Assembly (NCBI GenBank): GCA_965655095.1
Contig: OZ296650.1
Coordinates: 119,102,001-119,166,000 of the forward strand
Length of the DNA: 64,000 nt
Origin: Haplodiscus bocki
Taxonomy: Eukaryota
Reading direction: 5' to 3'
Of this stretch, positions 1 through 64,000 are shown piece by piece. How positions within the stretch are numbered: position 1 is the first letter of the stretch; each line of letters opens with the position of its first letter. The translations under genes were made by a program, and so were the position numbers. A model generated the notes under the pieces. The model had not been told where the DNA came from and searched no databases. It saw only the letters and a program-made list of their open reading frames with translations.

Positions 1-3000
1 CAGCAGAGGTTCAAGGTAACTATCCTAACTTCAAACGAGATTTAGCTTGAGAAAATTTTGTCAATTCAAAACTCCAGAAAAAGCCAGCCGTTGTTTGGAA
101 AATGCCATCTCAGAGCAGGAAGGTCCCAAAAAATGACAGCTAGGGTGATTAATAAAGAAATACGAATGTGGAAACAAATCTTTCAGAAAAGCCGTGTTTC
201 TTCGATAACTTTTGTCCGAAAATCGACCAAAAGATTTTTCCGAGCCCACGATCACATGAACACTGAGGAGATCTGAGGGTTGTTAGGAGTAACACACTCG
301 GTGCCATTCTCCAGCTGATAAGAGTCTCTGTCAAATTATCGCAAGTGCAAAAAAAATTGAAAATTGCTCTACATCTAAAGAACACATTGGCTAGACCACA
401 TATCTATGATCGGGCGTCCCTGAAAAGCTCGCGACTGCTTTTCCAGGCAATCCAGTGGGCGTCACGAAGCCAAGCTCACTTTAATTGTTTGTACAATAAG
501 ATGAAAAGTCTTGAGGAAACCCAAGTTTTGACAATTTTCGGCAATGAATCCTGGAGAAAAATTCATTCGAAGGCGCAACTTGCATCAAAACCCACTGCTG
601 AAAACATTCCGTAATCTGTTCTGCAATTCAGGTGATAATCATAACTTCGAGGAACGCTGAACGCGCTAAAGCTTAGACAATGCAGAAATTTGTTTGATAA
701 ATATTTTTTCTCAGAAAATTTTCAGCCAAAATCTTGTGGGAAAATCAGAAAACCTTGGCTAAAAACTGAATGCAACCGACGCTTCATATTCCATAGCCTA
801 ACCAGCATTGGAATGCCATACACGGGATATTAGGCCAGCGGAATGTGACAAACTAACTGTTGCCCACTGAAAAACTTGGGTTTTCAATTGTTTTCACCGA
901 AAACTCGCCGGCGAAAAATTTTCGTTAACCAAAAATTTCGACCTTGGTCAAATACGACGCTGCCAATGCAGCTAGGCAATGAGCAAATGGATCCTGCATA
1001 GGTGTTTGTAGAAAATGAGCGTCAAAGTTGACAAACGCAGTGGGCAATGTCGAATCTGTTCGAAAAAAAAATCAACTCAAATTTCAGTTTCTTTGACGAA
1101 AACTGACCGAAAAAAAATTTTGGTAAAAATTTTCACTGCAGACCGGTCAACTGAATGGTGTTCCTTCGTTTATTGCAATAACATTTGCATTTCCAAGTTT
1201 CCTGTAAAGACAACTCAAAAAATATACCCTTTGCCGTCTAAAAAAATCTCAAAATTGATTTTTTTCGCTAATAACTCGTCGAAAAAAACTTTCCGGCAGC
1301 CGAAACTTTGGAATATGATAGATCGTGAACCCGTCGCAGTGTTTATACAAAAATCGGATGAATCCGACCATTAGGTGCCCAAAAAATTAGATTTATAGAG
1401 ATGAAACGCAGAGGGATGTCACGGACGGGAAAAAGAAATCATTTTGACATGTCCTTGTGCGAATAGGCTTCGCTCTGCTCGCCTAAAAAAGCATTTCTGT
1501 GAGAGTATATTACAAGCTGCATGAAAAATTCAGAAAATCTCAACTGAGTTGAAAGCAGGAAAAAGGATTCGTCTGATAGTTTAAAAAATTGAAAATCATT
1601 CCACGTTGCCCTCTCGCCGCCCAATTATTGGCAAGCGAATGGTAACCCGCAGACAAGCTGTTTGACCACGTGGTGAAACTCAGTAATCGAGGACCACGGT
1701 GAAGTTCAACACCAATGTCTTGGATTTAAATCATATGCAATTTGCACGTCTAGAACAAACGGCCACGACCTCATTTGTAAAAAAATCTTCCACTTCAGCT
1801 TCGACATTTATAAAAAAGAAAAATGGGTTAAAAAATCAAGGAAATGACCAAAATAATACTTGATGTGTGGTCGCATAGTCATAGCAGCAACAGCTAGCGA
1901 GAAACGAGGATTCACGCAAAACTCAAAGAACGTGAGCATTTAAAGTCAGGGGTTAAACGGAAAAACTCACAGACGAAGCGGAACTCCACGACACATTCTT
2001 ACTTGTCAGTTGTTGAGATCAAAGATAAACAGGACACACCGAACAGATGCAGAGACATTTGAAAAGACTAACAGAGAAGAACGACAATTTTACAAAAACT
2101 ACGCCATCTGCCAATTTACCGTTGTTCGAAAAAACTGAAACAAGTAACTGACGCAGGGTCTCATACTCAGAAAGTTCATTTGTTATTTTTAATCGGCACT
2201 TTAACAAATTTTCTAAACAGTCCGACTATTACAGTACTCTGTTTATTTCTCCACAAGCATAGAACGTAACAAAAAGCCCGCAAGATAACAAATAATAGCA
2301 TCAGGAAAGAAAATTCGCAAAGGTTATTTTTCTGGATTAACCCTCTTAAAAACAGTTTTAAAAGTTTCTCGTCAGAGAAGTAAACATTTTCCGGAAAAGG
2401 AGTGCCTATAAATATTTTGAGCCTTGCGGGCGAGGAGGGGGGAGGTCCAACTTTGGCCGTTCTTGGCTTGTTTATACTTTGTAGTTTAGTCTACACAGCA
2501 GCTAAAATGGAAGATCACAAAAATTTTCGGTACTTGGTTTAGAAAAATTTTGCATTAGGATTCTTGTGATCTTGGATTTCGGGATTTTTTAATTCCTGTA
2601 CGTAATATATTACGTTTCCAAGCTTTGGGTTGCCCATTCCAGGTCAGTCGAGGGCTTATGACCCCAATTCTAAGCCTAGGAAGGGCATAAATAATTGCCC
2701 ACCGATGGAAAACAGCCAATTCAATCTCATGAAGTTTTCAATGTAGCAAAAGTTACAGAAAATGTTTGAAGTGAAAATGAAGTGGAGAATGCAGGTGCTC
2801 AAAAATAACTCTACTTATCAGGATTCCAATGAGGCATCTACTTAGTTAAGATAGGGAGATGGCCGCAATCCATCCAATAGTCTCCGAAAGAAAGAACTTT
2901 GAAAAAAAGACGCAAGTCACAAAAAGTTAGCCCTGACATTAACCTAGGACCCCGATACTAAACTGTAGAATTTCCTCGATCAAAGATGTCTTTAAAAAAA

Positions 3001-3097
3001 CAAAAGCCACTAATATTAGTCCGGAATTTTTTCTTCAAAAAAGCGCCCAATAATAAAAATGACTGGTACTGAAACTAAGCAAGAACGAGGAACTAAC

Positions 3098-3205
3098 TCT
3101 GTTGAAAGATATGTTGAGTTTATTGAGCTTTGGGGCTTTCGAGGACAACTCACTGAGTGGATACATATTGAAGAGAGCGTTGTTACTCAAATCCAAAACT
3201 TCCAG
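3098..3205 (-). CDS. NXF coding exon 8, leucine-rich repeats
   Basis: 108 nt; LxxLDLSNN and LxxLNISFN LRR motifs; TTTCAG acceptor, GTTAGT donor. Confidence 0.9.
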
Positions 3206-6200
3206 CTGAAACAAAATACTTCAGCTTATTTATGTTTGCTATATCCATTAAGCAGCTTCTGCATCAAACAGGAAGCGAAACGCCCCCCCCCCCCCCCCCC
3301 CGTTGCAAACACCAGCCAGACTTGATGTGAAGCGATGCAAAAATTCGTTGAAATGGATTCATTAGCTCAAAGTTTGACTTGCGATTAATGGGAAATCCAG
3401 TGCATTGCTATTGACATATATATCGGATCGGAAAACACAAAAATGTTTGTATCGGTACACGATGTATCGATTTACAAGATATTAGCAAAACATGAGTTTT
3501 ATATGCCTCAGAAAGCTTTAGTGCTGGCACTCTTTGGAATCTCAAGACATTCATACTCCAAATATTCACAATTTGGGTAACAAGGTTTGAGGCCACAAAT
3601 TCAGCAACTGTTTTTCAAACTTTGCTTATTTCATCATGCTGCAGACCTAGTCAACGCAATTTTTCTTTTTTGTAACTTTCGATGTTAACAAAGTTGGAAA
3701 CAAATCTGTCAGAACTGAAACTCTTTTTCGCACAAGGAATGAATTTGCTTTTCTTCGCAAACACAGACGAATGGATGAAATGTGATTTTTGAGTATACGG
3801 TTATCAAAATACGTTCCAAAAAAAAAGCAGGGAATGGCCTAAAATGACGCCGCGCGTACGGCACGAAAGACTAATGGCGATTCCGTTGTTTTTTGAAAAT
3901 TTTGACTTTTCCGACAAAATTTTGGTACAATCAGAACTTTCTCCTAAAGTGTTGGTCGAACAGGGCCGGAAAATTAGACGGTCCCCTTTTGTACGATATT
4001 TAACTGCCTGATTAAATCATTAGTTCAGACATTAGTGGTTTTCGGCTTTTGCAAAGCAAATTTCAATGTGTCAGGGGAGAATATCAAGAGAAAATTTCGG
4101 ACCGAAGTATTAGAAATCAGATGCTTCTTACCAAACAGTTGTACACTGGATGGAAATTTCACATTTTTTTCTTTGCATGCCCAACTCCTATCCATATCCT
4201 ATCTTCCCTAACCCCTTTAACCAAGTTGGAATAATCCCATTGTTTCCACAAGTTTGTGTCCATTCTCTTTCTTCCCATATCTGGGGAAAGGCCACACCCG
4301 TACCCGGATGCTCCCCAGTTTAGAACTAAATTCTTTTAATCACCTCGACCTCTATGATCTATGCTCGTTTTCTCAACGTCCATTAAATTAGAAGAAAAGG
4401 ATCCAAAAGTTGTTAACCTTTACCCTAGTATAAATATATTCACTGGGGAACAAAATTTTTTCAAACTTTGTGGGATTTTCACAATCTCACCGTCACTTAA
4501 ATGTTCCATAGGGTTTCCCACTACTCCGATGCTGCTTTGCTGTGTTTTGAAAAACTTCGAAAGACTTCTAAAAATGTCCCACGAAAAATGTTTATGTACA
4601 CACTAACAGAGGTCGCCAAATGTATTACGAGAAAAGCATTGAAGCGGGAAAAAAATAAAAACCGAGTAACCCTTAGACTAAGATATGTACAACAGATCCA
4701 TCCAAAAAATCTTTAAAATATTCTGGTTAATAAAAATATTAGCACACTTATATGAACAACACTGATCTCACAAGCTCAAAAGTTCTGGATTAGATTTTCA
4801 GCCCTCTTGCTAAAATTCACGGAGACTTTTAAAAGGCTAGTATAGCGAGTGTATCTTGAAAGCTTGCAAAAAAACTTCCATCAGTTACGTAAGCAACGAG
4901 CAACAACTGAAGATTAAGTGGGCATTCACTAACTTCAGGAATATTAGCTCCGATTATTTTGCATATTGCACTGCCGATTGTTTTTTGAGATATGAAAAAT
5001 TTCTTGAGGCCCACTCCAGGTCCGTCTTGCTTCTCCAGAAAATTTGACATGTCCAGAAACTTGGTCTCCGCTTTGTAAAACTGACTCATTAATTCCTGAA
5101 ACAATACACTTACGTAATACTCATTAAATCGCTATTCCAGTATTCTATCACAGGCCCACACTTAGTTCAAATACTGTATACAGAATGTATCTATTATTGG
5201 ATGGAATTGGAAATCCATTACGCGCGCCACTCTGCTCCCAGGCCAATCTGATATCTTTGGCACCTGTTGTACACTAATGTGTGAAAAAAAATTCAACGTC
5301 CACTCACATTTTAATACCGGGTGAAGTCCACATAAAATCAGTGCTGTTTGAGGTTTCATAATTTGCAGCGCTGAGTTCAGAGAATATTTAAAAAACCAGC
5401 ACTGATCAAGTCTAATTCAGAGCTGATCAGCCGCGATTTTCTCCCAATCAGCGATGTTCAGAAATGACAAAATCAACTGATCAGCGCTGTTTCAGAGAAA
5501 ATCAGCTCTGAATCACTCCTGATTTTTTAGCTCTCTAAAATTGTGGTTTCAACGCTGATGTTCTTTGAATCAGCTCTGATATCTAGCACATGTAAATGAG
5601 AACATTAAAATCTGATAATTTTGTCAAAAAGTGATGGACACGCATAAAGTTGCTATCAAATGGCATTCCACGTATTTAAAAAAAAGTAAAGAAACCCGGT
5701 ATACCGTATTTATTTGAAAAAAAGCCGCGGCTTTTAATTATTTCACCAGCAAAGCTACTTTCATTCTTAAAACGATTGCAATTGATTGCAGCTTTTGTTC
5801 GAATAAATACGGTAGAATTTCTACAGATACCGAAAAAAACTTCAGGAAGAAAAGTTTTTTCAGAATTTTAACAAGTTCTCACTATTTGTACTTCCCAGTA
5901 CTGTTCTCGGACTGATGAAACGTAACCTTGCCATTCCAGTTCATCTATATATCGCTATTGCAAATCTGAAAACAAAGATCTTTTCTGTTAACCCCACTCC
6001 TCCCCCCACCACACCAAAATGCATTTGCGAAACAATTAGCGTTATAATGGTTCAACTCACCATTAACTCAGTAAATGTTAGTCAGTAAATCGGAGAAGAG
6101 TTCGTTTCTGCGTGGGGGGGGGGGGTGAATTTCCGGTTGGGCTTGGGAAATAACAGAGAAGAATAAAGAACGTACCATCAATTTTTTCTCTTCTTCAGGT

Positions 6201-9200
6201 GGAAGGCTTCGGTCTCCAAACCAGGGCCTGCAGAAAATTGGCATCTGAAAAAAAGAAACTGATTCTTTCCTATCCTATCAATTTTTCACTTCTTGATATA
6301 ACTAATAATTCAAATTAAAATCAGTCTGAGTCCCAAAAAGCTAGGCTTAAGGCTTATTAAGAAATCGATTCGAGATATGAATCAAGGATAATTAGTGTTA
6401 ATCGCAAGAAAAAACGAATTACAGACTGCGGGGCTCTAATAACAGAGCAAATGAAGTTTTAGAAGACGTTTCTAAACAAAAGGTTTTATCTGATGCAACA
6501 ACAAATACTACAGTCACGTCAAAAAGTAACCGAATTGAGCACCATACAATCGAAGGCCAAAACACATTTTTCAGCAGGGGATCTCTCAGAGTATAGTGAA
6601 TTTCTCGAAAAATGACAGCTACAAAAGTTTCTTAGAATTTCTCCTAGTTTAAAATGATTTTCGTCTGAAATCTGTCACCACAATTAAAATAGTTCGAAAC
6701 ACGGTTTATCCATGACTTTTGCCTTTTTGAAAAACTAGTTCCAGAATATCCGATCATTGACTCAAATTTGCAAATACTTTCAGGGGAGTTTTCTGTAGAT
6801 TCGAGTTTTTTCCAAATTTTAGTTTGACCATCCGGGGGCTTCATTTATACTGGAGAAATATCCGGGCACATCAAAACATTCGACACCAAAAAACAGTAAA
6901 ATTTTTGATAGTTTAATATTATTTGAAACATTTTGCGAGAAAAGCCCAAATATTTGCACCACAAAAATCAATTTTTTTTCAAGCATGTCTCGCTTAGTAG
7001 GGGTGTAGTTGAGCTAATTATTAAAATTATTTGCTATTGTTCACTTCAGCTAACATTCCAGAGCAATGTGTGCGGCCATACGTCTACGTTATCCTGTAAG
7101 AAAGTCTTGTAAGAAAGTCTCAGAAGCGTACACTGTTAGTAGCTTGCATTGCTAAACCGCACGGAGAAAGTTGCGTAAGTTCTACTACTAAAGACTTGGT
7201 GAGCAAAGAAACAGTATCAAATAGGAGACGAATTATTACAATATACGGAAATGGCAATCAGTTTAACAGATGTATAAGTGCACAAGATAAGGTGAAATTT
7301 CGGAAGGGTGGGATGATTTGGGGAGATATTTGAGGAGCCATATTTCATGAAGTCAAGCAACAATTTCCCCAAGTTACATTTTGAAGTTCAGAATTATGAA
7401 TCGCATCTGTAAATTATCATCTCTAATATATCCGGCATCAAAAAATTATCGACAAAACTGTATTATATCCTTTAAGTATCCATCATTGTCCCTGTCAAGA
7501 ATATCCGGTGTATATCCAGATCAGAATATAAGAGGGCTCTTTCATTTGACTAATCAACGAAACTTTTAACTGCTGGTTTGGTAAGTCAATTCCATTTCCT
7601 GTATTATCTTATTAATTTCATAAGTCAAATTTAAATAGCAAATAAAGAAACTGTGCTAATCAATTTGAGTATTTATCCCAGAAATTTTAAATATTGAGCT
7701 GTTCATTTATCGTCGAATCTTCTCCAGGTTAGTTTGAACCTTTCTTCACATTAAATTTTATAACTGCGCGTTTCCAACGCCATAACCAATAATTTTGCAA
7801 ATACAGAAAAGTCAATACTTTCTAAATCATCGAGATCTTTCTAAAGAGGAAACAAAATTGACGTTCCAATAGCTGTTTGTTCATGGCCTGGTTACACTTT
7901 TCAAAATATTGAACAATTGTTTTGATAAAGTTAAAAAAAATCCGGTCAGTTAATAAAACATCAATCACCCCACCCCTTCCTTCGCAGATACGATATTGAA
8001 AACTTTTTCAATCGAATCCAGTATTTAACTGAAAATTGAATCAGTTTGAGGAGAAAGTTCAGCAATTTTCTAAATTTTGCTCACGGTTCTGATACCGTAT
8101 ATGTACAACGATAGCTTGATTTAAATTTTTCAACTTTGCAAATTACGGGTACACCTGAAAAAAAACTGAAGGACGCGCAATGAAGTTTGCAGCCATTTTT
8201 CGTATTATGAATTAAAGTGAAGAGAAAAATTCATAACTGAAACAAAAATTAATCGGTCTACAAACATAACAAACATGATACGTAAGTATCAACGAACCTT
8301 TCTCCCTCTGCAATTTTTCAACTGTCCTGACAACCTCTCCAATTTGCGGGACAGATCCTCGGATGAAACAACAAACTCAATATGGTTCTCTGGAGTGTTA
8401 ATCTAAAACGAACATTTCAAAGTTTATCACTTTCCATCCTGGCTACCCTAACACTGTTAGGCTAACGGTTACCGTGTTTCTTTGAACAAAAGACGCGTCT
8501 TTTATTGTCATTCTTGCACAAATATTGCGTCTTCTTTTCGAGAGCGTCCTGCATTGCTCCCTGAATTCATTTTTCCGAATGATGGATATTACACGTACAA
8601 TTTTATGAACTATTAAAACTTCCTCATGTATCACATCAATCATTATGCTATACAGTCAAAACCAGTTATTCACACAACGGCAATGCTGTAAATTTTCTGT
8701 CTTCACCGATTTGTGATTTGAAAACTTTATGTGAAAGTCTCAAAACGACGTTTTGAGGAAAGCACTCCATTTTGAGATATAGAAACCACATAGCTTTTAA
8801 ATTCAGAGCGTACTTTGAAAACTACCGGAAAAATATATACCAGTATAATAGCGAGGTATGAAAGGATAAAGATGAAACTTGTGGTAAGGTCTGTCGGATT
8901 AAGCCCAAGTCTTCCTCAACGATCATTTACTTAAGGTTTGCATACGTATATCTTATACTTCGTCAAGGGTTATGTTATGTCTTCAGATTTGAGCTCTGAA
9001 TGCAATTAAGAGCCGGTTAGCTTATGTGACTAACACGGTCGCTTTAATTCTCAACAAGACAACGAGCTCCAAAATTTGCTGTCGTGTTTGTATCACGTCA
9101 GCCTCCCCTCCTCCACAATAGTGTTCATTGAGGATTCGACCCCAATATATATAGCGGAATTTTGAAAACGTAAATCTTTTATGCGGATAAACGTACTCAC

Positions 9201-12200
9201 GTTAGAGTACGCGTCGTTTTTTTTGGCTAATATTCCGGCGATCCCGCCCATGGCTCACCTTCTTTGCAAAAAGAATTCGCCTTGCAATGCTTGGTGACGT
9301 AGTTTGAAAATCATAAATGAATTCTTCCAATTGTCTCGGATTTCGGATTTCATTGTGTCTGATCTTCGTATAAACAACAGTGGGGAAAAGGAGGGTATGA
9401 TGCGCCGCAAGTTTTAATTGCAAGCGCACTGGACGACATACAATAGTGTAAGGAAAAAACTAAACAAATACGACTTCGAACAATACTGTATAGTCACCGC
9501 TGACGTTCTCAATTGTGGAGGCGACAAGCAATCACGCGGCATCTAAGAGCATTTCCGAAACCTCCGAACGATCTGACTTCCCGTGTCAAATATCTCTTCT
9601 GTCCCAAAAATCATGTCGCCAAAACGAGTGAACAAAACAATTCCGATCATGGTTGCTAATGTATATCCTGTAAAAACAGAGTCAAGGAGGAAACAATCAC
9701 CACTTGCACTTGTCAAGGTGTTTTGCAATTGACTAACAAATGTACTGGATTCGAAAAAAGTCTTTTGACATCCTGGCTGAATTGAAAAATAACATGGTCT
9801 TGGGTTCACTTTCGTATCTCGGAGCTATGCCATCTCCAAACTCTGATTCATGAGATTGAAACAATCTCTTTGCAACGGCAGGGCGTCGAACCAGCTCGAC
9901 AAACACTTCTCAGCGTCTGTATCCAGGCCGTGTACTTGGTCCGTGGAGAGGTTCTGTCGAACCATTTGCTTCTCATATTTCAATCTTTTTCCGCCCTCGA
10001 TTAACTTTGTCTTGCTCGCTTTCTGCTTCAATAATATCGATTTAATAAAGGAGAGAACAGACCCTAACAGTTCGATCGCGCAAATTCATGAGTCCGAACG
10101 GATAAGAGCAAGATGTTTAGGCATTTTCGCCTCGTGGGACGGGAAAATATTTCGCTACATACTCCAATTTTCAGATAATTGACTTCAAAATAATTGATTT
10201 GATTAGTCGTTCCTTTGCCTGAACTTTATAAATTTAGTCACTAGATCAAATTTAGGATCTTGGAATGAAGGACTCACTATTTCAATGCAATGAGTCAGGT
10301 TTATCGATTCGAAAAACCATAATTGGTTTGGAAGGTTTTTAAAAATAATCTTAAACGAAAGTGGATCAAAATCCGTATTATGCAGTTTGTGTGTTAAGGA
10401 AATGTAATTAACTGAGGTTTTTCATTTTATTAAAAAGCCGGGACCTCACAATTGAGTGTTATTAGGGCGACGTGGGATCACGCGATTTCTGCTGTATTCA
10501 TAGTGAGTGCAGTCAATGAAAACCCCCGACCAGCACCATAAATATCCCAAATGAGAACTTTATTACTTTGTTGAGTTCGAAGGAGCTGAATGTGTAGCCG
10601 TACAAAGAGTCTGCTATACGAGAAAACATCAATTTTGATGGCTACTCCATATGATGTGACGTATTGACAATTCATCAGTGTCTCAAAATTCATTGAAAAT
10701 ATTTTCCCCTTTATTTACTCCAAGATATCTCATGGGTCTTTACCAGTATCACTCCAAATTGCAATGAGCTGAGTCATAGCTTCTCAATGAATCACTAATT
10801 TGTCACATTTTTACCATGACTCAACACAAAAAGTTGGTAAGAATAGTCTGAAAGTCAAATTTTCGTCAAAGTATTCGTTTTTTGGGAGGAGCGTAACTTT
10901 TCTGCAGGAGGTTTGGGGGAGATTCTGGAAAAGACCCAACTCACATTCAAGCACGTCTCATATTCACAGAAATACGATAAATAAATCAATTTCAGATCAG
11001 GTAAAATAAGGACTCTGTCATGACTAACATTAGTGGCATTCAAGGGAGATCCCACTTTCTGCTCCAGTGACTGCATTAGCTCCATCTGGTCCTCATCTTT
11101 TGCATTCACAATCTAAATCATAAAGACTATGGATGCAAATGCAAAATTTTTAAACAGTATTACACAACTGAGGAACACCTTACCTATTGTCCGAGTGAAA
11201 AAATCAGACCAAAATTGAAACAAGACGCCCAGCAACCACCGGGAGTTTTTTCGCCTCCTAACAATTAGAAAATAAGCGTTCTATACAAACTTCACCATTT
11301 TAAACGCATTCTACAGCAAATCTTGCCATATCGTTTTCAAAAAATACTATTTTTTTTCCGAAAACAGAGGCGAAGCAAAACTTCGCAACACATTCTGACG
11401 TGTCAGTTGAGATGATGGATCTCGAAAGACATTTGAAAACATTATCAGAGATCTGATTGAAAGTTTTGAAAAATACTATTCCAGCTCTCAATCAAGAGTT
11501 CGTTCAAAGAAGTCGCGTAAAAAAGATGCTCGCAGCTAGTGGATGATTTTCTTCCCATGTTGAAATATGGCGGAAAATAACAGTATTTTGTCAAAAATGG
11601 CAATCGCAATGAAAAGACCTGAATCACTAAAACCACTCAGAGTAGCTACCGATTTAAGTGATGTCCCGCACATTTTTTTTTCACTGTAACTCTCTGACTC
11701 CATAATTTTACTAGGATACTGCTCTTTTTAATTGGAATTTTGAATACGTTCTCTCAACTAGGAAAATAGTGTTTTCATATAAATCGCGCAGCAACTATGT
11801 ATAATGTATGGATCGATTCAAAATCAATTGAACACATTAACCCATTCATTTCAACGCTAAATTCATTATATCTTCATTCTTGAAAAAAAATCGAAGTAGC
11901 ATGAAATTTTAATACGAAATATTGTAACGTCATTACGGTAGCCGACTATAAGTTACCGTTAGTAATGAAGCTGCGCTCAGAAGTAGCAGCCGCTGTTGGA
12001 ATTTGTAGAAACTTTCTTTCAAGTTTTACTGAGCGAGAAAAATATTTCCCCATTTTTACCAACGGAGGGTGCTGGATTTCGCATCCTCAGGGACGCAATT
12101 TTTTTCTGATGAACAGGATAAACTTTCGAGTGAGTTGAAAGTTCCTAAACCAGCTCAGCAACGGATTTGTCCGTCCTCTGACCATTTCCGTTTTAGATGA

Positions 12201-15200
12201 AGTGAATTCCAGCAGCATTTGTGCTAATTTCGTCTTCAGAAAATCTGGGTAATTCCGTGTGTAATTACTTGGCAAATTCTCTGAGAAAAACTAACACCGT
12301 GGATTTTTTTACGGATGGTTTAGAGTTCAAATCTTATTTCTTCCAAAATTTGAGGCTTAAGTCATCTCGCATGCTGTGAACCATTATCATTATGAAATTT
12401 TGGGACTAAATTTCGAACAATGGATTTCAAAGCTTGTGTCTTTCAATTTTTTTCAAGAAAAATGACATCAACCAGATGTGTTTGTGAAAATCACAAAGTG
12501 CATGTAAAACTTAGACTCAACGCTGTAATTACAAGAAGTTTCTAAAATTGTTTCAATCAGACTTTGAGTTGCCAACAAAGCTGTGCAAGCTTGCAGCACT
12601 AGGCTTCTTAGTCCGCTTTGATTTGAGTTGAAACATATGAATCAAGGATGGTTGGCATAAACCGCGAAGGAATAAGCATAATCAAAATAAAAAGGAAGTG
12701 AGCCAATTTCACGTTAACTTATAATTTTGGGAAAAAATATCCTGAAAAAAATAGACAAAATTTGAATTATTTAGCAGCCAGACGAAAGCGAAATGCAATA
12801 CTTAGCATCAACGCGACGGAGAACGAGAGTAAATGGAGATGTTCACTTGTTCGACGGAATCAATCACAACGGATGATATTCACATCCACAACTTGAGAGC
12901 CTCCTAAATTCATTCCCCTTTCGTTCTGAAGCCCTACCCGAGCAACGTCGTAGTCAGAAATTTGCGAAAAAAAAGAAAGCAATAGGCCTTATATACACCA
13001 TTGTTTCAATTGGTATTCGATCCCGGACCCAGAATTTAATGCTGGATGTGACACCTTTGTTCTAACCTGAGCCAAATGGGAATTTACTACGACAGCTTCC
13101 ACTATTCGCGACTAGCTAATACTTTAAACCTGAATATAGATTATAAAAACAACTAACCTTGACTAGATAGCCTAGCGGTCTTATTGGCTTGCTCTGATGA
13201 TTTGGACCACCGCGTCGGTGTGAGCTAAAAACGACGACATTTCACATACATTCAAATATTTAGAATGACGAGGAAGAAAAGGCCGTTCAATGAAACATAA
13301 ACCTAAAACAAATGGTAACGATCTCCCGAGCTAGAAAGTTCCAAAACATGGAAAAATTTAAAAATGTTCGGCAGAACCGCATTATTGGCATCTTACAAAA
13401 TAACAATCTTGAACAGAAAAGCCCTTAGAAAGCCCCCCGCCCCAAGTTGGCCCCTTCAGTAGCGTTCAAAAAATCTAATGACGGACCCTTTTTGAAGCTT
13501 TGAAAGGTTCATTGTGCACCAAGTTTTTTAAATTTTCTGCAAAACTTTGACTCACAAAACCGGATCAATTCTTCGCAGAGATCGAAAAAACGACGATAGG
13601 TCACGCATATAATTGGTCTTGTGAGCAGGCCATCTGAATTGAATTACTTAACAAAGTATGAATGAATTTGTGTCAAGATGGAAAGAACGATATCGAGAGT
13701 TTCGGCCTTCTTTATTCGAAATGTTTACAGAAATGCTCACCTGTTGAAACCTCTTTTCGCTATTCTAGAGCCTCCGCGGTTGTTAAAAGAAGGCGTGTAG
13801 CCCCCATAGTCGTTGTCAGAGCCTGACCTTCCACCACGCTGCCATTTGGGAGAACCCCTTCCGCGGGATCGAAAACTGCCACCTTCATGAAAAAAAACTA
13901 CGATTATTTTTCAAAAATAATATCTGGAGCATATCAAGTGTTATCCGCATAAGTAACAAACAAATGAAATTCAAATCAAATGTCATCATGGGCTCTCGTT
14001 AATAAGTATCTCATGATGATGTACCTCAGCCCACCGAAAAACAGACTTTCCAAAGCAAAACATGGGAAAAGGAAACATTCAATTTCATTTTTTGAATTGC
14101 ATGCAGAAAAAACCCTGAAACAATATCAAACTTAGTAATCCTTGAGGGTCTTCTCCAATTCCCACATCATCAAAGGATTTTCAAATTTCAAAGATACTAG
14201 GCCATGAACTCTTGAGAAAAGTAGGGCTAAAGGTGCTCTATTTGCACCAGGGATTCCGCAAAAATAATTGCAAAATAAATAATTGCCATAATTTATTTTT
14301 GTACATTTTCCCTCAAAAATTATTTAATTGGGAAAATTTTATTGCAATTATTTATGGGGCAAGATGCAGAATGTTTTTCAGATTTGATCCATAATTTTTG
14401 TGAATGCCATTGAAACCTTATGATAGCAAGAACTTAATTGTCCTATGAAGTGTATTCTGAAAGCTCCAAACACATGTGAAAGACATTTTTAGGAAGTTAA
14501 AGGCTAAATTCGAAATAAATTTTTGAACCTTGGTGACATTTTTTTATGCTTGATAGGGTATTAAAGCACTAGTCAGAATTATTTTTCGAAATTTCAAAAT
14601 TATTTCTGGTGCAACTATTGCAAAAATTTAGGGAACGTTGATTTTAAGGGCAATCATTTAGTGCCTTATGTTCAATATTATTATTTTTGCGAAATTCCTG
14701 ATTTGCAAATGATTCACTAAAATATTCTTTTCGAATGTTGCCGTTTGATTCGATCAGCAAAATAGAATGAAAAACTTCAGAAATTCAAATAGAGTCTACA
14801 ATTAATGTTTCTTCCTCCCCTTTCATACCGACTTCTTTGAGAAATGAAAGAGTCTGCTTGAAGCAATTGTATACAATTATGATTCCTTGAAAAACATTCC
14901 TGTCAATTAGTGATTGCTCAATGCAGAAGATGCAGCTTAAATCATGTTCATTAATCCGAGAAATACACAAACGCAAAAAATGGGGACACACAATCAATAA
15001 GCATTCAACTTTGCGGTAACAAACGTTCTGTTGACCACTAAATTTCAGGTGACGATTCATTCCGGCGAGAACTTATCGATTCTCAAAGCGCCAAAAATTT
15101 GCAGACGATTCACAGAGCCCAGACAATAACTTCGGAGCTTTAAAAAGTCTGGAGCTTTTCAGCGCACTGGGAAGTCACGAAATTCAAAAAGTTAACTGAG

Positions 15201-15242
15201 CTCGTGAAGTTACTCACCTCTGTTATTAAACTGTCTAGGCAT
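3098..15242 (-). CDS. NXF1: Spliced host gene, nuclear RNA export factor (NXF1/TAP family); 8 coding exons, 254 aa visible (RGG-rich N-terminus, RRM, start of LRR); 3' part not found and probably left of the window
   Basis: Manually assembled GT-AG exons with compatible phases: 15218-15242, 13741-13882, 13158-13224, 11029-11112, 8298-8402, 6176-6244, 4934-5095, 3098-3205. KIIGANIPE|LEVLDLSNNALFNMYPLSELSSKAPKLNKLNISFNR matches recalled human NXF1 [45 protein letters not shown]. Orthologue versus paralogue is not resolved. Confidence 0.88.
4934..5095 (-). CDS. NXF coding exon 7 (ELMSQFYKAETKFLDMSNF...KIIGANIPE)
   Basis: 162 nt inside ORF 4829-5104; TTTCAG acceptor, GTTAGT donor. Confidence 0.87.
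5338..5582. repeat. Cluster of degenerate palindromic TCAGCGCTGA/TCAGAGCTGA motifs (likely a non-autonomous TE fragment)
   Basis: Several variants of ATCAGCGCTG(A/T)T within about 250 bp. Confidence 0.55.
5702..5814. mobile_element. MITE, Tc1/mariner-pogo type
   Basis: Inverted repeats TACCGTATTTATTTGAAAAAAAGCCGC / GCAGCTTTTGTTCGAATAAATACGGTA (27 bp, 3 mismatches), TA at both ends. Confidence 0.8.
6176..6244 (-). CDS. NXF coding exon 6 (MPIFCRPWFGDRSLPPEEEKKLM)
   Basis: 69 nt, TTTTTTTCAG acceptor, GTACGT donor, phase 0-0. Confidence 0.8.
8298..8402 (-). CDS. NXF coding exon 5, RRM (INTPENHIEFVVSSEDLSRKLERLSGQLKNCRGRK)
   Basis: 105 nt, phase 0-0, TTTTAG acceptor, AAG|GTTCGT donor; 35 aa, like NXF1 FHYENTRAQFFVED...ENRR. 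Confidence 0.82.
8900..10140 (-). mobile_element. Decayed 3' part of a CRE-like (restriction-like endonuclease) non-LTR retrotransposon in an NXF intron
   Basis: EKCLSSWFDALPL (cf. KGASSWLxALPL) and YTKIRHNEIRN (cf. GGYxxIRHNEIRD); many stops; boundaries approximate. Confidence 0.65.
9447..9794. mobile_element. Probable solo LTR nested in the CRE-like relic
   Basis: 348-bp segment with TGTAAG...ATAACA ends that splits the relic coding sequence; no clean TSD seen. Confidence 0.4.
11029..11112 (-). CDS. NXF coding exon 4, RRM (IVNAKDEDQMELMQSLEQKVGSPLNATN)
   Basis: 84 nt, phase 0-0; 28 aa, like the recalled NXF1 segment IPYGRKY...PFTPIE. Confidence 0.82.
11900..12450 (-). pseudogene. hAT transposase C-terminal dimerisation-domain relic
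   Basis: LRW*KW...KFLQIPTAAATSERSF resembles the hAT motif PLxWWK...KxLxIPATSAxSERxFS. Confidence 0.5.
13158..13224 (-). CDS. NXF coding exon 3 (SHRRGGPNHQSKPIRPLGYLVK)
   Basis: TTTTTAG acceptor, AAG|GTTAGT donor, phase 2 to 0. Confidence 0.8.
13741..13882 (-). CDS. NXF coding exon 2, RGG/RG-rich (GSFRSRGRGSPKWQRGGRSG...RGFN)
   Basis: Poly-T tract + AAG acceptor, AG|GTGAGC donor, open frame, phase 1 to 2. Confidence 0.8.
14248..14700. mobile_element. hAT-type MITE
   Basis: TIRs CAGGGATTCCGCAAAAATAAT / ATTATTTTTGCGAAATTCCTG; 8-bp TSD ATTTGCAC (14240-14247) / ATTTGCAA (14701-14708). Confidence 0.85.
15218..15242 (-). CDS. NXF coding exon 1 (MPRQFNNR-G)
   Basis: ATG at 15242; G|GTGAGT phase-1 donor matches the next exon. 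Confidence 0.72.
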
Positions 15243-15610
15243 ATCTGACTGAAAAGCAAAATGACCAATTTTACACAATCAATTATACTTTTGGATGGCA
15301 TATCCCATCTAACTATAACTTTATTTCTTTGATTCATACAAATACAAGATCCTTATGATTATTAGACATAAGCATAGCAACAAAGTGTAACCTCCAAAGC
15401 CTTAGCGGCCTGTCCATGAGCGCCCTCAAAACAAGAACTTTGACTCAAATATTGTCTCGAAAAAGTTTTTACCAATAACACAGATTTTCATAGTAATTCT
15501 GACCAAAGTTTTAGCCTAATTGTTGTGATAAACTTATTAAATAGATCTTTTCAGGGATTTGATGCGGGGGTGACAGTTGACACTCCAGATCGTTTGATTC
15601 CTGTATTTAC

Positions 15611-15670
15611 TTCTCGGTATTGCCATAGTACTATCGGTATTGCCGTAGTACTATCGGTATTGGCGTAAAA
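15611..15670 (+). repeat. 3 x 20-bp tandem repeat (CTATCGGTATTGCCGTAGTA) at the probable LINE 5' end
   Basis: Directly visible. Confidence 0.85.
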
Positions 15671-15805
15671 ACCTGGAGAAGTTTCCAATACCCTACTACA
15701 ATATTCTCAACCTTCAAGACACAAAGTACAACAACAAGCCACCTTCTTAGGGTCCAAAAACGTTTTGTATTGATATAAATCGGTTGCAAACCATATTTCT
15801 ACAAA

Positions 15806-16552
15806 ATGGTCAAAAAAAGGAAAAAAAGTTCAACAAAAACCTGTCCATGCTCTACATGCTCTGCTGAATTATCAGACAATTCCAATTCCATATGTTGCGA
15901 TTCGTGTAATAACTGGCATCATGGGTCTTGTGTGAACTTATCTGCTGAAAATAATTCTTTCCTTGGGAGTAGTAATAACCCTTTTTGGAAATGCAACAGT
16001 TGTATTTCCATTGTTACGCCACTTAAAACACTGGAAGCGAAAATTGACTCCGTCCTATTCAAACTAGAAGAACCCAGAACTGAAATACAACCAGCTCAAC
16101 CCTCAAAACCTATAGAAGTATTACAAAACAATAAATATGATCATCACTATAGAGTTCGTATTTCCGGAATTAGTGAGAGCAAAGAAAAATCATTTATTGA
16201 TAGACAATTTGCTGATAGAGAAAAGTGGAAGAAGTCTTTAAAAAACTAAATGTCAATAGTCCAATTAACGGAACAAACAGACGTGGTAAATTGAAGATCG
16301 CCAAAGAAAACTAATAGCTACTTTCTCATCACCATGCGATGCGCGTTTAGTGATATCTAGTGCAATTCAGAAAAAATTATTTGAAATCGATAAAATTCTT
16401 ATTACAACGGATTTATCACCATCAGATCTTGCAATAGAAAGAAAACTATTATCAAAGCGCTATGAATTGATATCCAATGGTGTGCAAAAGAAACTCTGAA
16501 AATACGTTACTTGAAACTTTATCAAGCCAATAAAGAAGTGAACGTCGACTGA
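15806..16552 (+). pseudogene. LINE ORF1 with N-terminal PHD finger (frameshifted after about 16230)
   Basis: CSTC...ICCDSCNNWHHGSC...WKCNSC (C4HC3), followed by VRISGISES. Confidence 0.88.
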
Positions 16553-19336
16553 CTAAATAAAGAAGCAAAATGTCTTTTAATCAATTGTCAGAGCCTTCTC
16601 TCACTTATTCGTCGCTTATCGTTACTATCAAAGGTAAATTTCATAGCGGCCGAAATTGTTTTTTTGCACCGAAACTCGGCTCGATGAAAATTTTACACAA
16701 AATATTTTTCCTGACGACAACTATTCAATTATAAATCGTTCGGATAGATATACTGGTTCACACGGCGGTGTATTGGTTCTGTCTAGAGAAAGTTTAAAAG
16801 TGCGCAAAGTATCTCTAAATGCCGATTTTATGTGCTCAGTTATCTATAACAATGTACTTATTATTACCATATACAATCCACCCTTTACCAGTGATTTTCG
16901 CATGAAAGATATTATTCTGACAGAGAATATCGATAAAACTATTTCCAAAGCCAAATGTGACAACGTTATTATTTGTGGTGATTTTAACGTGCCAAAAATC
17001 GATTGGAACAGCATGACTGAAAGCACAACTTCAGAGTATCCCTTATTCCTCGAAATGCTAATTAAAAACGGCTGTGAACAAATTTTTACTTCACCCACCG
17101 ATCAATCTGGAAATATTTTCGACTGTGTGTTTATAAATTATGGGTCAACGCACTTTACCATAGATGAAAATTCATTTTCCGATTACTATTTTGTTGAGTT
17201 CGACATTCCTAGAACACACTCTTCATGTGACTCTACATCTCAGCCTATACTATCCCTTAAACCAGATTACCCAATAATAAAACAGTGTATCGGATCTAAT
17301 TTATTCTCATTTTTTATACCTGATAAGACTGCCTATTATTCCCACTGGATTGGAGAATTAACCTCCATTATTCAACCCTTCTTCAAACGTGAGCGGCAAA
17401 GAAGAACCCAATTTCCTAGCTTTTACTGTTCGCACACTATTCACATGCTCAACAAGCTCCATACTACACACAGAAGAATCAATCGACAACCAACGTATAT
17501 TCCCACACCATCAGTTCAAATATTATCCACCAATGTAGAAGAATCTATTGCCCTTGATACCCATATATTCATTGAAAAGTTTGTAGACGCGAATCTGAAC
17601 GTTAATGATTGCAATAAACTAATCAATTCTTTCCAACGTAGCAATAAATAACCAGCTTGTATGACTCTAAACGATGAAATCCTAATTGATGATCTTAATA
17701 AAACGAATGGTTTCAACAAACGTTTTTGCAGTGTTTTTAAGAGAGACAGTCTACCAATTTCTGATTTCTCTGAAAATAACCTAAGCAATATTGAATTCAC
17801 AATTCAAGACGTCGATAAGGCTCTACGACAAACAAAACGTGGTTCTAGTACAGATGCTATTAATGGTGATTTCATCTTACAGACTTCTATTGCACTGGGT
17901 ATCCATTACCATAATTTATTAAAGAACTTGTTAAAACACTCATATTGGCCAACTGAATAGAAGCAAGCTATAATAACACCCCTTCACAAATCTGGTGATA
18001 TCAAATCGATATAAATTTATAGACCAATTTTTTGTTTATCAAACATGTCATTAGTATTTGAGCGCTTACTGTTCAATAAGTCATATGATTTCTTCGCCCC
18101 CCAACTATCAGGCTCCCAATTTGGTTTTATGAGACGCAAATCCACGGTGCTACAACTAATAATTTAATTGCAGGCTATCTACAATAACGTTGACACAAAT
18201 ACAGATTGTTATGCACTTTATCTGGATTTCTCGATTTCTCAAAAGCATTTGATAGCGTATCTCACGCGACGGTACTCAAAAAATTACGCTTTTTTGGTAT
18301 TGGAGGATCTTTGCTAAGATTGTTATTTAGCTACCTAACAAACCGCGTTCAATGCGTTAAACTCAACAATATTATATCAGCGTCATTACCAGTCACCAGT
18401 GGCGTGCCTCAGGGATCGATTTTGGGTCCACTCCTTTTTTTGATTTTTATCAACGAACTGCCAACCCAAGTATCGCACTCAAAAACTTTCCTGTATGCCG
18501 ATGATCTTAAGCTTATTCATAACAACCTTCTAGAAATGCAAAATGATATATTAGCACTTTTTCAGTGGTCACAGGTAAACAAATTATCTTTCAATGCCAA
18601 AAAGACACAGCTCATTTCATTCGATTTTCGGTCTCAAGACTGCATCACAGATATTCCAGTTCTTATCCTGGATGACCATGAAATATTTCTTCAAAAAAGC
18701 GTGGTTGATCTCGGTCTATCTTTTTCGAGCAACTTAGCTTGGTCAAAACACATATCTGATCGTCTAAAAGCATGTTACATTAGAATTATATCTTTAAGAA
18801 GATGTCTACCGCTGCATTTACATAGCCAAATCAAGACTAAATTGTATAAGACCTATATTATGCCAAAATTACTTTACGGGTCACAAGTTTGGTCCCCGAA
18901 TCGGAAAGACCTATCTAAATTAGAACAGTTCCAGTAAAACGTCTCAAAGCGGATATGCAAGGGTGCTACATACAAGACTAGATTAATCTCGTCCAGTTTA
19001 CTTCCTATAAATCTTCTCCTGAAAATAAACGATCTGCTATTTCTCAACCGAATCCTAAATGGCATGTATGATTTTGATTTTCATAACTTTTTATCAATCA
19101 CTTACCCCTGTGACAGTTTTTACTACAACACTAGATCTACCCTGAAGCCCGTTCTCAAGGTTAAATCAACTCGCACAAAACAGGCCGACAATCACTTTTT
19201 CCGGCGAATTGTTCCCCTGTCAAACTGGTTGATGAAGGAGCAAAATGTCGACTCTTTCGTTGAGCCTAACATCTTCAAACCTCGAGTGAAACAGTTGTTC
19301 AAACGCTTATTTGCATCAGATGAATATGTTTTATAA
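16550..19336 (+). pseudogene. LINE ORF2: AP endonuclease + reverse transcriptase, disrupted
   Basis: TETRL, GGVL, ICGDFN (APE); LDFSKAFD, GVPQGSILGP, LYADD, DLG (RT); internal stops and frameshifts. Confidence 0.95.
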
Positions 19337-19390
19337 TTTTTAGTTTGTCATATTGTTTATTTTTTAGTCCTTACGATTAGTAATAAAGTC

Positions 19391-19392
<2 letters not shown>

Positions 19393-19421
<29 letters not shown>

Positions 19422-19480
19422 CATACATACATACATACATACATACATACATACATACATACATACATACATACAAACAT
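19393..19480 (+). repeat. (CATA)n microsatellite, the LINE 3' tail
   Basis: About 22 units directly after AATAAA. Confidence 0.97.
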
Positions 19481-19779
19481 TAGGCTCCATTAGGTTTTTG
19501 TTGCGTTGCTATTGCACCTTGGTCTGTGAAAAACATTGAATAAAAGTACTCCCCGGTATGTCACGAAATTTCTCTGCAAATTATTTATTTGAGGGGTTTG
19601 AAGTTTTCCTGATTTTCTAACCAATATTAGAAAAATAGATTTGAAGTTTCACTCACGAACTATTTAGACGAACATTTGAAAACAGCCCACTGAGATTTCG
19701 GAACAAATTTCAAAATTCCTCCAACGTAAATTTGTGAGACATTAAATAGATTATATGTTGCAAAAGGAAGTTAACTTTC

Positions 19780-20258
19780 AGTTTTCTGCAGATTAAAATT
19801 TGGATATAGTTATTGTCAGAAACGCGCCCATAGAATCAAAATCCGTAAGAAATGATGGGTTATATATAAGTTTTATAGTCAGCAATCAAAAAAAAGCAAT
19901 TGTTACGTATTGACGCATTGTGGAGAGTACATATATTTGCGGCGACAAAATTTTTGACAATTTCGCTGATATGAAAATCAAATTTCAAATCTTTGTCAAT
20001 ATTCACACCTAAATATTTGACAAGTATTGATTCCGGGAACACTTTCTCGTCTAAAATAAAAGTAATGTTACATGATTCGAATGTGGGTAATTGTGCTTTG
20101 GAAGAGTTTGAAAGCAATTTGTTTTTTGCACACCACGAGACGATTTAAGTAAATTCTTGAATCAGGAAGCAAAAAGAATTACTAGATTCGTACAAAAAGT
20201 TAGTATCATCTGCAAAGAGGTAGCTTGAATGATGTGTTGACAATTGTTTCGCAGATCA
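19780..20258 (-). pseudogene. Old LINE reverse transcriptase C-terminal fragment
   Basis: LFADDTN near 20200-20220; VKYLGVNIDKDLKFDFHI. Confidence 0.8.
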
Positions 20259-20730
20259 TTATTTTATAAAATAAACACAAAGGACCAACAAACTAACTGA
20301 CAATCTTTGAAAAAACCTGACATTCTCGAGGATTACTCTGACAGAAAAATCTGACAGTCGTGGAATGAAGAGAAAAAAATGAGTCGCAAACAAACAAGAG
20401 AATCTAAAAGTCGCAGGCGGACAAAAAACTTCGCCAGTCGCAGACGGACGTAAAAATCTGTCAGTCAACGACAAGCAAAAATGACACATACCAACATACG
20501 ATAAAAAATGAGTGCAAATGTGAATTTTAAGAAAAGTGAAGTAGCAAACGAAGAGAAGCTACCCTGATCTGATCAATCAACCCGTGAGGAATTTGGCATT
20601 TGTGAAAAAATCATTTGAAAAAAGTCCAAACATCGATGATAGTGTATCGTGGATTCTTAGCCTTGGCTGATGTGAAGTTTTAAAATGTCCATTGGAACAT
20701 TGTCCAGACAATCCTGCACCTTTAGAGGAG

Positions 20731-21107
20731 TGTAAATTTTTTGGGTTGATACTAGTTTGAGATATCTTTGTTCTAGTTTTTCTTCAGAGCGGGGCGTGAG
20801 GAAGACTTTAGAGAAACAATTTTATTATCGATCATTTATAGCCAACTCTTCAAAAGAGGCCCGATTCTTTTTTTTTTTTCGAAATCACTCATGCGGATAT
20901 TGAGGTGGTCAATTGTAATTTATTTTTTTATTGTTTTCTATTGTTCCGGATATTATTATTTTCCGGTCCGGGGTTGGGTTTTTATTACTATAGACAGATA
21001 GCTCCAATCTAAGTTTAGGGTAAAATTTTAAATTGGGTGGTTTCTTTCTAATCTACTAGTAGCGCCAATACATGAAATTTGCATACTAATATTCAAAGAA
21101 TATTACA
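20731..21107 (-). repeat. 3' LTR
   Basis: Aligns by eye with 32642-33016 (roughly 85-90% identity); AATAAA on the minus strand at 20821-20826. Confidence 0.96.
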
Positions 21108-21127
21108 CTACCCGACTTTATTTATTT
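21108..21127 (-). promoter_or_regulatory. Putative polypurine tract
   Basis: Purine-rich AAATAAATAAAGTCGGGTAG immediately before the 3' LTR. Confidence 0.5.
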
Positions 21128-21196
21128 AACTCGTCGGTTTGAAATGTTCATCAGCATGTCGATCAGGTGGGTAGTTTTTTTTCTTTCAAATTTGCC

Positions 21197-23401
21197 CTAT
21201 TCGTGGTTGTCTGTTGAGTTGTGAGTATCGGGCTCAGGATTTCTTGTTGCTCTTAGTTGGGATTCAGGGACCAGCAGACTTTGGTTTCTCCACGGAAATT
21301 TCTCATCTTTCTCCAGTCCGGCTACATGTTGATCTTCCACCATCATGACTGGCTTTAATTGGACCGTCTGGTTGTCCAGTTTGTGGGAGAATGGTTTAAT
21401 TGTATGTTGTCGCTTGTATCTGTGTAATGCATAAGTAACACCCAAGTGTAGTGCTCCACTGACCAAAAACACCACCAAACCAATTGCAAGGTGACTTTTC
21501 CAAGATAGATAGTTGTTGAATTGTTTCTCAGGGACGGTTTTGGAGCTGTGTGTTTCTGCGCAATTGGTTGTGCAATGTAGTTCAAGTTTGAGCGATATGA
21601 ATGGTCTGGTTGGGATTGTAATTCCAGTTTCAATGAGTTCAGCAATTAAATATTCGCTTCCACGCGTGTATTATAGTGAGGGAGCTGGTCCACCGTTGGG
21701 ATGAGGCTGAATAATCTAGCCATTGGTTCCGGCAGTGTTACCTTTAGTTTCAGTGGTGGAACCTTCATACAGGTGCTAAAGTCAGATCTGATTCTAACGT
21801 TGGGACCTATCAATTGTTTCCCAGAGCTTAGGCTAACCATGCATATCTGACAGCCAACGACCATTATGGAGCCTGCTGTCGTTGTTGCGTTCATGTAGGA
21901 TTCACGTAACTTGAAGTTCGGTGAGGTTGAGGTTATGAGCCATATCCCATAACCTAAGTTCGTTGCTTTTTCCTTTAGGGGAAGTGTCACAGCTTCGGTA
22001 TCACAAACTTCAATTGCGTCCATAACGCTCCCAAAATAGAGCACTGCCAAGCATGATGCATCTGGTGTTTCCGTTGCCATCGATTCTTATATTTTTTATT
22101 ACAATTTTTATATTTGTTGGAGCCGATACATTTTCCCGATTGATCCCGTGTGAGCAATGCTGACTCTCTGAGATCTCCAGATATTGCGATGAACTCCGTT
22201 TCTACAGTCCACCTAATTGCATACTCTTTTTCCAATTGTGGCATGGGGACCACTATTGATTTGTAGACCGTAAAAACTGTTTGGCGGGATATCAGTGGAA
22301 ATGACATCGTCATCAGCAAGCTATCTTCTAGTGCTAGGACGCCTAGGAGTAGTCTCGCTTCATAATACGCCAGAAGCTTGTCCACGGGAATAGCCAAAGA
22401 TAGTCTGTCACGTGATTGTAGCTGTTCTGTAGCCACCTGTTGCAGAATAAATTCCAGAGATTCTTTCAGTAACAAGGACATCGGTACATAATGGGTGAGT
22501 AGGGAGGGGGGTATTGCTTTCATGATGTTCAATTGAAAGGCTTACAGTGCTGCTCTATAAGACTTGACATTACTGTATGTCAAGGATAGAAGTGATGAGA
22601 TGGTATCAAAGTTGAAGTTCACTTGTTGTCTTGTATAGAGTAGTTGATCACGATTTCTCATCTCGTGGATGGTTTGTTGGAAAACATTGAACTGTTTTTC
22701 AATTGTTCTCCAATTTCGGTTTTGTGTCTCAATGATTTGCCTCTGAATGCCATGTAACATCTCTAGTTCCTTCGATACCAAAAAAACTTGGCATCCGTTG
22801 TGTTTGCCAGCTGCTGAATGTTTTGACCCAAAGATATCGCGTATTCTCCCAGTTTTTCAATATTCCAGGCGTTCTGTTTTGCCTTTTCTTGACACGAGCC
22901 AAAAATACCCAAAATCCCACAATCTCCAGATCCAAACATAATGGCACCCCTGAATAAACCTATTGCGTCCCCGGCTGCGGCTGCTAATGGAAGGGCTCGT
23001 TTTTCCCGTCTCCTTTTGTTCTCTTGTTTACCCTTTGGGAATGATGCCACGTCACTCTTGATTTTTAGCAGTTCTGTTTGAGCAAAGGAAATTTCTTTTT
23101 TTGTTTCTTTAAGTAGCCAATCCAATTTGAAATCTACTTCACTTGTGTTTGTGAAGATGAGATAGCAAAAGTAATTTGGGGTTTGCCTCATTTTTTGGAG
23201 TGACTGTGCAATTTGATCAACACTCGAAATAAGGGTCGTTTCAAAGCGCGGGAAAGGGACCAAAAATTGGACATTGATAACTTTTTCTGCCAGGACGATT
23301 TTTGTTTCTTCATTAAAAAAAATTCCTTTGTCCAAACTGCCTTGCCGGCTATTAGCCTGAACTACGTGAATGAAACGAAATAAGAAAAGCATTTTGGACA
23401 A
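21197..23401 (-). pseudogene. env: env: class I (F-type) fusion glycoprotein, broken into at least 6 ORF pieces
   Basis: Signal peptide; furin site RRREKR; fusion peptide ALPLAAAAGDAIGLFRGAIMFG; heptad repeats; Cys-rich ectodomain; C-terminal TM VVFLVSGALHLGVTYAL. Confidence 0.88.
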
Positions 23402-23429
23402 AACTTTAGAGTTCTCAAGCGTGAGGTTC

Positions 23430-23771
23430 TTATACTAACATTATTAGGATCTCCATGTAGTCCAAGATATCAATATGTTTGGCTGTCAATTGCTTCTGTC
23501 CTTTCATGGTGTTGACTAGTTTTTGGAGTGAGTAGAAGAGGTGCTCAAATTCGGGTGTTTCCTCGTCAATGTCCATTATAACTAAGTTGCTATCCTTTTC
23601 AGTTGTGGCTTTAATAAAAAGGGGTGCACAAAATCCACATTGTTGAGTTTGAATGGTGTGGATGGAGATTGGTTGTAGCTTTCCTGGTGGAGTCCTTTTA
23701 AAAGGTTGCGAGAAAATAGCTTTTGTTGGAACTAATGTAACGTGCACTGTGAGGTCGCTTGATGCTGACAT
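23430..23771 (-). CDS. Provirus accessory ORF, 113 aa, function unknown
   Basis: Open ATG-to-stop ORF ending 28 nt before the env start; contains one CxxC. Confidence 0.55.
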   Translation of the reverse strand: MSASSDLTVHVTLVPTKAIFSQPFKRTPPGKLQPISIHTIQTQQCGFCAPLFIKATTEKDSNLVIMDIDEETPEFEHLFYSLQKLVNTMKGQKQLTAKHIDILDYMEILIMLV

Positions 23772-24399
23772 TGTGAGTTAATCACTGTGGGTTAATTTCT
23801 TCATTTCAAATATGTAAGTTGAGGCGCTTTGGAATTCGTTTTGTGTTCAGAAGTGACTTTTGACGTTGAGATGAAATTTTTTGTTCGTTGAGGCTGGGAA
23901 GGAATTACAAACTGTGCCGCTCTAGGGTTGTTGGTGACTCCTAAGCAAAAGTTGTGGGGGAGTTCTGCTACCAGCTGAATTTCAAGTAATTTTTAGAAGG
24001 AATGGGGCTGTTGGTGCCCAATGTAGATTCAATAAATACTCAGCAGTCTTGTGGGCGTCCTGTTGATTACATTACTCTGACGCGGATATTGACAGTTATG
24101 AAATTCAAAAAAAAATATTTCCGCAGCAATTGGAGAATTTTATTGAGGATAAGTTATTTTATTACTTGTCAATTTTCGACCGGATATTTATTTATCTGAC
24201 ATGATTAGAATGTACTTGCGCGGAAATGTTTAATTTCCACTTTAATATAATTGTTCTTTTGACAGAAGCGTGAATGGCGGCTTTTTTTACTTTTGTTTCA
24301 TTGCCGGAATATCTGTCTCCTTTGCTATGTCATGATTTGAATGACCTAAAATGTTGAATTTCGAACTGAATTCAATGTCTTTTTGAGCTTTTTCAGAAC

Positions 24400-24689
24400 A
24401 TGAGTTGTGATCGTTTTGTTTTCGCTGAGAGTTATGAAATGGAGTATTGCCCTCATGGGACCACTATTTTTCGCAATTCTGTGCCTATCAGTTTTTCACC
24501 AAACCAGGATGCACGGTGTCCCTCAGCGTCAACAGCAGCACTTGTAGGCGTTGAATAGGTTGACCCTGAAGTTTATGTGTGTTCTGTGGTGGTACTGGTG
24601 GGAATAGTACTGGTTCTTCTAACCCGCGTCATTATGTGTTCTGTAAAGCAGAGGCTAATTGCAAACGAGTGAAGTGGGGCTTGTTTTAG
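24400..24689 (+). pseudogene. Small Cys/His-rich antisense ORF relic upstream of JmjC
   Basis: MSCDRFVFAESYEMEYCPHG...VE*VDPEVYVC / CGGTGG...RHYVFCKAEANCKRVKWGLF*; needs 1 stop + 1 frameshift; preceded by TTTTTCAG. Confidence 0.35.
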
Positions 24690-24849
24690 GTCCGTACAGA
24701 CAGTTTGAACGCTGTCAGTATTTTATCTGTTAATTGGTTTGTTTTTTACATGTAACTTACTGCTGTGTTTACACTGCGTTTTTGAAGTTATGTACTCAAA
24801 ATGTGATCAGCCTATCTCTATCACTTGCTTCGGCCCATTTTAAATCAAA

Positions 24850-25662
24850 ATGGAACATGTGAAACTCCTTCTAGAGTTATGTCAGTCCAAGTGCAATTTA
24901 GTAGGTCAGGCGTCCGCAAGCGATGCCTTGATGTTTGACAATGTTACAGTGGTGCGTGGCCTTGCTTGCAGTTATAAGCTTGGTCATCTGCAGGAGTTAG
25001 CATTCCATTGTACCAATGTGGACCTTTTTAAAGAATCATTCACCAATTGGGGAGAAGAGCAGAGTAATGTAGAATTTCCAGCAACCCTGTTATTAACAGC
25101 TTTAATGCCAACCAAAAATGTTAACGATGTAGATAGTTGGATCAATAGTGCCATTGCACCTATGGAGATAATAGCTGACTCGATTTTATTAGTTGGCACT
25201 GGAAAATGCCTAAACGGTTTCCATTTAGATAACAAACCGCCTACTGAAGTTGTAGCTTCTTTGTTAAGAGGGCGCAAGTTATGGATTTTCGCTACTCGGT
25301 GGTCAAAGTCAGCAGCGCTGTTAGTGAAAAGTTCGGAGAATAACCAATTGCTACAGTTTATTGAGGATATGGTATACGGGGGCTTTAAAAATTTGTTATA
25401 TTGTCTCCAGGAGCCCGGTGACACTATTTGTTTTCCTACCAGAACAGTTCACTTTGTGTTAAGTGTGACCTCTGATAATGGGTGGAACTGTTTGTTGAGT
25501 TATAATATTCGTCACAGTGAGGAGGAGGCTAAAGTATGGGAAACAAACGATCTCAATTGCTGCAGTGCGCAATCGTCGCGCAATGTTCAAGGCGAACGGA
25601 CCAAGCAGTCTGGGGTGACTAAGAAGAGATTCACACCCCGGCGTAGAGTGCAGTCATCATAA
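24850..25662 (+). CDS. JmjC-domain 2-oxoglutarate/Fe(II) dioxygenase, 270 aa, antisense within the provirus
   Basis: GFHLD (HxD), LLRGRKLWIF (GxKxW), CLQEPGDTICFPTRTVHFV (QxPGD...H); basic tail KKRFTPRRR. Confidence 0.88.
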   Translation: MEHVKLLLELCQSKCNLVGQASASDALMFDNVTVVRGLACSYKLGHLQELAFHCTNVDLFKESFTNWGEEQSNVEFPATLLLTALMPTKNVNDVDSWINSAIAPMEIIADSILLVGTGKCLNGFHLDNKPPTEVVASLLRGRKLWIFATRWSKSAALLVKSSENNQLLQFIEDMVYGGFKNLLYCLQEPGDTICFPTRTVHFVLSVTSDNGWNCLLSYNIRHSEEEAKVWETNDLNCCSAQSSRNVQGERTKQSGVTKKRFTPRRRVQSS

Positions 25663-25715
25663 TGGTGAGTAGCACATTTTTTTCCTTTAGATTTACTGCA
25701 TCTAAGCTTTTCATT

Positions 25716-25992
25716 TATACCCTATTGTGTCGCAGTTGTTGTGGGCTGCGTGTTGAGCTATTTCTTTTGAAGAGTTGTCCGATGAAGTTTTAAGGTTCGC
25801 AGTGGCACAAGTTGGGAAGGTCGTGTCTTTTGGAAGTTTTTATTCATTTCATCTTTCTTCTAATGTACTCTGGTGTGCTGTACTGCTTTTGTATATACCC
25901 CATCGTGTTTTAGAGGTTATAGGCTGCGTGTTGAGCTATTTTGTTTGAAAAGTTGTCCTATGGTGTATTAAACTTCGCAGTGGCATAAGTTG
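25716..25992. repeat. Diverged ~100-bp direct repeat, period ~178 bp
   Basis: GGCTGCGTGTTGAGCTATTT...AGTTGTCC...TTCGCAGTGGCA at about 25744 and 25922. Confidence 0.8.
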
Positions 25993-26236
25993 TCGTACTG
26001 AAATTGCTTGTGTTTTCTTTGTCATTTTTGCACTTCAGATTTTCTTTGTGCACTTGTCTAAAAGCCTGTCTTTGATCCTAATTTGTAGAAAATTTTCATT
26101 CCGTAGTTTTCCCGGTGTTTCTTTTGGGCAGAAGTGTTAGAGTTTGTTTGAAAAATTCAGTCAAATTGATCAAAGTTTGGGTTTTCATTTATCTTCTTTT
26201 TTTGTGCTTGTGTTCTGGCTAGTTTTTGTGGTTGCG

Positions 26237-29200
26237 TCAGTATTTGGTTTTAGGGATTGAAGCGACTAGTTTTGGAGGTAAGCATACTGTTATATTCACA
26301 GCCGAGCCTTTGAAAGTTTGTTGCAAAGTTTTGTGCACTACTTGCCATTGGAGGTTGTCAAGTCCACATCCGGGTCTTGGTAGACGAGTATGGTGGACTC
26401 TGTTGTGTTCAGCATGATTTCTCATCAACTGGAGGCCCATTATTAACGATTCGTCGAATGGTTTTTGGAAGAACTCGAATTTTGTCACCAAATTGTAGAT
26501 CCAACGTCTTGAATTTTTGTCGTGGTAGGCAAAAACTGACCCGGGGGTGAGATTGTTTGATGCTTTTTGTTTAATTTGTGGGTAAAGTTGGTTAAATTTT
26601 GCTGCTATTCCTGCTCCCATATGGAAGTCAGACGAAACGCAGTGTCCCATGCCGTAATTTTTACTAAAATGTTTTTCTGTGACAATTCTGATGTTCCGCC
26701 GTGTGTCATCTTCAATTGCATTTAAATCTAGGCGTTGTTTCTTTTTGTTGGATCCACTTTGTTGCGCGCCTATTCGTTGTACCAATTGCATCTCCTGGCG
26801 TTCCTTACGGCGATTATTAAGGAGGTCAACAAATTTATTAGCTTCTTTTCTGTCGCCCCGGGATGTTCGTTTGGTTGATTGCGTCTTCCTAAATTGTTTT
26901 CCTGCTGCATCGAAGAATCGGAAATCTTGGTATCTATTTTGGTTTTGATCTTGTTTTCTCTCTGAACGCCTGAACGGTTCTGTTGGTTCTACGGACTCAT
27001 CTGATTCTTCCGACGAGTCTGGAGTTTGTGTTTGTCTAAGGTGTTCGGGTGGTGTTAGTAATCGTATAGGCGCTAGCGTTGGATTGAGCCCTGGGTTTTC
27101 TGGTGGTACTACTACTGCTGCTGCAAAAGCTGGGGCTGATGGCTGTACGATTGTTCCAAACGATATAGAGACTCTAACTGGGCTATCAAAGTTTGTAGTA
27201 GTGGATGATGGTACTTGGTCTTCTTCGTTTTCCAAAAATGTTGGGAGACCTTTGTCGAAGTAGTCCTGCTCACCCCTATATTTGCCCAACTGTGGGTCTG
27301 TTTCAAATTTTTGTGGATCAATATCTGGAATATCGTCAATGGGGTATTGTGGGGTGATTGGTCTAAGTCTAATTCTGTGGACAATTTGTGTAAAATTCAT
27401 TCCCACTTTCCAAATCAAGTAGTTGGAGTCTTTTAGTACTTCCTAAATACGGTACAATGCTAACCCTTTTTAAATTAATTTCGGACTGAACGCAGGCTGT
27501 TCAGTCAATTTCGGATTCAAGAGTAAGCAAAACGTTTGTTCTTTTAATGGGTTTGCTCTTGCTTTTTGGTCATAATATCGTCGGTAACGAGCAAATGATT
27601 TTGCTAGGCTTTCTCTCGCATTCGAGAACTTGTTTAGCATTTCATCTCGGAGCGATTCCACAAAAGCATATTTGAATGCCGATTTCTGAATACATTTGCA
27701 GTAGAATCTCAAATCCAAGGTTTCCATTGGTTCTCTACCATGAAATAGGACTGTAGGTGAGCATCCAATCGATGTATGGTACGACGTGTTGTGGATGAAA
27801 GTTGCCAATGGTACGTATTTGTGCCAATTCGTGAAAGCTTGATTGCTATTCAGTCTCAAGATACGGGCCAAAGCTGCATGTGACCTTTTTACTACCCCTA
27901 TGGTTTTTAGGTGTTTTAGAGAAGCATGTGAGATTTCAAACTCCAATAGTTTTGTAAGTTCGTGTAGAAGTTCTGAGACAAACTGGGTTCCCAAATCCGG
28001 CATGATTTCTTTGGGGATATAGCTGTGGTTGAACAATATAGAAACTAGTGCTGAGGTTACTGTTGAATCACTCACCGTCGTCAACGGTACTGCAAACAAG
28101 TTTTTGGAGAAAACATCATTGGCTGTCAGAATATTTTTGTAAGGTGTCGTAGGATATGCTCCCATAATGTCTATTTGTAATATGTCTCCCGGAAGAGATG
28201 TTGTTGTGGTGATCTCTTGTAAAGGTGGTTTCAATCTAGATTGCTGAACTTGTTTAAACTGAAGGCACGAGGAACAGTTTTTGATATAGTCTGCAATCTT
28301 CTCAATGTAGTTTGGCTAGTAGTTCTAAATTCCGCAATTGTCCTGGTTATTCCCAGGTGTCCGCCTGTTGGTGAATTATGGATTCGATACAATGTTTCTC
28401 GCAGCATATCTTATAGAGGGTGGTACCATCGTGGTTATATTATCTACGTTTCAATTTTGCTTTATCAATTAGTAGTCTCGGGATTTGTTTTAGATATTTT
28501 TGTTCATCTCCTGTTGGGTATATGTTGTTGGTGAGCATGTTGCCGTCCGTTTTCCACTTTTTCACCTTTGTCAACAATTGATCAATTTGTAGTTCATTCT
28601 GAAATTGAGCCATCGTCATTTCAAGTTCCGTGTAGGTATCCATTGGGTTTGGTAGTTTGGTCGCGTTAAGTGCTTCTTTGTGAGCTGTGTATCTAATTAG
28701 CTTCATATCAGTACCATGCTCAGTAATGCCTTTGAGTCGTTGTGACGTTTGTGCGTAATTTCCAGATTGCTTCAGTGTTATCAAAGTATTTATGTCTACA
28801 ACTTGTAGCAATTCGTCCGGAAAATCATCTGCGAAGAGTTCATTGATTGTGTTGTCTGGCAATATTGCTTGGACATCTTTTTCTATTTCTCTAGTAGGTA
28901 TACGGTCGGTAAATTTAAGTTCAATTATTTCATTCGGGTTAGATTGCAGACGCGACCAAAAATCTGCCGCTGCATTTGCTTTTCCTGGTATATGGGCAAC
29001 TACTATGTTGAAGGCAGTTACTCTGTCTACGTAATTCCAAAGTGATGGAGGTATTGTTTTATCTCGGAAGAATCGGGATAGGTTTTTGTTGTCCGTTATT
29101 ATCAGCACTGGTTTATCGATTCCCCAAATAAAATGTGATAAGGTCTCTAATGCAAAGTAGAGCGATAGGAATTCTTCACATTATATTGACATTTTCAGTT

Positions 29201-31400
29201 GTGCCGTGTTGAATACTTTGGAGCCAAATGAGACAGGTGCATATGATTTAACTGATTCTCCTTGTTCGTTCTTTACGTAGTCTTCAATCATTAGCACAAA
29301 ACTACTGGAATAGTAACTGGCATCACATAGGATTGCATACTGTAAGCCTGGTTTGGCCATTCGGAGAGCTTGGGCTGCTGTCGTTTGTAGTTCCTCTTTT
29401 AGTGTATAAAACACTTTTAGTATTTCCTCCGTAAGTTCAAATGAGACAGTCTTACGGAGAAGATTGTAAACTGGTATCAATTGCTCGCTGAATTTCGGGA
29501 TGATGTTTCTGAAGAACTGGAGAAATTCTATTAGTCTCTTCATTTGTTTGACCGATTTTGGTACCTCAAGTGTACGTAGGAATTTTTCAATCTTTTCTTT
29601 TTCTGGTTTAAGGCCTTCTTTTGTGATAACATTGCCAAGAAAATTAACTTGCTCAGAACCGAAAACACATTTTTCTGCTGACAACATAAGTCCCGATTTA
29701 CGGAGGCATTAGAAAAGTTCTCTGACATAGAGGAGAAGTTGTTCTGGGGAGTCTACTCCACATCCAATGTCGTCCATGTGTTGAGTGCAGATATTAGCAG
29801 AAAGGCATGGTTCCAGGTAATTGCGTACAAATGCATTGAATCCTGTTACTGCTCTATTTAATCCTCTAGCTAATCTTTGGTAGGCCATGGTACTTGAAGC
29901 AAAATTGAAAGCAAGTAATTGCACTGAAAATGGGTCTGCCATTTGTATACAGTGGTATGTTTGAGAGCAATCAAGCTTGCAGAATAGTGACTTCCCTGCG
30001 AAGTGAGCTGTCGTGTCGGCCATTGTGGATATAGGGAACTTGTTTTTATGATAATCGTGGAGGAGGAAAAGATTTATTCGACGTAAATCAACTAAAATTC
30101 TGAGTTCTCCATTGGTTTTGCGATGGGCAAAGATTGGACTTCCATACTTCGAATGGTTGAGGCTTGTTATTATCCCAATGTATTGAAGTAGAGCAAGTTG
30201 AACTTGTAGTTCTTCGCGTAGATGAAAAGGTTTTGGGGGACTCTGTGTATAGGCCGGTTGGACATGTTCAGGTGTAAGTTTCATAATAATCTCGGAGTTG
30301 TAGCCAACATCGAATCTATGTTTGGCGAAAATATCTGACAATTCAACTAACAGTTCTTCAACTTGTTGTTTCTGTGCCTCATTAAGTACTGAGGATTTCC
30401 ATTTGAATCTTTGTAGGAATTTCGTTCGATAGCTTTGATTAGTTTGCGGATCAATTTGCTCCAACTCTTGGAGTTTTAATAACTCGTCATATAATCGTTT
30501 CTCAACACCTTGCAATCGTTTGGGGGTGTTTGCAAGTTTCCGGCTTTGGGAACCAAAATGTTTTGTTTTCTGGTTTGGGTCTAGGTGGTTGAGAGTCTAG
30601 GTTGAATGCTTCATCAATAATTAACTGGTTTATTTCCTTGGCGAAGTCATCTGGGTTTATAGATTTAATTAAAGTTAGTAGTTGGGGTTCAATTGGGGTC
30701 AACGTGTCTGCTTGTTGTGGTGAAAGGAAATTAAAAAACGCAATGTCCGAATTTCGTGGTTTTGTGATTTCAATATTTTGTAAGTTCAAAGCGGAAAGAT
30801 ACAAATATCCATTGGGGTCTGTTCTGGATAAAGATGACGTGATGCACAGTCCCGTCTTGTCTTCAAAACTCAATTTTGGTCCCAATATGCCACAGACATC
30901 AGTAAGTATCTTATTTGTTATTAGACCACATCTAGGCGTTGTTTGTTGATTTGGGGCAATCATTATTCTTTCCAATGTTTGCATTGCATATTGTGGTTTG
31001 GCTTGTTTTTCTGTTCGATTTGGCTGTATTTCGTTTAACTGAAGTGTGATGTCTGGGAGTTTCATGAGGTTTTCTTTAGGGTACAATTTCATGGAGTTGT
31101 TGTTGAAAAACGGATTTCCCAGTATAATACTATTCATATGTGGCAAGACTAAAAATTTTTCTTTAAACGAATGTTTTCCTATGGAGATTGTCAATTCAAT
31201 TTGGCCACGCGCAGGTATAAGTTGCCCTGAAGCTAATTTGACTTTATTTACCTCTGAAGGTGATGGGAGTTGAGTTCCAAAGGGTTCTAATTCCTGGTAA
31301 TCTTTCTCACTAAATGCATTTGCACAGGCACCAGTATCGATTAAATATTTTTTCTGTTGGTTTGTTGAGAATTTCAAGGGAACATATGAAAGGCTGTCTC
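26237..31400 (-). pseudogene. pol: pol: protease, RT, RNase H, integrase, linker, macrodomain (multiple stops and frameshifts)
   Basis: LIDTGA; LRILVDLR, KLDCSQ, HMDD; LCDAS, IITDNK; HNSPTGGH/CSSC, QIDIMG, DLGTQF, VVKRSH (catalytic E replaced by K). Confidence 0.96.
26279..26695 (-). CDS. TARG1/OARD1-type macrodomain at the Pol C-terminus
   Basis: HCVSSDFHMGAGIAAKF, IYNLVTK, LPRPGCGLDNLQW, NITV parallel recalled TARG1 HCISEDCRMGAGIAVLF, IYYLITK, MPRIGCGLDRLQW, KITV. Confidence 0.92.
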
Positions 31401-31539
31401 CTTCCAGTGATATACATGCTGTTATTCCGTTCTCCCGAGTCGCTTGTGCTTCCTGTGGTCCACGAGCATGCTGGCGTGGCCTTATTCGTTTTTTGGTGCT
31501 GCTTGGTAAAGGAACTGTTGATTTCTGTATGCCGGTTTC

Positions 31540-32642
31540 CTCTGGTTGCAGTCTCTTGCATAATGGTTTGGCTATCCAAAAGTATAACAGATTTGCTTTG
31601 AGTAGCCAGTCTGCGCGATATGTCCATTATTTGACGACTCTTGTATTCCTGGGTTGTTGAATTGGTTGTAGTTTATGCGGCAGTAGCCTCTGTTGTTGTT
31701 GAATCGTCCGCGTCCTCTGTTAAAATTTCCACGTCCTCTAAATTCTCGTGGGTTGTTAATACTATTGTTTCCTCTATAGTACTGCTGTTGGTTATTTCTG
31801 GTGTAGTTCTGGTTTGTTGTCTGGATGTCGTTCAGTGAACTGATTCTGGTCGAGAGGTCATTCTGTTGTTGTTTCAGTTCTTCTTGCTGTTGTGTGAGGT
31901 TTGTTAGTGATCCAACCACATTTTCTGAAAGTGATGAACTCACCTCATTGAATGCATCTCTTGACCAATCGTCACTTGGGCATAGCTCAAGGAATACCAT
32001 CTGTCGTCTTGCCACTGTACATAAATCCTGTACGGTCGCCGTTTCATGCTGGTCCAATAATTTTCTCTTAATGAAGTTTAGCATTGCGATTGTTAAAAAT
32101 TCTTTTATTCGTCTGTTTCTTTCAATCATAGCGTTATCCAAAATGATTTGGTTAGCTGCCTGGGCTGCTGCAACTCTACTTATTTCTCCTTGGTCATTTG
32201 GTGGGTTCGCTGGTGGTATAGGAGGGAATACTGGGTTAGGGTAGGCTTGTGCTGATTAATTTTGTGTTTGAACCAAGAAGTACTCCGGGTTGCCAGTTTT
32301 GTGGTCAAGTTTCAGATTTTGAAGTTGCAGTTTCTGTAACTCCCTGAAGTTGTGGTAACAATAGTGCTTTCTGAGGGCTGTAATGGATAGATCAAAGTTA
32401 TCTCTTGTTGCTTGCGGTAGATTTCGAAAGAATTGTAATGCTTGGTCTAGTAGATGAAGTTGGAGGAATTGTAGTTGGTTTGCTACTGCAATGTTTCCAA
32501 AGTTGATTAAACTTCTGAGTAGGCTTTCAAAACCTGGCCAGTTTTCATCTGGTTTTCCACGGAACGGGTTGAGGGTGATGTGTGGTCGAGGGTTTGCTGC
32601 CGTTTCGATTTGAAGTTGTCCTAACTTCCTTCCTGGCACCAT
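31540..32642 (-). pseudogene. gag: gag with RG/N-rich region and degenerate zinc knuckle
   Basis: PFRGKPDENW...LQLHLLDQALQFF; CYTFG*PNHYARDC. Confidence 0.9.
32631..32641 (-). promoter_or_regulatory. Primer-binding site TGGTGCCAGGA (tRNA-Leu-like)
   Basis: Directly abuts the CA end of the 5' LTR; complementary to a tRNA 3' end TCCTGGCACCA; tRNA identity is inferred. Confidence 0.75.
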
Positions 32643-33016
32643 GTCTACTTTTTGGGCTGATACTAGTTTGAGATCTCTTTGTTTTAGTTTTTCTTCAGAG
32701 CGGGGCGTGAGGAAGACTTTACAGAAACAACTTTATTATCGATCGTTTACAGTCAACTATTCAATAGAGGCCCAATTCTCCTTTCATTTCGAAGTCACTC
32801 ATGCGGATATTGAGGGGGTCAATTGTAAATTATTTTAATGGCTTTTTATTGTTCCGGATATTACTATTTTCCGGTTCGGGGTTGGGTTTTCTTTTACTAT
32901 AGATAGATAGCTCTATTCTAATTTTAGGTTGTAATTTTAAATTGGTGGGTTTCTTTCTTATCTACAATTAGCGCCAATACATGAAATTTGCATACTAATA
33001 TTCAAAGAATGTTACA
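32642..33016 (-). repeat. 5' LTR
   Basis: TG...CA termini; aligns to 20731-21107. Confidence 0.96.
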
Positions 33017-33099
33017 AGGAGCGAACTAGCTGGAAAAATTAGTTCGCTAATGGAGAAAAAAGAGCAGCAGTAAAAAGCCTAAAACACTACTCACTAATC

Positions 33100-36000
33100 A
33101 CTCACTACACTGCCATTGTTAGTCTATCATTAGAGTTCGTGTAGGAACCCGTAGCCGCGCGGAGGGTTATATTTTTCCATCAAACCTAGCCTCAGGTTGC
33201 CCGCAAGAGCGCAGGAAGTTACACAAGAACGTAAAATTCTCAAGTTGGGTAGATAAAACATTGTGCTGCAAAAACCCAAGGCATTGAAATTTTTGAAGTT
33301 TTGCGCAAAGGACCGCGGCCCGCTGCAGCTACCGCGGGCCACCTCCAGAGAATGACAGTTAAGGTCTTCATCACGAATGCTCTGACTGAACTACTAAGAA
33401 ATGATTTTTGAGAAAAACACCGGAATTCCAATGCTCTCGACAGGTGAGACTGTGGTGAACAACTTCTCCTCTGAGCTTCTGAAATTTCTGGGAAAAAGCT
33501 GTCACCAAAATTTTAGCTGCATCGTTGATGCTTCAAGCGTCTTTTTCGTGCAGTATCTCGTACGTTATGGATCCTTTTCAGAAAAATGGTCTGGTCGCCA
33601 ATCTGGCTTTGTACGTGCCAGTAATTGTTATAAGATTCCACGCTTGTATCACAAAGCAGAGCAATACAGAAAATACTGCTGCAACAGTTTCTAGAAAGTC
33701 AAAACCTGAAGAATAGGAGAACGTTAAGGCCAGGAAAGAAGCATTTTTATGCTGATTTAACTGTTTTTTTGTGGAAAAAAAGTGAAAACTGCAGCTTCCT
33801 CTTATCATTGTTCTATCGATATAACTTGATCAGTTTTTGGTCCGCAAAGCGTCAGATTCCAGCTCCCAACTAATGAAAACCATGAAGCCTCAATTTCACA
33901 GTAGTCAGGAAAAACTTACTTGTCAGTCCGTTTGTAACAAATGGAAAGTTCGGTTCCGTGGTCATGGAGGGCGGTTGTACAGTTGGATGGTCGCTGAATT
34001 CGAAATGTTTTTCTTTTGGAACTTACTGGCCACTTCTGTTGAGCTTAGAAGGACTTTTATACATCGCGCAATTTTCTGGGAGAGGCACCCTCAAACAATG
34101 TTGAGGGTCTGTGAGTTCTTAAGGGAACTAAGTTCTGTTAGGCTTCATAGTTTCAGCATTTTAGCACTTCCGTCCAGAAGATCACACTGCTCTCAAGATC
34201 TTTTGATGAATATGTCCTCAGGTATTGTTCGGACAAAGTAAATGCCTTCGATTCGTTCCCATTATAACAGTCTCGGTTGAAGAATAATAAAAGGTTGAAA
34301 TCTACTTTTTGGTGAGACCACCAAAGTTTCTTCTTCAAGGTTTTAACTTGAGTGGGTTTTGGTCAATCTCCCAGTTTAAGTTTGTCACAATTCAGGTAGA
34401 AGACAATTGGTGTAGCGCTAAGGTTTAAAGTAAATAAATAATTTGACTGCATGTCAAAATTGCTGGTCAAACAAGCTAACTGACCAGTCAGTGTCAAGGT
34501 CACATCATTACCTTGATGGTTGATGGAAATGAGCAACCGGCAATTTTATGACAAACAACATACTGCAATTTGATGTTGATTAACGCTCGCTCAGTTAAGA
34601 AACCCAACGCTGTTTTCCATTTACACACTGACCTTGCTGCACAATCTATAGACTGGTGTTTTGTCACGGAACCGTGGCTAAATTCTGATATCGACGATAT
34701 TTTCATCTCAATTCCAATTTACAATCTCTTTCGCTGTGACAGATCCGCAAAAAACTCATAAAAGAACCATGGAGGTGGGGTATGTTCCTATGTTTGGAGC
34801 AATTTCTTATGTACCCAGATATACCCTCAAGACAATGAGCAATTCGAAGTATTGGGGTTAGAAACCGATATTATGAGTCTGTGTGCTCTTATTTATGTTG
34901 TCTACTACCCACCCTTTTGCGATTGTGACAAGGATCTGTGTGCATATTTGATTCAGGCCAACGAACATCTCTGCCTCGCAAAAAACTACTGGCAGTTTAT
35001 TACGTGTGGTGATTTCAATGATTTTGCACCGACAATGTAATTGCTGAGTGCAACTTGACGCAGATCAATTTTGAACCCACACATCACAATAAAGTTCTCG
35101 ACAAAGTTTTAGTTTCTTGCCCATGGAATATATCGACAGTTCAAACCGCTGATCCGACTGTTTCAACAGACCACGATTCAGTATTATGTTCTTTGCAGAT
35201 TCCCAAGAATGGAAAAAGAGTCTTCTCTTTCAGAGACCAACGTGAAAGTTGCCGTCAAATGTGTTACAAACTTCTTCGTGATGCGAATTATAACTGTGTG
35301 TACAGATCAATGGATCCCAACGAAGCTCTGTGTCAACTAAATTCTATCATGTATTCCGCATTTCAAATCTCCCGTCCAACTCGCCAAGTGACTGTCCGTG
35401 ATCGAGATCCGATCTACGTTATCGCTGCCGTCAAACTGCTAATAAAACAGCGAAACAAACAATTACGCAAACAAAATGCAGCTAAAGTTAAGGACTTGAA
35501 CGAACGTATTCAAAAAATGGTTTAGAAGATCTGCCGAACTCTCGATAAAGTTGGCTCCCGCAACTGGTGGACACATATCAAAAGTCTTTCGAAACATAAA
35601 CAACCTGCTTTGCCTGTCGACGCTGATGTGAATAACCTAAATCGGTATTTCAGTTCGTTTCCACATGACCCTAACGTCCAGCCACATTTAGAAGAAATTG
35701 AATTTCCAACAAAGGAAATCCCCTCTTTTTACCCTCTAGAGGTTTATCATCATCTGAAGAAACAAAAACAGACGTCACACGAATCTAGTGTTCCTCCCTT
35801 TTCGATATTTACCTACGCAGCTGAAACTTTAGCAGAACCCATTTGCTCGTTGTTCAATCTTATCTTACTCTCACGCACTGTCCCTGACTTTTTCAAGATA
35901 TCTAATGTTAGACCTAACCCAAAAGTCGCTCGACCAACACTCCGAATCATTTTTGACCAATCGCAGTAACTCCAATATTGTCGAGGTTATTTGAAAGCTT

Positions 36001-37197
36001 GCTATACGATAAATACATAAAGGAGCCCTATACCACGTATAGTTGCTCAAAACAATTTGGTTTTTGACAGAATAGTTCAACGTGCAGCGCCCTTATTAAC
36101 CTACTTCATGACGTGTATCCTCTGCGAAAAATTTACAACTATATTCGACTTATTACACTGGACATGTTAAAAGCCTTTGACACTATTCAACAATCGGAAA
36201 CCTTCAAAGAAATCTCCCGATGTGTACCTCCGCTTAACGAATATGTGGTGGACGTTTTAAAGTGTTTTATAACTTCTCGCAGTCATTACACATCATTGGG
36301 TTCCAGATTTTTGCCGCCGGCTTCAACTAATCTTGTTGTTCCCTAGGGGACAATAACGGTTCCTATTTTTTTCAATTATGCCGTCAATGACACCTTTCGA
36401 TGCGTATTTTTAATGTCATATAGTACACGAATCACAGTATATGCTGATGATAACACTCTTTTAAAAGGCGGTACATATACAGACGGAGACAACGCACTCG
36501 ATATTATATATAAATTTGGTGGCCATTTCTGCTCCAAGAACCTCTGTTTCAACGCTGACAAAAGCTCCGAAATGCTGTTGAGTTTTGGTCGACATGACGT
36601 TCCACCTATTTCTGCCATCAACAGAAAGTCTTCTGTTAAATTACTTGGCATCTTTTTCGACGAAAAGTTGAGTTTCAATGATCATTTGAAATGCATCACG
36701 AAACGAGCCACTGCCAAGTTATACCTTTTTTTCGGTTAAAGAGAATTCGGTTCTCTATTCGTGAACTAACAATTCTTTATAAAGTTCTGGTATTACCCAC
36801 ACTTACGTATTGCTGCTCAGTTTGGGGCGGAACATCTGATGAGAACCTCCTAAAGATTGACAGAGTTCAGTCTAAAGCAGTTCGTCTTGGGATCATCAGT
36901 GAGTACACTCCTATAAAAGATATCATCCGTATCTCCGATAAAAAACTATACAGACAGATCCTTGACCAAGGGAGGAATCATGTCCTCCACGCAATACTGC
37001 CAAAAAAAGCCACAGGAACGTCTGGTTTACGAGAAAAAAGACCACCAGTTCAAGCAACCAAATATGAACATGAACTAAGACTATGTCCCTCTCGTATACT
37101 GCCTTTTTATCAGATATAATGTTTATGTTTCTTAGTGAAAATGGATGCTCTATCTGCTTTTGCATAAAAAGTTTTCTTCTTTCTTCTTCTTCTTCTT
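33100..37197 (+). mobile_element. Decayed LINE (APE-RT ORF2 about 34550-37119; unreadable upstream ORF1 region) with (CTT)n tail
   Basis: LINARS, VTEPWL, GGGV, CGDFND, LDMLKAFD, VYADD, VKLLG; CTT repeats 37176-37197; 5' end uncertain. Confidence 0.88.
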
Positions 37198-40100
37198 ACC
37201 ACACGTGATCTCTGCTCATTAAACTGAATATTTGTGGCGTTGCCCAGCATAGCAAGCAGACTTTTAACAACTACCTTGAGACACTTAAACCGACAATCTG
37301 TTGCCTCAACGAAACCAAAAGACAACTAGATAAGGATTTCACTGCAAATTACTTCACGGAATCAACATGTCGTGCCGTGAGAAGTGATTGCGTCGCTATC
37401 AAAATAAGTAAGGACTTGAGTTACACTCGTTTAAAAGAACCTGAACTGAAAGACTATGACAGCAATTGGATTTTGACGGTGGTGGCGGGACTCAAGATTA
37501 TAATTGGTACTGCATACTTGAAACCAATTGAAACCACTGTAATGCAAAAATTTATAAAAGAGAGAGAAAGTGGTAAACTTCTACAATCAGCCCAACCTTA
37601 ATGGAGTGTTGTTTTTGGGAGACTGCAATGCTGGACACCGCTTGTGGGGTGATAGTATATGCAATCCAAACGGTTATCTGCCTCTGGAAAACCTTTCTGC
37701 TGAAGATCAAACCCTTAATAACGGAGAAGCAACTTTTCTGTCAACCAATGGCTCGAGTGTTATAGATTTGTGCTTTGTAAGTGGAAGAATCGCTACGCAA
37801 ATAGGATTCGAGCTAACAACTGACCCAAATATTGAACTCTTCACAGGAATGCCGCAACGTGGACATATACCTTTGATAGTGAAATGCACTCTAAGTAGGA
37901 TGACGGAAGAAGAAAGTTCGAAACCGTGGTTGCAAAAAGCAGACTGGGAAGCCTGGCAGAACGTGATAGAAGAATCATTGCATGCATCAAATGACGCAGT
38001 TCAATGGCCAAGCGCCATAGATCAGTGCGGAAGTGTACTTGACGACCTTACTGAAGCAACACCAGGGGCCATTCCTTTAAAAGAAGCTCCAGACAAAGCA
38101 AACCTTTCTGGTCTGAAGACTTATCTCAAAAAAGTGCGGAACTCAGAGCTCTCCAAAAAATTCAAGTATTGTTCCAACTACTCGAATTGAGAAAGACTTA
38201 ATAATGCGAAAAAAGAGTTTAAGAGCCTCTCATCTGAAAAATCGTCGCAGTGCATGCGAGAAACTCTAACTAATTCGACTTACAGGAAAAGCAAGGACTT
38301 TTGGCAACAATTTCGGCATGTATTCCAAGTGCGAGAATGCGAAATAGGCCCATTGCAAAGCTCAGATGGACGGCTAGCTACTTCAAAAGAAGATATTTCT
38401 GAGGAACTGAGAAAAACGTTCTTCCTAGGGCAACATCTCAAAGGAAGTTCATTCGATGAGGATCATTACGTTGAGGTGACACGGAGGGTTCGTAATCAGG
38501 ACCCGCAGATCAACGCTGAGCATGATGAAGAACTCTTCCACGAGGACTTCTCGATGTATGAATTAGGATGTGCTATCAAATATGTGCCACAGTCGGATGC
38601 GTTCGACAATGATGGGATTCATGCATCCATGCTGAAACATTTTGGTATTAGCTTGAAACTCAGGCTACTAAAATTTTTGAATATTTGCTGGCACGAGTCC
38701 ACTTGGCCCTGGAACTCATCTCGAGTAATGTTTGTAAAGAAACCAGGCAAATCAAATTATGCATCCAGTTCCAGCAACAGACCACTAGCCTTATCCAGTC
38801 GGGTTGGAAAGTTATTCGAAAGAATGATAAACAGAAGATTGCGAACTTTCTTTACCTCTCATAAAATAATTGAAGAAGAACAAGAAGGTTTCAGAGAAGA
38901 AAGAATCACTGTTCGGTCTTTGTACAGAAGGCAATTAGAGTTGGTAGATATCCAGAGAAATAAAAACCAGCGGTTTTACTGAATATAGACCTTGAGAAAG
39001 CCTCCGATTGTGTTTGGATAGACGGCCTCTTGTACAAACTTCAGAACATTGGAATAACAGGAAGGTTGCTCAGTATAATCCAGGCTTCTCTAAGCAAGAG
39101 ATTATCATTCATAAAGATTGGAAACTATCATTCAAACAATTTTCCGATTCACATCGGTGTACCGCAAGGCAGTGTAATCTCGCCAACATTATTCGTTTTG
39201 TTCATAAATGATTTCATCGATGCACACCCCATTCGTTTCAACTTTGCGGTTGATACAGCTCTGAATTTAACAGCCGATGATATTCTACAAATCGCAACCC
39301 GAACGCAGGCCACTACAGACGATAAAAAACGGTGGTGCGACAAATGGCGCATGGCTGTTAATGGTCCCAAAACTGAGGTAGTCCTATTCAATTACAACAT
39401 TAACGACCCATCCGAAATCACGCTAACATCTGACATCTGTAAATTTGAAACATCCAGAAAGTCTTTGGGGAAAATCATTGACAACAAAACTAATTTCGAA
39501 GAGCATGCTGAGCTGAGTGTAGCGAAAGCCCATCGTAATTGGGCTGCCATTACCGGAAAATGCACAAATTGATGGTGTCTATCTCTCACGACCCAAGTTT
39601 AACTCCAGCGGACAATTATTTTGCCATAAGCCGTGTATGATGATCCACTATGGTACCACAAAAATAGCCACCAACTCCGACGCCTTCAGAATAATGTTAT
39701 GAGAAAAAGTTTCAAACATGGTCCATCTCCCGCTATTCAGGCGTGTGAAGCATTGACAGGATTACCACCGATTGACATTTACTGCGAAAGCATAGCTATC
39801 AAGTTCACCATCAGAATCAGACAGAATGATGATCTAATACGGGATACTCACTTGAAAAAGACTAGTAAAGCCCGCAGCCGAGCTAAATCACTAGAGTCAA
39901 GTTTGAGGAGATAGAGTCGCTTTATGAACAAAGAAACCTTTCTCGAGTATGCAAATGACCAAATTGCGGGATTTATCACTGGCCAATGGCACAGACGATG
40001 GAAAAGAGAGTTTAACAACTCCTTTCACACGAAGCTCACTGCAAGTGTTCCAGCATTTAACGATATCTCTCGGATGATATGCGGTGACTCACACACAGCT

Positions 40101-40340
40101 AAAAATATCTGCGAGTTCCTAATTGGCAATTCTTTAAAACTGGCTGACATTAAGTGGAAATTGAGTCTCACCAATGTGTGAAGGTGAAGAATCGAAAGAA
40201 ACACCATTTCATTTCTGTTTCAACTGCAAACTACAATCTGCTTTTAGATCAAATAACTGTACAAACTTGCGTCTTTAATCAAGACGATTGTATGAAACTG
40301 ACTACACTCATACTAAACTCGAAGAACTGGACTGAATAGA
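37198..40340 (+). mobile_element. Decayed 5'-truncated LINE ORF2 (I/Nimb/Jockey-like): APE, RT, C-terminal zinc-knuckle relic
   Basis: CCLNETK, LGDCNA, SVIDL, GVPQGSVISPTLF, EALTGLPPID, C...ETPFHFCFNC; clade is tentative. Confidence 0.88.
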
Positions 40341-40371
40341 ATTTTGTGAACTGTGGTATCCATATAGTTCA

Positions 40372-40571
40372 NNNNNNNNNNNNNNNNNNNNNNNNNNNNN
40401 NNNNNNNNNNNNNNNNNNNNNNNNNNNNNNNNNNNNNNNNNNNNNNNNNNNNNNNNNNNNNNNNNNNNNNNNNNNNNNNNNNNNNNNNNNNNNNNNNNNN
40501 NNNNNNNNNNNNNNNNNNNNNNNNNNNNNNNNNNNNNNNNNNNNNNNNNNNNNNNNNNNNNNNNNNNNNNN
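40372..40571. other. Assembly gap (200 N)
   Basis: N run. Confidence 1.
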
Positions 40572-41050
40572 ACATACACCAGAAAATTCAGCAAACACCA
40601 AATGCACCCAGCTTGTTCTTGTAAACTGTTTTCCAAATCTTTTAGAGTTTGTTTTCCTAATTTTTTGAAAGCACTGTTCCTTTCCTTTTGTTTGGTTGCT
40701 AAATCAAAAAGGAATTTGGTTGACAAAGATACATTCAAAACGCAGTGTCGCCTTTCATTAGAAATTGGGTTTGTTTTTTTTTAAATTCTATTCATTCCTC
40801 AATAACTACAAAACGCGTTATAAATGCATCAGAATCGAAAGCCAGGTTTGTGGTATCAAGACTTTCGATTTGATCAAGTGCTTTGTTATTTTGATTTTTT
40901 CCACATCAGTATCTTTTCTAAACTTACTCTTTTTGAAAATGAGATTCACTTAAAAAACAGAAGCAGGAAAGGAAGACCTACAGTTTTTAGGACGGTAATT
41001 TTTTCACACCTCTGCTTTGGTTACCTAAATCAAAAATATATTTTCCGTAA
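40572..41050 (-). pseudogene. A32/FtsK-like packaging ATPase relic
   Basis: ERRH..NVSLS...FDL...RNS....KQTLKDLE resembles RGRHxxxDIYYLSQSYFDL...RNN...FKQTLxD; Walker A eroded. Confidence 0.5.
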
Positions 41051-41329
41051 AAAAAAGTTTTAGCAGTCATACTTCGGCAGTTTTTACTTTTTTCTTAGTT
41101 TTCGTATAAAATGTATTATGTTCTAAACTGTTACAGAAGTCCCAAAAAACTAGCCTTTGTCACTCAAAAAACTGTAATGTATACTAATCTGCAAAAAAAC
41201 ACTAGTTGCACATTCTAGCTTTAATACTATAATATCTTCTGGGAAATTTCGAGGTTCACTGTCACCTTTTCGTTTTTGAAAAAAGTTATACACTCAAAAT
41301 TTTTTTTGTACAAAAGTTTTATTTCGAGT

Positions 41330-41876
41330 AATATTACTGTAGTCAGTGAAAATATTTCAATAACATTCATAACCTTTTTATCAAGCACATTATCTTGTGA
41401 ACTGTTGCCGTATAAAAAGAAATATTTTTAGGTTTATTCTGCTCTTTAAAGTTTCTCTCCAAAAATCTAAAAAACTTTCACGATTACCTCATATAGTTTA
41501 CCATCTAATGTTTGTCTGCATGCTACTCCGAGTGATATTGATGAAAGCATCAAGCGGAGTACTCATTTAGCCATTGCAACAGAAGTTGATGTTGTAGCAC
41601 TTTTGAAAACCGATTCAATTGATTTTAATAAAGAAACTATGTTTTGTTTTCTTTATCATTCCTTTTCGGTTTTGTGTTTTTCTCTCGGAAAAAGTTTACA
41701 ATTTCGTTATTAGAAAAGACGAAAAATTAAAACTATTCACATCGTTTTTCTTCCTCCGTATTCTGTCTTCCACAAAACTAACAAGTTTTTTTGGCAGAGA
41801 GCGATATTATATAGTATTAATCACTTGTCTATTAAAAAACAATGGCTTCTGCGGAGTGAGGTAACTTTAGTTCCAT
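41330..41876 (-). pseudogene. Coiled-coil + two-TM protein relic (GasderminX-like membrane protein of adintoviruses)
   Basis: LKSIESVFKSATTSTSVAMA...SISLGVAC...GKLYEVIV hydrophobic hairpin after a Lys-rich helix. Confidence 0.4.
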
Positions 41877-42449
41877 TCTACGCATTTTTCAACGATGTAA
41901 TCTTTTTCGAGTGTTTTGAAAACTTGTGACAACTGGCATAGTAGGCAAAGGTGCTAGAATTATTCTCAATTGAACTGCACTATCAATTATCGCTCATTCT
42001 CCCAATGTTCTTCCGAAAACTTTCAGTGAAATCAAAGAATAATTTCCAACAAATTTAGCGGATATTTTTCCTAAATTCTCAAGAAAACGTCTTTATGCTC
42101 CTGCGTCATATAGTTTATCCTAAACAGTCATTGATTTTTTTGTTCTACGTAAAAAAAAACGCTAAATAATAAATTCGACCGGTTTTATCTATTCAACAAC
42201 AGTATTCATCTTACCAGAATGAAGGCCTCCTTAAGCACATTAGGAATTATATTCATATTTTCAGTAATTTCATCATTTTTTGCTCTTTTTTTCGGAAAGA
42301 AAGTGAAGGTCCTCGTTTTACCATTGAAACTGAAGAAAACGCCTTTTCAAAAAAAGTTTTTTCTGTGTTTTGGAAGACGTATATGGACTTGGATTGTATA
42401 TAAAAATATACGGCACGCAAAGTGCTAAATTATCAATTTTTTTGTACCA

Positions 42450-43530
42450 GTTTTTTGAATAATCAGATGGTAAATGTCATAGTTTCACGAGTAAATTACC
42501 CGTGCAGTTTTTCAGCATCTTCCAAAAATGAAGGTGATAATTTTCAAAACAGATTGATTTGATTTTGTAAAGGATTTTTCCTGAATCATAAAATTTTATA
42601 AATCCAGGAGGTTGAATTGACGCAAAGATATAGTGTTTTGGTTCTAAAAAACCACCTATTATTGAACCGTCTTCGAACTGATTTTTTAAAAACCCTTTAA
42701 TTTTCTGCGGTTAAGTTTATCTTTTTTCAGGTAAAGTTTTTGGTATTAGGTTTATATTCACAGTGGAGGGCAAATCCTGACAATGGAACGATAACAAGTT
42801 TCGTCAAACCTTTAACCTAATTTTGATTCCATTAAAAACTTTGTTGTAAAATTATCCCTTAAATTATCAGAAATGTATCCCTGATACAACTAACTTCTTG
42901 CATCCATGGTGGTATCTCTAGACTAACAAAATTAGAAGGATGATGTTCGAAATTAAACGTGATATCTTGTTCTTGCAACCTCAATATTTCAAAAAAATTT
43001 GACAGTTTTGTCAAATAAAACGTTTACATTGTCTGAAAACGTTTTCATAGACTAAAATTTAGGCATTGTTTTTACTTTCATTAGATTTTTTCTTTTTCTG
43101 TAAAACGTAATGTTTTTCTCATTACCTTCATATTAATAACTCACATTTACTTCGACCTCTCCAAAAATTAAGTGTTATTGTTTCGTCTTTCAGACCTTCT
43201 CTGTGTGATTGTTTATCTTCGTTTTTCAGATCAATGACAGATAATGTCGCACTTCGGTAAAAAACTGAGTTTTTAAAGACCCGTTTTTGCTACTTCTTTT
43301 CGACATGATATATACAAAAAGTGACACTTCTCAATTAGATATCCATCTATCTTCGCAAGTTGAAGAGTTCTTTGTTAAATTCAAAGTTAAATCGAACAAA
43401 AAAGGCACCGCTCGTTTGGCTAAAATGCTTTCTAATGTCTCCGGTAGTTCTGTTGCAGTTTGTTCGATAAGCATATGAGTGTTTTTTGAATTTGAAAGTA
43501 TAGATTTTTTCTCTTTTGTAGTCTACTGGT
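42450..43530 (-). pseudogene. Minor capsid (penton) relic
   Basis: LIEQT...ETLE near the start; DGSIIGGFLEPKHYIFASIQPPGF near the end. Confidence 0.5.
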
Positions 43531-44820
43531 GTGTAAATTCAGCAACACTTTGTTGAAAATGAGATAACGACATATGTCTTTTTAATATTTTATTTATTTA
43601 TTGTGAAGGTCATCACTTTCATCATTACAATCGTCTCTGCTTTTCTCCTCTTCTTCCATTTTGTTCACAATTGCCTTCACATTAGATAATATTCATAAAA
43701 GTTTGTTTCTATGCTTTCCAATAATCGTGGGACATTGCAATTTGGCTAAAGCAAAACTTTATGGAATAAATTGTCTTGTTCCCTTTACAAAATTTCCATC
43801 AGAACATTTTTCAGTGAAGTCTGTCAAGTCTATTCACGGCAACAGGTTCTGAATTTCCCATATGCATACACAGCATATCCTGAAAATTGTTCATAAACCA
43901 GAATTTTTATTTTCTTCCAGCAGAACTTTTCTGATTCCAGGAGTAGTTTTACCACCTTTCATCGTTAAAGTATTGGTGAAAACACAAGTTTTCTATCGTT
44001 TCTGCCAAAAAGTTTCACGTGAAAATGGTTTTGTGTTGTTGTCATTCGTCTCTTTTCAACGGAAACACCAGCCGGCAACCAAATGATTTGTCTTCGGAAA
44101 CAATATTTTTTCTTGTCTACTATATATTCTATGTCATTTCATGTTAACTTCCTTATAAAAACAATGTTCTTAAGATGTTTATGGCTCAATCAAGTTAAAA
44201 TCCTCAAAAAAACAACCCGTAAACACTTGTTATCAACAACCAATAAACGATATTCACACTCACCGATTTGTTCTGCCATTTCTATTCATCTTCTTCTTGC
44301 ACGTGTAAACCAGTTTCGTTTACTTCTCTTTGCTCTTTCAGAGTTTTTAGCTTCTCTTTATTTGCAGTACCCTCCCAAAGATTCGGTGTGTAGGTGGAGA
44401 ATGTTATACTGGGCTCAGTTTTTTCAAAACCAGAATCTACTCCTTTAAACTCGATACACCAAGATCTTGTGGAGTAATCAAAGAAAAATTATCCTCAGAC
44501 TTTTTGACACAAATTCAGAAATTTCTTGAGGTTTTCCTTTTGTATTGTTCCTTTATTTTTCAATACTATTCTAGCATTGTCTTTTTCTTGTAATAGCAGT
44601 AATTCGTTCATCATGAAAACGTTGAAACTAGTTTTTATTAACTTTAGATCCTCTACTAGATACATTCTTAAAATTCTTTTTGTTATTGCGAGATAGAGTT
44701 TTACATTTTTCACCATTCACGAACTTGATGTTCAATTTTTATGCACTTTTGCCCTTGTTGCTTCGACAAATCGTTTCACCAGTGGTGTTTTATTTTACAC
44801 TAATATCATTAGTCGTTTTC

Positions 44821-45272
44821 CTAATGCCAATTTTTTTGTTGTATTGAAGGCACCACAGCAGTTTTAAAACCTACTTTCAAACACTTTGATAGCTGAGAAC
44901 TATGAAAACAAAGGGCAGCACAGAAAATGTATTTCTTCGTACTTTTTCTTCCTCCGATTTTTTTTATTCCATTTTTTGATAAAAATAGGTAACACTTTCC
45001 GACTTGGTCATCCATAGGATCAAAATCAGTTTTCATTTATGTGTACATTCAGTAGAGTGAATGTTGACCATTCCATCTTTTGTTACAAGTTTGTCATCCC
45101 TTGTATATACAAAGTTATGTAATCTGTAATTGCTTAGTATTTTTTTTCTTAGATGTAGATTTTCTTTCAAGTCATGAAAATAAATAGTTTCTTCAAAACT
45201 CAACTTGTTTTTATTTTTTGCTAAAGGGTGAATACTTCTTTGCAGCTTCATCTTTGTGAATTTGACATTCAA
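44821..45272 (-). pseudogene. Adenain-like cysteine protease relic
   Basis: GMVNIHSTECTH (cf. GIVNLxxxxGTHW), FD, FCAALC. Confidence 0.6.
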
Positions 45273-45519
45273 AGAAACTTTTTTTGAGGTGTTTAGAATG
45301 CAGTTTGGCCAGAATTATCCATGAAATTTTCAATAGCGATCCGAAACTTAGTTAGAACCTCTTTGAAACGTTTTGAAGATTGTTCTCTTTGTTCGCGTAG
45401 TGGACGGTTGTTTGATATCATCCACATTTTTATTTAAAATGTAATGAGAACGAAAAATTTTCTAATCGGTAGGGTTGCTTTTTTTTCCTTCAGACCAAAA
45501 ATTCCAACTCTTTTCACCC

Positions 45520-46230
45520 AAAAAAATTGACAGCGGTAGGCTTAATACAACAAGTTTCTCAAGCAGTAGAATCGCGGTTCGAGTCACTGCCGTGCTGGAA
45601 ATTACTACTTATCCCTAAAAATTTTCAACACCCAAAATCAGTGGAACGGTTCGAAAATTTTTGGCACTGTGAGACATAACACTTTCGACGGAAAATCGTA
45701 ACATAACCCCTTGAATCATAAATTTTTTCGATACCCGAAAATAATGAAACTCTAAAGTGGTCCGCTAGGAAATATTTCTGAATTTTGAAACCAAAGAAAT
45801 TTGACAGAAAGTCGTGATACTCCTTCCCTCCCTTTCCCTTTCCCCTCTTGTCCATAAAATTATTCGATACCAGAACTTTTATGAAACAGAAACGACCCCT
45901 TACGAAGTTTTTCGGTACTGTGAGACAAAAAATTTCCACACAAATTGAGAAAACCCCTTCGATGCTCAAAACTTTCTGATACACTGAATTATTCCCCAAT
46001 AAAGTTTTTTGGTACCGTAAGACAAAAATTTTGAACAAAAAGTCGTGATTCTCAATATTTTTCATTAAAAAAAGAAATCATTGCTGGAATTGCTATTTGT
46101 AGAAAACTTTCGAAAAGTAGATTTTGAACAGTAGTCTTTGTTAAAAGTTTATTAAGAAACTATTTAACTGTATGCAAATTTTGATCAAAATGTTTGTATT
46201 CATTCGAAAAATGTGCCGGTGCTAGCCGAA
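45520..46230 (+). repeat. Inserted repeat with a B-box-like head and ~110-bp degenerate tandem units (possible tRNA-derived SINE)
   Basis: GGTTCGAGTC at 45576; units TTGG(C/T)ACTGTGAGACA...TCGTGAT recur about 4 times. Confidence 0.55.
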
Positions 46231-46879
46231 TGTTTTGTTTTATATTCGTTCATCTTTTTCTCATAAATTCAATTTTGCTATGAATTTTTTTCAATTTCTC
46301 TGTTGAAGATTTTGATTGGCTGTGATTTTTGCAGTGTGAAGGAATGATTTGTCCAATAATTTTATCCTGTAGTTTTTCCCAGACACTTTACAATGAAATT
46401 GAATTCAGCAAATTCATCATTACTTATCAACCCATCTAAAATAAAACGTATATCTACCAAATATTTTCAGTAGTTAAATAGTTATAATGAACTTCTTATT
46501 GATTTGGAATATTTAAAACTTTGGTTACATATCTTTTTTCTTATTACCGAGATTATCCGTGTACCCAAATTGTGTGCATTTTTGAAAATTTTCTTCAGCT
46601 TATACGGCCTTTTTTTCTACAAACGTAGGTTAATTTAATCGGTTCCTTCTCCTCCATTTTCGTTTCATTTGAAATCTCTGTTTTATGAAATAAGAACGTA
46701 ATTTTGTAAGGCTCATATTCAGTTATTAAATTCACGTTTTCATTGAGTTTTCTCACTCGTTTAAATAACCCTTTATAATTATTTTTTGAACTGTTGCTTG
46801 TTTTCAGTCTAGTCATTAATTTTTCATGATTCATTCTATTATATATCATCAAAAACTGGTTTTTGATAAAATAATCGGG

Positions 46880-48230
46880 TTGTTATTGATTGTACCAATA
46901 AAATCAATCACTTAGTTATTACTGCAAGATTCAAAAATTAATTGTTCAATAGAACCCAAACCAGCTTCAATTCGCCGTAGATTGGAGAAGTATCTTAAGG
47001 GTAATTTCTTCCTTAAGTACCGGAGGCTGTCCCTTTTCATGTCATTTTTGTATAATTTATTTGTTGAATTACAAAAACTCATCTCGTTAGCTAAAGATTT
47101 GCGAGTAAATTTAGGGTCTTTTCTTGATAAAAAGTAAATATTTCTTGAAAGATGTTCGTGATTTTGAACTTCAGTCTAAATTTTTCTACAAAGAAGCAGA
47201 GTCAATAAGAGTGTAGAGGGCAGTCTTACAAGAGAAAAAGATGGATGAAAAGTTTTCTAAATTAAGATGAGAACATATTCACCAAGCAGAGATGAAGATG
47301 TAGGTACGAGTATTATCCTACAAGTGAAAGAATATCGACCAAACAGTTTGATATAAAAATACTCAAATAAAATTCTGAATGAAGTATCAAGGATTTTGTG
47401 ATGTTTTTTAATCTGTGTATTTTGTACTGAACATGCAAAAACTACTCGAGAAGTTTTTTCTAACAAAATCATTTTTTTGAAGCTGCTTATAATTGAAAGA
47501 GAAAACATTGTTTTTCTAAAAGTGTAATAAAGTTTTTAACCGCAAAAGTAGAATGAGTTGGATAAGTTCATTATATCGTCATGAAAATGGAAGACGTTAC
47601 AATGAGTTTTTTTATTGAGATGTTTCAAAAAAGTTTGTAGTGAATGCAAAACTTATGTTATTATTAGGAGATTTGATAAAAAATCGTCAAGAAAAAAAAC
47701 GTAAAATTGCAATCGGAAAACTGTTGTTGTACCTTCCACGAAATGGAAGTGACTTTTCGAGCCACCCAGGAAAGTTTTATAAAGGTTCATAGTCAGATTT
47801 CTAAGTTCTGCATCGCTTCAATGAAGCAAATCCCTTCCTTTGATATCTATCTCATCTGAATCATCTTTTCCTTGTGGCAGCAGCATTATTTATAAAAAGT
47901 TTCCAAAATCACATACGTTTTATATCCTAGCTTCAATTTTGAATTCCGTTTTTTTTCAGTGGGTGTGCTCAGTAGAACTTTGTTCAACTATTGAAATGAT
48001 ATCCTAAAAAAACTTTCTTGTGTTTCGAAAATTCAAGTAAAATTGAAGCAGTATCAATGTTTGACCATGAGGCTATTGATTTTGTATCATAAATTTCATG
48101 TAAAATAGAAAAAAAATACTCGAAAAAAAACTTTGTTTCCTCTTTGTCTCTGCTAATTGCGCCATCATTTGTTATTAAAAACTATTTTCAAAATGTATTC
48201 CAAATATCACAGATAATTTCCATACAAAAA
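46880..48230 (-). pseudogene. Major capsid protein relic (family A)
   Basis: Scattered residual motifs over about 1.35 kb; size and position fit a double jelly-roll capsid; very degraded. Confidence 0.4.
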
Positions 48231-49041
48231 ATTTTTTGCCTATTTAGAATGTGGATTTCATGGTTTGTATGTTTAAAATCATTTTATGTTTTTTTACGGA
48301 TGTTACAATCGGTTTTTTCACCTGTGCCAAATAATTTTTCAGTGGATTTCAAAATATTTTTGTTATCTGAGTTGTTCAAACTTCATCAAAAATATTACAT
48401 TTACTTGTTTAGAAGAAAACTCGAAAGATTAAAGGTGAGTTCATCTTTCAATGGCTCCAGAGACAGATATAGAGTTTCTACGTTTTACTTTTTTCCGCAT
48501 GCAATAAAAGTGTTTTAGATTTCAGAGGAATTTTGAAAGTGTTTTCTGGCATAAATTAATTTTCTTAGAAGTGGTTGTTGATGGCGACTCAATCTTTTCA
48601 TGAAGAAATTTTTATTAATGTTTGCGAATCTAAGCGTTTGTGAAGCAAAAAACTTTTTCCACAGTCCGCGAAGACTGAAAAGTTCTCAGAATGTAGATGA
48701 GAGTATCTTCGCTTTTAGGCGATCAAAATAGGCAATTTAGTTAAATTGTCTACTGCCTAAATCACGAAGTTAAATAGTTGATTTGACTTCAAATGTTTAA
48801 AGAAAATACCAGCATAAAAATCTCCTGTCGTTGTCAATTACAATAAACTGATTTATTCATTTTTCTTTTCAAAAAAAAACACAAGATATAATCTTCTACA
48901 TATTTTTGTATAACTGCATGTATACACTGTTAAATTTGTCAAACTTTTTGTACCTGTCAACCCAATTTTTCGGGCAAATTACAGGTGCTACAGCCCATCA
49001 GGAGTCCATTCTACAAAATAACTTAGCATGAGATATATATA

Positions 49042-49525
49042 AGAAGTAAGAGTGTGAGCTGATCAAGTCGAGGGGGTTGTAGACCCTCATGTATTAAGAT
49101 AGGCTATAGCGAGCCGACTCGAGCCGAGAGCCGAGAAGGGTCTTCAACCCTAGTCGAGAGCTCTCGGGTGACGTAAAGCTCGACTCTGGTGACGCAATAC
49201 CCGATTCTGATTGGCTGACAACTCGGGTGACGTATTGCTCGATTCAGATTGGCTGACGACTCGGTTGACGTAGTTGTCGATTCTTGCGAGAGCCGAGGGT
49301 GCTCGATTCTGATTGGTTGCCGAGTCGGCAATGTATTAAGATATGGAGCCGACTCAGTGTATTAAGACAGGCGCTGCATGTATTAAGATATGGAGCCGAA
49401 AGCCGAGTCAATGTTTTAAGATAAGTAATGCATGTATTAAGATAGGGATGCAGGTATTAAAATACGCATTAGCATTCGTTAATGTATAAGCATAGGCTAT
49501 AGTTCGTCTCAATGTATAAAGATTT
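49042..49525. repeat. Putative terminal repeat/origin region with TGTATTAAGATA iterons, CCAAT and TGACGT motifs
   Basis: Exact 12-mers at 49090, 49332, 49379, 49433; variants at 49358, 49412 and beyond. Confidence 0.7.
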
Positions 49526-49806
49526 GACTCTTTTTCGGCACTGTGCGACAATTTTCAGCACTGTCAGATTTTTTCGAAAGAACATTTTGAACTGATTTTT
49601 TTTCTTGCAGCTCCGCCCTTGGACAATTCCTACACCTGCAGATATTTTATTACGCGCGCGGATACTGATATGACTTAATGCTATGTAACAAGATTGTGTA
49701 ATATTTTGAAAAATTTAAGTTAGAATGTATAAAATGGGACAAAAACACAATAAAAACTGCACATTTACATACAGAGGTTGAAAAACTACATGTAATTACC
49801 TACGAA

Positions 49807-60494: not shown

Positions 60495-61138
60495 GTTTTC
60501 TTTTATTCTGTCTTTTTATGTCATAATTGCTCTCAAAAAAGTCACACTTGTAAGCAACAAGAAATCGATTCCTGTAGAGGTGTTTGATTTCGCGGTAACC
60601 CAGGTTGACAACTTCTGTAAAAATGAATTGATCACCGTAATGTTCAAACTTTTGATGGAAAGGACGCAAGTCTTGTTGTTTTCAAACCGGACCGATAATC
60701 GAATCTGTCTGTTCAAATGCTCAACTATACCCTTGTAACAATGACTGAATAGTTCGTCTTTTGCTTTTGTAAATCCAATCTCAAATTTAGGTTTGGGTAA
60801 TGGAATCTGCGACACTTTGTTGGTTTGACCGAAAGCTTTGAGAAACTCGCCCAAGCTGTCGAGTAAAGACTCAATTTCCTTTTTAGAAATGCTGACTTCT
60901 TCCTTAAGAATAACACGCTTCTGTTACTTTGAATCGCAAATTTGAAACACTTTGAATGCAAAAGATTTTTTGTTGGATCCTTTGCTAGCTCGAACAATTA
61001 GGTGGTGGGACTGTGAAATGTCCAAAATGATGTGATAAACGTAACTATCTACGTCTGTTTTGTCCAAAAATTCCTTTGGTATTTCTTTGTATATTCAATA
61101 AAGGTTGCACAAACTGGAAATTTGCTTTTTGGCAGACA
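60495..61138 (-). pseudogene. Hypothetical protein with a repeat architecture like 57307-57892, disrupted
   Basis: FAFKVF...ILKEEVSISKKEI and VLSIKKF...FIFTEVVNLGYREI. Confidence 0.5.
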
Positions 61139-61887
61139 TTAACTGACTATAAAAGAGAACAGATTGTAAAATGGAACAAAGAGAAGTGTAGTGGTGAAAG
61201 CAATGCTGATTTGTCAAGCATTTCGATTTTCGAGTGATTTGGATATTGGCAACGCGTTTGTCCAATCAGATCTATGTATTGGATTTTTTTGTTTAAGAAA
61301 TTGTGAAACACTAGCTGTTAAAAGCTTTGATCACTTTTTGCTGGTGGGTGAATACTGGAACTTTCGATAAAAATCCAATGAACAGGTACTTCTAACCACT
61401 GCACTGATTGCGCATATAGAAAACAACAAAAGAAATTCCTTTTATAATTGACACTTGAGAATAAGATAGGACCACTTGATTTTTTTCCTTACTTTTCGTA
61501 GACAGAACCTCTACTTATCAGGGGAAAAATGTTCCACTTGAGTAAATTCTTCAGACAGTCTGTCTATTATCGAAGGTACTTGTATACTTTTCTCAGACAA
61601 ACTGTCACCCTGTCGGGGGATTAATGTTTACTTAATTACGTTCTCAGATGTTGCGTCTAACACGAAAGGAATGATTGCGGTATTTCCATGCGGTATTTCC
61701 ATTTAAGGTGTGGCTTGCCTTTTATGGTTGCTCTTTCCTTTTATGGAATTTTTCGTAAAACGGAAAATTAATTAAAATTTTTTCCTACAAGTTTTTCGTC
61801 ATTATTTCATTTGCATTGCTACAGCCAAGGTACTTCAATTTCTTACGTTCATTTCAAATCATTGTGTTTTTAACAAATTTTACTCAA

Positions 61888-64000
61888 ATACCTTCTTTAA
61901 ATCGATACGAGAAAGTTACATGTGAGAATTATGGCACCCAAACTACAAGTTTAATCTTGCGCGTCACAAGAATAGTTGCTATGCTGGTACATTGCATTGT
62001 AGCCAATGTCCCAATTTCTGCTTGAAATTACAAAAAGATCTGAATTATCATATTGCTAAGAAGCACAGCGTCCCAAAACCTGATATCACCTTCAAGTTTA
62101 AACTTTGTTATGCAGAATTTCCCGGCTTTTATATTTTACGCCAACACAGAAACACTCAATTTGGACCACAAATGGGATTTGGAGCTAGCAATATTGATGT
62201 GGAGGATATAGTGGGAGACGTTGACGATCAAAGTTTGAGAGAAGAATTGGAATCTTGCAAACACTTTTTGACAGATACAGAAATGGAGACTGGAAGACAC
62301 AGAGTCTCCAACTTTGCCATGTCAGCCTTCGACATGTCTTTGCTCAACGATAAACTGGAATATGTATTCAAGGAACTGAAATGTGCTGCAAAAGTTAATC
62401 TTGCATTTGGATTCGTTCTGAAAACTATTGAGGATGGAATGTGCAGATACTTCTACGCTCACGAGAACAATACTATTGTGGAAACATCTAAACTTGTGTG
62501 TACGCAAACTGATATGACTAACTTGAAAAACAGAGAGCAGAAAATGGATATTGTTGAGATTTGTACCCGAGAGAGAGCCAATACAAAGTGGAAATTTTAC
62601 AAACTTACACATTTAACATTTTTTGCTTCGTTACTCAAAAATGTAGCCATGGGTTGTAAAGATACAATCTTACTTAAACCACTTCTGAAGAACCATAATG
62701 TGAATTGACTCACTTTTGAGAAAAACACGTGGCAACCCTGCAATGACAATCTCTGTTTGTTCAGAGCATTAGCTCTACATTTGCATGGTAACGAAAAACT
62801 GGAGGAGAAGAATTCAAAAACTTTCAACCTTTTCCTCAACAACAGTGAGGAAAGAGATCCATCAGAGTTCCAGGGTGATCACAAGACTGATATTTTGAAA
62901 AAGGAAGAAATTTTACAACTCAATATCTTCCTTTATGACATTGATTTTGTGGATGGAGAGCTGATTGGGGAACTAGCACGAAGAAGTATTGAAAAGTTTT
63001 AAAAGAACGTCAAACTCTTACGCTAAAACAATCATATTTGCTACGTCAACAACATCAATGCCTTGTTCAAAGCCTTTCGGTGTACTACGTGTGAGACATT
63101 TTTCTCAAAGACGGGGAATTTGGAACAACATTTGGTTACCTGTAGTGATCGTGTTAAAAATATTTATCCGAAAAATGTATACGAACTGAGAGAAACGCTT
63201 TTTGAAAAGTTGGATGCATTCAACATCCCATATAGGAATCAGAAAAAACTGTTCATGAACGTGGGAATATTTGACTTTGAGTCCATTTGTGTCAAAGAAG
63301 CAAACTCATACAAACAAACTGAGACTACAACGTGGATCGGGAAGCATGTGACCATATCAGTTTCTATCTCGTCAAACTTGATCCAGGAGCCCATTTTTCT
63401 CTGCAACGCCAATCCTCATCATCTCATCTCGTCTTCTATTACTGCTCTCGAAGGATTAGCAACCCAGAGCAAAACTCAGATGAAACTGAATTTTTTTGAC
63501 GTAGAGACTGTAATCAAGATAAAACTGTGTGCTATACTGGAACAGCTTAACCAAAGACGCAATCGAGTAGAGAGGGTGTTAAGTTTTGTNNNNNNNNNNN
63601 NNNNNNNNNNNNNNNNNNNNNNNNNNNNNNNNNNNNNNNNNNNNNNNNNNNNNNNNNNNNNNNNNNNNNNNNNNNNNNNNNNNNNNNNNNNNNNNNNNNN
63701 NNNNNNNNNNNNNNNNNNNNNNNNNNNNNNNNNNNNNNNNNNNNNNNNNNNNNNNNNNNNNNNNNNNNNNNNNNNNNNNNNNNNNNNNNNNNNNNNNNNN
63801 NNNNNNNNNNNNNNNNNNNNNNNNNNNNNNNNNNNNNNNNNNNNNNNNNNNNNNNNNNNNNNCCTGCGAATGCACAAGAATCAATTAATTGACTTACCGG
63901 AAAATTTTGAGCGCTATTGTAACGTTTTACCAGTTTTTGGTTTCAACAGCGCAAAAAACGATATTAATCTGATCAAGTCGTATTTGTTACCAATTCTTGT
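61888..64000 (+). pseudogene. polB: Protein-primed family B DNA polymerase, N-terminal half (zinc fingers, OTU-like domain, 3'-5' exonuclease), disrupted and spanning a gap
   Basis: CSQC...HIAKKH; KVNLAFG; DNLCLFRAL...HICY; CTTC...HLVTC; ExoI FDFES; ExoII FGFNSAKND. Confidence 0.9.
63590..63862. other. Assembly gap (273 N)
   Basis: N run. Confidence 1.

Follow-up and report, generated by a model that had tools for sequence, protein, structure and literature searches.

The window analysed here is a stretch of 64,000 nucleotides from Haplodiscus bocki (assembly GCA_965655095.1, contig OZ296650.1, positions 119,102,001 to 119,166,000), a species with a genome of 1.5 Gb. It contains an LTR retroelement with broken gag, pol and env regions and, on the opposite strand, an uninterrupted reading frame with the motifs of a JmjC dioxygenase. 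The locus raises the question of what this frame encodes, whether it belongs to the element or has become a gene of the host, and what such an enzyme might do for a retroelement.

The element and its antisense reading frame

The element is a Ty3/Gypsy retrotransposon with env, the features of which are all present: LTRs, a target-site duplication, gag, the order PR-RT-RH-IN and a third, env-like ORF. Its parts and those of the antisense frame are listed below in window positions.

20726-20730 and 33017-33021: 5-bp target-site duplication flanking both LTRs
20731..21107, minus strand: 3' LTR, 88.7% identical to the 5' LTR over 371 nt (LTR comparison)
21200..23777, minus strand: env region, broken, with weak likeness to baculovirus F protein (Baculo_F, E 0.016, below the cut-off)
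24816..24849, plus strand: site at which the family has its splice-acceptor-like motif, ahead of the start codon; the window copy lacks it
24850..25662, plus strand: JmjC-type dioxygenase ORF of 270 aa, a predicted KDM2/7-like catalytic core standing alone with a basic tail (translation, profiles, AF2, VIA)
25222..25230, plus strand: H125-x-D127 (H125-L-D127), predicted Fe(II) ligands 1 and 2, aligned to the HxD of PHF8/KDM7
25276..25278, plus strand: K143 in GRKLW, predicted 2-oxoglutarate-binding Lys, aligned to the Lys of the PHF8 GEK
25450..25452, plus strand: H201, predicted Fe(II) ligand 3, kept in 28/29 copies
25579..25659, plus strand: basic tail, predicted to be disordered and NLS-like or nucleic-acid-binding, with 9 K/R and 1 acidic residue in 27 aa
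26237..31626, minus strand: pol with PR, RT, RNase H, IN and macrodomain, interrupted by stops and shifts of frame
26285..26665, minus strand: TARG1/OARD1-like macrodomain at the C-terminal end of Pol behind the integrase (E 1e-20 to PDB 2lgr/4j5q)
31575..32603, minus strand: gag, broken
32642..33016, minus strand: 5' LTR, with a primer-binding-site-like TGG start behind it

Translation of the window reveals no stop in 24850-25662 (+) over the 270 aa, and the open frame reported in an earlier note on this DNA, with HLD...H, the GRKLW lysine and the C-terminus KKRFTPRRR, was recovered in full. The position given for it, antisense to gag, pol and env, with pol ending at 26237 on one side and env running down from 23777 on the other, was likewise borne out. 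The env region of the window element is conserved in sister elements, and the macrodomain is widespread in the element family, with at least 150 matches in the genome. Two 106-nt direct repeats (79%; window 25709-25814 and 25887-25992) lie in the stretch that separates the JmjC stop from the pol end, in which the two convergent transcripts would finish.

Predicted fold and nearest enzymes

A profile search of 1.84 billion protein representatives gave 83 hits, among which are distant unnamed proteins of ~200-300 aa that share the core and in many cases have a basic tail. A search of the PDB with the single sequence or a narrow profile gave no match. Broadened profiles rank ceKDM7A, PHF8, KDM7A and PHF2 first (E 4e-7 to 3e-4), followed by JMJD6 (E 1e-3) and KDM2A. 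Against Pfam JmjC (PF02373) the window protein alone scores 18.3 bits, where the curated cut-off is 24; the domain is found in 17 of 21 family members at E up to 0.1, and the curated cut-off is passed by four of six distant relatives. In the ESM Atlas JmjC-like clusters appear at 0.94, with recognition just below the threshold, and are a lead only. No longer or fused form of the protein was found among 7995 candidates, which is weak evidence.

An AF2 model from 21 close sequences (pLDDT 37) was not used. The model from 72 sequences reaches a pLDDT of 86 and a pTM of 0.82, with a disordered tail (pLDDT < 50 for residues 249-266), and is predicted to form the double-stranded β-helix of JmjC proteins, in agreement with the earlier assignment; the top rows of both Foldseek and VIA are JmjC proteins. 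By Foldseek, JMJD5 and TYW5 lead by E-value, and the highest query TM-scores are those of PHF2 (0.58) and PHF8 (0.55). Ranks 1-20 of VIA are KDM2/7 proteins (Z 15.6-13.7, rmsd 4-6 Å for most), led by PHF2 (15.6), KDM7A and PHF8 (both 15.2) and KDM2A (14.8) over ~225 residues, with JMJD5 and FIH next (13.7 or less); the lead of KDM2/7 over these two is only 1-2 Z units at an rmsd of ~5 Å. The model matches the KDM7 core from residue 1, and in VIA the C-terminal helix behind the barrel also aligns with the KDM2/7 core. KDM2/7 proteins are nearest by both profile and VIA, with the identity of the window protein to any solved JmjC being 9-16%. On this confidently modelled fold the protein is a predicted Fe(II)/2-OG dioxygenase with a KDM2/7-like JmjC core.

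The active site was compared with that of PHF8, for which Tyr234, Phe250 and Asn333 are described as methyl-lysine pocket residues (PMC13632499). In sequence alignment, which is not a superposition of side chains, the copies have N, D or S at the position of Phe250 and I or V at that of Tyr234, neither of them aromatic, and a small residue stands in place of the VWYH-strand Tyr. Asn333 is apparently kept as N219 (aligned by eye at that end), which is found in 25 of 26 copies of the window family and in only 11 of the 37 rows of the wider-family alignment A2. In A2 the His, Asp/Glu, His and Lys occur in 35, 31, 36 and 35 of the 37 rows. Pfam finds no PHD or CXXC reader domain in the ORF. Because the PHD is absent and the equivalents of Phe250 and Tyr234 are not aromatic, the protein is, as judged from alignment and model, a stripped KDM2/7-like core and not a member of KDM7.

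The KDM7/KDM2 proteins (PHF8, KDM7A, PHF2, ceKDM7A and KDM2A) share with the window protein the best profile and structure match over the whole core, the HxD...H, the Lys and probably the pocket Asn. They differ from it at 12-15% identity; the window protein lacks PHD, CXXC and F-box as well as the two pocket aromatics, is encoded by a retroelement and has its basic tail directly behind the core. With the hydroxylases JMJD5, TYW5, FIH and JMJD6 it shares a small, stand-alone JmjC fold and, for JMJD5 and TYW5, the top Foldseek E-values, but here the Z-scores are lower (13.7 or less versus 15.6), the profile scores are weaker and nothing points to the substrates of these enzymes. A tree of 32 rows, with no KDM7 row, left the deep forks unresolved and singled out no donor or order of transfer. 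Among the host's own genes there are some that we take, by motif, to be KDM4-, KDM5-, KDM6-, KDM7-, JMJD4- and JMJD6-like; the JMJD4-like ORF scores about equal to one exon of the KDM7 gene.

Copies in the genome and selection

The window protein has at least 142 matches in the genome at 28-84% identity (matches not being equal to copies), and the best 30 of these were compared in detail. At 27 of the 30 loci the other strand carries a pol tail no more than 1.5 kb away. When ten wider stretches of 20 kb were inspected, pol and env flanked the JmjC gene in nine and the full order gag-pol-JmjC-env was seen in eight. The window ORF is an accessory gene of an env-bearing Gypsy family, placed antisense between pol and env. 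At one locus (L041, G000:C6:78.057-78.061 Mb) the slot of a single element contains a broken JmjC copy and an open one.

The predicted ligands are well conserved among the copies (H125 in 26/30, D127 in 28/30, H201 in 28/29 and K143 in 27/30), and the triad, conserved among the copies, is complete in 22 of the 29 that cover all three sites. At position 122, a predicted 2-OG contact, one residue is common to 29 of 30 copies and the window copy is the sole exception. The word intact, used in the earlier note, holds for the triad and the Lys, with this contact as a qualification. The basic tail, earlier called NLS-like, is conserved among the copies and is present in distant relatives too.

Selection was gauged from pairwise and net-divergence estimates of dN/dS. 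The net value between subfamilies B1 and B2 is 0.18 (bootstrap 0.11-0.26); for other subfamily pairs dS is saturated and pN is 0.22-0.40. Pairwise values, with 283 of 435 copy pairs saturated, are 0.17-0.27 in distant copies and ~0.6 in close ones, where drift after insertion dominates. These figures indicate purifying selection on internal branches, and not a ratio of about 1. In one element pair dN/dS is 0.25 for JmjC, 0.07 for RT, 0.06 for IN, 0.20 for PR and 0.19-0.40 for env, the macrodomain being left out as an out-of-frame row of 13 codons; the constraint on the JmjC gene is weaker than on RT and IN and similar to that on PR and env. On sequence and model, active elements very probably encode a functional dioxygenase.

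Related families and exchange of the slot

The gene has relatives in other elements. In five of six stretches a second family, with 41 genome matches, is found in Bel/Pao elements, antisense and with the integrase on one side and the 3' LTR on the other.

L071/L072, L073/L074, L075/L076, L081/L082 and L083/L084: Bel/Pao elements with an antisense JmjC-type gene beside the 3' LTR

In three stretches with paired LTRs the gene starts at the LTR edge or within ~60 nt of it, which suggests an LTR-driven antisense promoter for the Bel/Pao JmjC-type genes. The JmjC motifs are present in this family and the window protein is matched within those loci at E 1e-8; Pfam gave no hit for it. A third family, decayed, lies behind a Bel/Pao-like integrase in one of two stretches. 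At L070 a Polinton/Maverick-like element, with a protein-primed DNA polymerase B and integrase-like and capsid-like ORFs, adjoins a Bel/Pao-family JmjC copy.

A fourth family (J4) has 118 genome matches, many of them open, and is found antisense beside env in all 20 sampled distant Gypsy elements, the end of pol being visible in 16. Its alignment (A4) contains HxE...H and the Lys, with His, Asp/Glu, His and Lys in 19, 19, 19 and 20 of 20 rows. Comparison with the first family by hhalign gives 98.5% and E 1.6e-15; Pfam JmjC was found in 0 of 20 members and the PDB search was without match. On the hhalign result and the motifs, J4 appears to be a JmjC-type family.

Elements with closely similar flanks can differ in the slot. 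Between L123 and L133, identity is 91% and 95% in the 3.5 kb to either side, and the slot proteins are 43% identical; L104 and L135 have flanks 90-95% identical and slot proteins only 28% identical. The flanks of L103 are 90-93% identical to those of L104, yet its pol-env slot contains an unrelated antisense gene, apparently multi-exon.

L103:1155-2346 (G000:C5:74.318 Mb), minus strand: unrelated antisense slot gene, the last piece with at least 150 matches

This gene may be OTU-like, going by its motifs; Pfam reported 0 families for the piece. Slot genes have been exchanged between elements whose flanks are 90-96% identical.

Elements without the gene were surveyed at 20 macrodomain-bearing loci picked for having no first-family match nearby. 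Four of them (L085, L086, L096 and L097) represent a JmjC-free lineage that has multiplied, with the slot shared at 83-88% identity; the JmjC gene is therefore not required in cis. Among the remaining loci, three retain only the last 60 codons, and the others have a deletion, other cargo or no env in view. Read from these sequences, the gene belongs to an old family of exchangeable cassettes found in two LTR superfamilies. It is an element gene, and the single capture in one provirus that was first suggested does not describe it.

Expression signals

A pyrimidine run followed by AG lies 6-8 nt before the start codon in 19/25 copies, against 11% at background positions; the count spans most subfamilies, and the copies are related and not 25 independent cases. 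Since the distance from acceptor to start varies, a coding upstream exon is unlikely and a non-coding leader exon is favoured. No conserved splice donor was found, the GTRAG sites near -320 not being homologous between subfamilies. From the acceptor-like motif a 5' intron in the family transcript is likely, and the term intronless, used in the earlier note, fits the uninterrupted coding part but probably not the transcript.

Proposed role and alternatives

The explanation that fits best, which is given about an even chance, is that of an antisense Gypsy accessory gene for a predicted KDM2/7-like dioxygenase, likely nuclear, that would undo host methyl-based silencing of the element. Nuclear location, substrate and effect are suggested by the basic tail, by the resemblance to KDM2/7 and by the accompanying second eraser-type domain in the same elements, the Pol macrodomain. 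KDM7 enzymes are described as removing H3K9me1/2 and H3K27me1/2 (PMC13632499). A KDM2/7-type gene would have been captured long ago and stripped of its reader domains. It would be expressed as an antisense unit of its own with a spliced 5' leader, and the basic tail would bring the protein to the nucleus or to nucleic acid. There it may oxidise methylated lysine on histones or silencing proteins, acting in trans as well as in cis, and the modular slot would change hands as host defences change.

A nuclear anti-silencing histone demethylase or hydroxylase had been proposed from the outset. The JmjC fold, the triad, purifying selection and the basic tail are in its favour, but the PHF8 pocket is not matched and a reader domain is absent. 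A counter-silencing role in general is rated as evenly poised, and a histone lysine demethylase in the strict sense is less likely than not. In its widest form, the proposal would have Gypsy and Bel/Pao elements share swapped antisense counter-defence cassettes, whose JmjC enzymes would erase repressive histone methylation from proviruses, paired with the ADP-ribose eraser of Pol; taken whole, this is rather unlikely.

The lost aromatic residues of the PHF8 pocket and the missing reader domain would also suit an enzyme that hydroxylates or demethylates something other than chromatin. Candidate targets are a splicing or restriction factor of the host, a ribosomal protein, the element RNA and a tRNA base tuning gag-pol frameshifting. 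JMJD5 and TYW5, first by Foldseek E-value, are consistent with such a target; gag and pol are in different frames in sister elements, the basic tail could bind RNA, and the wybutosine state of tRNA-Phe is described as linked to retroelement frameshifting (PMC2938197). However, the sequence profiles and the whole-core structural alignment favour KDM2/7, including the post-barrel C-terminal helix, and a target away from chromatin, though a serious rival, is considered somewhat unlikely. If it were nevertheless the case, the enzyme would point to an unrecognised host defence or a translation step altered by retroelements.

A mainly non-catalytic protein, one that would bind silencing proteins or methylated histones and serve as scaffold or decoy, would account for the several cofactor-side and pocket positions that depart from KDM7, and fast divergence and slot swapping fit a binding arms race. 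Non-catalytic action has been proposed for fission-yeast Epe1. Against this, the metal ligands and the Lys are kept across families <30% identical, in the proportions given above for A2 and A4, and such a function is improbable.

State of the window copy

The silencing-related role preferred above concerns the gene in active elements; the copy in the window is likely an old, decaying relic. Its LTRs are 88.7% identical, compared with 95-98% in six sister elements (one other pair has 82% and one is without match). The region upstream of its ORF is a mosaic of two subfamilies. Private changes of this copy number 20 nonsynonymous and 9 synonymous, a ratio of 0.63 (p 0.26 against neutral), in a test that is low in power because there are only 29 of them; they fit neutral decay.

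An ORF that is open where gag, pol and env are broken, between LTRs that have drifted 11% apart, could be taken for a host-domesticated gene that selection at the locus maintains. Openness by luck is plausible, however: by simulation an ORF of 270 codons stays stop-free with a probability of 0.09-0.31 at 3-7% divergence, and an arithmetic estimate from 11 stops in ~2950 aligned gag/pol/env codons gives ~0.37. Open ORFs occur in other copies too, and it is the window copy alone that departs at position 122; the acceptor motif is missing from it as well. Together with the neutral-like private changes this makes domestication at the locus very improbable, and the caution in the earlier note, that openness alone does not show it, was well placed. 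That the frame is a chance opening or the shadow of a sense-strand function, as the single-protein Pfam score under the cut-off and an overlapping 154-aa minus-strand frame might suggest, is refuted by the coherent AF2 fold and active site and by six-frame stop counts in three copy pairs (0-1 stops in the JmjC frame versus 15-38 per pair in the other five), with divergence between copies greatest at third codon positions, and its probability is negligible.

Relation to known systems

In full-text searches of literature other than most subscription papers, Repbase reports and supplements, no paper turned up that describes JmjC genes carried by LTR retrotransposons. Antisense ORFs, proposed to encode nuclear regulators, are described in Retand (TRP28), Grande, RIRE2, Boty and HTLV-1 (HBZ) (PMC11963269; PMC7264820), and share with the window element a conserved antisense ORF downstream of pol. 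In the available text of these sources they are not described as enzymes, whereas here a recognisable dioxygenase is predicted, in animal elements, in a slot between pol and env and as an exchanged cassette. As far as these accounts go, no function is known for the additional antisense ORFs that LTR elements carry, and one of them can now be recognised as a probable enzyme.

Epigenetic enzymes are known as cargo of DNA transposons, namely TET/JBP in fungal elements, SET in HarbingerS/MuDR and VANC of Vandal (PMC12730594). Like the JmjC gene, they are proposed to counter silencing and have passed between transposon lineages; unlike it, they are reported from DNA transposons only, and that source found no retrotransposon with TET/JBP and contains 0 occurrences of JmjC. 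Viral JmjC genes, as in giant viruses and LbFV, whose ORF11/13 are described as taken from the host (PMC5381508), are also host-captured, and the LbFV protein appears at rank 37 of the viral fold hits. They belong to large dsDNA viruses and encode proteins of 577-780 aa, with likeness at the fold level only (15% identity).

Little is settled about the ways in which retrotransposons of animals evade silencing based on H3K9 and H3K27. The JmjC slot gene has hundreds of matches in at least three divergent families, and because natural sister lineages with and without the gene exist, element-encoded anti-silencing is directly testable.

Other repeats

Three further repeats were observed. At G000:C1:120.05-120.18 Mb (L094) the pol tail and macrodomain form a tandem array with a period of ~1.5 kb and dozens of units. 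Within the window, 15779-19336 (+) is a broken CR1/L2-type LINE with a PHD-finger ORF1, endonuclease, RT and a (TACA)n tail at its end, and 50669-51889 is a tandem duplication with a period of ~609 nt, 83-90% identical.
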